The translations under genes were made by a program, and so were the position numbers. A stretch of DNA of 64,000 nt from Candidatus Heimdallarchaeota archaeon (GTDB lineage Archaea; Asgardarchaeota; Heimdallarchaeia; Hodarchaeales; Hodarchaeaceae), in contig RDOB01000003.1 in assembly GCA_011364965.1 (NCBI GenBank), positions 304,939 through 368,938 of the forward strand, read 5' to 3'. This document shows positions 1 through 64,000 of this stretch, piece by piece (within the stretch, counting starts at the first letter, position 1; every line of letters begins with the position of its first letter). Below the pieces are notes generated by a model. That model made no database searches and had not been told where the DNA came from. It was given only the letters and a program-made list of their open reading frames with translations.

Positions 1-952
1 CAACTGAATTTTTAGCAATTCCGCCAAAAATATAACCCCCTTTGAGATTCTTATCCTCCATTAATTCTTTAAGAAAAATAGCGGAGGCGATCGAGGTTCC
101 ACCAGCTCCAGCTTGCCAATTAAATCCATTAACAAGAAATCCAGATAACCACATGACATCAACAGCGGTCTGAGCAATTTTAAGACGATCTTCATCGATC
201 TGGCGACCAAGACTCCCTGTTGCGATTTTATTAGGATCGCCGATATTGTCAACCTCGAGAATTGCATCAACTCTAGAAGAAGGAATACTTACACGAGAGA
301 GCGGAGACTCAGAAATAGTATCCGTGACTCCAATAACTGTCTTCGCATATAGCGAGTCAGTTTCTAGAGGATACCCAAGACTTCCAAAATTGTGTTTCCC
401 ATCTATACCATTCAAATTTCCTAAATAATCAGCAGTAGACGCTCCAATAAATGCAATGTCGATATTTAGACTTCCATCTTGCACAGCACGGGCGCGACCT
501 CCGTGCGACCTCAAAACTGTAGGAATTTCGATTTCACCTTTACTAACAGCGTGACCAATTGGGCCATTCATGCTAGATTCGATCTTTCCGATCACACCAG
601 ATTCAATATGTTCAATCAAGGGTGCATGAGCTGGAAATAATGCAGTAGATGCAAGGTTGATGTTTTTAATATTATAAGATGCCATGCAATTGATAATCGG
701 TAAAATGATATTATCGCCTTCCCTAAGTGAGTGATGAAATGAGATTGTTATCCCATTTTTTGGAGAGAGGATTGTAAAGAGTTCATCAATTGAGTCATAG
801 AATCTACGAGTCTTTCTAGTGACAAAATTTTTCTGATAGGGAGCACAGATCTTCTTTCCTATTATCTTACTGTTATGGATTCCTTTATATGGCCGAATTT
901 TTGTTCCAAAGACAGAACTAGGAAATTTGCGGCCTAAAATATTTTTTGCCAC
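1..952 (-). CDS. citF: Citrate lyase alpha subunit / citrate CoA-transferase (5' part; runs off left edge)
   Basis: Not in ORF track. Manual translation from GTG at 952 gives MAKNILGRKFP...TISFHHSLREGD...LRSHGGRARAV...FGSLGY..., the CitF signature motifs. Confidence 0.9.
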   Translation of the reverse strand, partial: MAKNILGRKFPSSVFGTKIRPYKGIHNSKIIGKKICAPYQKNFVTRKTRRFYDSIDELFTILSPKNGITISFHHSLREGDNIILPIINCMASYNIKNINLASTALFPAHAPLIEHIESGVIGKIESSMNGPIGHAVSKGEIEIPTVLRSHGGRARAVQDGSLNIDIAFIGASTADYLGNLNGIDGKHNFGSLGYPLETDSLYAKTVIGVTDTISESPLSRVSIPSSRVDAILEVDNIGDPNKIATGSLGRQIDEDRLKIAQTAVDVMWLSGFLVNGFNWQAGAGGTSIASAIFLKELMEDKNLKGGYIFGGIAKNSV

Positions 953-1093
953 GCTTGCAACACCCTTTTCTAGTCTGAGAAGACACGAGTAATGCAAACG
1001 AAAAATACTTTGATAGTCTACAAAACCTTATTTTTAATTTTGTTTTATTTACAATTTCAAACAATAAAGAATTTTAAGATATTTTAAGGTAAA

Positions 1094-1870
1094 GTGTTAA
1101 GAATGGCTGATCCTTGGGAAACGAAAATTACCGAAGTAAAACCAAATAAATTATCTATACGGGGTTATAAATTAGACGATTTAATAGGAAATGTTAGCTA
1201 TACTATGGGGATTTTTTTATTATTAAGAGGAAGATTACCTTCAGAGTCTGAACAAAAAGTCTTTAATGCTATTCTAGTAGCAACGATGGATCATGGCGTC
1301 ACAGCTCCGAGTGCAGTTGCAGCTCGAACAGTAGCATCTTGTGGTGTACCAATCACAACTGCACTAGCTGCAGGAATTCTTGCAGTTGGTGATTATCATG
1401 GAGGAGCTGGAGAGCAGTGTATGAGATATCTTCAAACAATATTATTAAACAAACCTGAGAATCAGAGCTTACCAGAACTCGCAGAAAGGGCTGTAAAAAG
1501 CAGTAGGGAAAGAAAAGAAAGGATCCCTGGATATGGTCACCGTTATCATACAGATGATCCTAGAACAAAAAAATTACTCGAAATTGCAAAAGAATCAAAC
1601 ATAATAGAAAATTATACCACCCTTGCTCTCCTTATAGAGAATGAACTCCAAAAACAATCTGGAAGAATTTTACCTCTAAATGTGGATGGAGCAATTGGCG
1701 CGTTATTAGGAGACATGGGGTTTCCTCCCGAGGTTGGCAAAGCGATATTTGCCATTTCGCGTATCACTGGATTAACAGCACATGTTCTCGAAGAACTAAA
1801 AGAGCGCCCAGTTAGAACAATCATTCCAGAACAAGCGAAATATACTGGACCTCAAAATAAGAAAATTTGA
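1094..1870 (+). CDS. Citryl-CoA lyase (citrate synthase-like family); start probably ATG 1103
   Basis: W.T.IT...RGY, DHG..APS, HGGAGE, GYGHRYH and NVDGAIGA motifs; 258 aa, typical of the short citrate-synthase-like lyases. Confidence 0.85.
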   Translation: MLRMADPWETKITEVKPNKLSIRGYKLDDLIGNVSYTMGIFLLLRGRLPSESEQKVFNAILVATMDHGVTAPSAVAARTVASCGVPITTALAAGILAVGDYHGGAGEQCMRYLQTILLNKPENQSLPELAERAVKSSRERKERIPGYGHRYHTDDPRTKKLLEIAKESNIIENYTTLALLIENELQKQSGRILPLNVDGAIGALLGDMGFPPEVGKAIFAISRITGLTAHVLEELKERPVRTIIPEQAKYTGPQNKKI

Positions 1871-1892
1871 TATAATTTATTCGGGTGATTTT

Positions 1893-3194
1893 TTGCCATC
1901 GAATTATGACAGTATAATTATAGGTTCAGGAATTTCAGGGGCTACTCTCGCAAGACAATTAGTACAAAATGGACAGAAAGTTCTACTTCTTGAAAAAGGA
2001 GGTTACCACAAATTGTTAGGCAATCATCTAGCGATTATAAGGATAGCAGACCGAAAAGGATTTCGCTATACAAAGGAACACCTACTTGTAGCCTCAGGAA
2101 TCACAATAGGAGGATCATCAGTTATCTCTGCTGGTACTGCATACCGTCCGCCTCCAGGATTTTTTAAAAAATGGAGAATAGACTTGGAAAATGAATTAAA
2201 TGAAGCAGAGGAAGAATCAGGAGCAAGAGTCTTACCAGATGAATTAATTGGAAAAGGATCTCTACATCTAATGGAAGCAGGTAACCGTCTAGGACAGAAA
2301 TGGGAACGATTACCAAAATTTATTCATCCAGAGAAATGTAAATCTGGTTGTCCTTCTTGTATGTTGGGATGTAAAAATGGAGCGAAATTCACTGCAAGAC
2401 CAATAATCGAAGAAGCAAAATCTAGTGGCTTAGAAATTCAGAAAAGGAGGATAGATCGCGTAATAATAAGAAACGGAGAGGTTAGAGGGGTAAAACCTTC
2501 ATTAGGACATGAAATTCACGCAAATCGAGTTATAATTTCAGCGGGAGGGATTCATTCTCCGATCATACTTCAACGATCTGGTTTCGAGCAAGCAGGAAAA
2601 AATTTTTTTATGGATCCAATGGTTGTTACCTACGGTATAAGCCCAAAAAAAGAATACCGAACAATAAAAGATAATCCGATGTCTGTGGGATCTTATAAAT
2701 TTCACAAAACTGATGGAATTTTACTTAGCCCGATTGTGGATCCATGGGGTCTATTTCTATTAACCTATGGCTATCAAAAAACACCTTGGGACATCTTGAA
2801 AATTCGTCATTATTTCCGATTAATGGGAATTATGGCTAAAACAAAAGATAGTAAATCAGGAGAAATAAAATCTGGCCGCTTGGGAGTTTCAATTTCCAAG
2901 AAACTTTCAGAAGAAGACAAGAAAAGATTGGAAATAGGTTTTAACCTATCAAAAGAAGTATTGATAGAAGCAGGGGCAAATCCATGCAAAATATTTAGAA
3001 CTTCAATTAGAGGAGCTCATCCAGGTGGTTCTAATAGCATTGGTGACGTCGTTAATTCAGATCTAGAAACTGAAATCCCTAATTTATTTGTATGCGATGC
3101 AAGTGTCTTACCCCACTCTATGGCAAGTCCACTTGTAATTACTTTGATGGCGTTTGCTAAAAGATTAGGAAAACACATAATAAACAGTAGTTAA
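1893..3194 (+). CDS. GMC family FAD-dependent oxidoreductase
   Basis: IIIGSGISG FAD motif, GGSS, CxxGCxxCxxGC, SAGGIHSP, HPGG, NLFVCDASVLP. Confidence 0.85.
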   Translation: MPSNYDSIIIGSGISGATLARQLVQNGQKVLLLEKGGYHKLLGNHLAIIRIADRKGFRYTKEHLLVASGITIGGSSVISAGTAYRPPPGFFKKWRIDLENELNEAEEESGARVLPDELIGKGSLHLMEAGNRLGQKWERLPKFIHPEKCKSGCPSCMLGCKNGAKFTARPIIEEAKSSGLEIQKRRIDRVIIRNGEVRGVKPSLGHEIHANRVIISAGGIHSPIILQRSGFEQAGKNFFMDPMVVTYGISPKKEYRTIKDNPMSVGSYKFHKTDGILLSPIVDPWGLFLLTYGYQKTPWDILKIRHYFRLMGIMAKTKDSKSGEIKSGRLGVSISKKLSEEDKKRLEIGFNLSKEVLIEAGANPCKIFRTSIRGAHPGGSNSIGDVVNSDLETEIPNLFVCDASVLPHSMASPLVITLMAFAKRLGKHIINSS

Positions 3195-3213
3195 ATCTTC
3201 ATTTTACCTTTAA

Positions 3214-4494
3214 TTAACTCATCATTTTTAAATTGTTTGTTTCTGGTTCAGAATGAATTTCTTTCGCTGTTTTTAAAGCTCGCTTAAGTAAAAGAGGGCC
3301 AACTATCTCAGCTATTAAAACACTGACCGCTATGATATCCAACAATAGTATTGCTGTATTTGTGGCAGAAACGCTGATCTCGATGAACCTACTATAAGCA
3401 AATGCTGCTAAACCTAAAGCTACTCCAGCTTGGGTTAAAATCGCATATGGGAGGTTTATTCTAACTTTTCTAGGCATTTTTGCTGATGAAGCTGTTGTAT
3501 ATGTTCCAATATATTTTCCAATAGCCCTTGAAACAAAATAAACAAAAATTGTCAGGAAAGTGGGAGTGATTAACAAGCTAAGATCCATCTCATATCCAAC
3601 CAATATGAAAAATAACGCAATGAAAGGCGCAGAGAGACGCTCAACCCCTCTGACACATACTTTGTTTTCACATCTGGCCATTGTGCTTAATGTTAATCCA
3701 AAGACAATACAACTTAGAACAACGGAAAGGTGGAGTAAACCAGATAACGCAATACAGATTAAAATAGTTGGAAATACATATTCAGCCGATTAATAAGCCT
3801 GAATCCCCTCTATATGAAGGAGTTTCATCAATATTGCCAATAAAACCCCCAAGATTATTGAACCCAATACTTCGATAATTATTGGCATTAATATAGAAAT
3901 TAAAGACAATCTAACTCCAAGAAAAATAGATTCAGAATAGCTCAAGGCAATATTGAAGAAAAGGATGGCAATAATGTCATCAAAAGCGATGATAAAGAGA
4001 ATCGTCTGTGATAATGATCCATAAGCATTATACTCCTTTATCACTTCAGAGGTGGAAGCTGGAGCTGTGGCCATAGCAATTGCTCCCAATAATATTGAAA
4101 GTATAAAATTTTGAGAAAATATGAAAACAAATATTGTTACCACAGCAAAAGCGCCAAATACTTCCCCTAAAAGAATAATAGGTAAACCCCATGAAGTTTC
4201 ACGTAATTTTCGTACATCTAAATGGGCTCCAATGCTGTAACCGATGTATCCAAGCGATATGGTTGTGATAACATAATGAATCGTCTGATCAGGGGGAGTA
4301 GGAAAGCTAAAAGTGAAGAGGTTTGCAGTAAAAGCAGAGAGGAATTGTAAAGCCATTCCACCGACTATCAGACCAAGAACCTAAGGAATCCCCCGTTTTC
4401 CAAGTCCTTTAGCAACAACTAAGGATACGATGATGATTACACCAATCTCTAATATGAAAATTAAAACATCTTCATTTGTTGTATTGGTTAACAT
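3214..4494 (-). pseudogene. Cation:proton antiporter (CPA2/Kef-like) with two in-frame stops
   Basis: One reading frame from ATG 4494 to 3214, interrupted only by TAG at 4381-4383 (RGIP*VLG) and TAA at 3790-3792 (QAY*SAEY); ATAPAST, FDD, RAIGKY and QAGVALG antiporter motifs. Confidence 0.85.
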
Positions 4495-4715
4495 ATTTAA
4501 ATCAACTTTTGAAACTTAATTCATGCCTTCTCGGTTTATCTTTGGCTTTACATCCTCTGAAAAGAGCTATTGACGATTTTTTTTATTTTTAATCCAAATG
4601 AGATCAAAGAATTCTAAGATGATGTATTCCTCGCCGATATATACTTTTAAAAAAGATTCAGCTCTATAACCTAGGTAAATAACTTTTAGGTTTTAGCTAT
4701 TGATAGGTAGATTAT

Positions 4716-6836
4716 ATGAGACAAAAGCAAATAAAAAGGTATGTATGCAGGTTCGTAATAGCTTTATTTATTTTAGCTACTATTTTTCCAGTGTATCTTC
4801 AGTGTAATTTGGATCTCTCGCTAGCAATACCAACTGAATCTTCAACTCTTCCAATCAACTCTACAGATATATTAATTGAACTAAAGAAAAATTCTACGGG
4901 AATCGGTCTCCATTCATCCTTGAAATTTACTTTTAATTTAACAAATACCCTACAGCAATCCATATACAATTTAAAAGCTTATTCTAATCAAACATCTTCT
5001 GATATTACATTAGATCAACCATTATATGAAGAATTTGTCCTTGAACCTGGTGCAAAGAAAACTTTTGATGTTATTGCTAAAATCACAAATAATATTTCCT
5101 CTACTTCAGCGGTAGATCTAGTGATCATCATTGATGCTAGTGGGAGTATGGGGGAGGAAATTAATTCTGTGAAGAACAAATTAAACGATCTTATAATGAT
5201 TTTGTCAACTGAAATTCCCGATCTCAGGATCGGAGCCATAGTTTATGGCTGGAGAGAGTACTCAGAATATCCTGCCTCCCATTTGTCAAACTATCTCCCT
5301 TTTACTTCGAATTTTGAAGACATTAAGGACTTTATCAATAGTTTATACGCCAGTGGAACTTATGAACCTTGGGGTGACGCGCTATGGCTAGCAAATTCAT
5401 GGAACTGGCGTGAGGCTGCTAATAAACTAATTATTATGGTAGGCGATGAAGATTGTGACCCAGGAAATCTAATAGGAAGAGACAGTATAGGTGATTCTTG
5501 GTATAATGGATCAGATCTAGTAGAAATTGTACTTGAATTGGAGGGTAAAGGTGTAATTATCAACACTATTGTAGCAGATAATCCTGATATGCATGTAGCT
5601 AATCAATTTGAATGGATTGCAGAACTAACTAGCGGCCAGTCGGTATATCTCCCAGATATGGAAGAAATTGGTGTTGACATCCCGAATTTAATAACAGAAT
5701 GGACTTTAGAGTTAAGTCGGGAATATTCACACTCCTACAATCTTACTGTAACGTGGGAAAATAGTAATGGCACAATTTATCGAAATACAGCGATTGATAC
5801 CTTCTGGCTTGATTTAACCCCTCCATCAGTGACTGTTTCAGAAACAATCATTAAGATTGGGTTGAATATGTATGCAGTGGAATTTATTGCTCAAGTTGTG
5901 GATATCACGTCAGTAAATTATGTTAATTTATATTATAAAGGAGAAGGATCCTGGGAGCTCACTCCCATGACTTTGTTGCCTAATAGTTCTAATTATTGGG
6001 CTCGAATTGAAAATCTTGAAGGTAGATATAATTTAACTTATTTTGTTGAGGCAGCTGATGGGTTGGGAAATTCAGGAACGACGCCAGATAAATGGATAAT
6101 AGTCGAAGAGGCTCCTGCACTCTTGGGAAAGGAGTATTCTCTTTGGATGGATCCTGAGGAACAATCTCTAACTCAATTTGAGAATAATGGTACACTTAAT
6201 GAATTTTATCTTATTCTAAGTACCGAGGGAAACCTAAATATGGTATATGTAATACTAATCGATTTATCTACAAACTCATCTATTCCCCTCACACAAAATT
6301 ACGTTGTAAATGCTAGCTCTTCGCTTAATAGACAATTTTTCCCTCTAAATCTCACTACAGGCTTATATGCACTAAATATTACGCTTTCCAATGATAGTGA
6401 AGCATTTCTTTTTTCTTACGTTTGGTTGAAAAAAATTGATGTCACTAAAGACAGAGTAAGTGGTACCATGACCGAGGATATTCGAGTTCACGCCTATCAA
6501 TGGCCCAATGCGATTGAAGGGTGGTTTTTTAGCATTGTCTATGAAGTAAATGATCCACTTGTAGTTTATGCTGAAATATATAGAACCAATTTAAGTTGGG
6601 TTGGAAGGTTCACAGGTGGATCTGCACAGCAAATTCCTGTAAATGGAACCTATCTCATATTTATTTGGGCAACATTAAGGATTGGTACATATGAAATTAT
6701 TCATTCAAAAAATCCATATGTAACTGATGATCCCTATAGAACAACTCATACTGCGCAAACGCCTCTTCCAGGCTTCCCAGTCATAATTACTTTATCTATG
6801 ATTAGCTTTCTTGTTATTGGTAGAAGGAAACGGTAA
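4716..6836 (+). CDS. vWA-domain cell-surface protein with PGF-CTERM-like anchor
   Basis: Signal peptide; MIDAS DASGS; many NxS/T sequons; C-terminal PGF + TM + GRRKR. Confidence 0.8.
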   Translation: MRQKQIKRYVCRFVIALFILATIFPVYLQCNLDLSLAIPTESSTLPINSTDILIELKKNSTGIGLHSSLKFTFNLTNTLQQSIYNLKAYSNQTSSDITLDQPLYEEFVLEPGAKKTFDVIAKITNNISSTSAVDLVIIIDASGSMGEEINSVKNKLNDLIMILSTEIPDLRIGAIVYGWREYSEYPASHLSNYLPFTSNFEDIKDFINSLYASGTYEPWGDALWLANSWNWREAANKLIIMVGDEDCDPGNLIGRDSIGDSWYNGSDLVEIVLELEGKGVIINTIVADNPDMHVANQFEWIAELTSGQSVYLPDMEEIGVDIPNLITEWTLELSREYSHSYNLTVTWENSNGTIYRNTAIDTFWLDLTPPSVTVSETIIKIGLNMYAVEFIAQVVDITSVNYVNLYYKGEGSWELTPMTLLPNSSNYWARIENLEGRYNLTYFVEAADGLGNSGTTPDKWIIVEEAPALLGKEYSLWMDPEEQSLTQFENNGTLNEFYLILSTEGNLNMVYVILIDLSTNSSIPLTQNYVVNASSSLNRQFFPLNLTTGLYALNITLSNDSEAFLFSYVWLKKIDVTKDRVSGTMTEDIRVHAYQWPNAIEGWFFSIVYEVNDPLVVYAEIYRTNLSWVGRFTGGSAQQIPVNGTYLIFIWATLRIGTYEIIHSKNPYVTDDPYRTTHTAQTPLPGFPVIITLSMISFLVIGRRKR

Positions 6837-6840
6837 TATC

Positions 6841-9168
6841 TTATTTTTTCCGATTCTTAGTTTCATTATCGAATAATTCATTAACTCTGTTTATCTTATG
6901 AGTTATTTTGGATGGTTCTAGTTTCTTAGTAAAAGTTTCAAGGAGCTTAGACTGTTCAGGAAGAGAATAACCGCATAAAGGGCAACGAGTTTCATGGGTT
7001 ATTTCATCAACTGAGATAAAATCCAGTTCACATGCAGAACATGAAAAGGGAAAAACCATTAGAGACGATGAGCAATTAGGGCAAGTTGATCTTCCCACAC
7101 TTCGAAGATCAACATAATCATCAAGACATACATATCTTTTACACTTAGTACATTGTAGATAATGAGTATTGGCAACCTCACTCATACAGATTTGGCAAGA
7201 AACAATAGGATGAGGTTTTAATAGGAGCATTTGGGATCTCATAATCAAAAAACGAGTTATATTACCGTAAATGCTCGATTTCCTCTTGATAACATTCGGA
7301 ACCTCTAAAGACGGAACCCCAAGAAGGGTAGTTAAATAATCAATTGGAAGAGCTTTACCTTGACTGAAGTCTCTAAACCAGCTTTCCATTTTCTGTTGTT
7401 GTTTAAATGACCACAATTCTTGTTTAATCTTAGGAGTAACGCGAATCCCTGCGAAAACTCCTGAAATTAAAATGAGAACACCAAATATAATTAGAATGCT
7501 TGAAGTGAGAGGATTGGAAAGACTGCTTCTCGGGTTCGTACCGAAAAAATATTCTAGATTATCGTTCCATCCATCCAAGTCTGAATCTGCAAATTGAGGG
7601 TTGGATCCAAATTTATATTCCTGTAAATTCGTTAATCCGTCTTTATCTGGATCCTCAGAGGCATCATTAATATTGGGAGTAAGAGAATTTTCATATTCAT
7701 AGAGATTGGGCATCCCATCATTATCTAGATCTGTATACGCATCATCATCGGTTCCAGCTAGAAGTCCATATAGATATTCATAAAGATTCGGCATACCATC
7801 TCTATCAGAGTCCTCATCAGCATCATTCTCTGCTACGCTCAAATTATTATTATATTCATATAAATTGGGGATCATATCGCCATCTAAATCTAGTGCTGCA
7901 TCATTTACTATTCCATTCAGTCCATAGATAAATTCGTATCCGTCTCGCATCAAATCGTCATCCGTATCATAATCTGTTGGATCTGTTCCATAGCTATACT
8001 CAAGATAATTAGATAAATCATCTAAATCTAAATCAGATAAGCGATCAATATTAGATCCAGGATCTAGACCAAATTGTAACTCCCAAACAGTTGGCATATC
8101 GTCAGAATCAAGATCAGACAGATTCCAGATACAAATAGTCGAGTCATCAGAACTTGAAGCAAGAATGCTTCCAGTACGGTCGAAATCCATATCCAAGATG
8201 GATAAGGAATGAGCAGACATATGACCAATTGTATTATTAGTATGAGTCCAGAAGCTAATTTGATGATCAAGTAATCCCACACATTGCGTAAATCCATCAG
8301 AACTTATTGCAATGGAACGTATCCAAGTATTATAAACATTATTTTGTACAAGGTTGTACGTTGAGCTATCCCAGTATTTTACTGTTTGATCATGAGAACC
8401 TGAAATAATATAATTCCCATCAGAAGAGAATTCTACGTCAATTACATTTCCTATATGTTCTGCTAATGTACTAATACTAGTAAAACTAGTTATATTCCAA
8501 ATCTTTAAAGAATCATCATAAGAACCAGAAACCAAATATTCTCCATCTGGACTGAACTTAAGAGTCTTAATTCTGTCAGTATGACCAACTAAGCTTGTAA
8601 TAGAAGACCATGTAGTAGTATTCCAAAGAATAATTGTTTTATCATCAGATCCTGAAGCTAAAATATTTCCCTCGGGACTGAACCTAAGACTCCAAATTGG
8701 GCCAGTATGTCCTGTTAAGTTCTGAATCGGTTCCCCAGATGTAATATTCCAGATCAAAATTGTTTGATCATATGATCCAGATGCTAATAATTCTCCTGAA
8801 GGATGAAAAGCGATGGAGTAAACAGCTTGAGTGTGATCCTGAAGAGAGTTTATTAATACCCCTGTACTTATATTCCATAACATAATATTCGAATCTACAG
8901 AAGCTGATGCTAATATTGAATCAGTGGGAGAAAATTCAACATCCCATACCTCTGATGTATGATCAGTGAAGTTATAAATCAGTTTATCAACAGGATTTAA
9001 ATCAGATGTGTCATGATAGCTCATTTTGAAATGATTATTATTTAATAATGAAGGAGAACTTCCTATATTGATACTTATTACAAAACCTGCTGACAGAGCA
9101 GCAAATACCAAGGATGAGAACATTAATGAGAAATAAATAATCCTTGCAATTATTACTGACGTTTTCAT
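6841..9168 (-). CDS. Membrane protein: WD40 propeller + Asp-rich Ca-binding repeats + TM + cytoplasmic Cys-rich (RING-like/zinc-ribbon) tail
   Basis: About 7 GH...WN/WD repeats; repeated DxDxDGMPNLYEY units; TM ILIIFGVLILISGVFAG; tail CQIC..CTKC..C..CPNC..CSAC..CPLC. Confidence 0.8.
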   Translation of the reverse strand: MKTSVIIARIIYFSLMFSSLVFAALSAGFVISINIGSSPSLLNNNHFKMSYHDTSDLNPVDKLIYNFTDHTSEVWDVEFSPTDSILASASVDSNIMLWNISTGVLINSLQDHTQAVYSIAFHPSGELLASGSYDQTILIWNITSGEPIQNLTGHTGPIWSLRFSPEGNILASGSDDKTIILWNTTTWSSITSLVGHTDRIKTLKFSPDGEYLVSGSYDDSLKIWNITSFTSISTLAEHIGNVIDVEFSSDGNYIISGSHDQTVKYWDSSTYNLVQNNVYNTWIRSIAISSDGFTQCVGLLDHQISFWTHTNNTIGHMSAHSLSILDMDFDRTGSILASSSDDSTICIWNLSDLDSDDMPTVWELQFGLDPGSNIDRLSDLDLDDLSNYLEYSYGTDPTDYDTDDDLMRDGYEFIYGLNGIVNDAALDLDGDMIPNLYEYNNNLSVAENDADEDSDRDGMPNLYEYLYGLLAGTDDDAYTDLDNDGMPNLYEYENSLTPNINDASEDPDKDGLTNLQEYKFGSNPQFADSDLDGWNDNLEYFFGTNPRSSLSNPLTSSILIIFGVLILISGVFAGIRVTPKIKQELWSFKQQQKMESWFRDFSQGKALPIDYLTTLLGVPSLEVPNVIKRKSSIYGNITRFLIMRSQMLLLKPHPIVSCQICMSEVANTHYLQCTKCKRYVCLDDYVDLRSVGRSTCPNCSSSLMVFPFSCSACELDFISVDEITHETRCPLCGYSLPEQSKLLETFTKKLEPSKITHKINRVNELFDNETKNRKK

Positions 9169-9270
9169 CTATAGTCGTTATTAATAGATCATTAGCATCT
9201 AAAAAGATTTTTATGTACGAGGATAATTTACATTCTATTAGTAGAAAAGATGTATTATGAAATAATATGT

Positions 9271-11163
9271 TTATTTCTTTTCTAAGGCTCGTAACATAAA
9301 TTGAGTAATTCTATTTACCAGTTTTACTGGATCTTGAAGCGTTCCATCTGTAATCTCTTGATTTTCTAAAAGCTGATTTACACACATTTCAAAAAGAACA
9401 GAATTTGGTTCAGCATTAAACAAAGTTTTCATTTCCTTTATTAGAGAATTATTAGGATTTATTTCCAAGATTTTCTTATTTGGAGTAAAATTTTGATCCA
9501 TATAACGCATCGCACGAGAAAACGCTCCCATGCCAGTTGGATTTACTAAACGGCAAGGACTTTCAGTCAAAAGATCCGTATACTGGATATCTATGATTCT
9601 ATCCCCTAGAATCTCACTCATCTTCTTTAAAAAATCATCTTTTTCCTCTTTCTTCTCTTCTTCGGATTTATCTTCCTTTTTTTCATCCTCGGGAGGGGGG
9701 AGCTCTGGTTCGGCCTGATCTATGGCCTTGAACTTCTTTCCTTCGAATTCAACGACATTCATCATGACAAAACTATCAATAGGTTCATCAAAAAGAATCA
9801 CATCTTGTTGATTTTTCTTGTACGGTTCGAGATGCGGACTATTCTGTAAAATTTTTATATTTTCTCCTAAAAGATAAAAAATTTCTTCTTGTTGTTCTGA
9901 AAGATTTTCCAAATAACTTTTTAGTGTTATAAGCTTACTCTCGGATTTATAGGTTTTTACTCGAAGAAGATTCAGTAGCTTTTTTCTCCGTTTTTCATCT
10001 GCCGTTATTCCTTCTTTTATAAAAACCCCGAACTCATTCCACCATTCAAGATATTTCTCTTCATGTTCATCAATCATCTTTTCCAATTCATCGAGAATCT
10101 TACTCACAATGACTTTAGAAATTCGACGGATAGTCTGATCAACCTGGATCACTTCTCGAGAAACATTTAGTGGAAGGTCTTCACTATCAACCACACCAAA
10201 CACAAACCGGAGATATTCGGGGAGAAGATCCTTCGCTTTTTCTTGAACCAAAATCTTTTTACTATAAAGGCGAAGACCGTAATCTTGATATAATGATGTC
10301 ATCATTGCACGATTGGAGTGTTTGGGAAGAAAAATTAATGCTCGGAATTGAATTGGAGCATCTACACTAAGATGGATACGGTGAAAGGGTTCCGTATAAT
10401 CAAAGCTAACTTGCCGATAAAATTCATTATATTCTTCATCACTCACTTCTTCTTCAGCCTGATGCCAAATAGGTACCTGTCGATTAATGATTTCATCATC
10501 ATCTCCTATTCGGATGGGAAAACCCACGAAATCACTATATTTTTTGATGATGTTTTCTAATTTGTATTTATTGAGGAAATCTGATTTCATATCTTCCTTG
10601 AGATAAAGGACGACATCTGTCCCTCGAGTTGTTTTATCATAATTCTTAACTTGAAATTCTCCTGTTCCAGTAGAACGCCATTCAACCCCTTGGCCTTCCT
10701 GAGAATAGGTTCGTGATCGCACTACAACTTCCTTTGCTACAATAAAAGAACTATAGAATCCTACTCCAAACATTCCAATGAAATTGGAAACATCAGATGT
10801 TTCATTTAAATCTTTAAGAAATTCTAATGTTCCACTTTGTGCAATAGTTCCCAAATTTGTTACTATTTCCTTATAAGTCATTCCGTAACCTGTATCAGAG
10901 ACAGTAATAGTTCCTTCGTCCTCATCAAAGAGTATACGAATTGATAATTCAGCTTCAGGATCCAATATTGTTCTAGATTCATCAAATTGAACCACACGGA
11001 GTTTATGCAGTGCATCAGCGGCATTAGAAATTAATTCTCTTAAGAAAATTTCACGATTTTTATATAAGCGGTTTATCAGAATATCAAGTAATTTTTGTAT
11101 TTCAGCTTGAAATTCAAAAGTTTCAATAAAATTTGAATTGTCATTTTGGCTATCTTTTGTCAT
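9271..11163 (-). CDS. htpG: Hsp90 family chaperone HtpG
   Basis: FQAE, YKNREIFLRELISNAADA, DTGYGM, NLGTIAQSGT, IGMFGVGFYS, LPLNVSRE, LEINP. Confidence 0.95.
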   Translation of the reverse strand: MTKDSQNDNSNFIETFEFQAEIQKLLDILINRLYKNREIFLRELISNAADALHKLRVVQFDESRTILDPEAELSIRILFDEDEGTITVSDTGYGMTYKEIVTNLGTIAQSGTLEFLKDLNETSDVSNFIGMFGVGFYSSFIVAKEVVVRSRTYSQEGQGVEWRSTGTGEFQVKNYDKTTRGTDVVLYLKEDMKSDFLNKYKLENIIKKYSDFVGFPIRIGDDDEIINRQVPIWHQAEEEVSDEEYNEFYRQVSFDYTEPFHRIHLSVDAPIQFRALIFLPKHSNRAMMTSLYQDYGLRLYSKKILVQEKAKDLLPEYLRFVFGVVDSEDLPLNVSREVIQVDQTIRRISKVIVSKILDELEKMIDEHEEKYLEWWNEFGVFIKEGITADEKRRKKLLNLLRVKTYKSESKLITLKSYLENLSEQQEEIFYLLGENIKILQNSPHLEPYKKNQQDVILFDEPIDSFVMMNVVEFEGKKFKAIDQAEPELPPPEDEKKEDKSEEEKKEEKDDFLKKMSEILGDRIIDIQYTDLLTESPCRLVNPTGMGAFSRAMRYMDQNFTPNKKILEINPNNSLIKEMKTLFNAEPNSVLFEMCVNQLLENQEITDGTLQDPVKLVNRITQFMLRALEKK

Positions 11164-11384
11164 TATATCGTCACTTCTACAATACTACTACTTGAATTTA
11201 CAATTCAATCTTGAACAACGAATTCACTAAATAGATGAAAAAAATTTAGATCCATCTTTTCTAATAGAACCTTTAAATAGACAAGAAGCATCCGAGTAAC
11301 CTGTTCTATAATCGTTCTCATGATCATCTTGGAACGAAAGAAATTATTAGAATAGATTAAGACTTGATCGGAGTGAAAATGAAG

Positions 11385-11519
11385 ATGGCAAAATGGGAAT
11401 GTCTCATCTGTGGATATATCTATGATGAAGAAGTCGAGGGTACACGCTTTGAGGATTTACCAGACGACTGGAGCTGTCCAGAGTGCGGTGCGCCGAAAGA
11501 AGACTTTGAAAGGTTATAA
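11385..11519 (+). CDS. Rubredoxin (44 aa; alternative start 11379)
   Basis: Below ORF-track cutoff; translates [44 protein letters not shown]; directly upstream of fprA. Confidence 0.95.
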
Positions 11520-11622
11520 ATTCAAAGGTTCGACTCTTCAATCCTTTTTTTCTATCTTTAGTGGTTTAACCAAAATGGAGTTATTGAAAAAATTTCATAT
11601 TAGGAGTAAATGAGGTTTATCA

Positions 11623-12822
11623 TTGGTAGCTGTTGAAATAAAACCTTGCGTATATTGGGCAGGAGTAAATGACCGATCTACAGAGTTATTTGAGGGATTA
11701 TGGCCAATTCAAGATGTGGGAGTCTCATATAATAGTTACATTATTGCTGATGAAAAAGTTGCTTTAATAGACTTGGTTAAAGGAATAAAAACCGATGATT
11801 TTCTGACTCAGATTGAAGAAATCGTAGAGCTTACTAATATTGATTACGTGATTATTAACCACATGGAACCAGATCACACTGGAATCATTAAGATCTTTTT
11901 AAAAATGGTTCCAAATATTACTTTTGTGGGAACTGAAAAAACGAAACAAATGTTGGAAGATTACTACCAGATCAGTACAAATTTTATGGCGGTAAAAACT
12001 GGAGACCGTCTGAATTTAGGCAATCATACCCTTGTTTTTTATGAGACGCCTTTTGTGCACTGGCCTGAAACAATGGTTACATGGGAAGAGCAAAGTAAAA
12101 TTTTATTCTCCTGTGACGCGTTTGGTGGGTTCGGAGCTTTACGAGGATCTATATTTGATGATGAATACGACGATCTAGGCTTTTATATTGAAGAAGCGCT
12201 ACGTTATTACGCTAATATCGTAGCTAAATTTAGCCGATTTGTCTTAAAGGCAATTGATGCATTGAGGAACCTTGAAATCGAAATTATTGCCCCTTCGCAT
12301 GGATTAATATGGCGGAATCCCAAAAAAATCATAGATCTATACCAAAAATGGGCAAGATATGCATCAGAACCTGCAGAGAAAGGAATTACATTGATATATG
12401 GCTCTATGTATGGTAATACAGAAAAAATGATGAACGCCATTATTCAAGGGGCATCTAAATCAGGTTTACCAATTCAGGTATTTGATGTTGCTCGAACAGA
12501 TGTTAGCTATATCCTACCGTTTCTTTGGAAGTACCAAGGTGTAATCATTGGTGCTCCCACCTATGAAACAAAATTATTTCCCCCCATGACTTATGTTCTT
12601 ACAATGGCGGAATATAAAAGAATTTTCAATAAGAAAGTTGCACGTTTTGGTAGTTATGGTTGGTCTGGTGGAGCTCAACGTGATGTGGAAACCCAACTTG
12701 AAAAATTAAAATGGGAATTAACAGAGGTCTTTGAATTCCAAGGTGGTCCAACAACCACAGATTTAGCAAAGGGAGAAGAATTCGGGAAGCGATTTGCTAA
12801 ACTTCTGAAGGACGTAAGCTAG
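11623..12822 (+). CDS. fprA: Flavodiiron protein (FprA/A-type flavoprotein)
   Basis: SYNSY, HMEPDH, HWPE, SCDAFG, PSHG, SMYGNT, GSYGWSG. Confidence 0.95.
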   Translation: MVAVEIKPCVYWAGVNDRSTELFEGLWPIQDVGVSYNSYIIADEKVALIDLVKGIKTDDFLTQIEEIVELTNIDYVIINHMEPDHTGIIKIFLKMVPNITFVGTEKTKQMLEDYYQISTNFMAVKTGDRLNLGNHTLVFYETPFVHWPETMVTWEEQSKILFSCDAFGGFGALRGSIFDDEYDDLGFYIEEALRYYANIVAKFSRFVLKAIDALRNLEIEIIAPSHGLIWRNPKKIIDLYQKWARYASEPAEKGITLIYGSMYGNTEKMMNAIIQGASKSGLPIQVFDVARTDVSYILPFLWKYQGVIIGAPTYETKLFPPMTYVLTMAEYKRIFNKKVARFGSYGWSGGAQRDVETQLEKLKWELTEVFEFQGGPTTTDLAKGEEFGKRFAKLLKDVS

Positions 12823-12956
12823 GCTCTTTTCCCTATTTTTATTTTTAAAAGAAGGTCTATTTTCGGGAATTACATATAATACCTATTATTCACACGTTAT
12901 ATAACACTAAAAAATATTTATTTCCGAAAGAAATTACTTAAAAAGAGACGATTAAA

Positions 12957-13940
12957 ATGGTAGAATATAGAAAAGTTGGAAAAACAGGATTAAAAATTAG
13001 TGAGATATCTTTAGGAGCATGGCTCACCTATGGAGGATCACTGGAAAAAGAGGGAAGTAAAAAATGCGTAACTAAAGCGATCGAGTTAGGGATCAATTTC
13101 ATTGATATTGCGGATGTTTATGCAAGGGGACAGGCAGAAATAGTTATCGGACAAATAATTCGAGACGAAAATTACGCTCGCTCAGATCTAGTAATCAGTA
13201 GTAAAGTGTTCTGGCCCATGAGTGAAAATATTAATGACAGAGGACTTTCACGAAAGCATATTATGGAGTCAATTGAAAAAACGCTCTCACGATTAGAAAC
13301 AGCTGATTATTTGGATATCTATTTTTGTCATCGTTTTGATCGATATACTCCTTTAGAGGAGACAATTCGAGCGATGTCTGATTTAATTGATCAAGGACTA
13401 GTGCATTACTGGGGTACTTCGGTCTGGCCAGCAGTACAACTTGAAAGAGCGGTATGGATGGCTAAAGAAATGGGTTGCCATCCTCCAATGGTTGAGCAAC
13501 CCCGCTATAACATGCTTGACCGTTTTATTGAATTGGATGTTATGGAAACTTGCCAAAGAAATGGAATTGGCATTGTTTGTTGGTCACCACTTGCTCAAGG
13601 ACTGTTAACTGGAAAATATAATGATGGAATCCCAGAAGCAAGCAGAGGGGCTACATCAAAATGGTTGGAACGAGAACTAACTGAAAATAACATTAAGAAA
13701 ATCAAAGCACTCGCCAATTTAGCTAGTTCAATAGACCTTTCGTTAAACCAATTGGCATTAGCTTGGATTTTGCGTAGAGAGGAAATGAGTTGCGCGATCA
13801 CTGGGGCAACCAAACCTGAACATGTGGAATCAAATGTTCAGGCATCAGGAATAAGACTCAGTTCAGAAACCTTGGATCATATAGACGAGATTTTGCAGAA
13901 TAAACCTGAAACTCATCCTATTTATCGGCCTCCTTATTGA
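12957..13940 (+). CDS. Aldo/keto reductase (Kv-beta-like subfamily)
   Basis: GLKISEISLG, DIADVY, GLSRKHI, CHRFD, WGTS, WSPLAQGLLTGKY. Confidence 0.92.
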   Translation: MVEYRKVGKTGLKISEISLGAWLTYGGSLEKEGSKKCVTKAIELGINFIDIADVYARGQAEIVIGQIIRDENYARSDLVISSKVFWPMSENINDRGLSRKHIMESIEKTLSRLETADYLDIYFCHRFDRYTPLEETIRAMSDLIDQGLVHYWGTSVWPAVQLERAVWMAKEMGCHPPMVEQPRYNMLDRFIELDVMETCQRNGIGIVCWSPLAQGLLTGKYNDGIPEASRGATSKWLERELTENNIKKIKALANLASSIDLSLNQLALAWILRREEMSCAITGATKPEHVESNVQASGIRLSSETLDHIDEILQNKPETHPIYRPPY

Positions 13941-14034
13941 GGTCTACTTTCTTATTTTTTATAATAGAATATAATGAAAAAAAGAGAGGAGAAAAAGGTG
14001 AAAGGGAGAAGCGGGTGAAAAAAAGGGAGAGGAT

Positions 14035-14160
14035 TAGTTGACTGTCCAAACAGCCGTAGCTGCTAGGCATCTCTGGTATCCACGATTTTTGTCGGCATAT
14101 TCTAATAGGCGAACGACTCAGAGTCAGAGTCTTGGGAAGCGTGAGTCATGATAGATCCAT
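14035..14160 (-). ncRNA. Candidate small structured RNA (unassigned)
   Basis: About 47% GC in an AT-rich intergenic region; two stems that need G:U pairs only available on the minus strand; followed on the minus strand by a long pyrimidine tract. Confidence 0.3.
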
Positions 14161-14476
14161 TATAGTTTAATACTTCAAGCACAATCGAAAGGGTTAATTT
14201 TTTATGAATGAAGGCTAATTCCTGGTCTTCTGTGTCTAGCGAATAAGTTTTCAACGAAATCCTCACGGATTGCTTTTAGCAGAAAATATTTTTTATATCT
14301 CCATCATACTCGCGTATTACGTTGATCTTTGATTTTTTATTTCTGTCTATGGATTTCTATTTTGAATACTTATAGGAATGTATCAACGTTAAAATTACTC
14401 GTGCTATCATTAAAATTTATTTCATAACAGGATTAACGTTTAGAGAGATTTTATGAATTTCTATTAGCATTAAGAG

Positions 14477-14632
14477 CTATATTGAGGACAACAAACTAAC
14501 AGATTCCTGTTTATTATAATTAGGATCAACACGAGTGGGTAAACGGATGAATAATGGGCCTGTATAATTCAAAAAAGCTATTATTTTATCTAATTCTACT
14601 TTAAAATAGGTATATTCGTCCAAATTACACAT
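14477..14632 (-). CDS. Small hypothetical protein (51 aa)
   Basis: MCNLDEYTYFKVELDKIIAFLNYTGPLFIRLPTRVDPNYNKQESVSLLSSI; GAGGT SD-like sequence upstream; island-type promoter motif 35 nt upstream. Confidence 0.5.
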   Translation of the reverse strand: MCNLDEYTYFKVELDKIIAFLNYTGPLFIRLPTRVDPNYNKQESVSLLSSI

Positions 14633-14666
14633 TTCTTTTTACCTCAAAATTGATACCTTATGGGAT

Positions 14667-14681
14667 TTATATATTCAAAAT
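14667..14681 (-). promoter_or_regulatory. Shared promoter element copy (ATTTTGAATATATAA)
   Basis: Identical to the copy at 42343-42357; precedes the 51-aa ORF. Confidence 0.55.
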
Positions 14682-14921
14682 TCAACCTTTTCTCAATGTT
14701 CTACTACTTTCATCTTTGGTGATCTCTCTATTTAAAGAAATACACGACAGAACATTCTAAAAGTAATCAAGAGGCAATTAAAGAGGAAAGAGCTTTATTA
14801 TAGATTAATACGCAAAGATTATCCGACAATAAATAAGAGAATTAAAAAAAAAGGGTTTTTGGTGAAAATATTCCACAATAACCCCAGTCACAACCAAACA
14901 CTTCCTAGTAGAATATAAGAA

Positions 14922-16109
14922 TTATGAAAAGGTTCTATCAAAGATAGGTTCATATTTGGATAGCATATATCTTCCGACGATCATACGTTGTATTTGTGAA
15001 GTACCTTCATAAATTTGGTAGAGTTTAGCATCCCTAAACAATTTTTCGATGAGATAGGTTGTAATATATCCATAACCAGCGAATATCTGAAGAGCATCTG
15101 AAGCGGTTTTCATCCCATAATCTGAGGCAAATGCTTTCGCAATTGAAGCAGAAATCGTATTGTCTCTATCTTGATCAGCTTCCCATGCAGATTTCCATGT
15201 TAATAACCGACTGGCCTCATAATGCATTTTCATTTCAGCTATCATGAACTGTATGGCCTGAAAGTTAGCTAATTTATCCTCGAATGCTTCACGACGTTTA
15301 GCATAAGCTATTGCATACTCCATTGCCGCACGTTGCATCCCTGTTGCGAATGCGCCTATTGTTGGCCGAGTATGAGAGAATGTGCGCATTGCAATGGGAA
15401 AACCCTTTCCTGGTTCTCCCAAAATGTGATCCTTTGGAACATGAACATTTTCTAAAGTGACACGAACCGTATTTGAAGCTTTATGACCCATTTTAGGAAT
15501 TGGTTTACCAATGCGTACTCCATCTAAATCCATGGGTACAACTACTCCAGTAATTCCTTTATGTCGTTTTGTTCCCTCCATTCGGACAAAAGTGCTCATA
15601 AACGAAGCTACACCACCGTTAGTAATCCACATTTTTCTTCCATTTAAGATAATATCTTCTCCTTCTAATGTAGCCGTTGTTGCGATTCCCGCGACATCAC
15701 TACCCATCCCAGGTTCGCTAGTTGCAAACGCAATAAACTTCAATTCTTCCATTAGCGGTCTCAAAAATCTATTTTTCTGTTCAGATGTTCCAGCGATGAT
15801 TATAGGTTCCGCGCCAAGACTATTGTCAAATAATGACGTAGTAATCCCAGGATCACCTGCAGCAGTTTCCTCCACAATTAAACAGTTATCTAGGATTCCA
15901 AGTTCAGGCCCTCCGACCTCTTTGGGGAATACTGTGTTCATCAATCCCGCTTCTAGAGCTTTTTGATATATTTCTAATGGAAATTCTCCTGTTTGGTCAT
16001 ATTTCCTACTTACAGGGATAATTTCGTTTATTGTAAATTCTCGTGCTTTTTTCTGAAGCTCTTTTTGTTCACTAGTGAGAGAAAAATCGATCATTCTATC
16101 TACTTCCAT
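14922..16109 (-). CDS. Acyl-CoA dehydrogenase
   Basis: FATSEPGMGSD, LNGRKMWITNG, KMGHKAS, ALQIFAGYGY, RDAKLYQIYEGTSQIQR. Confidence 0.95.
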   Translation of the reverse strand: MEVDRMIDFSLTSEQKELQKKAREFTINEIIPVSRKYDQTGEFPLEIYQKALEAGLMNTVFPKEVGGPELGILDNCLIVEETAAGDPGITTSLFDNSLGAEPIIIAGTSEQKNRFLRPLMEELKFIAFATSEPGMGSDVAGIATTATLEGEDIILNGRKMWITNGGVASFMSTFVRMEGTKRHKGITGVVVPMDLDGVRIGKPIPKMGHKASNTVRVTLENVHVPKDHILGEPGKGFPIAMRTFSHTRPTIGAFATGMQRAAMEYAIAYAKRREAFEDKLANFQAIQFMIAEMKMHYEASRLLTWKSAWEADQDRDNTISASIAKAFASDYGMKTASDALQIFAGYGYITTYLIEKLFRDAKLYQIYEGTSQIQRMIVGRYMLSKYEPIFDRTFS

Positions 16110-16429
16110 TTGATTCCATTTAACGATTACATGAATATTCTCTTTAACTTCGTGTCAATCTTGATTTTCAGTTACTTTTAAACGTATTTTTCCGAAAAAA
16201 AATTTCCATTCATAAAATCACTCGATGCTACTTTAAGTTAATAGTAGAACACCCTTTAGGGAATTCTTCCTCAATTCTTCAAAAGAGCGTATCTGAATAA
16301 ATATCATCCAAAATCACATGCCAAAAGAGAGAAAATAAAAAGGAATTTTCCTTTTTTTCGGAAATTATTTAACAATAGGCAAAACGTAGGGAAAATACAA
16401 TATTTTGACGTAATTTAGGGAGAATATTA

Positions 16430-17077
16430 GTGAGAAAACTACCCCGCGGCTTATTAATAGCTTTCGAAGGCATAGATGGTTCTGGTAAGACCACACAGAT
16501 CAAGGAGGTCGCTGATCGTCTCCAGAAGATGGGTTTCATTGTAACTGTCACGCATGAACCTAATCACAATTCCCCCTATTCACAATTCATCAAAGAAAAG
16601 GTTAAGAAACATCGAGATAAAACCACACCTGAACAGGAGTTAGAATGGTATACACTTGATCGGAAATGGGATTTGGAAGTGAATATCACACCAGCTTTAA
16701 GAAAAAATCATTTAGTTCTTGTAGATCGTTATTATTTAAGTTCTGCGGCGTATCAGGGAGCATTAAATGAATTTTCACCTGAATATATACTAGAACGGAA
16801 TGCTTTTGCTCATCGACCAGATTTATGGTTAATTTTAGATGTTCCTGTCCCAATTGGACAATCTAGAATACGAGTTCGAGATAAGAAAAAGAATGAGGAT
16901 CAACTTGAAATACCGACTTTTCAAGAAAAAGTTCGAGATAACTATGATAAACTCGCTAAAATGGACATTGGAGGAGAAGTGATAAGGATTGACGCGAGTA
17001 TTAACGAGGATAAATTAACTCAAGAATTAATCTCGATTATTCTAAAATTCATTGATAAAATTGTTGCAGATATTTAG
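16430..17077 (+). CDS. tmk: Thymidylate kinase
   Basis: FEGIDGSGKTT, HEP, VDRYYLSSAAYQG, RPDL. Confidence 0.95.
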   Translation: MRKLPRGLLIAFEGIDGSGKTTQIKEVADRLQKMGFIVTVTHEPNHNSPYSQFIKEKVKKHRDKTTPEQELEWYTLDRKWDLEVNITPALRKNHLVLVDRYYLSSAAYQGALNEFSPEYILERNAFAHRPDLWLILDVPVPIGQSRIRVRDKKKNEDQLEIPTFQEKVRDNYDKLAKMDIGGEVIRIDASINEDKLTQELISIILKFIDKIVADI

Positions 17078-17095
17078 AATTAATTTACTGCTAAT

Positions 17096-17563
17096 TCATT
17101 TTCTAACAAGCTCTTTTGCGCTATTTAAATAAGCCAACAGATGATTGATTGTCATTTCTCTGAAATTCTCGATCTGTTCTTTCCCTTCAGCAGTTTCATA
17201 GATAATGGAAGCCTGCTGTTGAATCTTTATATCTCGAATAATAGAGTTCAAATCCATCTTTAATTTATCATCTTTTTCGAAACCCAAGTTTCGTATTCTC
17301 ACTAAAATCGCTAAAGCATCCGTAAACTGTAAATCATATACAAGAATTAATGCACGGATAAACAAGCTTTGAACTATTACACGATTGGCGGTAGGAGAAC
17401 TGTGTTCAATTCGTTTGAGAAACGTCATTGCTGTGTGCACTTGGCCTTCTTCTAAATATGCTTTAGCGAGTTGGAAATTGCGAAAATCATGCAATTCCAT
17501 AAAATTTTGTAATTGGTTTTCAATACGGTTCAAAGCAATCCTGATTTCAGAGTCCAATACCAT
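17096..17563 (-). CDS. Hypothetical helical (TPR-like) protein
   Basis: LAKAYLEEGQVHTAMTFL TPR-like helix pattern. Confidence 0.55.
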   Translation of the reverse strand: MVLDSEIRIALNRIENQLQNFMELHDFRNFQLAKAYLEEGQVHTAMTFLKRIEHSSPTANRVIVQSLFIRALILVYDLQFTDALAILVRIRNLGFEKDDKLKMDLNSIIRDIKIQQQASIIYETAEGKEQIENFREMTINHLLAYLNSAKELVRK

Positions 17564-17696
17564 TAAATCACAACTAATAAAATCCCTAATCTATTATCAT
17601 AAAAACATTTGTATGCAAATAAACCCGATTTCGTATAAAAAATAAAAGGAAAACTAATTTCCCTTTGTGAAGCCTAAATGTACTTAAATCTTAACC

Positions 17697-17984
17697 TTAT
17701 TTCGTCCTTTTGATTATATGGTACCCAAATTTGGTTTTGATTGGCATCTGGGTCATTTCTCCCTTCTTTAACGCAAACGCTGCAGTCTCAAACTCCTTTA
17801 CCATTGCTCCTCGTCCAAACTCTCCCAAATTCCCCCCCTTTTTTTTACTAGGACATGTAGAATGCTTGCGAGCCATCTCAGCAAATATTGCCCCACTATT
17901 AATTTCTTCTATGATTTGTTCTGCTAATGATTTCTTCTCTACAAGAATATGACTTGCTTTGATTTTATCAGACATAAATACCAC
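17697..17984 (-). CDS. ppiC: Parvulin-type peptidyl-prolyl isomerase
   Basis: [37 protein letters not shown]. Confidence 0.95.
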
Positions 17985-17998
17985 CTTAAATTATTATA

Positions 17999-19264
17999 CT
18001 ATTCGGGATATTCTGGTAATGGGCCATAATTCGATATAATTTTCAATATTTCTCCATCAGTTAAAATAGAGTCTCTCATTTTGGCATCATTTAATATCAT
18101 TTCCACGAGTTCTCTATTATAAGAAACTGCATGATTTACTAACCACCAAATGACGTTACTTCTCCCACTGTTGGGACCTATTTCAATTTGTTGTGACCTT
18201 CCGACCCATTCTGCTGGAATAGCGGAATATACCCTATCTTCTAACCAAGTATTTCCGATCTTTTTTGCTTTGATTAATGCAGACGCATGAATACCCGATT
18301 GCGTTCGGAATGCGTCTTTTCCTATAACTGGAGTTTGAGGGGGGATGGGTACACCTGTAATGCGGGAAGCAGTTTGAGAATATTCATCTAAAGCATAGAG
18401 CTTGTTATCTATCCAATCTAAAAGGCGACAGTTAACAAGAAGGAGTTCCATTGAAAGATTACCAGAACGCTCACCGATCCCAAGTGCAGTTGCGTGTACT
18501 CGTGAGGCTCCTGCATCAATAGCCGCAATAGCATTTGCCAACGCAAATCCACGATCACGATGTCCGTGCCAATCAATCCCAATATTTTTTTCTCCAAGAT
18601 CAGTGATTAACCGTTTAGCAAATTGGATAATATTACGCGTTCCATCTGGGGTTGCGTGGCCAACTGTATCACATAAAGCTATTCGATTTGCTCCTGACGT
18701 GATAGCTGCACTAATTAACTTTTCTAGTGTCTCGGGAGTCGCACGAACGGTATCTTCAGTTACGAAAAGGACTGGAAGAGAATTATCCACTGCTTTACTT
18801 ATTGTTTGATCTATCTGTTGAATTAGTTTTTCAATCTTCCACCCTTCAACCAACACTCGGATTGGACTTGAGCCAATGAAAGCACAAATTTCCAATGGTA
18901 CCTCAGTTCGTCCAATAATGTCCAAATAGATTTCAACATCAGTTGGTATCATTCTTACGGGGCAATTTGGACGTATTTTTAAGTTTTTATCCCGTATAGC
19001 AGTGGATAAGCTTTCAACATCCTGCTTAAACTTCTCAGATGCAAACGCCATCCCCAGATTTACCGAATGGATCCCCAACTTTTCCATAAAAAGAATAAGT
19101 TCAACTTTCTCACTTAAATTTGGATCACGAACACTAGCTGCTTGAAGACCATCTCGTAACGTTTCATCCAGAAATTCAAGCTTAGCAGGCCGATCGATGT
19201 GAGATACCCCTTGTAAATTCCAATCGTAAATTAATTCGCTTAAATTTTTCTGCGTATGAATCAC
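17999..19264 (-). CDS. LeuA-family (isopropylmalate/homocitrate synthase-like) DRE-TIM enzyme lacking the regulatory domain
   Basis: DETLRDGLQ, CDTVG, HGHRDRG, GIGERSGN, SGIHA. Confidence 0.85.
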   Translation of the reverse strand: MIHTQKNLSELIYDWNLQGVSHIDRPAKLEFLDETLRDGLQAASVRDPNLSEKVELILFMEKLGIHSVNLGMAFASEKFKQDVESLSTAIRDKNLKIRPNCPVRMIPTDVEIYLDIIGRTEVPLEICAFIGSSPIRVLVEGWKIEKLIQQIDQTISKAVDNSLPVLFVTEDTVRATPETLEKLISAAITSGANRIALCDTVGHATPDGTRNIIQFAKRLITDLGEKNIGIDWHGHRDRGFALANAIAAIDAGASRVHATALGIGERSGNLSMELLLVNCRLLDWIDNKLYALDEYSQTASRITGVPIPPQTPVIGKDAFRTQSGIHASALIKAKKIGNTWLEDRVYSAIPAEWVGRSQQIEIGPNSGRSNVIWWLVNHAVSYNRELVEMILNDAKMRDSILTDGEILKIISNYGPLPEYPE

Positions 19265-19302
19265 TTCTTAATAACAATCCATTAGAGATTAATTGCTACA
19301 AT

Positions 19303-22300
19303 TTATCCTACTAAATTTGTCCAATCGAATCCTTGTTCAATTATCCATGTGCTATTAACATAGAAGTGCATTTTGTACCAACTAGTTAACCCGACAATTT
19401 CATCCACGCAAACTAGGTGTTCATGCGATGTAAACCATTTGTAAGCATCAGGATACTTAATAGCATAAGCAGGAACATCCCAATGGCTAGAATCATTGAT
19501 TATCACCCAAAATTTGATGTTTGGTCTATATCGATAATAGTTCTCCATTCCTGTCGTACTATTAGTTGAAAAAGGTTGATCACCAGTACCAACCACCTCG
19601 TATCCCAAATAGTACCGCATAGCAAATTGTGCTCCAGCCTCAGGGATCACCCAAGTAGAATAATTATAATTCCCACCATGTGTATTGACATATATTGATA
19701 TCTCTTGGAAATGCAAATCAAAGACTTGATTAGTATGAGCTAGGGCTGACACATTTATTAACATAGAAGATAGAACTAAAGTCAATATAATAAGCGCTTG
19801 GGGCTTCACATGGGATCTTAACCAATATAATCCTAATATGAGAAGAATGATACCAATAACTGTCACAACAGGAGCCCCGTGTTCAAAAGTGACTAATATC
19901 CACTGATAATCTAGAGTGATGATTGTTTCCAACAAATCATGGAAAATAGTTGAATAAAGTTTGTATGGGTTATTAAGCCACGATGCAATAAAGAAATAAT
20001 AAGCCAATCCTGTTGATATGATTCCTGGGAATGTTTTTGAAAATTTAAAAGCTATAACCGTGAAGGGAATAATTAAGATCACTGCAACAAAAAAGTAATT
20101 CCCAATGATATAATCTACTTCATTTATGAACGAATGTAAATCTATAGCGCCTGTTTGGAGTTGAGTGATTAATGAGAGGAGTAGCGGGAGTGGTGTTATT
20201 ATATATTGATAGGATACATGGAAATAAAACATCAATCCTGCTAGAAAACGTTCAATAGCATCATTAACAGTCAATCGTAGAGTTTCGTTTGAATAAATGA
20301 ACTCTAATCCCTTAGCACTAACTGCTAAATATGGAATAGCTAGAGGAATGTAATAATAGTTTAATTGGAATTGAGCTGGGAAAAAAACAAATGGAATAGT
20401 AATCAACCAAGCTAGGAAAAGAGAACCTAACGCAGGATTTTTCTTATCCGAAAAATAAAACGCATAAATTCCAATGAGGAAAAAAGGAAGAAATATGATT
20501 AATGTAAAGTCATTTACTGCACTCCCGATACTACTAGCTAGATCATATTTTGTAGCATGAGTATATCGCCAAGAGATATAATATTCAAAGAATAAAAAGG
20601 TGTATGTAACAGGATTCGGCCGCTGTTCATCCAAAGCAAGCTCGCCAGGAACACGAATACTCCAAGGAAATAACCCATTTGCTATATTTGTATCGAGATA
20701 TTGTACCCAAGCTACAAAAGGATAAAAACTTGTAATCAATAATAGAACCATTATTGTAAGAAAAATGAGATTGGATCGAAATCTAGTAGTTTCCTCAGGT
20801 GATCTATAAAAATCATTTAGAGACAATCGTGTTGAAAGGAAATTTTTGATTCGTGGATAGTATGAGACTAAAGGTAATAAGAAACACGAAACTAAAATCC
20901 CAAATAAGGTGATTGAAGCTGAATCACGTTCAAAAAATAACCCAAATAGTAATATTCCTGCAAACCAAATACCAAACCATAACCCTAAAATTCCAAGAGG
21001 AACAATATCCAAAAAGGAAAACACAACACGGAGAAAAGCATCATTCTTTGTAAGAAGGTCAAAAAGACACCCTGAAATAATAAAAACAGTCATTAAAGCA
21101 CAAATAGCTCCAAATAGAACAGATAGTAGCTCGAGTAAGATTAATGCAATAGCTTGATTGGATAATGGCCCTTCAGAGGCTATAAGAATCATTCCTTGTT
21201 CAGTAGCGGTTTGCGCAATAGATAGAATTGAAGCTGCAAGCCTTCCATAGAATATTTTTAACACGAAACTTCCTAAAAAACTGCTTATACCTCCAGCTAA
21301 AATACCAACTAGAATACTTTCTCGATTCAAATCCTTCTTTGAATCAGCTGTAAATTTCAAAAAAATTGAGTAAAATCCATAACTAATTACCAGTGATAAT
21401 ATAAAGCTTGATAATGCTAAACCAGAAATTATAAAAGAGATAATAAAGGAAAAAATTAAGGTAATAAGAGCATTGGGGTTAGAAATGTCATTTTTTAATG
21501 TAATGAAAGGACGAAGGTCTCTTATTATATCAGAGAGTTCATTTAATCGAATATGAGATTCAATATAACGGAAGAACAAGTAAATAGCGATAGCGGGAAA
21601 TGTTAACACTCCTTGCCAAGCTTTGGTTAAAATATTCAAAGTATTAATAAGAACAGTCAAAGAAAGTAGGAAATACCCTTTTTTTCGATTATCTTCCATA
21701 AAAACAGCATCGATAGCTCGAATTCCTATAAGCATCACCAGTGCCGACATAAATGCAACAAAAGGATCAATATAAGCAGTTCGACTATAAAAAGTCAGAA
21801 AGTGAACTAAGGCAACAAGTAAACCACCTACGATTGCTGCACTTTTGTTCTCCCTCTGATGACTAAAAAGTAAATAAGTTATTATTGCTAGACCTGTTCC
21901 ACCTAATATTACAATTCCCTTTGCTGCAAAAGTTGTACGTCCAAAAATATCCATTAATATTGCCCCTCCCCAGAACGCGACAGGAGGTTTATCAAAGAAC
22001 TGAAGTGTCACATTATTTCCAATGTAATATAAAGGTAGTAATGGACTATAATTTCCCTCAGTTAGACGAACCGCTATAGCAGTAAACCATCCCTCATCCC
22101 ACATATCTGTACTTGAAATATAACCAATTTTAACCCAGAAAGCGAGGAATCCTATTAGGATAAGGAATTTACTACTAGAAAAAATGTGGTTTATCCAATC
22201 TAAACTTTTTTTCGACAAGCTAAAAAGGCGCTCTTCGGGAGGACTTATATCGGGGAATATCCTGGGTTTAATTGAACCTAGATAAATTTTTTGGATTATA

Positions 22301-22686
22301 CTCTCCTTATTAAGTCCTTTTAATATCAAGCTGATTAAAAATGCGATCTCAAGGAAAATTAAAACTCCAAAGCCAATATTAATTAATGTTAAAATTAGAT
22401 CGTTCATAGAAACGTTTAATAAGTTTAAAATCTCTACAATCAGTTGAATTAGAGGATTAGAGGTAAATTTTGGCGTATTCAAACTGAAAACAATTGCATC
22501 ATAAAAAACTAACAGTTGAGATAAGAGAAAACCCATCAAAAAAATTGTTCCAAGTAGATACCAGGCATTTTCTTCTAAAAATCCACTGATTTTCTTTCGT
22601 TGAGGATTATTTTTTAGCAGTTGTATTATAGTGCCCTGCCACTGCATTTTCTGGTTCTCGCGCATTTTCTCTGGTTTAATATTCAC
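19303..22686 (-). CDS. Large ArnT/PMT-like (GT-C) membrane glycosyltransferase
   Basis: WDEG, FFDKPP, YIDP, TKAWQG, YYYIP motifs; very many TM segments. Confidence 0.75.
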   Translation of the reverse strand: MNIKPEKMRENQKMQWQGTIIQLLKNNPQRKKISGFLEENAWYLLGTIFLMGFLLSQLLVFYDAIVFSLNTPKFTSNPLIQLIVEILNLLNVSMNDLILTLINIGFGVLIFLEIAFLISLILKGLNKESIIQKIYLGSIKPRIFPDISPPEERLFSLSKKSLDWINHIFSSSKFLILIGFLAFWVKIGYISSTDMWDEGWFTAIAVRLTEGNYSPLLPLYYIGNNVTLQFFDKPPVAFWGGAILMDIFGRTTFAAKGIVILGGTGLAIITYLLFSHQRENKSAAIVGGLLVALVHFLTFYSRTAYIDPFVAFMSALVMLIGIRAIDAVFMEDNRKKGYFLLSLTVLINTLNILTKAWQGVLTFPAIAIYLFFRYIESHIRLNELSDIIRDLRPFITLKNDISNPNALITLIFSFIISFIISGLALSSFILSLVISYGFYSIFLKFTADSKKDLNRESILVGILAGGISSFLGSFVLKIFYGRLAASILSIAQTATEQGMILIASEGPLSNQAIALILLELLSVLFGAICALMTVFIISGCLFDLLTKNDAFLRVVFSFLDIVPLGILGLWFGIWFAGILLFGLFFERDSASITLFGILVSCFLLPLVSYYPRIKNFLSTRLSLNDFYRSPEETTRFRSNLIFLTIMVLLLITSFYPFVAWVQYLDTNIANGLFPWSIRVPGELALDEQRPNPVTYTFLFFEYYISWRYTHATKYDLASSIGSAVNDFTLIIFLPFFLIGIYAFYFSDKKNPALGSLFLAWLITIPFVFFPAQFQLNYYYIPLAIPYLAVSAKGLEFIYSNETLRLTVNDAIERFLAGLMFYFHVSYQYIITPLPLLLSLITQLQTGAIDLHSFINEVDYIIGNYFFVAVILIIPFTVIAFKFSKTFPGIISTGLAYYFFIASWLNNPYKLYSTIFHDLLETIITLDYQWILVTFEHGAPVVTVIGIILLILGLYWLRSHVKPQALIILTLVLSSMLINVSALAHTNQVFDLHFQEISIYVNTHGGNYNYSTWVIPEAGAQFAMRYYLGYEVVGTGDQPFSTNSTTGMENYYRYRPNIKFWVIINDSSHWDVPAYAIKYPDAYKWFTSHEHLVCVDEIVGLTSWYKMHFYVNSTWIIEQGFDWTNLVG

Positions 22687-22891
22687 TCATTTTCACCGAT
22701 AGTATCTTGTTTAGCATATTTTAGGCGTCAGTATATTTCGTTCCAAGCTGTAAAATACTAGCTTTTGTATTCTTTTAGGTTTGACTTATTGATCGTTTGA
22801 AACCCCATGACATTTAAGTCACTTGTGAATTCTCAAATAAATACACGATGGTCACAAGCTGATAAATTAAGCTTCTGACTATTAAGAATCA

Positions 22892-23335
22892 ATGATTTTT
22901 ACATATAATTTAACGGTGAAATATTTGCCTTTTTGGATTTACATGCTTTTAGTTGGACCAAAAACTCAAGGATACAATCGAAGAATATACACAGGTTATA
23001 CCAAATATTTAAGTTCACGGATACTTCAACATTCAGGCATCAGCTCAATTAAAGGAGCAAAAATGACACGAAAGCAACCAATAGAATTTGTTTATGCAGA
23101 GAGTTACCCTACCCAAAAAAAGGCAATGCAAAGAGAAAAACAATTAAAACATATACACCCATATAATAAAAAAGACTACAAACTTAAATTAATAATGCAA
23201 TTCCAAGAAAACAATGATGAGTTTATTAGAAGTATTAATGACAAATTAATTGAGTATTTTAAATTTCAAAAAGATTTTATTCAAGATTTGAAAAATTTAG
23301 AGAGTATTCTCTCTGTCCATCTAGATAATGTTTAG
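22892..23335 (+). CDS. GIY-YIG nuclease (Slx1/YhbQ-like) with coiled C-terminal tail
   Basis: WIYML...YTGYT..L..RI.QH...GAK.TR...AMQREKQLK. Confidence 0.85.
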   Translation: MIFTYNLTVKYLPFWIYMLLVGPKTQGYNRRIYTGYTKYLSSRILQHSGISSIKGAKMTRKQPIEFVYAESYPTQKKAMQREKQLKHIHPYNKKDYKLKLIMQFQENNDEFIRSINDKLIEYFKFQKDFIQDLKNLESILSVHLDNV

Positions 23336-23445
23336 ATTTAATTACGAAGGATTTATTTTATTCGTGTCATCCTGACAATAAAGTAATCTTTAAGTAAATT
23401 TGGTTTTACAGAAAATTAGATTGAAGTAGCTCTTGGATGTGATCT

Positions 23446-24897
23446 TTGTACGTGACGTTTGAAATTCTGATTGGAGTTTTTATCCTATTAATACTTAGTA
23501 CTGTAATTCTAATCAGATATTTGGAACTTATCCCAACACTGCTCTTTAGGTTGATAGAGGCCTCTCAAGTAAAACATGGTTATACTTACAGAAATCCAGA
23601 AGAGTTCGGATTAAAAGCAGAACTTTTAGAAACCAAAGTGCAAGACCTTGAGATTCTAATATGGCACCTACCAAGTCCAGATAACCTCGACTCTGCAGTG
23701 ATAATGGTTCCCAACTGGTATCATCCAGCAGACCATGAAAATAATCTTATAACTGCTGGGATAATCCAAACTGCAGGTTACAATGTATTCCTACCGGTTT
23801 TTCATTGGAGTATTGAAGGACAGGTTTATCAGAAGCACAAATACTCACCGAAAACTTACCGAATTATTATTGAAGCACTTTATGATTACGTCTCTGAAAT
23901 GGAGAATATAGATATTCGTAAGATAGGAATTTGGAGTAATGAGTCTGGAGCATATCAAGCCTGTCAATTAACCAAGAATTATCCAATTAAAGCAATTATT
24001 TTGGAGGATGGGCCTGTCAGTTTAACAGAAATATTATACAATTTGCTTTGTGAGCGCGGTGCTTACCTCCCAAAAGTTTTCATTAGATTTGCATTATTTC
24101 CTTTTGTTTGGCGTAGTAGATGGCAACCAAAAAATTGTATCAAGAATATTAGAACTTGTCCTAGTTTTCTTATGATTAACCGCGAAAACTGTAATAGTAA
24201 CGCGCTTAAGAAATTCAATAATTTGTATAAACCTAAACAATTATGGTTTGAACACGCTTTTCTACCAAAAGGAGGGATTAAACAAAATTGGTTTCAAGAA
24301 TATTCAATACAAATACATACTTTCTACGATAAATGGATCCATGAATTACAAAAACCAGAGTTAGATTACGAATTATCGAAAAAGAAGGTGAAAGGAAAAT
24401 ATCAATGCCAGATTCGGATATCTGCTATCCCTCCTCAGATGGATACAATTCCTCTGCAAATTCTTTTAGGATCAAAAAAGGGAAAACTTCATGAAGTTCG
24501 TCTGTGGTTTACTGGAGCTGTAATTCGATTTAATCAGGAACTAGACTTCAATCCTATATATATCTCAATTCTTCGATTTAATAATGTATCAAAATTAGAT
24601 ACAACCAATATTCAATGGGTCAAAAAGGACGCTCATGAGTCCCTGCTTAGTACAATCTCGAATTTAAATTTAATTTCGGTTAACTGGATAAAACCTTATT
24701 TGGATCGATATTTCTTTCTAAAATGCGTTTTACAGAGCGAAAAAGGAGAAAAGGATTCCGCAATTGTAAGTTCAAATTCTATAAAATCACGTTTTTGGAA
24801 GAAGCGCATTAATAAAGATTCTGATACACGCAGGATTTTCATAAAAGATGATAATGTCGTGGAAGTCACGACAGGGTTACCATTTGCTGAATTTTAA
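23446..24897 (+). CDS. Membrane-anchored alpha/beta-hydrolase-fold protein, probably inactive
   Basis: N-terminal TM; PEEFGL..E; AGYNVF; IDIRKIGIWSNESG replaces GxSxG; IKAIILE. Confidence 0.6.
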   Translation: MYVTFEILIGVFILLILSTVILIRYLELIPTLLFRLIEASQVKHGYTYRNPEEFGLKAELLETKVQDLEILIWHLPSPDNLDSAVIMVPNWYHPADHENNLITAGIIQTAGYNVFLPVFHWSIEGQVYQKHKYSPKTYRIIIEALYDYVSEMENIDIRKIGIWSNESGAYQACQLTKNYPIKAIILEDGPVSLTEILYNLLCERGAYLPKVFIRFALFPFVWRSRWQPKNCIKNIRTCPSFLMINRENCNSNALKKFNNLYKPKQLWFEHAFLPKGGIKQNWFQEYSIQIHTFYDKWIHELQKPELDYELSKKKVKGKYQCQIRISAIPPQMDTIPLQILLGSKKGKLHEVRLWFTGAVIRFNQELDFNPIYISILRFNNVSKLDTTNIQWVKKDAHESLLSTISNLNLISVNWIKPYLDRYFFLKCVLQSEKGEKDSAIVSSNSIKSRFWKKRINKDSDTRRIFIKDDNVVEVTTGLPFAEF

Positions 24898-24944
24898 ATG
24901 TATAAACCTCAAATTCATAATTCATAGGTAGACGATCAACTCTA

Positions 24945-24959
24945 ATTTTGGATATTTAA
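24945..24959 (+). promoter_or_regulatory. Shared promoter element copy (ATTTTGGATATTTAA)
   Basis: Identical 15-mer upstream of radA; 31 nt before ATG 24990. Confidence 0.7.
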
Positions 24960-24989
24960 GAGTAACATGGTATCCTAATTAGAACAAAG

Positions 24990-25451
24990 ATGTTGTTAGG
25001 GAATTTCATTCGGGATCCAGAATGGATTAATTATGAAACTTTATTTTTCTTACTTACATTAGGAAAATATGACTCAATTTTTACTTTTAATTCTGACAAT
25101 ATTTTTATCCAAGAGTTCAGTATTTTCATAGAGAACATTAAAAGCAAGCTTGATCATATTGAAGAGATAATTAAGCAGGAAATAAGCAAATTTATTCAAA
25201 AAACTCACCAATACTCTACTGCTAGTGAAACGATGCATATTGAATTTTTACATTATGTTTCTTTACTTGATGGAAGTTTCTTAGGACTGGGATTAAGAAT
25301 GTCTACTGATGACAAATTAATGCGTTTATCTTTTGGTTATACTCCTGAGAGTAGACTTGAAAGAGCCATGTTTTTGTTATCTAGAGGAATTTTACAATCA
25401 AATTATCATTCTATCTCTCAAATTGAATATTCACTACCTATCAAGGTGTAA
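24990..25451 (+). CDS. Hypothetical protein
   Basis: 153-aa ORF, first gene of a tightly coupled three-gene unit. Confidence 0.6.
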   Translation: MLLGNFIRDPEWINYETLFFLLTLGKYDSIFTFNSDNIFIQEFSIFIENIKSKLDHIEEIIKQEISKFIQKTHQYSTASETMHIEFLHYVSLLDGSFLGLGLRMSTDDKLMRLSFGYTPESRLERAMFLLSRGILQSNYHSISQIEYSLPIKV

Positions 25452-25453
25452 TC

Positions 25454-26164
25454 ATGCAAATAATTACGCCATCTTTACTTAGATCGTACCTGGAGTGCCC
25501 ACGATTTTATTATTTATCGCATATCATGAAATTTAGTTTGGCTCCAAACAAAGAACACTTGGAAGACTCTCAGCTTGCTTTTCAAGTGAATGAACTGCTC
25601 ATCCGAAATTTATCCTTCATAATGGGCATGAATTTTAACAATCCCAATCATTTATTTGACACTGAGATCATGGAGAATCTAACTCAAAAAATTTGTCAAG
25701 CTTTTAGGTTTTTTATCAAGCACTTAACTCATAATCAGAATTTTAGTGAGCGAATTCAATATGCATTTAATAAAATGATCCAAGCCTCTGATAAATTATA
25801 TCAAGGGAGACCATCTGTATTAATTTTCTCTTCTGTTAACTCAGTAGCAATTTTTATACATACTTATAGGAATGAGTACCCTCAGTCCAGAAATTTTGGA
25901 TTCACTCAAGCTTTGATGTATGCTTATATTTTAAAATCTCACAATTATAACCCAGTTGAGTTTATTTATGTAAATTACAAGACTGGTAATTTAATTCATA
26001 AAGAAATCCAAGAAAAACACTTTAGAGAATTAGAAAAGACAACTGAAAGATTTATTCGAAATCTAGAGGAAGAGAAATTCTTACCAATTTATCATTCGCC
26101 ATGTCTATATTGTGAATTTCAAATACTTTGCGAACAAGGAGAGATATTTTATGGATTTGTTTGA
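25454..26164 (+). CDS. Cas4/AddB-like PD-(D/E)XK fold protein with 4Fe-4S cysteines and a degenerate active site
   Basis: TPSLLRSYLECPR; QALMY (QxxxY); C-terminal CLYCEFQILC; GRPS and FIHTY where G..D and DYK are expected. Confidence 0.7.
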   Translation: MQIITPSLLRSYLECPRFYYLSHIMKFSLAPNKEHLEDSQLAFQVNELLIRNLSFIMGMNFNNPNHLFDTEIMENLTQKICQAFRFFIKHLTHNQNFSERIQYAFNKMIQASDKLYQGRPSVLIFSSVNSVAIFIHTYRNEYPQSRNFGFTQALMYAYILKSHNYNPVEFIYVNYKTGNLIHKEIQEKHFRELEKTTERFIRNLEEEKFLPIYHSPCLYCEFQILCEQGEIFYGFV

Positions 26165-27041
26165 TATTATATACATGGGATTTGTTGATTTCTTAAGTTG
26201 GTACTCCCAAGAAGCCCTGAACGGGGTAAATCTCATCGAGTTCTTTTCTAAGCAGTTTATGATCTATATTCTACTTCAAATTGTTATGTACTTTTTACCT
26301 TTTATCAGAAAGTTCTTGAATGTGATTTGTTTACCTTTCCGCTGGATTCATGTCTATTTGCACGTGTATGAAGCAAAATTAATAATAGAAGAACTCCAAA
26401 AACAAAGAGAAAGTGGTGAAGAGGATGATTCAGGATTTGATCTAGATTCAGGGCAAATTCGTTCGAGTTTAATTTCTGGCCTTGACGTCTCTGATGAAAA
26501 TCCAGGTTTATTAATGGCTTTTAATCAATTAAAACATGCTCAACGTGTTGCCCTTGCGCCGAATAAGTTCGCGATCTTTATGCTAATCAGTTATATCATC
26601 CTTGCTCCCCTCGCTTTTGCCACAGGTGAGGTCTTTACTACCCAAATCGGGTCTTTAGTACATTTATACTTTTTTTTGGGAATTTTTGGAATCATGATGC
26701 CGTCGATGAATGACTGGTACTTTATATTTCATTCATTTCTAATCTCCTCTTTAAACATTAGACCTATTTGGATCTACTTTTCTCTAATTGTTTATATATG
26801 CTTTACAATTGAATTATTTTGGCGAACAGGTAATTTATTCATCGCTATCTTTGTAAGTACGTTTATATTTCTCTTCTACTTGTTTGGAATAGTAATATCT
26901 CATTATTTAGCAGTATCGGGGAAGCTTGGCTCTAAACTTAAGGATACGAAAATATTTTTCATCCCATATACCTCTCAGAAAAATTTTTCTACTGAAGAAA
27001 CTGATATCGAATTTTTAGCGTTAGAGGATCTCGAAATATAA
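26112..27041 (+). CDS. Polytopic membrane protein, distant zinc-metalloprotease-like (HxxxH); start probably ATG 26151
   Basis: Multiple TMs; WIHVYLH, VALAP and SMND resemble HExxH/LAP/SxxD of M50-like membrane proteases, but without the catalytic Glu. Confidence 0.5.
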   Translation: MNFKYFANKERYFMDLFDIIYMGFVDFLSWYSQEALNGVNLIEFFSKQFMIYILLQIVMYFLPFIRKFLNVICLPFRWIHVYLHVYEAKLIIEELQKQRESGEEDDSGFDLDSGQIRSSLISGLDVSDENPGLLMAFNQLKHAQRVALAPNKFAIFMLISYIILAPLAFATGEVFTTQIGSLVHLYFFLGIFGIMMPSMNDWYFIFHSFLISSLNIRPIWIYFSLIVYICFTIELFWRTGNLFIAIFVSTFIFLFYLFGIVISHYLAVSGKLGSKLKDTKIFFIPYTSQKNFSTEETDIEFLALEDLEI

Positions 27042-27059
27042 ACCAAATAAACTGAGAGA

Positions 27060-27761
27060 TTAATCAAATAATCTAAAGGAATCCTGTCCAAGAGATTGCT
27101 CAAAAAATCTAAGATTGAGTATATGAGAGGAGTTAGTTTTCGAGATTATAAATTCAATTGGCACAAAAGGAGTAATTAAATGCTTACCTGATTGATTCAA
27201 GGGAATAAAAGATGCAGTATCACTTTCAGATGAAATAAAGTTATTTGTCATCATAATCGGGATATGCTTTGATCTCGCTAAAGATTTGAGACTCAATAAG
27301 AAATCGAAAATTTTTCCTTCCCAAATTTTATTCTTTTTATAAAAATACTCAAAAGCATCAACTGGAGCACCAAAAATAGAGTCTATAATGATAAAGTCGA
27401 ATTTTGTATTTAATTCGTTAAAAAAGATCATCAGTTCCAGTAGGGACTTAGGATTGAATAAAGAAATTTGAGCTAGTAAGGATTGGTTTGAAATGGATTT
27501 TTCCAGGACATTTTTTCTTAGGTGACCTTCAAGATTACAATAGAGAACATGAGATTCAGGGAAGTGTTTAAAGAACAGCTTTACACTTCTCAGACAAAAA
27601 TTTGTTTTCCCAACGCCAGAATCTCCGATCACGCCATGGAGGAAACCTGGCAATAACCCGCCAATCGTATCATCAATAATGGAGATGTTTAAAGGTATTG
27701 AATTTTGTTTATTCCATAAATTAATGATATCAGAGACTGAAGTTACTTTTAATGAACTCAA
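27060..27761 (-). CDS. RecA/RadA-family paralogue (RadB/Rad51-paralogue-like, no N-terminal HhH domain)
   Basis: IDDTIGGLLPG, Walker A GDSGVGKT, VLYCNLEG, Walker B FIIIDS, LARSKHIPIMMTN. Confidence 0.8.
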   Translation of the reverse strand: MSSLKVTSVSDIINLWNKQNSIPLNISIIDDTIGGLLPGFLHGVIGDSGVGKTNFCLRSVKLFFKHFPESHVLYCNLEGHLRKNVLEKSISNQSLLAQISLFNPKSLLELMIFFNELNTKFDFIIIDSIFGAPVDAFEYFYKKNKIWEGKIFDFLLSLKSLARSKHIPIMMTNNFISSESDTASFIPLNQSGKHLITPFVPIEFIISKTNSSHILNLRFFEQSLGQDSFRLFD

Positions 27762-28198
27762 ATGAAATTATCCCCCACTCTAATATTTTTACACATCATT
27801 TCTGAAAATAGTTTTTCATCAGTTATGATAAATATGTTCATGCCTTTAGCTAATTCAGTTATCCCTACATGTTCTTCAGGTAGAATTCTATGGAATTTGG
27901 GAATATGAATGATAAGTGTTTGAAATCCTTGATCTTTTAATAAAAATAATTCAGACACATTGAAAATTTTGCTGAATGTATATAAATCGGGGATCTCTAG
28001 AAAGTATAGTTTTGATAATATTTCAGGTAAATCCTTTAAACACGTTAAAATATAGTATATTGGGATTTCTTGAAACTCAATCCATAATATAGGAGAACGA
28101 ATAAGTGGTAATAACTCTGAGGATAGAATTTTCATTATTGCGTCATTATATCCCCCGATAATAGAGATTAGCTCATTAGTGGCATAAACTGGTGTCAT
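27758..28198 (-). CDS. Minimal degenerate RecA-fold protein lacking Walker A
   Basis: Segments collinear with the RecA core: ELISIIGG, PILWIE, ILSKLYFLEI, FQTLIIH, ELAKGMNIFIITD; stop overlaps the start of the RecA paralogue. Confidence 0.5.
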   Translation of the reverse strand: MTPVYATNELISIIGGYNDAIMKILSSELLPLIRSPILWIEFQEIPIYYILTCLKDLPEILSKLYFLEIPDLYTFSKIFNVSELFLLKDQGFQTLIIHIPKFHRILPEEHVGITELAKGMNIFIITDEKLFSEMMCKNIRVGDNFI

Positions 28199-28203
28199 AA
28201 AAC

Positions 28204-29256
28204 TTAATCTCCTATGATCTCTGGTTGATCAATTAATTTGTCACCTTTAGCAGCTAATGATTCTTGATATACAAGATAGAATGGAATTCCAAGGAGAAAG
28301 ATGAACATAATTGGAAACATAATCCACTCAGGGATAGGATGATTGCCTAAAATAACTAGGGGGTGGGAAGTAGGTAATAATCTATTAAATACAGAAAATT
28401 CTATCGTAATTAGGATTTCACCTTGGTCAATGTTATAGCTAGGATTTACTATTACATCAAGTTCTAGAACCCCTTCAGCAGGAATACCACCAGAAAAACT
28501 TAGGTTGGCTATATTTCCATTGGAAACAAAATGATTTTCGTTATATATTCTAATATAATCTATATTACTCCCCTTAACCGCAATTCGAGCTATTCCATCA
28601 ATAGAGATATCATTTTGAGGTTTAATAAATACTAAGGTGCTAATCAAGAGCGGTTTCCCAAACAAACCAAAAGAGACCTTATGAATAAGGTAATGACGAG
28701 AAATCGATAAAGGAGATAGTTCAAAAGTCTCTTTTAACTGAGTAGAATTTAATCCAATTATCTCAGATTGAAGAATAGTAAAATCAACATCGGGTTGTCT
28801 CCATGAAATACTATGCTCTAAAATTATGCTAATATTAAGTAAAAATGAATCTGAGATTAGAGATGAATTTAACTTTATTATAAGTGATTGAGGGATATCA
28901 AACTGATAATTTAGTGCTTTTATCAACCCAATTTCCTGGTAAGTAGCAAAAACAGTTCTTTGGGTCGCACCATTCATTTCAGTAGAGATAATGACGCTTT
29001 CTATGGACTCACCATGATTCTGAACAGTCAAATTCAATAATAAATGATTCCACTTCTGATTCATAATACAATATCTTGAAAATGTGGATTTAATTTCTGT
29101 TAAGCGAGTATTTAGTCCAATGTTAACGTACTCGCATTTTAAATCTTTATTAATCAAAGAAGGTGGTAATGAATTGGTTTTGCTGATAACAAGATCATTA
29201 GTGTATAGAAATAGAAGTAAACTAACTATAATAAGGTGGTTTATTGATTGACGCAT
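28204..29256 (-). CDS. Secreted, C-terminally membrane-anchored beta-rich protein
   Basis: N-terminal signal; C-terminal TM WIMFPIMFIFLLGIPFYLV. Confidence 0.65.
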   Translation of the reverse strand: MRQSINHLIIVSLLLFLYTNDLVISKTNSLPPSLINKDLKCEYVNIGLNTRLTEIKSTFSRYCIMNQKWNHLLLNLTVQNHGESIESVIISTEMNGATQRTVFATYQEIGLIKALNYQFDIPQSLIIKLNSSLISDSFLLNISIILEHSISWRQPDVDFTILQSEIIGLNSTQLKETFELSPLSISRHYLIHKVSFGLFGKPLLISTLVFIKPQNDISIDGIARIAVKGSNIDYIRIYNENHFVSNGNIANLSFSGGIPAEGVLELDVIVNPSYNIDQGEILITIEFSVFNRLLPTSHPLVILGNHPIPEWIMFPIMFIFLLGIPFYLVYQESLAAKGDKLIDQPEIIGD

Positions 29257-29855
29257 ATAAATCCTCCGATAATAGTTATTAATGGATTAAAATGATTTAT
29301 TACTAAGTTAGCAAAATTTATAGAAAATAAAAACCCACTGATTCTCACTATACAGGTATTGGCCTTGGAGTTATCGAATGATACATTTGCAAATCGTAAA
29401 ACACGTACTTTATTCGATTTTGGCCATGTATAATGTTTCACAGGATGATTAGAATAAATTGCTGTCCTACCAAGAGGAATCCCATCGGAATTGAAAGCAT
29501 CCAAAATTAAATGAGAAGTCCAGCTTAATATGAGCCCAGTTACTAGAGAATACCAAAGAGAATCGGAAAGATAATCAGCCAATGTGATTAATGGAAAAAA
29601 ATAAGAGAAAGTCCATGGAGAATGAGTTAAAGGATGACGATATCTTCTAGCAAACCGATGTTTAGCTAATTGAACCCCCTGATATTGTGCTGATGTGTTT
29701 GGAATGATATCTAGGATATTCGGGAGTATACTCGCTCCAGCAATAAATAATGAGCTGATAAATATAAACCATGAAAGAATCGGGTCCTTCAGGGCTAATA
29801 AATCATAAAGATTAATAATCCCAAGAGCAAAACAGTAATGAGTCTGATTTTTCAC
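29241..29855 (-). CDS. YdjM-like membrane metal-dependent hydrolase
   Basis: QTH, LPNILD, RHPLTHS and SHLILDAFN..GIPL match the YdjM/DUF457 pattern. Confidence 0.8.
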   Translation of the reverse strand: MKNQTHYCFALGIINLYDLLALKDPILSWFIFISSLFIAGASILPNILDIIPNTSAQYQGVQLAKHRFARRYRHPLTHSPWTFSYFFPLITLADYLSDSLWYSLVTGLILSWTSHLILDAFNSDGIPLGRTAIYSNHPVKHYTWPKSNKVRVLRFANVSFDNSKANTCIVRISGFLFSINFANLVINHFNPLITIIGGFICVNQ

Positions 29856-29857
29856 TC

Positions 29858-32800
29858 CTACGACCTCCGTTTCTTATTAATTCTATTTCCAATTGCCACT
29901 AAGCTAGCAAATATGCTTCCTCCTAATCCTAGCTCTGCTAGTAAATTTGGATGATCAATTGACTCAGGTACCGAACTACTACTAGTAGAGATCGGGGAAG
30001 AATCTAAAGATGTACTTTCACTTTGATCAATGGTTACAGTTAATGCAGGCAGACTATATGTTTGCTGTTGACCTATATCATCAAATGCAACAATTTGTAG
30101 ATCATAAGTTCCTTCTTCTAACCAAAATTCAAAGGTATAGTGGGTAATATTATGAAATAAGGGATTAAGGGCAAGATCAGATATATAGAGAGTCACAGAA
30201 AAAATCTGAAAATCATCCTTGATTGGTATTTCAATTCTATAAAGAGCGCGTCCTGAAGCTATTTTTATGAGGGAAATAGTATGACTCCCGAAAATTGGAG
30301 GACTGTCTGTTGAGTTAAATACTAGGAATGTAGCGCTTGTAGCACCATAAATGTCGGTTGCATTTATAATAATAGTCCATACCGAATGATCAAGATTAGT
30401 AACTAAAAAACGCCAATTTTGAAAACTACCACTAATACTTTCATATAAAAGATCACCTTGAACTTCTTGTTGCAAGGAACCATTGGAAATCGCGAGTACA
30501 ACTGAATCTATTGAAGCATTCTGCTTTTCGACCCGTATTTCTAGTACAAAGTTGTCTCGGGTTGTAGAGAAAGATTCGACGGATATTATTGGAGTATACC
30601 ACTTGGATTGGTAATTTATGCAGGTAGAAGGTGTTTGATCCCAAGGATACCAAACAGAAAAATTAAAACTGTAATTTTGTGGATTAATTGGTAAAATAGT
30701 GACCCACCGGTTCCAAAATGCTTCATAAGATAGATCAACGGACGATGTCAGAAATGCTAGTTTGACATATTCAATTGGTAATGAGTTATCATCTACTTTC
30801 ACCCAAATTTCATAGTGATCATTTGCCCAATTCACATAGACTTCCTCAATTTTTGGGGGAGGAGGGAACCAGTTTAGTACAAATATCTCGAAGTCATATT
30901 CATCAAAAATTGTCTTGGCAATTAAACGCGCATTCCAAATTCCTGGTGAAGATAAAGAGAAATCTAAGGCATAAAATTTGTTAAAAGCATCCCATTCTAA
31001 GTCTTCCGTTCTCGAACCGTTAATCTCTAGCCAGAGTCTTTCAAAATTAGGATTGGGTAAAATTTGAGTTGTAAGATAAAAATTTCCTGCATTATCCAAA
31101 GATTGCATATTTGATTCAATTAGTAAATCAACTTTAGCTACAATCGCAAATTCGAGTGTTGCATGTTCTACATTTCCTGCTTCGTCATAAGCATAAACTG
31201 ATAATAGATATTCTCCTATTGACAAATTTAAGAAAAAAGGAGTTAAATACGTTTGGTTAAACATGTGAACACCAGTAATGCTATAAAGGATAGTACTACC
31301 ATCGGAATAAATATTAAGTAAGATTCCATCATGAAAAATTGAATGATATGGCGATTCTATGATTAAATTTGGAGGAATAGTATCTACACTAAAAAATGCC
31401 CTTTTTATAATGAAATTTCCAGCTAAATCGCTGCAAATTATTGTCAAGTTATGATGACCTTCATTAATATCATATAGATATTGATCTGAAACGGGATTAG
31501 GTAGCTCATTACCATCAAAAAATGCTCGTATTATGTCAGCATCAGTAAAAAATGTTATTTTTATGTCATTAGATGTGTAAGAGCTGTTCTGAGGATTGTT
31601 AAGATATAAAGAAGGAGCAGTAGTATCAACCTGAAATTCTGAAATAGCTGAACTAATTATTCCATATTCATTTTCGGCGAAAGCATTACATATGTAATTT
31701 CCTTGAGGTAAACTCCTATAAATAGGAGCTGTCCATGTTATATTTGAAACATCGACAGGTATTATGTGATACCAAAAATTTATAGCATCTCCCATTAACA
31801 TTACCTCCACAATAGAACCATATGTAATGTTCATGGGAGAAACAATCCTCAGATCCACTGGAATAGAGGTTATTTGAACTAAATCCTCCTCGCTTTTGGA
31901 TTCTAGATAATAATTCGTATCATCCAATGGAGTATGAACCATTATGCTGTATACCCCGGGTGTAGTCATCGCTAAGGTAAAATAATAGTGACCAGCTCCA
32001 TCGGTCGAATCTGCTTCTATTTCAGTTCCATTCACTTGTAAATATATATCAAGACCTTCAATGGGACCTGATACTTCTCCTATCACAGTTCCATCTATAT
32101 TTATGCTTACATTAACCTGAACTGAACTAGGAACAGAAAGTGTAATAATAACATCCTCATAAGCTTGAATGGCCAAATTTATTTGTTTGAAATAAACGTA
32201 CAAATCTTCCGAGACAATGCGAAAGGATTTAGATCCTCTAGTTGTAAAAATGTACTCATAGAGATGAATCCCACCTTCTCTCCAATCTTGCCATAACTGA
32301 TCAGCAATCCATATTTGATATCTTTCACTTGAATTTATAGCAAATGCATAGATTTCATTTACGTTAGCAGTACTATTACCAATAAAATCAATAATTGGAA
32401 TCACAAACATTGTAGAAAAATCATATTTAGTAGTATTTGGGCCTATCGCTCTTATACTGAAATCTCCCTTATAATATGGAGTACTCCAGTTATATAATCC
32501 CTGTCCTGATCCATTTAGTAATACAGAGGTTATATAATTCCAACTTGCACTCCCAAATGGTTGCCAATGAAGATCTATTATGTCATTTAATCCACCTTCT
32601 AAGGTTATCAATGTGAAACTTCTTGCTATAACTTCAGAGGGTATCATAATAGACAGGGGTGGCCTAACTGAGATACTTATAATTGGAGAATTAATAGCTG
32701 GTTTATAAAAGGAACTTAGATCTCCCTGAAACGATATTTCTATTAAATGAACGCCAATCTGAGTTGAGTGAGAGATATAGTAATCAAGATGAAAAAAACC

Positions 32801-34642
32801 CGATGAATCAGTAGAACAAATTCCGAGATCTATTCCAATTGTGTTATCTGTAATCATAATTGACTGATACTGGACAGGATGTCCTTCTTCGTCAGCTAAT
32901 TCTCCGTAGAAACGCACAGTTTGTCCTTTGATGAGAGTTGAAGCGTTTTGACCTACTATTGGGAAGGTGGGTGAAGAAAAAATTGTTAATTCAAAGGACT
33001 CAAGGTGTTCATCATAGTAATTAGAGTCATGAAATCGAATCTGGAAATTCATCACACCTAAGGGGTGGCTGGATTTTATGTGGTACTCGAAAAAAATGCC
33101 TGGTGTGTAGATTTTATTTTCAATTACAGTTGAATTAATGGCATATTCAAAGGATACTTCTCCACTGCTGACTGGATTCCCTTCAGAGAGAACAATTACT
33201 TCTATGACCGTATTACAATTACGATCAAGAGGTCCGCTTTCATAGGTAATATCAATCTCAGTTAATCCTTTGATAAGGATATCAATTGATGAAAGTGTAT
33301 CAATGATCCCACTTGGGGAACCGAATGACCTAAAACCATAACGATGTGTTCCAATGGATGAATTGTATAGAATTGAATATTCAAAAAAGAGAAATCCATC
33401 TTGGTTAGTACTTTTATTACTAATGGATCTATTTCCATCAGTTAAATCTATCAGTTCTAGAGTACATAACACTGGATGAGTCCAAACATCCTCTTCAGTA
33501 CAATAAACCTCAAATCGAATAGTTTCATTATTTTTAAATTCGGTTGCATTGACTGTAGAAGTAATTCGTGCCTTATCAGTGATCATCAAAAACTGTGTTG
33601 AATTCGCATAAATATCTGATGTCGATATGGCTTTTAGTTCTGTAATAATTACAAGAGGACCAACAGGAATAGATGAATTTGGTGAAAACGTAGATGAGGT
33701 ATTCCTTTTAGTTAATATCTCCTGATAGAATACTATCTTCTCACTACCAATAAAATAGTAACTCTCCAATTGCATTCCTATCGGAGAATCACCTAATATC
33801 GTATTTTGAAGGATTAAAGTATCCTGACATCGTTCAAGTTGAAGGGAACTTGAAGTCTGAACCAACCATACTCCTAGACTCATTACCGTAACATTGTGTA
33901 AAGAAGACTGAGATGGCTTTATATCACCAATAGATGTACCAGTATATTCAACAAGAAAATAATTTAATCCAACTGGAGTGAAAATGGGAACCTGATAATT
34001 GAATGTAAAAGGCCAGATTATTTGGGCACCACCTGAAAAATAATTTGGCAATGGCCCAATTGTGTGAATAGTGGGGATTCCCGTTAAATTCAAAGCTTTT
34101 ATATAGATATATCCTCCTCCCATCCACCCAAAATCGATAGTGAGTTCACCTGAAAATTCTAATGTAGCTTTCTTGAAAACAACACTCGAGTTCGTCCCTA
34201 GTGTAATCCATGAATCGCGAACTACTCCAGTGAAAAAGTTATCAAAGAATACAATACAAAATCCTGTTGAAGGGGAATAATTCAGGAATCCTTCATAATT
34301 AATTTGAAATATATGCTTTCCAAGAAGGAGCGGATCGGAAACAACCCATTCAATTTGTGCAAATCCGTTTATGATATTACCAATCATTACCTCAGAAGTA
34401 TTTGTGTCTGTTATGGTGAAAGATCCTGCTGGAACTGGATCATAACCAGTATATACCCAAATCGAAAAAAGAATTTTGTCTCCAGCTTGTTTAGTGCCTG
34501 AGTCAGCATGAATACTTGATATTGTATCTATAGAAACGGCTGAAACATTAATATTTGACATAGCAGTAAAAATTAACAGAAAAACGAAAAATAGTAACAC
34601 TGCTCGAATTCGAATCAGAGAATTATACAAGAAACCCTGCAA
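29858..34642 (-). CDS. Large (1594 aa) cell-surface protein with tandem Ig-like domains and C-terminal TM
   Basis: Signal peptide; repeated T.TD..G.F and DT.AP.L.I.SP Ig/Big-like units; Ser-rich linker, TM, KKRRS. Confidence 0.8.
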   Translation of the reverse strand: MQGFLYNSLIRIRAVLLFFVFLLIFTAMSNINVSAVSIDTISSIHADSGTKQAGDKILFSIWVYTGYDPVPAGSFTITDTNTSEVMIGNIINGFAQIEWVVSDPLLLGKHIFQINYEGFLNYSPSTGFCIVFFDNFFTGVVRDSWITLGTNSSVVFKKATLEFSGELTIDFGWMGGGYIYIKALNLTGIPTIHTIGPLPNYFSGGAQIIWPFTFNYQVPIFTPVGLNYFLVEYTGTSIGDIKPSQSSLHNVTVMSLGVWLVQTSSSLQLERCQDTLILQNTILGDSPIGMQLESYYFIGSEKIVFYQEILTKRNTSSTFSPNSSIPVGPLVIITELKAISTSDIYANSTQFLMITDKARITSTVNATEFKNNETIRFEVYCTEEDVWTHPVLCTLELIDLTDGNRSISNKSTNQDGFLFFEYSILYNSSIGTHRYGFRSFGSPSGIIDTLSSIDILIKGLTEIDITYESGPLDRNCNTVIEVIVLSEGNPVSSGEVSFEYAINSTVIENKIYTPGIFFEYHIKSSHPLGVMNFQIRFHDSNYYDEHLESFELTIFSSPTFPIVGQNASTLIKGQTVRFYGELADEEGHPVQYQSIMITDNTIGIDLGICSTDSSGFFHLDYYISHSTQIGVHLIEISFQGDLSSFYKPAINSPIISISVRPPLSIMIPSEVIARSFTLITLEGGLNDIIDLHWQPFGSASWNYITSVLLNGSGQGLYNWSTPYYKGDFSIRAIGPNTTKYDFSTMFVIPIIDFIGNSTANVNEIYAFAINSSERYQIWIADQLWQDWREGGIHLYEYIFTTRGSKSFRIVSEDLYVYFKQINLAIQAYEDVIITLSVPSSVQVNVSINIDGTVIGEVSGPIEGLDIYLQVNGTEIEADSTDGAGHYYFTLAMTTPGVYSIMVHTPLDDTNYYLESKSEEDLVQITSIPVDLRIVSPMNITYGSIVEVMLMGDAINFWYHIIPVDVSNITWTAPIYRSLPQGNYICNAFAENEYGIISSAISEFQVDTTAPSLYLNNPQNSSYTSNDIKITFFTDADIIRAFFDGNELPNPVSDQYLYDINEGHHNLTIICSDLAGNFIIKRAFFSVDTIPPNLIIESPYHSIFHDGILLNIYSDGSTILYSITGVHMFNQTYLTPFFLNLSIGEYLLSVYAYDEAGNVEHATLEFAIVAKVDLLIESNMQSLDNAGNFYLTTQILPNPNFERLWLEINGSRTEDLEWDAFNKFYALDFSLSSPGIWNARLIAKTIFDEYDFEIFVLNWFPPPPKIEEVYVNWANDHYEIWVKVDDNSLPIEYVKLAFLTSSVDLSYEAFWNRWVTILPINPQNYSFNFSVWYPWDQTPSTCINYQSKWYTPIISVESFSTTRDNFVLEIRVEKQNASIDSVVLAISNGSLQQEVQGDLLYESISGSFQNWRFLVTNLDHSVWTIIINATDIYGATSATFLVFNSTDSPPIFGSHTISLIKIASGRALYRIEIPIKDDFQIFSVTLYISDLALNPLFHNITHYTFEFWLEEGTYDLQIVAFDDIGQQQTYSLPALTVTIDQSESTSLDSSPISTSSSSVPESIDHPNLLAELGLGGSIFASLVAIGNRINKKRRS

Positions 34643-34695
34643 TCATAAAACCCTCTTTGCTTTAACTAAAGTTCAATTATGATAGCAAATGATCC

Positions 34696-34710
34696 TTATA
34701 TACTCGACAG
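34696..34710 (-). promoter_or_regulatory. Shared promoter element copy (CTGTCGAGTATATAA)
   Basis: Upstream of the five-gene surface/RecA-paralogue operon; back-to-back with the radA copy. Confidence 0.55.
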
Positions 34711-34742
34711 CGTGAAGTTGGTTTAGGAGGGAAATCTTGTTG

Positions 34743-34757
34743 ATTTTGGATATTTAA
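34743..34757 (+). promoter_or_regulatory. Shared promoter element copy (ATTTTGGATATTTAA) upstream of radA
   Basis: Identical to 24945-24959. Confidence 0.7.
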
Positions 34758-34831
34758 AGCATACAAGCAATCAAATACTGATTATCGAAATGCATGACAT
34801 TTCTTCTCTAAAACGTAAGAAGTTGAAATAA

Positions 34832-35839
34832 ATGGCAAAAGCACAAGATAAAAAAGAAGAAATGGTTGTAGAAAAAGAAATTCAACCAAAAAAAGATAAA
34901 AATCTAAGTTCAGAGAAATCTTTCCTTGAATCGATTTCTGGAATCGGACCAACTACCAAGAAAAGACTTGAAGAAGCAGGATATGGTAGTAAAGAAGCAA
35001 TTGCTTTAGCAACACGAGCTCAATTAACAGAAATCTCAGGAATCGCGGAAAAAACGGCAAGTATCCTAATAAGTGAAGCTAGAGCGAGATTTGACCTCGG
35101 TTTAAAGAAGGGAACTGAGTTTGAAACAGCAGCAAGATCCAGGCAAAAATTAACTACTAGTTCGAAAGTTTTTGATGAATTATTGGCTGGTGGTTTTGAA
35201 ACAGGGAGCATTACAGAGATCGCAGGGGAAAATGGTTGTGGAAAAACCCAAATTGCCCATCAAATGGCTGTAAATTGCATTAAGTATTTTGATCGCGATG
35301 TTATCTGGATCGATACCGAAGGAACTTTTAGATTTAATCGTATTGTCCAAGTAGCTCAAGCAATGGATCTCGATCCTGATTCAGTATTATCTCGGATCAC
35401 AGTAGGAAGAGCATACAACAGTGAACATCAGATGGCATTAACTGAAGAAGCTATTACGACTGTTCCCAATGTAGGTTTAATAATCGTTGACTCTCTAATG
35501 GCACATTTTCGATCAGAATTTGCAGGGCGAGCTACACTCGCAGAACGACAGCAATTGATAGGGAAACACTTATCTTTCATTGCAAAACAAACCGAGATGT
35601 TAAACTGTGTAGGACTGGTAACCAACCAAGTTTCAGCTAAACCAGATGCTTTATTCTTCGGAGATCCAAATAAACCGGTTGGAGGAAACGTTGTGGGACA
35701 CACAGTAACTACTCGTTTAATGATTAGGAAAGGCAAAGACATCAAGAGGACAGCTACTTTAACGAAGAATCCTGAACTTCCTGATGGCAAAATCGAATTT
35801 GCAATAACTAGCGAAGGAGTAAGAGATTTCAAAAAATAG
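34832..35839 (+). CDS. radA: DNA repair and recombination protein RadA
   Basis: N-terminal HhH (SGIGPTTKKRLEEAGY); GENGCGKT; IDTEGTF; LIIVDS; LAERQQ; TNQV; GGNVVGH. Confidence 0.9.
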   Translation: MAKAQDKKEEMVVEKEIQPKKDKNLSSEKSFLESISGIGPTTKKRLEEAGYGSKEAIALATRAQLTEISGIAEKTASILISEARARFDLGLKKGTEFETAARSRQKLTTSSKVFDELLAGGFETGSITEIAGENGCGKTQIAHQMAVNCIKYFDRDVIWIDTEGTFRFNRIVQVAQAMDLDPDSVLSRITVGRAYNSEHQMALTEEAITTVPNVGLIIVDSLMAHFRSEFAGRATLAERQQLIGKHLSFIAKQTEMLNCVGLVTNQVSAKPDALFFGDPNKPVGGNVVGHTVTTRLMIRKGKDIKRTATLTKNPELPDGKIEFAITSEGVRDFKK

Positions 35840-35959
35840 TACAAGTGCAAAACCAAAAATTTTGATGGGATTTTGAAGAACTACGCAGGCTATTAAGAGT
35901 CTTAAAAGATATTACACGCCAAAAAATGGTTATAGTAGAAAACTAAAGGAGAAGGATCA

Positions 35960-37696
35960 ATAATAGATAGCAATCTTCCACCTGCTCTTCAACTCTTTCC
36001 TCATGCAGAGCTGAGAGCTTATCAATCAAATTTTCTAAGATTCGTTGAGAAGAATCCCAAATCAATTATTCATGCTCCTGTTGGTTTTGGAAAAACGATA
36101 ATGGCATTAATTTCTGCTTTACCTTTAGTCAAGAATGAAAATTATCAGCTATTCATTTTTGTAAGAACAAAAGCTCAAGTATTTCGCGTTTTTTTAAATG
36201 AAATTGTAAAAATCGCTAATAGCCGAAAATATGGATATCTAACAGCAGTTCCTTTAATTCTAAAAGCTGACTTATGCATTAAAAGAAAAGAAATTCCTCA
36301 ATTTTATCGAGGGGTTTGTGGCAAGATAAGGTGCCCTCATTTAGAAAAAACATTGTCTATTCCTGAAGAAGATTTCCCAGCAATAGTAGAACAAGTTCCG
36401 ATTACAGCTCATGGGGATTCTATAGAGGTAGAAACCTATATAGAGGCTTTTAAAGAATTCGGATGTCCTTATTATGTGATCAAACGCTGTTTACCCTACG
36501 CAAATATTATTGTAACAACACAAACATACCTAAGAAGCAGAAATCTTCAGGATATGTTTTCTCAGATTCTTTGTAACAGTTCGTTTACCAAAAAATTTGC
36601 TATCATCGATGAAGGACACAATTTTGGTGCAGATATCGAAGCTGAACTACAATTATCAGATCTTATACGCTCGCGCTCAGTAATTCCTCTTAAAGTTCTT
36701 GATAGACTAGAAGAATTAATAGTAACTAGGACAGGACGAGTAGAAAGGCCTAAAAATTTATCTGTCGCTAGTATTGATGCATTTATTGACCATGATCGCA
36801 AAGTATCTATTCAAGACAAAATTAATCTTTGGAAAATTAAAGACTTTATTCTTTCAAAGGGAGATATTTGGGTTTCAGAACAGGATAAATTAATTCAAAT
36901 TAATCCTTTTCCTCATCAAACATTTGACTTCATAAATCAATATTTCAACAGAATAATTTTAATGTCTGGAACCTTCATTCCAATGTCCTCTTATCTTGCG
37001 TTATATTCCATAAATTATCCTACTTTACAAATCCCCTCAGATTTTCAGTTCAGTTTGAATGGCATTCTTTATAACCGAACTTTCACTTCAAGATTCAAAG
37101 AAAGAACTGAAAATACCTATAAATCAATGGCAAATGTCATTGAACGACTTCATAAAACGAATCCATTTCATACAATTGTTTTTGCGACTTCCCATGAATT
37201 TAAGCAGAAAATTTTGTATCATATGTCTCTTCCGAACGTATATGTTGAAAATCCAGGTATTAGACCGTATTTTATTGATGAATTAAAAGAAAGAACTCAT
37301 GAATGTATATTTGGAGTTATGGGAGGATCATTAGCAGAGGGGATAGAAATACTTGATTTGAATAAACGGAGCTTACTTACCCTCATCATTATCGCGGGTC
37401 TTCCTTTTCCTCAACCTGATGCTACTAATCTTATTCTCACCAAATTATATTCTGCACGATGGGGTGTAAGAATGGCAAAACATCTAGGAAAATTACCCGT
37501 CACTAGAAATATTTCTCAATCAATTGGTAGAGGCATTCGCTCTGAATCAGATTTCGCTGCAAGCTTGATTTTGGATTATAGGGCAATGAAGCTCAGACAG
37601 TTCTTACCTAAAACGCGGATATTTCGGGATATTAATTCTTTGTACAACGCGTATGACTTATTTTATGCAAAAATGAAGAGAATTTTCCGACTTTAA
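35960..37696 (+). CDS. xpd: XPD/Rad3/DinG-family 4Fe-4S DNA helicase; true start upstream of ORF-track 36101, likely ATA at 35960/35963
   Basis: In-frame upstream FPHAELRAYQ (Q motif) and APVGFGKT (motif I); four FeS cysteines (DLC, VC..RC, GCPYY); DEGH; MSGT; GSLAEGIE; QSIGRGIR. Confidence 0.85.
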   Translation: MIDSNLPPALQLFPHAELRAYQSNFLRFVEKNPKSIIHAPVGFGKTIMALISALPLVKNENYQLFIFVRTKAQVFRVFLNEIVKIANSRKYGYLTAVPLILKADLCIKRKEIPQFYRGVCGKIRCPHLEKTLSIPEEDFPAIVEQVPITAHGDSIEVETYIEAFKEFGCPYYVIKRCLPYANIIVTTQTYLRSRNLQDMFSQILCNSSFTKKFAIIDEGHNFGADIEAELQLSDLIRSRSVIPLKVLDRLEELIVTRTGRVERPKNLSVASIDAFIDHDRKVSIQDKINLWKIKDFILSKGDIWVSEQDKLIQINPFPHQTFDFINQYFNRIILMSGTFIPMSSYLALYSINYPTLQIPSDFQFSLNGILYNRTFTSRFKERTENTYKSMANVIERLHKTNPFHTIVFATSHEFKQKILYHMSLPNVYVENPGIRPYFIDELKERTHECIFGVMGGSLAEGIEILDLNKRSLLTLIIIAGLPFPQPDATNLILTKLYSARWGVRMAKHLGKLPVTRNISQSIGRGIRSESDFAASLILDYRAMKLRQFLPKTRIFRDINSLYNAYDLFYAKMKRIFRL

Positions 37697-39585
37697 TCTG
37701 GTGATTCTGATAAATCTAAGGAAATATCAGAGATTATCGATGGAATTTCATTGATAGAATTTAAAATAATCACGGACACTCCTAACTTACTAGTTAGATG
37801 AAAAAAATGTCTCCGGAATTTCAAACTAGCTGATGCTATACTATTAGGAAAAATTAAGCAATAAACCTTGGTATGATCCTCAAGAAGATAATTAAAGGTG
37901 GTTTTTAGATCAAAGTCAAATAAATCTCCAAGAGTATCCTCTGAGACTATTAGAAAAAAGATAGAGGATCCTAATCTTATTCCTGGAAACTTCATTGAGT
38001 TATCAAAGTTAATTTTAAAGTCCTTTTCCGGAAATAGGGATGGAAAATCATTTTCAAAAAAGGTTGGAGAGAAATGAAGATAGATTATACTATCCGAGGT
38101 CTGATTAAGGGGTTCAGAAGTACCAATATTACTCGGAAGAGGGATTAAAGTCTCATTTATTTTTTCAATTTCATTAGCTTTAAGATAATCCCTTTTTCCA
38201 ATATTCTTTAGGTAAAAAAATCTAGATTCTTCATTGGTTTGTTTTGATAATAAAAAAACTCTAGGAATAGGTCGTTTTACTTTATTTAATTTGTCTACAT
38301 TTTCCGCATTGACATCATAAGCAATTATCACTTCAGCATAATCCTCAATAATATCATTTATGGTATTAGAAATACATACATGGGAATTTCTCAATTTAAA
38401 ATGTTGAAGTCTTTTATCCAATTCTAATCTAGGAATTGAACTTATCGGTTGTTTAAAATGGATGACAGAATAGCAATTTTCGATTAATAAGTCTTTCAGA
38501 AATACACTATTTTCAAAATTATGAGTAACAAGAGATACTCCTGATCGAAAATTAGAGAGTAATTTTAATAGAAACTGCGATTTGGGGTGGTTTAAATCCT
38601 CATAAAGTTCTATATACTGAAAAATTTTTTTTATTTTGGGATCTGATAAAAAAATCTCAATTGCACGTCGGCCAATAAATTCTCCCTTATCTTTTCTACG
38701 AATATCCAGTTCATTGAGATAATTTAATGCAGCTCGAAATCCTTGTGACACAATTATTTTTTGTAGGGTAAAAATTCTTTGGAGATTTCCTGTCTGGATA
38801 AGAAGCTCCCCAGATCTAGATTCAGTTTTTAAACTCTCATGAATGGCAACAATTTCTCTAAAAGTACATTTATTGGTTAATATAAATCCTTTATTTTGTA
38901 ATTGTTTAATTTCAAATGATTTAATCTGATTTAATATGTCTAAAATAAATATATATTGCTCTGGTAACGGTAAAGAATAACGTAGAACATTTTCTCTGTT
39001 TGAAGAATTAATATTCTCTAATTCAACAACTTCCTGCAAAAGTAAATTTTCACATAGAGCTCGTATTTTCTCTGAGGAATATATATTTGAAAACGCGCAT
39101 AAACGTATTTCTCCCATTTTTTGAGTTATGTAACGAAGCGAACGGGAACTTGCTCCCATCTCTGCATTCAATATTAAGAGAAGAGAAAATTTCTTATTAG
39201 GAATCATTTTTTCTTTTAGATCATTTTTGACTGTTTTTGGTGTAGCTAATATAATCGGATACCGTTCATAATCATTCAACCGAGCTTGTGGGAGAATTGA
39301 TCCATTCAATATAGTGATACGACTATCTAAGATTTTGGATAGTGAGACTTGAATTTCTTTCTGAATGTTCCGGCGAGATATAATTAAAACCTTAGAGGTC
39401 AATGGTTCAAGTGTCTGGTTCATATGAAAGAGACTGAGGATTGCAATAGCTCTAGCTAACTTTTCTTCTGAAGAATAAAGAAAAAGAATATTCTTATCCC
39501 TAGATTTCGGCAAAATCAGCTGTTCTTCAACGGAGGGATCGAATTTTAATCTTTTCACCATAGAGTTGTGGTCAGATAGACTCAA
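37693..39585 (-). CDS. Degenerate Hef/FANCM (ERCC4-related helicase) paralogue
   Basis: ILNGSILPQARL..Y....IILATPKTVKNDL and HPK are Hef-like; no GKT, DEAH or QRxGR; C-terminal ~120 aa sits where an ERCC4 domain would, without ERK. Confidence 0.65.
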   Translation of the reverse strand: MSLSDHNSMVKRLKFDPSVEEQLILPKSRDKNILFLYSSEEKLARAIAILSLFHMNQTLEPLTSKVLIISRRNIQKEIQVSLSKILDSRITILNGSILPQARLNDYERYPIILATPKTVKNDLKEKMIPNKKFSLLLILNAEMGASSRSLRYITQKMGEIRLCAFSNIYSSEKIRALCENLLLQEVVELENINSSNRENVLRYSLPLPEQYIFILDILNQIKSFEIKQLQNKGFILTNKCTFREIVAIHESLKTESRSGELLIQTGNLQRIFTLQKIIVSQGFRAALNYLNELDIRRKDKGEFIGRRAIEIFLSDPKIKKIFQYIELYEDLNHPKSQFLLKLLSNFRSGVSLVTHNFENSVFLKDLLIENCYSVIHFKQPISSIPRLELDKRLQHFKLRNSHVCISNTINDIIEDYAEVIIAYDVNAENVDKLNKVKRPIPRVFLLSKQTNEESRFFYLKNIGKRDYLKANEIEKINETLIPLPSNIGTSEPLNQTSDSIIYLHFSPTFFENDFPSLFPEKDFKINFDNSMKFPGIRLGSSIFFLIVSEDTLGDLFDFDLKTTFNYLLEDHTKVYCLIFPNSIASASLKFRRHFFHLTSKLGVSVIILNSINEIPSIISDISLDLSESPD

Positions 39586-48584: not shown

Positions 48585-48702
48585 TCTAGAATCGATTCTT
48601 TCTTCATATTAACGATATACTGATTTTCTGCAATCTTGCAACAAAGGAAGTGCTTAATAGTACTCTGTTTTCCAATTACGATTACACATAGGATGAATTT
48701 GC

Positions 48703-49329
48703 GTGACTCCTAAGCAATATAATCACACAATAGGGAAAAAAATCGAGACTCTGTTGCACGATATGCAATCTGTGAGTTCTTATCACCGCGCAGAGGCGAT
48801 CAAACAGATTGGGAATTTGCAATTGAGTATCCAAGATATCCCACTAGAAGTCCACAAGAAACTCGAACTAGCTCTCCGTGATCCTGAACCAGAAGTACGA
48901 AGCGAAGCAATAATGGCTCTTGCTTTTCTAGAACAAGAACTCGCTCTTCCCCTTTTGGAGCCATTATTCGATGATCAAAGTGATTTGGTTAAAGGAAGAC
49001 TTTTAGCAGCTTTAAGTTATATCGGTGTTACTCCGAATCCATCATTAACTGAAAAATTAATCGCTTACCTTAACTATCCTAACGAAGAAATTAGAGACCG
49101 ATGTGCAAGAGCTTTAGGACGGTTAAAAATAAAAAATTCTAAATTAGAATTGCTTAATTTGGTTAAAAATGACCCCTCAGAAATGGTTCGTGCTGGCGCA
49201 GTTGCAGCTTTGGGAATGATACAAATAAAAGACAATTTTCTCTCAACGGAGCTAGAAAAGTTGTTAGAAGAAGAAAATTCTAGACTTGTAAAACTTTCTA
49301 TCAAAGAAACATTAGCTCTGTTAAAATAA
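48703..49329 (+). CDS. HEAT-repeat (PBS lyase-like) protein
   Basis: LRDPEPEVRSEAIMAL, EIRDRCARALG and DPSEMVRAGAVAALG repeats. Confidence 0.85.
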   Translation: MTPKQYNHTIGKKIETLLHDMQSVSSYHRAEAIKQIGNLQLSIQDIPLEVHKKLELALRDPEPEVRSEAIMALAFLEQELALPLLEPLFDDQSDLVKGRLLAALSYIGVTPNPSLTEKLIAYLNYPNEEIRDRCARALGRLKIKNSKLELLNLVKNDPSEMVRAGAVAALGMIQIKDNFLSTELEKLLEEENSRLVKLSIKETLALLK

Positions 49330-49382
49330 AATTTAGGTAATTAAAAAGAATGTTCAGATTTGCTATTGAAGCTATTCTATTT

Positions 49383-49420
49383 GGCTTTCGAGGAGGAAGT
49401 GATAAGCTTCCTCGAAAGCC
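49383..49420. terminator. GC-rich hairpin between convergent genes
   Basis: GGCTTTCGAGGA(49383-94) ... TCCTCGAAAGCC(49409-20) form a perfect 12-bp stem. Confidence 0.55.
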
Positions 49421-49445
49421 TCCTCTCCCCTCGTTTTAAATTTTT

Positions 49446-50414
49446 TTAAAATTCTTGATTATCAACCCATTGTTCAGGAGAAAACCATCCATGACTTCGT
49501 TTTTCTTCTATTAATTCATCTCGAAAATCTGAGAAATAGTACGTTGTCCCTCCCATGATAATTTCAATACTTTTAAAACCAGGGTTTTCAGATAACCACA
49601 CCTGAATTTTTTCAACCTCGGTATAAGAAGAACAAAGAAAGGTTAGTAGTAAAATAGGGGCATCAGTAACCTTCCAAACGCTCCAAAACGACTCAGTAAA
49701 TGTTTCATGTAATTCACGGCTTAATTCCCTTAGGTAAGGATCAGTAATCAGAGTAAGTTCCATACGAAAAACAGTCCAAGACTCTTTATGGGATCGTGCA
49801 GGATTTAGATGAATTGTTTCATCTATAAGCTCATTTTGACGTAAAAAATCAAGGCGATGAGCCAAAGTTTCAATGGAAATTTGCGTTCTTTTTGCCAACT
49901 CAGGTAATGGGAGACGCCCTTGTTCACGAAGATGCGATAAGAGTAACCAATCTACCTTTTCCAATGCGAGAACATCAGATTTCGGCTCTTTGGTTATTTC
50001 GCCAGGCATGTATACCACTTTGTATGCTTTCAACTCATTAAAAGAAGGATGTATACCCTTAAAGTATTCTAGCACCTCCTCAATATCAAGATCTTGTACA
50101 TAATGAATGAAAGCAAAACCCTCAATATTTTGTCCTACAGAAATATATTCAACTGCAGGATTAATACCAAGAAGAGTAATACGATCTAGATCTATAATTT
50201 CTTGGGAACGAAAGAAAATAAAAGCTTGCTTTACATCGAATAACGCAGGAGTTAGGATCACTGTAAATTTTAATATGATATGTTCATCAACAAGCCTTTT
50301 TACTCGAGATGTCACTTCCTCGGGAGGAATATTATAATACTGAGCTAAATCTGAAAAGGAAATTCGGCAGCTTTGTTTCAATTCGAATAGAAGATTTTTA
50401 TCAAGCTTGTCCAT
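49446..50414 (-). CDS. Lrp/AsnC-family regulator with two tandem HTH-RAM units
   Basis: MDKLDKNLLFELKQSCRISFSDLA...V..RVKRL and second unit LEKVDWLLLSHLREQGRLPLPELA...RL..L. Confidence 0.85.
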   Translation of the reverse strand: MDKLDKNLLFELKQSCRISFSDLAQYYNIPPEEVTSRVKRLVDEHIILKFTVILTPALFDVKQAFIFFRSQEIIDLDRITLLGINPAVEYISVGQNIEGFAFIHYVQDLDIEEVLEYFKGIHPSFNELKAYKVVYMPGEITKEPKSDVLALEKVDWLLLSHLREQGRLPLPELAKRTQISIETLAHRLDFLRQNELIDETIHLNPARSHKESWTVFRMELTLITDPYLRELSRELHETFTESFWSVWKVTDAPILLLTFLCSSYTEVEKIQVWLSENPGFKSIEIIMGGTTYYFSDFRDELIEEKRSHGWFSPEQWVDNQEF

Positions 50415-50943
50415 TCAATAAACTCCCAAGGGGGATTTTCGGAATCTACTTTATTACAACAAGAGTTACAAGTACAAAATCACACAAAAAATCTATATGA
50501 GGTTTTAGTCATAAATTTGTTTATTGATTTCCAAGGTCATCCTAATTATTATTTAAAAGCAATTTTTTGCTAAATATCATATAATTAGAAGAGAAGGATT
50601 TTTTAATCCAAAGATCAAATCTATTCATACGATATCGATCTAGATATTTTAGAACACGAAAGACTTAAGTTATGCTATCAAGTTAAGATAATGTGGTTTT
50701 AGAGACAAAAGAAAGAGAAGAATGCGTCCCTAAACTATATGAAAATAATAAAATGAAAATCTAAAATGAAATTAGGGGGATATCTTGAAGCAAAGCGAAT
50801 CTTACGATATAATTCTACATTTCAAAGACTTTTATTAAAGAAATTATTCATTTAAATGTTTATTGAGCGAGAATGAAAGCTATTTATAGTCGGAGTTACT
50901 CAGGTAAGAACTCGGACTTATATATACAAGAGGTTGTAAAAAG

Positions 50944-51153
50944 ATGGAAAGTACCTATAAAATCATTGAGTTAGTTGGATCTTCTCCAACAAGCTGGGAG
51001 GATGCTATACAAAGAGCTATTACTGAAGCTTCAAAATCACTACGAGATCTAAGAATCGCAACGGTAGATGAATTGGATTGTAAAATCGAGAACGGTAAAA
51101 TAGTATCATATCGTGCACGTTTCCGATTGAGTTTTAAATACGAAACAGATTAA
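50944..51153 (+). CDS. Dodecin (flavin-binding)
   Basis: YKIIELVGSS..SWEDAI..AI..ASKSLR.L...Y.....LSFK. Confidence 0.92.
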   Translation: MESTYKIIELVGSSPTSWEDAIQRAITEASKSLRDLRIATVDELDCKIENGKIVSYRARFRLSFKYETD

Positions 51154-51423
51154 ATAATATTTGGTTAGGAGACATTAGAGTTAAATATTCTCCTTATTCC
51201 CTTTTTTGATAGATTATTGTTCCACACGAAGCACAATACCGTTCATGTAAATCAAGCTCACTATCTAATTACACTTTGGATCTCATTCTTAAAAATCTGG
51301 CGAAAGAAGAATCATTCCTCCTAAGTTTTTTGATGCCTTCTCATCCGCATTTCATAGGGATTTCTCTTTAATTCGCTTAGTTGTATATAGATCTTTATCA
51401 TAACAACCTTTCTAGGTGTATTT

Positions 51424-52096
51424 ATGAAACAAATTACTAGGATGCTAATATTAATGTTGTTTCTATCTGGTGTATTTACAATTTCATCAAATATGATGCA
51501 AATGCCTTTAAAATTTAAAACAACATCAGAAATAGAAACACAGTCCATTGCTACAGTTGAACTTGAGGAAGGAAGGACAAACGCTCTTCAATAGCTTTAT
51601 GCTAGACTGTTTGAATGCTGACTTCGATGATTCAACCTATAAAGATGCATATGAATTGTGGTTGAATGAAATTGCATTCATGATGCGCCTAGCAATCGAT
51701 TCACCTACAGTTATTTCTTATGTGAAAGGTTCTAAGGGAAATAATATTAGCTGGACTCCAACAAGTTGGTACCCTGATGAATATTCAGTTGATATAAATG
51801 GTACGATCGCTACTACAAGTCCATGGGATGGCGGTGCTATTCTGTTTGGCGCAGATGGTCTAGCAACAGGAATTTATTTAATTACTTTCACGGTCTCTGA
51901 TGGTTTAGGATTAACTGCCTCAGATACTGTTCAGGTTAACGTCACAGCTAATCCAAACATTTTCGCTTTTCTAGAAGATATCAATTCCGAGCTCCTTCTC
52001 TTAATAGGTGGAGAGCTTATTGGCTTGCTTCTAATAGTAATTATCTTCCGAAGAATACGAGGTGAATCATCTAAACCAACCAAGAAGAAAATGTAG
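51424..52096 (+). pseudogene. Disrupted surface protein: signal-peptide ORF (51424-51594) out of frame with an Ig-like domain + TM anchor (to 52096)
   Basis: MKQITRMLILMLFLSGVF... stops at TAG 51592-94; a second frame encodes GNNISWTP...WDG...G.Y.ITFTVSD..G...DTV.V.V, TM and a basic tail. Confidence 0.55.
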
Positions 52097-52114
52097 CCGT
52101 GAAATAAGGAAAAA

Positions 52115-52160
52115 TGAACCTGTTATTCAAAATAGGTTCAATTTCGTTTTTTTGTTTTAG
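52115..52160 (+). terminator. Hairpin followed by T-rich tract
   Basis: TGAACCTGTT..AATAGGTTCA stem followed by T-rich sequence, between convergent genes. Confidence 0.45.
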
Positions 52161-52199
52161 ATTTCCCATGAAAATCTGAGAGAGAAGATTGGGTTCAAA

Positions 52200-53507
52200 T
52201 TAGCAAGAATTATCAAAGGTTTCTGCAAGATTGGTACCTTTTGTCTCATGAAGTATAAAATAGACGACTGGGATTATTAATAGAAGTAAGAGACCTAAAA
52301 CTAAGAAACAATAACCTAAACCAATGATAGGGATAAGTAATCCAGTGAATGCACTTCCAGTTGTGATTCCAAAGGCATAGAAAAGACTTCTATATCCATT
52401 TCCTGTCCCGCGAAAATTTGTGGGATAATGTTCTAAGCAAATCAATCTCCCTATGACATTCAAGGACCAGAAAGCTCCTGACAACAACATCGCTCCTATT
52501 AAAACTCCAATTTCAGAACTACTAAGAACCAATATCACTCCTATAGGAAAAATACAGACTAACAAAGAAATTGTTGATTTCCTTCCTAGCAAGTCAGCAA
52601 TGACTCCACAAAGAGCATAACTAATAATAGACGCAATTCCCATAAGAAAAATAACAAAAGAGACAAAATCCAGAGGAAATCCACGGTCACTCATTAGATA
52701 TGTCTCTCCCAACGTGAGAAAAGTATAATTCATTCCAGTTAGAAAACTCATTCCAATGATTGCTAGAGAAATTTTGTGGTAAGGAGCCTGGAAAGGAGAA
52801 AGTAGTTGGGAAATCCAGGGAGAAGAAGAGGGAAGCTTCAAATCATCCTGTTTAGCTAATTTGAATATACGATAACTTCGAGTCTCTCTGAGAAATAAAG
52901 CTAGGAAGGATAGAGGGATTGCCAATGCAGCGAACCACGTCATCGCTCGCCAAGTATACGCGGGAACTAGTAAAGATCTTAAGATAGGTATGAGAAGGGT
53001 CACAGATGCTCCAGCAACTAAAATAAGATTAACAATAATGGCACGATATTTCTCTGGAGCTTCTTCAGAAATAGTAATAACCCAGATATCAGAACTAAAC
53101 CAGACAAAAAGGAAAAAGAGAAAAGCAGAATACTCAACAAGATTAGAACTCAACCCTAGCAGCAATGACATTAATCCCATACCAAATAAAACAATGAAAA
53201 GCATAGGTTTACGTCCAATACGATCTGCAATAGCTTGATTAAGAAATACGAAATACATTCCTACTGATGATAGAGCGACTGCAAAAGCATAATCAGCTGC
53301 GGAAGCCTGAAATTCACTAATGACGAAAGAACCTATAGTGGACCAAAAAAGCGTGGTATAAGTGTCAAAAATCTCGTTAAAGATGAGAAAAAGTATTAAA
53401 AATGCCAAATACCAAGACCAAGCAGATTTAAACTGATTAGTTGACAATAAAGTCCTCCTAAAACTCCTGCAATATAATTCAGAAGTTAGTATGAAAAAAA
53501 CTATCAT
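52200..53507 (-). CDS. MFS transporter
   Basis: ADRIGRK and ADLLGRK motif A; EEAPEKYR; EHYPTNFRG; ETKG; about 12 TMs. Confidence 0.9.
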   Translation of the reverse strand: MIVFFILTSELYCRSFRRTLLSTNQFKSAWSWYLAFLILFLIFNEIFDTYTTLFWSTIGSFVISEFQASAADYAFAVALSSVGMYFVFLNQAIADRIGRKPMLFIVLFGMGLMSLLLGLSSNLVEYSAFLFFLFVWFSSDIWVITISEEAPEKYRAIIVNLILVAGASVTLLIPILRSLLVPAYTWRAMTWFAALAIPLSFLALFLRETRSYRIFKLAKQDDLKLPSSSPWISQLLSPFQAPYHKISLAIIGMSFLTGMNYTFLTLGETYLMSDRGFPLDFVSFVIFLMGIASIISYALCGVIADLLGRKSTISLLVCIFPIGVILVLSSSEIGVLIGAMLLSGAFWSLNVIGRLICLEHYPTNFRGTGNGYRSLFYAFGITTGSAFTGLLIPIIGLGYCFLVLGLLLLLIIPVVYFILHETKGTNLAETFDNSC

Positions 53508-53740
53508 TCTTGATATTCTTTTAGCTAACTAATGTAACTTTCAGGAAGTAAAAAGATACAAATCCTTTGATTAGAAAAATCCTCCTTTTTCAATGGCCGG
53601 GACAAACGTGTGGAATTTTGCTTTTAGGGGAAATAAATGAAACAATAATGATTTTTTCACGGCGATTGATATACTGAATTATTACATCATCATCAACCTG
53701 TGATTTATTGAATGAAAACTGCTTGGTCATAGTTATTCAC

Positions 53741-54481
53741 CTACCACGGTAACTCGTTACCCTGCCAATCTAAGAATTTTCCCGAATCCTTTAATTCCAA
53801 TGATTCAATAATGGATATCATACCTTGAACAGAATCACGGGCTTCAAGAGGAGCATTCTCACAGTATAACATCGTTGTTTTTACCCATCCTGGATGAAAA
53901 GAAACCACAATGATTTTGTCTTCTTTTAGCTCAAAAGAAAGCATCTTAGTAAACATGTTAAGAGCAGCTTTACTCGAACTGTAACCATAACCAGTACTAC
54001 CATTTCCTCGCTTTTTAGTAATACTCCCACTATTTGATGAAATATTCACAACAATAGGATTTGTACTCTTTGCTAGTAATGGAAAAAACTTCTCTGTGAT
54101 TAAAAGAGGAGCCACAGCATTAACCAAAAGACTTCTACACAGATCAACTTGATTAAGCTCACCAAAGCGATACCGAAATTTTTCATTCCCTGAAGCAATA
54201 CCTGCATTATTAATCAGAATATCGAGGTGATTTATTTTCTCAATTAACTTTTCAAATATCTTCTGACGGGACTCCTCCTCACTTACATCCAGATTTTGAA
54301 TGATTAATCGATTATCATATTGGTCTTTCAGCTGCTGTAATTCTGGTGATGTGAAAGGGGTTCGACTAGCTGTAACAACAAAAAATCCCATCCTCAAGAA
54401 TTGTTTTGTGAATTCGAACCCAATTCCCCGAGTTCCACCTGTAATAAGCACATTTTTTTGGGGATTATTTTTAGAATTCAA
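53741..54481 (-). CDS. Short-chain dehydrogenase/reductase (CsgA/C-factor-like)
   Basis: TGGTRGIG, NNAG, NISS, YSSSK, HPGWVKT, F.DWQG..LPW. Confidence 0.92.
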   Translation of the reverse strand: MNSKNNPQKNVLITGGTRGIGFEFTKQFLRMGFFVVTASRTPFTSPELQQLKDQYDNRLIIQNLDVSEEESRQKIFEKLIEKINHLDILINNAGIASGNEKFRYRFGELNQVDLCRSLLVNAVAPLLITEKFFPLLAKSTNPIVVNISSNSGSITKKRGNGSTGYGYSSSKAALNMFTKMLSFELKEDKIIVVSFHPGWVKTTMLYCENAPLEARDSVQGMISIIESLELKDSGKFLDWQGNELPW

Positions 54482-54775
54482 GGTCTATTCCACTAAATTC
54501 AGAGTAACGGACGTTTCTATCCAAGATTGAACGGTTCATAAATTACTCTTCAAATATAAATGGAATTGTTTATACCAATAAATAATTTTTGTTTGAGGTG
54601 AAAAGGAGCTCAATAACTATGAAAGATGTTACTAAAGCAAAATTCGAATAATTATTCCGAAATATCTTTTAGATTATCTCGCTAGGAACTCAAGGATAGT
54701 GAGAAACTTCATACGGAGCGTTACCTATCCTTACCTTTGGAAATAATTCGATGCTTGTTTCAAGATTAAAAGGAG

Positions 54776-55501
54776 TCACTGAGGTCGAAACACTTGGTCA
54801 GGAGGTGTAGTTTCATTAATGATATTACTGGTGAGATTCCAAGATTCAATCATTCCTCCCCAAGACGGTTTAATCTCCGCTCTATGACGGAGATATACTT
54901 GAATCCAGTCATATGGAGGAATCATAACATGCCAAGATAATTCAAGTTCCCAAAATTCACTTTTGAATAAATAATGCTCCACAATAAGTAATCCAGCATC
55001 ATTGCAGGATATATCCCAAGGAGTAGTAACATTAATGTTGAATTGGGGTTTGGATTGTTCAAAATACTCAAGAAATGGGGTTAATCTCTCGTAAGCTGGT
55101 TCATGTTCAGAGTCTCCCCAATCCCAAACTTCAAGAACAGCATTATCAGATGTTTCGCCAATGGTAACCTCCAGCAGAATATTCTGCCCAATATGAGTAG
55201 AGTTGGGAAAAAGAAAAATCTCAAGGACAGATGGTGTTATATTTGCCCAGAGTTGATATTCCGTTACAATCGAAACATTGGTTGAGATGATAATTTCAGA
55301 GATAGATTGAGGGATTATACTGGAAATATTGACAATAAACCACGCAAAATTATTAGGACATGAATTCACCTTTTTTGTAACAATTTCTATGCTAATTGTT
55401 GTGTTTGTGGAATTCTGAAGCAATACAAATGCAAAAAACAAAGTAAAGAATAGGATTAAACCAATGGAAAATGTCGCAATCCATATAGTAGTTCTAGACA
55501 A
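54776..55501 (-). CDS. Membrane-anchored hypothetical protein
   Basis: N-terminal TM; NxS/T sequons; conserved-looking LIVEHYLF..WE..WHVMIPPYDW. Confidence 0.65.
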   Translation of the reverse strand: MSRTTIWIATFSIGLILFFTLFFAFVLLQNSTNTTISIEIVTKKVNSCPNNFAWFIVNISSIIPQSISEIIISTNVSIVTEYQLWANITPSVLEIFLFPNSTHIGQNILLEVTIGETSDNAVLEVWDWGDSEHEPAYERLTPFLEYFEQSKPQFNINVTTPWDISCNDAGLLIVEHYLFKSEFWELELSWHVMIPPYDWIQVYLRHRAEIKPSWGGMIESWNLTSNIINETTPPDQVFRPQ

Positions 55502-55752
55502 TGGGTATTATCCCTCTAAAGGAATTATATTGATTATAGATAGATAGCTACTGAGATTAAAGAGTAAGTTTTGATGCAATTTGATATATTTCCTAAAAAG
55601 TGGATTTAGAGGGAACATAAGTCCTGAATGACTCAATTGTAGTAAAATTATAAACCAAGTAAAGATTGATGTTTCCCAAATTTAATAAACTTGTCTGTGT
55701 CCAATTCATGAGATTTGATAGATCAGGTTAGCTAATACTGAGGTTGGCATAA

Positions 55753-58581
55753 TTGACTTTGAATAAAAAAATACTAATATTATTGCTAGCTAGTATTATA
55801 TTGTCTGGAATTTCTCGATATTTTTACAATACTGAATTCAATAAAAATTTATTTGAACAAAAAATAACAAAGAATCCATATCAAGATGCAGGGAGACCTC
55901 AAATTCCCGTAGAACCCTCATTGAGCCCCAATCTAAATTCTTATCTACCAAAGTTCGCAATAGAGACTACAAGAGAGATGCAGGAGAATGAGGATGATTT
56001 TTATGCGGGATTATTAACTAATTTGACTGTTAATACAGAAGGAAATCTGTTATTAGACAAATGGGACATAGATAATTGGAAGGATATCACCACTTCGGGT
56101 CCGTCTAAAAGATGGGGCCATGCTATGGCATACGACTCTAAATTCAATAAAATAGTCTTATTTGGAGGCAGGAATGACGATTGGGAGTTTTTATATGATA
56201 CATGGGTTTATGATCTGGAAACAAACACTTGGGCTGAAATTTACATTCCAGAAATGTACCCAGATCCACGCATACATCATACGATGGTTTATTCTCCTGC
56301 AGCTGACCTGATTCTGTTACATGGAGGATTGAGTCAATGGGAGGAAGCTCTTGAAGATATGTGGACTTTTGATCTTAAAACTAATGAATGGGCATTTTTA
56401 GACTTTGGGCCTAGACGGTGCGGTCATACGCTGGTTTATGATCCATTTGAGGAGAATATTATTCTCTTTGGAGGGTATGATCCCTATTATCGAACATACT
56501 TTCGGGATACATGGTTATTAGACTGGCGAGGAGGGCATCCAGCAGACTGGTATAATATCACATCAAGCTTAGATACTCTCAGTCCACGCGCATTTTATTC
56601 CATGTCATGTGTATATTCAAATGAGGATCTTAAGGATAGATCTCTTATTTTATTTGGAGGTGAAAATGATGGAAACGGTTTTGATGATACCTGGATTTAT
56701 GATTTTAACCATTGGACTCAGATTTCTCCATCAACATCCCCAAGTGAAAGACTGGGACATACTATGATCTATGATAATGTGACACCTCAGGTAGTTATAT
56801 TTGGGGGGTATTCCACTGAAACTTATGAAATGTGTTCTGATACGTGGATTTTCAATCTTACTACCTCCTCATGGACCCAAAAAAGTCCATCTGAACACCC
56901 AGAGGGAAGATATTATCATAGCATGGTTCACATCCCAAAAGCGAACTTAAGTTTAATATTTGGAGGGTATGACCCATCAGAATACCCCGATATTCATTTC
57001 AGTGATACATGGATCTACCTAACTAATAATTATTATGAATCAGGATCATTTCTCTCTCAGATAACAAATTTTGACCATATTTATAACATTCAGGGAAATA
57101 TGAGTTGGAACATTCCCAATGCTCCAGCAAATACTTCTCTAGAAATACAAATTGGATTTTCTAATACCACTAATGACGATAACTTTCGATTTTGGTCCAT
57201 TAATGAACCCGAAGATACATTTACGGGCCTTGCTCAATATATTCGCTTTCAAGCACAATTCAAAGCGAATTTGATCCAGAATTCAACTCCTTGGCTAGAA
57301 TGGGTGAATATTTCATGTACCCTTTTCAGACCAGTGCCATTTGTAGAAATAACGAATCCATTAGATGATAATCAAGTAACGGGAGCGATTTTTGTCTCTG
57401 CAAAAAGCGAATCTCCAAATGGCATTGCAAACATTTCTTTCCTTATCGATGAGGTTTTACAGGTTACTCTGCTTTCAGAACCCTACAGATTTCTTTGGAA
57501 TAGCGAAACAACAGTCAATAAGGTCATAACTATAACTGCAGTTGCAATTACTACCTTGGGCCAAACAAACTCTCATTCTGTCCAAGTAGAGGTGCACAAT
57601 CAAGTTAATACATATCCCAGTTCGCCCCAAAATCTTTCAGCGATCACAGGACAAAATAATATTTCATTAATGTGGGATCCACCGCTTGATACAGGAGGTA
57701 CAGAAATAGTACAGTATAATATCTATCGAGGAACTACATCTACTGAATATCTCTTCTTAGGTTTAACTACCCTTATAACTTTCACTGATATAATGGTCAG
57801 CACTGGAATTACGTATCATTATGCTGTCACCGCGGAGAATAGCGTGGGTGAGAGTGGATTTTCAACACCAGTAAGTATTGCTATCACAGATGTCTCTGCT
57901 ACCGTTCCAGACACTCCGAGTGATTTAAGCGCTAGTACAGGGTATAATTATGTCGAATTAAATTGGAATGTACCAGAGAAAAATGGAGGAAGCCCTCTCA
58001 TAGGTTATCGAGTTTACCGGGGAATCCAGAGTGGGGATTATAATGTAATCTTTCTCTCTACAACACCGAATTATAATGACACACTTGTCAAAGCAGGTTC
58101 AACGTACTATTACGTGATAACAGCTGAGAACGATGTAGGAGAGAGCTTAGTTTCGGAAGAAATTATAATCACAACTTCAGATCCACCTTCCACTCTCACT
58201 ATTCCTAATCCTCCAAGCAGTTTAACAACCAATGCAGGCGAAAATTATGTGGAAATAAGCTGGAATGCTCCAGAAAATGATGGAGGGAGTCCAATCACCA
58301 GCTATCGCGTATATCGAGGAACACAGACAGGTGAGTATTCCCTAATTTTTATTACTACGCGGACAACGTATAATGACACCCTAATCCTTGGCGAAACGAC
58401 ATATTATTATGTAATAACTGCTGTAAATGCTCTTGGGGAGAGTTACTATTCACAGGAAGAAGAGGCAACTCCCACAGGAGTCTCTATTCCCAAGTCGGGG
58501 GCATTCCCAGATATTTTAAGTATAATAGCTATTCTAGTGGTAGGGGTGGTCCTCATACGGAAGAAGAGACAAAAATCCTGA
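55753..58581 (+). CDS. Cell-surface protein: kelch propeller + Ig-like + three FN3 domains + CTERM anchor
   Basis: Six R..H.M.Y...LFGG...DTW kelch repeats; three P..P..L.A..G...V.L.W..P...GG FN3 units; GAFP-TM-RKKR. Confidence 0.9.
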   Translation: MTLNKKILILLLASIILSGISRYFYNTEFNKNLFEQKITKNPYQDAGRPQIPVEPSLSPNLNSYLPKFAIETTREMQENEDDFYAGLLTNLTVNTEGNLLLDKWDIDNWKDITTSGPSKRWGHAMAYDSKFNKIVLFGGRNDDWEFLYDTWVYDLETNTWAEIYIPEMYPDPRIHHTMVYSPAADLILLHGGLSQWEEALEDMWTFDLKTNEWAFLDFGPRRCGHTLVYDPFEENIILFGGYDPYYRTYFRDTWLLDWRGGHPADWYNITSSLDTLSPRAFYSMSCVYSNEDLKDRSLILFGGENDGNGFDDTWIYDFNHWTQISPSTSPSERLGHTMIYDNVTPQVVIFGGYSTETYEMCSDTWIFNLTTSSWTQKSPSEHPEGRYYHSMVHIPKANLSLIFGGYDPSEYPDIHFSDTWIYLTNNYYESGSFLSQITNFDHIYNIQGNMSWNIPNAPANTSLEIQIGFSNTTNDDNFRFWSINEPEDTFTGLAQYIRFQAQFKANLIQNSTPWLEWVNISCTLFRPVPFVEITNPLDDNQVTGAIFVSAKSESPNGIANISFLIDEVLQVTLLSEPYRFLWNSETTVNKVITITAVAITTLGQTNSHSVQVEVHNQVNTYPSSPQNLSAITGQNNISLMWDPPLDTGGTEIVQYNIYRGTTSTEYLFLGLTTLITFTDIMVSTGITYHYAVTAENSVGESGFSTPVSIAITDVSATVPDTPSDLSASTGYNYVELNWNVPEKNGGSPLIGYRVYRGIQSGDYNVIFLSTTPNYNDTLVKAGSTYYYVITAENDVGESLVSEEIIITTSDPPSTLTIPNPPSSLTTNAGENYVEISWNAPENDGGSPITSYRVYRGTQTGEYSLIFITTRTTYNDTLILGETTYYYVITAVNALGESYYSQEEEATPTGVSIPKSGAFPDILSIIAILVVGVVLIRKKRQKS

Positions 58582-58608
58582 AAACGAAAATGATAATGAT
58601 CAAAGTCT

Positions 58609-59394
58609 TTAGGGTAAATGTATAAAGAATGTGGACCACGGATTATTAGGTGCTAAGAAGGGAGCTAGAATCGCATAAATCAGGACAACAGTAATTGGAA
58701 TACTGATATTGTCTACTTCACTCGGTGACAACGCCTCAGTAATAGTTCCAGCGACAATCGCTATTAGTGAAGGCCAAAGAATTAAAGCAAAATCATAGCC
58801 AAAAGCAATAAAGAATAAAAAACAACTGATCACCGAAAAAATAAGCATAGATATGGATCCTGGAATCGATTTCTGTGCAAATATAGTATATTTCATTCTA
58901 TTGATTTTTCGTCCAAATAAATCAGCAACACCATCGCCAAATGCTAACGTAGATACTACAAGAATTGATATAGGACTACTGCTAGCCTCTAAGGGATAAG
59001 ATGAAAAACAGAAGAGGGTGACAAACATCCCTGCAATCGCATAGTAGAATGTTCCTCGCAATAATTCTTTGGGATCCTCAGAACGAGACATAGATTGAAC
59101 AAAAGACTCCCCTTTAAACTTTCCAGTGCCAATGAAATAGAATAGTATTATAAAAGTCAGAGGAACAGTAGCTGCAAGATAAGGGCTAAACCATTCTCCA
59201 GTGTAGAAAAAGAAACTAATTATTAGTGTGGGACCAGCTAAAAGATGTATAAGTTTTCTAGTTACGTATTGACTAGTAATACCCTTTCTTCTAAGGGTAA
59301 AATTCACGATTATAAATACAAAAATGATTATTAATGTTATTAAGAGAACCAAAATATCTTGGAGAAGAGGGAATTCTGCAGGGAAGAACTTCAT
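58609..59394 (-). CDS. CTP-dependent polyprenol (phytol/dolichol) kinase family
   Basis: RKLIH, MSRS.D.KEL.RG..YY, GDGVADLFGR, KS..GS, DNI. Confidence 0.85.
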   Translation of the reverse strand: MKFFPAEFPLLQDILVLLITLIIIFVFIIVNFTLRRKGITSQYVTRKLIHLLAGPTLIISFFFYTGEWFSPYLAATVPLTFIILFYFIGTGKFKGESFVQSMSRSEDPKELLRGTFYYAIAGMFVTLFCFSSYPLEASSSPISILVVSTLAFGDGVADLFGRKINRMKYTIFAQKSIPGSISMLIFSVISCFLFFIAFGYDFALILWPSLIAIVAGTITEALSPSEVDNISIPITVVLIYAILAPFLAPNNPWSTFFIHLP

Positions 59395-59644
59395 CTAGAA
59401 CCACCCAAGTGCAAACGTTAATCTCCTGATTTAGTACTTCAACCTATAAAAAGATTTAGCACAGGAAGGTGACTTCTTTCACATTAGACATTTCTAGAAT
59501 ATTTAAAGTTCCATAAGGAAGGAAAACTCCATATTCTATTTCAGATCAATCTTTTCCATAAGAATCAATAAACAGAATGATCTTTTTCAATAACTTCGAG
59601 GTTCTGTAGTCATTGGGTTTAAAAAGAGGTCAATCAAACAATAC

Positions 59645-61384
59645 ATGATAAAATTGTCAACTTACTATTTTGAAAGTAAGACTGAACATCTAATCACTAA
59701 GAAATTCTATTTGGGACTAGGGATTATCATAGGAATATTGGGTTTAATATTAGGGATCATGGGACAACAACCAATTGAAATAATCTTCGGAATTATCATT
59801 CCGTGCATAGTTCTTTTATTTGTAACCGTAAGCTATGGTTTGGAACTACTGATAAGAAAAATGGACGAAAAATTTAATTATAAACTAGAGTTCGATCGAT
59901 CAGAACTTCGAATATATAGAAAGAAAGGCCCGATAGAAAGCTATGTCTATGGAGATCTACGTTATCGCGCAGAACCTGAAATTATTGATGAAGAAGGGAG
60001 ATTAAAAAACTTACACATAACTGATGAGGAATTTAACGAAGTTTGTGAAACAATTGTAATTATGGATTCTAAGGATAATGAGGTAATAAGCTGCAACCTC
60101 GGGTGTATTGAGAAATATGATATGTTACTTGAAGATGTAGCATCAAAAATTACTCCGTGGACTCCAGAAACCAAACTTATTGAAGAAACAAAGGTCTTTT
60201 CTTATAGCAAGATACCAATTATTTGTACTATACTCTCTATTGTTTTCTATTTCATTTCATTAGGGATTCTAGTGGAACTTATAGAGGCGGATTTTCTTTT
60301 TTTGGGTTCTTTAACAGGTGCATTAATCTATTTCATGTTTGACACGATGCTGTTTAGTCTGTATACATTAATTTGTTATATGACTGCAAAACCAGGAAGT
60401 ATTTTCCCGATCACATTAACAAGAGAGGGACTTTTATTTAGTCAATCCTCTGCAATTCTACCTTGGGATCACCTAGATATCTATTATTATGGATTAAAAC
60501 GACCTAATCTACGAATCCAGTGTCAAAACAAATCAATAACGTTCAATCCTATGTGGGTTAAGAATTATTCGGAATTTAGAAAAGCTACAAAACCCCATCT
60601 TAGATATACAGGATTTTTAAAGAAGAAAAAAACGAAAAATGGCGTTACAAGACGAATTTTAATAAAAAACTTGATAGCTCATGCTATTAAAGAATATCAG
60701 CTTTTTCTTCTAATAAGTGCTCTATTGTTGGTTACAACATCAAATGTTCTTATTTTTACACCCATTGTAAATTCCATGCATATAGATTATTCAAATCAGC
60801 TAATATTTCAGAACTCTGACACTACTCTAGAGAGTTTTAGTCTATCAAGTCCAATAGCAAAATCATATAAATGGGAGCTTGCTTTTACCTTGGTAGGGAA
60901 TATAGCTGCTTATGAGATATTCTGGAATTTTCAAACAGAATACGATCTATACAGTAATTTAACCAGTGGAATAATTGACTATAGAATGGTTCTGAAGCTA
61001 AATAGAAATACTAACGCGGTCGTGAATAGGACTGCTTACAGTACCATTGAGTTCACCAATAGCTCCTATCTGCATGCAGGGTGGAGTAACTATAAGGGTG
61101 AGTTAGATCCCAATTATTTTCAGGAAGGAGACAATATTGCGGAATTCACTGTAATTATTTACTCAAATTATCTCCTTACGGTTACTGAAACAGGACGATT
61201 TAACTGGAATACAAGTGGATTCACCTTAACATTCAACGCAGTAAATACAGGAGATGGGATTCCAGAAGCCGCGAAACTCTTTCCAGGCTTTAACGCGTAT
61301 ATAACTGAAGCTTTTATTTTATTAGCGTTACTTCCTTTTGCTTCAGTTATTGATATGCGATTTAAAAAGATAAGAATTACATAA
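59645..61384 (+). CDS. Multi-pass membrane hypothetical protein
   Basis: TM pairs alternating with soluble segments; extracellular domain with NxS/T sequons; C-terminal TM. Confidence 0.65.
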   Translation: MIKLSTYYFESKTEHLITKKFYLGLGIIIGILGLILGIMGQQPIEIIFGIIIPCIVLLFVTVSYGLELLIRKMDEKFNYKLEFDRSELRIYRKKGPIESYVYGDLRYRAEPEIIDEEGRLKNLHITDEEFNEVCETIVIMDSKDNEVISCNLGCIEKYDMLLEDVASKITPWTPETKLIEETKVFSYSKIPIICTILSIVFYFISLGILVELIEADFLFLGSLTGALIYFMFDTMLFSLYTLICYMTAKPGSIFPITLTREGLLFSQSSAILPWDHLDIYYYGLKRPNLRIQCQNKSITFNPMWVKNYSEFRKATKPHLRYTGFLKKKKTKNGVTRRILIKNLIAHAIKEYQLFLLISALLLVTTSNVLIFTPIVNSMHIDYSNQLIFQNSDTTLESFSLSSPIAKSYKWELAFTLVGNIAAYEIFWNFQTEYDLYSNLTSGIIDYRMVLKLNRNTNAVVNRTAYSTIEFTNSSYLHAGWSNYKGELDPNYFQEGDNIAEFTVIIYSNYLLTVTETGRFNWNTSGFTLTFNAVNTGDGIPEAAKLFPGFNAYITEAFILLALLPFASVIDMRFKKIRIT

Positions 61385-61451
61385 ATCTTAGGTTTTGGAG
61401 TCAAGACATAACATCATGCAAAATACACTAGTAATCCATTAATAACCATAA

Positions 61452-61877
61452 AAATCTATCACGGTTATAATAGAAATTATTGGGTTATTTTTAATAGAAA
61501 GAGATCTAAAATGGAATGTTTCAGATCTAGATCACAAAGGTGGGGAATTTTTTGTTTATCAGAATGGAACTATAATCATTGAGGATTATTACAGTACAGG
61601 AGAAACTATTGATGTAAGATGTACAAACCTCAATGTGGGAGTTTGGAATATCACGATTGTAGTGAAAGATGCTGATGGATTTAACGCTACCCATTCCGTG
61701 ATACTTATAACCACAACTCAATCAGAGTACGAAGAGACTGATCCGACTGATCCCCTTTCAGAACCAGAACTTTCAACCAAATCACCACCACCGCACAATA
61801 CTCAGGGTTTTGACCTGATAGCAGTCATAGCAACAATAATAGCAACAGGGTGTACGCGAAAAAGTGAATCCAAATAG
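61452..61877 (+). pseudogene. Remnant C-terminus of an Ig-like surface protein with decayed QGF-CTERM anchor
   Basis: Open frame from 61452 encodes WNVSD...VYQNG...NLNVGVWNITIVVKDADG...HSV, a P/T/E linker, QGF and a short TM; no signal peptide or proper start. Confidence 0.5.
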
Positions 61878-61954
61878 AGGGGAAACGATTCTCTGGTAGA
61901 TAAGGATATCTCAGGGAAACCTTATTAGTATCACTGGAGTTCTAGTCATTAAGA

Positions 61955-63184
61955 ATGATGAGGTTTCAAAATTCAAAATACATTGAGATTACACATACTA
62001 TCCATCTAAAAATCCCTAAGGGTATAACTCAAGTAAATACTTATTTTTCAATCCCTAGTGAACATTTAAATCAAAAAAATATTCTCATAAAAGAAATTTA
62101 CCCTTCTCCTCTTGCATATTTGAATATAGAAGACAATAACGTTGCATATTTTGAGTGTAAATCTTCCAACCGAATTAAAATCAAATATCAATTTATTACT
62201 TCGGAATTCATACTTGAAAAAAATAATTCAATGACAGATCTTTCGCCAAATGAATATAAAAGATTTACATGTAGTCAAAAACTCATCCAACTGAATAATG
62301 AGATTAAAACCCTCGCTCACGATATTGTTAAAATAGAAAAGGAGCCATTAAAACAAGCTAAGTTATTGTTTGTCTGGATTATTAAGAATATTAAATATGA
62401 AAAGCCATCCATTAATTTTGGGAATCTCATAGCTTTACATCAAAAGAAGGGGGATTGCGGAAATATGAGCTTCCTCTTTGTTTCTCTCTGTCGGGCTCTG
62501 AATATTCCAGCAAGAGTCATATTTGGGTGGTGGACGATAAGCTCGGGAAAAACAGGACCACATGCTTGGGCAGAATGTTTCATAAAAAATTATGGGTGGA
62601 TTCCTGTTGATTGTGCCACTTCACGGTTAATTAAACAAGCTAAACGTAGATTGAATCTTTTTTCAGGTATTGATTTCTATGATATCACACCAGATCCAAG
62701 CTATTACTTTGGCAACATCGATAATAAGAGGGTTATTTATTCTATTGGATCAGAGCTAGAGGTACCTCATTCATATCCGGAATTTGAGATTAAAAAATTT
62801 TCGAAATTAAAACTAAATCTGAATGGATCTCCGTATATTTGGGGAAAATTATCACCAGAACAACAAATTCTTTGGCTTCAACCTTTTTTTATTGATTTTA
62901 AAAGAGAACAGGAAAGTCCCAATCATTATCCTTCTTACAAGAGTAAATTAGTGATCAGTACTCCCATTAAAGCCAGATTAAATTATTATTCTCATATGAT
63001 ATCAGGAATCTTAATTTTCCCTTCAATTCTTGCATTTATCATACTAGAGAATCCGATTCTACTACTGCTAACAAGCTTAGTTCATATTCTATCCGCAGTA
63101 TTCCTCTGGAAAGGAGCTACAAGGATTTTTTATATCTGTATTCTATTCCTTCTTCTTAGCTTCATCTTCTTAACCCTAATTTAA
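61955..63184 (+). CDS. Transglutaminase-like domain protein with C-terminal TMs
   Basis: GDCG (Cys), CRALNIPARV..G, HAWAE (His), GWIPVD (Asp). Confidence 0.88.
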   Translation: MMRFQNSKYIEITHTIHLKIPKGITQVNTYFSIPSEHLNQKNILIKEIYPSPLAYLNIEDNNVAYFECKSSNRIKIKYQFITSEFILEKNNSMTDLSPNEYKRFTCSQKLIQLNNEIKTLAHDIVKIEKEPLKQAKLLFVWIIKNIKYEKPSINFGNLIALHQKKGDCGNMSFLFVSLCRALNIPARVIFGWWTISSGKTGPHAWAECFIKNYGWIPVDCATSRLIKQAKRRLNLFSGIDFYDITPDPSYYFGNIDNKRVIYSIGSELEVPHSYPEFEIKKFSKLKLNLNGSPYIWGKLSPEQQILWLQPFFIDFKREQESPNHYPSYKSKLVISTPIKARLNYYSHMISGILIFPSILAFIILENPILLLLTSLVHILSAVFLWKGATRIFYICILFLLLSFIFLTLI

Positions 63185-63535
63185 ACCTCATTAATTGGAA
63201 CCCTAACAGATGAGAATAAAAAATGCAAATTAAGAAAATGAAGAGCTATTAATACTAAAATTTTTAGTGAAATTGATTGTAAATGAGAGTTAGAAAACTT
63301 TAAAAGGAGCATGTTTGTAGAAAAACTGAAAATGACAAAAATGCCACTATTCACGGTTTTCTAATAGCTCTCGTAGACTTTATACAAAAGGGGATACAAT
63401 GCCAAAGCGGAATATAACAGAACGGTTTATGGATAATTTACTCCTCCTATATGTAGCATCAGAGTATCGAGAGGGAAGTTTTGTGGGATATAGATAAGCT
63501 TATACAAAAACAACCAAGTTCCAAAATTCTTTACA

Positions 63536-64000
63536 TTATTCTGGAGGGCCTCGTTCAATTATTTTTTGAATTTCCTTCAAAGAACACCTTTCTGACCAGA
63601 AAGCCTCTAATAGCCAAGTACAACCAATATCCATGAAGTCATGGATATAAGCATCTTCCTCTTTGTCTCCAACTGTCAGTATGCTTTTTACAACATCAAA
63701 TGAGTCCAATGAGCCCCTATACTTTCTAATATAACTCATGATTTCTTGATAATCTTGAGGATATAATGAGGGATCAGATCCAGTTTTCAATGGAAAAATT
63801 CCATCATATTTAGCAGCTCGTTGAAATGGTTTTTTATTTGGCCATGTACCTCCGACCCAGATCTTTATATTGCCTTCTGGTTTAAATTTAATTGGTTCTT
63901 TTATCTTATAATGTTTTCCATCAAAGGTAAAGGGTTTTCCAGACCACAATCCTTTTAGAATCTCTAAAGATTCATCAAGCATCTCTCCTCTAATCTTAGG
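63536..64000 (-). CDS. LLM-class flavin-dependent oxidoreductase (3' part; start beyond right edge)
   Basis: Frame open to the window edge (PKIRGEMLDE.L.I...LW.G..F.F.GKHY); IWVGG; RAAKYDG. Confidence 0.8.
   Translation of the reverse strand, partial: PKIRGEMLDESLEILKGLWSGKPFTFDGKHYKIKEPIKFKPEGNIKIWVGGTWPNKKPFQRAAKYDGIFPLKTGSDPSLYPQDYQEIMSYIRKYRGSLDSFDVVKSILTVGDKEEDAYIHDFMDIGCTWLLEAFWSERCSLKEIQKIIERGPPE

What the first reader, a model, noticed from the sequence alone, without database searches (positions are those of the whole stretch)
27060..28198. Coupled pair of an ATPase-motif RecA paralogue and a Walker-less mini-RecA, resembling eukaryotic Rad51-paralogue heterodimers
Seen: the 233-aa protein has Walker A and B but no N-terminal domain. 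The overlapping 146-aa protein keeps RecA-core strand order but lacks GKT and the Walker B Asp. Known: eukaryotic Rad55-Rad57 and the Shu subunits Psy3-Csm2 are heterodimers of divergent RecA folds that mediate Rad51 loading; bacterial ImuA and SulA are also degenerate RecA folds. Inference: a RadA mediator heterodimer in an Asgard lineage, relevant to the origin of Rad51 paralogues.
Basis: inference. Interest (0 to 1): 0.7.

Follow-up and report, generated by a model that had tools for sequence, protein, structure and literature searches.

The report
Archaeal RadB-like ATPase with dead RecA partner
One genus of Hodarchaeota (Asgard archaea) carries two overlapping genes, a small RadA/RadB-like ATP-binding protein and a previously unclassified protein predicted to be a stripped-down RecA fold with no ATP site. 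The two are predicted to pair the way neighbouring subunits do in a Rad51 filament, so they resemble eukaryotic Rad51-paralogue dimers but most likely arose independently.

Summary
Two minus-strand genes overlap by 4 nt (TTGA): a 233-aa protein (27060-27761) and a 146-aa protein (27758-28198).

**The 233-aa protein** is an NTD-less Rad51/RadA-fold core.
- VIA Z is 23.6 to Dmc1/Rad51/RadA, and the family profile hits S. solfataricus RadA at E 6e-12.
- Its nearest outside relatives are RadB-like proteins (hhalign 98.7%).
- Walker A and Walker B are invariant across the family.

**The 146-aa protein** matches no family by sequence; an exhaustive HMMER search of 1.8 billion proteins found only its own 17 clusters. 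Its model (pLDDT 87) is a truncated RecA core. The best matches are XRCC3/RAD51C, UvsX, FlaH and DMC1 (Z 9.5-10.1). It has no P-loop and no Walker B Asp.

**Predicted pairing.** The complex scores ipSAE 0.80 against 0.00 for the best control. The 233-aa N-terminal strand aligns with RadA's FxxA polymerisation motif and docks on the edge strand of the 146-aa protein.

**Distribution.** The pair occurs only in one Hodarchaeota genus (17-18 of 22 genomes; 0 of 61 others in the class). It is cleanly absent from three genomes and broken in one.

**Reading.** A RadB/Rad55-Rad57-like filament-end mediator is the best explanation, but RadA binding was not tested. A direct link to the origin of eukaryotic paralogues is unlikely. 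The scan holds notes only on this same stretch, none on other DNA.

The parts
27060..27761 (-). Gene for the 233-aa NTD-less RadB/RadA-like RecA-core ATPase (TTG start, SD-like GGGGGA 9 nt upstream)
   Evidence: ORF. The A2 profile hits RadA 2bke at E 5.9e-12. RadB TIGR02237 matches 16 of 16 members, all far below the cut-off. VIA Z 23.6 to Dmc1/Rad51/RadA. AF2 pLDDT 85.9.
27758..28198 (-). Gene for the 146-aa orphan protein, predicted to be a truncated RecA core without nucleotide-binding motifs
   Evidence: ORF. No sequence family found. Only 17 family clusters in the exhaustive HMMER search. AF2 pLDDT 87.3. Fold matches.
27758..27761 (-). TTGA overlap between the stop of the 146-aa gene and the start of the 233-aa gene (translational coupling)
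   Evidence: Sequence. Overlap or a gap of 3 nt or less in 13 of 13 related loci.
27714..27752 (-). Residues 4-16 of the 233-aa protein: polymerisation-motif-like strand (V6-T-S-V9) plus helix, predicted to dock on the 146-aa protein
   Evidence: Contacts 1:4-9, 12-13 and 16 with 2:64-68 and 2:45-51. hhalign puts T7-S8-V9 opposite I-S-A of RadA's FISA motif. Hydrophobic h-x-x-h pattern kept in the family.
27603..27626 (-). Walker A GDSGVGKT (residues 46-53)
   Evidence: G46, G49, G51 and K52 invariant in 16 sequences.
27381..27395 (-). Walker B strand FIIID (residues 123-127)
   Evidence: D127 invariant.
27528..27530 (-). Glu78 at the position of the catalytic Glu of RadA's DTEG motif. Present here and in L001 but replaced by S/N/C/R/K/Q in the other members.
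   Evidence: Alignments.
27995..28009 (-). 146-aa residues 64-68 (LYFLE, F66 invariant): edge strand predicted to receive the partner's N-terminal strand. It is equivalent to the RadA/Rad51 strand that receives FxxA.
   Evidence: Lowest-error contacts 1:7-9 with 2:64-66. Collinear hhalign register with the 233-aa ISLFN strand, which in turn aligns with RadA IYYIR.
28148..28156 (-). 146-aa G15-G16-Y17: remnant at the P-loop position (no GK[ST]). G15 and Y17 are invariant, and Y17 lies in the predicted interface.
27905..27919 (-). 146-aa residues 94-98 (TLIIH): strand equivalent to Walker B, with His in place of Asp
28204..34642 (-). Context: the three upstream genes of the same tightly packed operon. 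These are a 1594-aa Ig-like surface protein (29858-34642), a 204-aa YdjM-like membrane protein (29241-29855) and a 350-aa anchored protein (28204-29256).
   Evidence: Gene order kept in 13 of 13 loci. The three genes persist without the pair in G003, G011 and G018.
34832..35839 (+). Context: divergently transcribed full-length RadA paralogue (HhH + Rad51 domain, Walker A GENGCGKT, LKKG at the FxxA position)
   Evidence: Adjacent in most loci, whether or not the pair is present.

Best explanation
The two genes encode a constitutive heterodimer of two RecA folds, built like two neighbouring subunits of a Rad51/RadA filament. The 233-aa subunit is a RadB-like core that still binds ATP. Its first ~16 residues stand where RadA has its FxxA polymerisation motif and helix. 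The 146-aa subunit is a cut-down RecA core whose former nucleotide pocket is filled by invariant aromatic and proline residues. It accepts the partner's N-terminal strand on its edge strand, but it has no such strand of its own, so it ends the chain. The ATP face and acceptor groove of the 233-aa subunit stay free. The dimer therefore most likely docks on a RadA protomer or a RadA filament end as a mediator or cap, as proposed for RadB, Rad55-Rad57 and RAD51D-XRCC2. Hydrolysis is probably weak or dispensable, because the catalytic Glu and the gamma-phosphate-sensing Gln are not conserved in the family. Shown by computation: the gene pair, its conservation and co-inheritance, the two folds, the motifs and the predicted interface. 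Inferred only: any contact with RadA or DNA, and any role in recombination.
For: Folds:
- The 233-aa model reaches VIA Z 23.6 to Dmc1/Rad51/RadA, with Foldseek TM 0.77.
- The A2 profile hits RadA at E 5.9e-12, and hhalign to RadB-like proteins gives 98.7%, E 3e-16.
- The 146-aa model's top structural hits are Rad51 paralogues, UvsX, FlaH, DMC1 and RecA at Z 9.4-10.1, above the tool's typical background of 7-8. Psy3-Csm2 scores 8.4 and SulA 7.7.

Pairing:
- ipSAE is 0.80, 0.81 and 0.80 in three runs, against 0.00 for the best of three controls. The runs share at least 87% of contacts and partner pLDDT is at least 79. The mark was reached by 58 of 80 solved complexes and 2 of 110 mismatched pairs; these counts hold only roughly here because my own alignments were used.
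- The interface has Rad51-filament geometry. The 233-aa residues 4-9 pair with the 146-aa strand 64-68.
- hhalign independently aligns the 233-aa residues 7-9 with the I-S-A of RadA's FISA motif.
- Interface residues of the 146-aa protein are more conserved than the rest of it (entropy 1.57 against 2.00, permutation p 0.009). They include Y17, P46, F66 and P100.

Co-inheritance:
- The genes are adjacent and overlapping in 13 of 13 loci.
- Both are absent from G003, G011 and G018.
- Both carry stop codons in G017.

Mechanistic precedent: NTD-less RadB, Rad55 and XRCC2 are proposed to cap filament ends (PMC7618403). RadB binds RadA and acts as a mediator (PMC5480776).

Context: a RadA paralogue, XPD, GIY-YIG, Cas4-like and Hef-like genes lie nearby.
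Against: - No test of RadA or DNA binding was possible.
- The pair sits at the 3' end of an operon headed by a giant Ig-like surface protein and two membrane proteins, not with radA on the same strand.
- The nearby repair genes keep their places in genomes that lack the pair, so that neighbourhood reflects genus-wide synteny and not a specific link.
- The L1 arginines of RadA are missing, the L2 region is short and variable, and the pI of both families ranges from acidic to basic, so no DNA-binding signature stands out.
- The interface residues of the 233-aa protein are not more conserved than the rest of it.
- The complex score may partly reflect the model's memory of solved Rad51-type interfaces.
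- The 146-aa protein shows no significant sequence similarity to any RecA family (hhalign 1.3-1.5%).
Confidence: 0.5

Rival explanations
1. The heterodimer is the cytoplasmic ATPase or regulator of the surface-protein module it is co-transcribed with (giant Ig-like protein, YdjM-like membrane protein, anchored 350-aa protein). It would work like ArlH/FlaH or KaiC-type RecA-fold regulators of archaeal surface structures, and have nothing to do with recombination.
For: - Five genes are packed with a 2-nt gap, a 16-nt overlap, a 5-nt gap and a 4-nt overlap on one strand, and this order is kept in 13 of 13 loci.
- FlaH is among the best structural matches of the 146-aa model (Z 9.8 and 9.5).
- ArlH, FlaH and KaiC models hit 5-12 of the 16 family members weakly.
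- The 350-aa protein has a conserved cytoplasmic tail after its C-terminal membrane helix.
Against: - The surface module is intact and conserved without the pair in G003, G011 and G018, so it does not need the pair.
- RadB and RadA are far better matches than ArlH or KaiC: RadB hits 16 of 16 members with best E 7e-16, against ArlH best 2e-5.
- The N-terminus aligns with RadA's polymerisation motif, and the structural Z of 23.6 is to recombinases.
Confidence: 0.2
2. The 146-aa protein did not descend from a RecA-family gene. It is a generic three-layer alpha/beta adaptor that converged on a similar topology and merely regulates or stabilises the RadB-like ATPase.
For: - No sequence-level link exists to any RecA family: Pfam, NCBIfam, PHROGs, PADLOC and the PDB find nothing, and hhalign against its partner and against RadA gives 1.3-1.5%.
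- Z of about 10 is only 2-3 units above the tool's stated background.
- P-loop NTPases of other classes (CobA, PilT, clamp loader) also appear at Z 7.5-9.
Against: - The top ten structural matches are all RecA-superfamily, and most are Rad51-family.
- 143 of 146 residues align.
- The only hhalign alignment to the partner is collinear, strand for strand, with the RecA core; the Walker B strand lies opposite TLIIH.
- Its ILWID strand is picked out opposite RadA's VIYID strand.
- The predicted interface is the canonical filament one.
Confidence: 0.12
3. The pair is a dispensable, slowly decaying duplicate with no current function.
For: The pair is absent from three or four genomes of the genus and broken in G017. 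It is restricted to one genus.
Against: - Intact ORFs are kept in at least 15 species that have diverged to 22-59% identity.
- ATP-binding motifs and interface residues are invariant.
- The gene overlap is conserved.
- Both proteins give confident fold predictions.
Confidence: 0.05

Closest known systems
Archaeal RadB (NCBIfam TIGR02237; P. furiosus / T. kodakarensis RadB, PDB 2cvf)
   Same: A RecA core of about 220-240 aa without the HhH N-terminal domain, with Walker A and B. It is the best-matching curated family for all 16 members. The nearest outside relatives are RadB-like proteins. RadB is proposed to cap or mediate RadA filaments.
   Different: - Scores are 33 bits for the window protein, against a cut-off of 172.
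- The DTEG Glu and the TNQ Gln are not conserved.
- It occurs in Asgard archaea, whereas RadB is described as restricted to Euryarchaeota (PMC5480776).
- It has an obligate small partner gene, which RadB lacks.
Yeast Rad55-Rad57 and human RAD51D-XRCC2 (within BCDX2 / CX3-DX2)
   Same: A heteromer of divergent RecA folds joined through the filament-type interface. The terminal subunit lacks the N-terminal domain and cannot recruit a further protomer (PMC7618403). RAD51C/D and XRCC3 are among the best structural matches of both models.
   Different: Rad55 and XRCC2 keep a P-loop, whereas the 146-aa protein has none and is much shorter. No orthology is indicated, because the pair is limited to one Hodarchaeota genus. 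RadA contact is untested.
Shu complex core Psy3-Csm2 (PDB 3vu9)
   Same: Rad51-paralogue-like RecA folds that have lost their ATPase motifs and act as structural subunits. The 146-aa model matches 3vu9_B at Z 8.4 over 129 residues.
   Different: In Psy3-Csm2 both subunits are ATPase-dead. Here one subunit keeps invariant Walker A and B motifs. There is no detectable sequence relationship.
ArlH/FlaH and single-domain archaeal KaiC-like ATPases
   Same: Small RecA-superfamily ATPases without extra domains. FlaH matches the 146-aa model at Z 9.5-9.8. The pair's operon encodes surface and membrane proteins.
   Different: Sequence matches are much weaker than to RadB or RadA. No archaellum genes are nearby, and the N-terminal polymerisation-motif-like strand is a Rad51/RadA feature.

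Membership tests
RadB (NCBIfam TIGR02237, equivalog) | Whole-protein score at or above the curated cut-off (172.4 bits) | tested here: not met
   32.6 bits, E 7.1e-8 for the window protein. All 16 members match but stay far below the cut-off, best E 6.9e-16.
RadB (NCBIfam TIGR02237, equivalog) | RecA core only, no HhH N-terminal domain, with Walker A and B | tested here: met
   233 aa. The structural alignment begins at residues 6-8. GxxGxGK[TS] and D127 are invariant.
RadB (NCBIfam TIGR02237, equivalog) | Catalytic Glu of DTEG and Gln of TNQ, as in the RadB-like outgroup | tested here: not met
   The outgroup A4 has DTEGG and TNQV. In family A2 the Glu position is E only in the window protein and L001, and the Gln position is H/N/Y.
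RadB (NCBIfam TIGR02237, equivalog) | Physical interaction with RadA | not tested
It needs a pull-down or a further multimer prediction.
Rad51/RadA recombinases (Pfam PF08423) | Score at or above the gathering threshold (22 bits) | tested here: not met
   11.3 bits, E 0.21. The genome's five true RadA paralogues score 237-308 bits.
Rad51/RadA recombinases (Pfam PF08423) | Rad51-type ATPase-core fold | tested here: met
   VIA Z 23.6, rmsd 3.1, 220 residues aligned to yeast Dmc1. RadA 2fpm gives Z 22.9.
Rad51/RadA recombinases (Pfam PF08423) | HhH N-terminal domain and L1/L2 DNA-binding loops with conserved Arg | tested here: not met
   No N-terminal domain. The L1 segment reads FGAPVDAF without the Arg residues of RadA's HFRAEYxGRG. 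The L2 region is short, variable and of low pLDDT.
Rad51-paralogue heteromers (Rad55-Rad57, RAD51D-XRCC2, Psy3-Csm2) | Two different RecA-fold subunits joined by the filament-type (polymerisation-motif) interface | tested here: met
   This rests on prediction only. The interface scores ipSAE 0.80 against 0.00 for the best control, with the N-terminal strand on the partner's edge strand. The pass may partly reflect likeness to solved complexes.
Rad51-paralogue heteromers (Rad55-Rad57, RAD51D-XRCC2, Psy3-Csm2) | Common descent with the eukaryotic paralogues | tested here: inconclusive
   No tree with eukaryotic sequences could be built. The distribution is one genus: 0 of 61 other genomes of the class. 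PDB profile hits show no preference for the paralogues: RadA 6e-12, RAD51D 8e-9, RadB 3e-6, Rad55 6e-5. This argues against common descent but does not exclude it.
Rad51-paralogue heteromers (Rad55-Rad57, RAD51D-XRCC2, Psy3-Csm2) | Stimulates or caps recombinase filaments | not testable with these tools
   Needs biochemistry.
KaiC / ArlH (FlaH) RecA-superfamily ATPases | Match to the family models above their cut-offs | tested here: not met
   KaiC_arch_4 gives E 0.011 (15 bits against a cut-off of 248) for the window protein. ArlH hits 7 of 16 members, best E 2.2e-5. Pfam KaiC (PF06745) was not reported at E up to 1.
SulA / ImuA-type degenerate RecA folds (for the 146-aa protein) | Structural or sequence match specific to these families | tested here: inconclusive
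   SulA 1ofu gives Z 7.7 over 108 residues, below the Rad51-family matches at Z 9.4-10.1. There is no sequence match.

The most novel reading that the evidence does not exclude
The pair is a surviving archaeal representative of the same ancestral two-subunit cap that gave rise to Rad55-Rad57 and XRCC3/RAD51D-XRCC2. On this reading it was lost from all other sampled Asgard lineages, and heteromeric Rad51-paralogue mediators predate eukaryotes. A weaker but still novel version is that Hodarchaeota independently built a full eukaryote-like recombinase toolkit: 3-5 RadA paralogues, two RadB-like cores and a dead cap subunit.
Probability: 0.05. Interest if true: 0.9.

Novelty: new variant of a known kind. 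Interest (0 to 1): 0.55.

Why it matters
Recombination mediators made of divergent or dead RecA folds (Rad55-Rad57, BCDX2/CX3, the Shu complex) are regarded as a eukaryotic elaboration. In archaea only single-subunit paralogues (RadB, aRadC/Ral) are described, and RadB is described as confined to Euryarchaeota.

This locus predicts a two-subunit version in Hodarchaeota, the Asgard group often placed closest to eukaryotes. One subunit binds ATP and the other is a nucleotide-free chain terminator. The genomes that carry it also hold 3-5 full-length RadA paralogues.

Even if the pair arose independently, it gives a small, tractable system of 146 + 233 aa. With it one can test how a dead RecA fold caps an oligomer and how filament-end mediators evolve. 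It also defines a new orphan protein family with a predicted fold and partner.

Tried and rejected
- **Sequence searches for the 146-aa protein.** Pfam, NCBIfam, PHROGs, PADLOC and PDB searches (single sequence and 16-sequence profile) found nothing. The word-indexed search found only the protein itself. The exhaustive HMMER profile search found 17 clusters, all members of the family, 78-153 aa long, so there is no fused form or distant relative.
- **Profile-profile comparison.** A1 against its partner family (A2) and against the genome's RadA paralogues (A5) was not significant: 1.3% and 1.5%.
- **Split-gene or frameshift idea** (one RadA-like gene with a novel N-terminal domain). Rejected: no fused homologue exists, and both frames are kept separately in all genomes.
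- **Phage or defence origin.** Only generic RecA-like hits appeared (UvsX, Sak4, DnaB, mad8), all weak.
- **The search for related loci with the full A2 alignment** failed because no conserved stretch was available. The 6-sequence A3 run returned only two family loci plus unrelated P-loop proteins.
- **RadA-giant protein fusion.** An apparent 1964-aa fusion ORF in G008 is an artefact of a run of N between two genes.
- **Repair-gene neighbourhood as evidence of function.** Downgraded, because the same neighbours stay in place where the pair is absent.
Full report
**Observation**

The window holds two minus-strand ORFs exactly as described: a 233-aa protein at 27060-27761 and a 146-aa protein at 27758-28198. 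The TGA stop of the upstream 146-aa gene overlaps the TTG start of the downstream gene as TTGA, with an SD-like GGGGGA 9 nt before the TTG. The N-terminus given by the TTG start aligns with the N-termini of all orthologues, so this start is the likely one.

**The 233-aa protein**

- Single-sequence searches give only weak hits: AAA_24 (E 1e-5), RadB TIGR02237 (E 7e-8, 33 bits against a cut-off of 172) and Rad51 (E 0.21).
- A 16-sequence family profile (A2) hits S. solfataricus RadA at E 5.9e-12 over nearly the whole core. Next come RAD51D, Dmc1, RAD51B and RadB.
- All 16 members match the RadB model; 10-11 match RadA models; KaiC and ArlH matches are much weaker.
- The AF2 model (pLDDT 85.9) superposes on Dmc1/Rad51/RadA with VIA Z 22-23.6 and Foldseek TM 0.77. 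The alignment starts at model residues 6-8, opposite RAD51 residues 89-92.
- The closest relatives outside the family are 241-243-aa proteins, one of which a source names RadB. hhalign gives 98.7%, E 3e-16 to these, against 95.9%, E 5e-9 to the genome's own RadA paralogues.
- Walker A (G46, G49, G51, K52) and the Walker B Asp127 are invariant.
- The Glu of RadA's DTEG motif is kept only in the window protein (E78) and its closest relative. The Gln of TNQ is H/N/Y, and the L1 arginines are missing.

I read this as ATP binding retained, with hydrolysis and recombinase-type DNA binding doubtful.

**The 146-aa protein**

No sequence method places it in any family. An exhaustive HMMER search of 1.84 billion representative proteins with the family profile returned only 17 clusters. 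All had E below 1e-18 and lengths of 78-153 aa, so they are the family itself, with no fused forms.

The AF2 model is confident (pLDDT 87.3, pTM 0.83): six beta-alpha units with residues 1-9 disordered. Foldseek's significant hits are all RecA-superfamily (RAD51C/D, RecA, KaiC, DnaB C-terminal domain, RadA; best E 4.6e-4). The Foldseek-independent VIA search ranks as follows:

| Match | Z |
|---|---|
| XRCC3/RAD51C | 10.1 and 10.0 (142-143 of 146 residues, rmsd 3.4-3.5) |
| UvsX | 9.9 |
| FlaH | 9.8 |
| DMC1 | 9.7 |
| RecA | 9.4 |
| RadB | 8.6 |
| Psy3-Csm2 | 8.4 |
| SulA | 7.7 |

This is 2-3 Z units above the tool's stated background, so the RecA-like fold is well supported as a prediction. 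Descent from a RecA gene is not proven. hhalign against the partner family is not significant (1.3%), but its only alignment is collinear strand for strand. It places His98 opposite the Walker B Asp. The P-loop position reads G15-G16-Y17, with G15 and Y17 invariant.

**The pair as a unit**

Searching the order found the 146-aa family in 18 of 22 genomes of one GTDB genus and in none of two genomes of the neighbouring family. The 233-aa family is in 17 of those 22 and in 0 of 61 other genomes of the class. Record titles of two member contigs read 'Candidatus Hodarchaeota archaeon', and the genome encodes an Asgard-type actin at 443 bits.

In 13 of 13 extended loci the two genes are adjacent, ranging from a 3-nt gap to a 29-nt overlap. 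Both are missing from G003, G011 and G018 (the last 99% complete), where the locus is contiguous. Both carry internal stops in G017. They are therefore inherited, lost and decayed together.

**Predicted complex**

- With both alignments, the complex scores ipSAE 0.80, 0.81 and 0.80, against 0.00 for the best of three controls.
- The runs share at least 87% of contacts, and partner pLDDT is at least 79.
- The mark was reached by 58 of 80 solved complexes and 2 of 110 mismatched pairs. These counts hold only roughly, because my own alignments were used.
- The lowest-error contacts join residues 7-9 of the 233-aa protein to strand 64-66 of the 146-aa protein.
- Further contacts involve the 233-aa helix 148-164 and residues 198-201 and 220. 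On the 146-aa side they involve Y17, residues 42-51, P100 and F102.

Independently, hhalign aligns the 233-aa T7-S8-V9 with the I-S-A of RadA's FISA motif, so V6 stands at the Phe position. The receiving strand (LYFLE) corresponds through the alignments to RadA's IYYIR and Rad51's AYARA strand. That strand receives FxxA, as I recall from the Rad51-BRC4 and RadA structures and as described in PMC5480776 and PMC7618403.

The prediction thus reproduces a filament-type interface. The 146-aa protein offers its degenerate nucleotide face, and the 233-aa protein offers the strand and the trans side. Interface residues of the 146-aa protein are more conserved than its other residues (permutation p 0.009); those of the 233-aa protein are not. 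One caveat applies: such interfaces are in the PDB, so part of the score may be recall.

**Mechanism**

The 146-aa protein has no N-terminal strand or helix of its own, so it cannot recruit a further subunit. The P-loop face and acceptor strand of the 233-aa protein are not used in the dimer. By analogy with the capping model for NTD-less RadB, Rad55 and XRCC2 (PMC7618403) and the RadB-RadA interaction (PMC5480776), the simplest reading is that a RadA protomer's FxxA docks on the 233-aa protein. The dimer would then terminate or nucleate a RadA filament end. None of this was tested here.

**Context and the main rival**

The pair ends a five-gene, tightly packed operon: a 1594-aa Ig-like surface protein, a YdjM-like membrane protein, a 350-aa anchored protein, then the 146-aa and 233-aa genes. 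This order holds in 13 of 13 loci. A full-length RadA paralogue is transcribed divergently from it. XPD, Hef-like, GIY-YIG and Cas4-like genes lie nearby.

In the three genomes that lack the pair, both the surface module and the RadA/XPD neighbours remain. So neither neighbourhood is specifically tied to the pair. Co-transcription with surface proteins keeps an ArlH/KaiC-like role alive (about 0.2). The much stronger RadB/RadA affinity and the polymerisation-motif-like N-terminus favour a recombination role (about 0.5).

**Comparison and novelty**

The pair fails the curated RadB and Rad51 thresholds. It lacks conserved catalytic residues, lies outside Euryarchaeota, and has an obligate dead partner, so it is not a RadB or RadA member. 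It works most like Rad55-Rad57 or RAD51D-XRCC2, or like a half-dead Shu-type dimer.

The literature held here describes Asgard RadA duplications, but that study set RadB-like sequences aside (PMC12722695). I found no report of an archaeal two-subunit RecA-fold mediator. The narrow distribution makes an independent origin much more likely than ancestry of the eukaryotic paralogues. I rate it a new variant of a known kind, with interest 0.55.

Noticed in passing
G000 loci L020-L024 (one at window 34832-35839 +): The genome carries five distinct full-length RadA/Rad51-family paralogues (33-70% identity). Three are canonical, with FxxA and DTEG. Two are divergent: the window copy has Walker A GENGCGKT and LKKG at the FxxA position, and the L024 copy has PITA and DTEN. 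Genomes of the genus hold 3-5 such genes each.
   Followed up: partly
L030:1462-2076 (+) = G000:C12:286597-287208: A second NTD-less RadB-like paralogue of 204 aa with a degenerate Walker A (GLPGTYKT). It is related to the 233-aa family (hhalign 95%, E 3e-8) and present in 19 of 21 genomes of the genus, including those that lack the pair. It has no coupled small partner gene.
   Followed up: partly
window 28204-34642 (-): A conserved three-gene module: a 1594-aa Ig-like surface protein with a C-terminal membrane anchor, a YdjM/DUF1286-like membrane protein, and a 350-aa anchored protein with a conserved cytoplasmic tail. It is kept in all 16 loci examined, with or without the RecA-fold pair.
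   Followed up: partly
L012 (G017:C49:7742-11134): In genome G017 both genes of the pair carry in-frame stops (146-aa: TAG and TAA; 233-aa: two TGA). This suggests joint pseudogenisation, or else sequencing errors.
   Followed up: no
L039:16400-17764 (-) (G008:C1): An apparent 1964-aa ORF fusing a RadA paralogue to the giant surface protein is caused by a run of N (about 34 X residues) between two co-oriented genes. It is a scaffold gap, not a fusion.
   Followed up: yes
window 25454-26164 (+) and 22892-23335 (+): A stand-alone Cas4-like PD-(D/E)XK protein (PADLOC Cas4 E 5e-11, C-terminal part only) lies near a GIY-YIG protein, with no CRISPR genes seen nearby. The Cas4-like gene is lost with the pair in G011 but kept in G003.
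   Followed up: no
window 26112-27041 (+): A 309-aa multi-pass membrane protein with no family match is convergent with the pair, 18 nt from its end. It is missing at this site in G003 and G011, which also lack the pair, and lies elsewhere in the G018 locus. It is also not adjacent in some genomes that do have the pair.
   Followed up: partly
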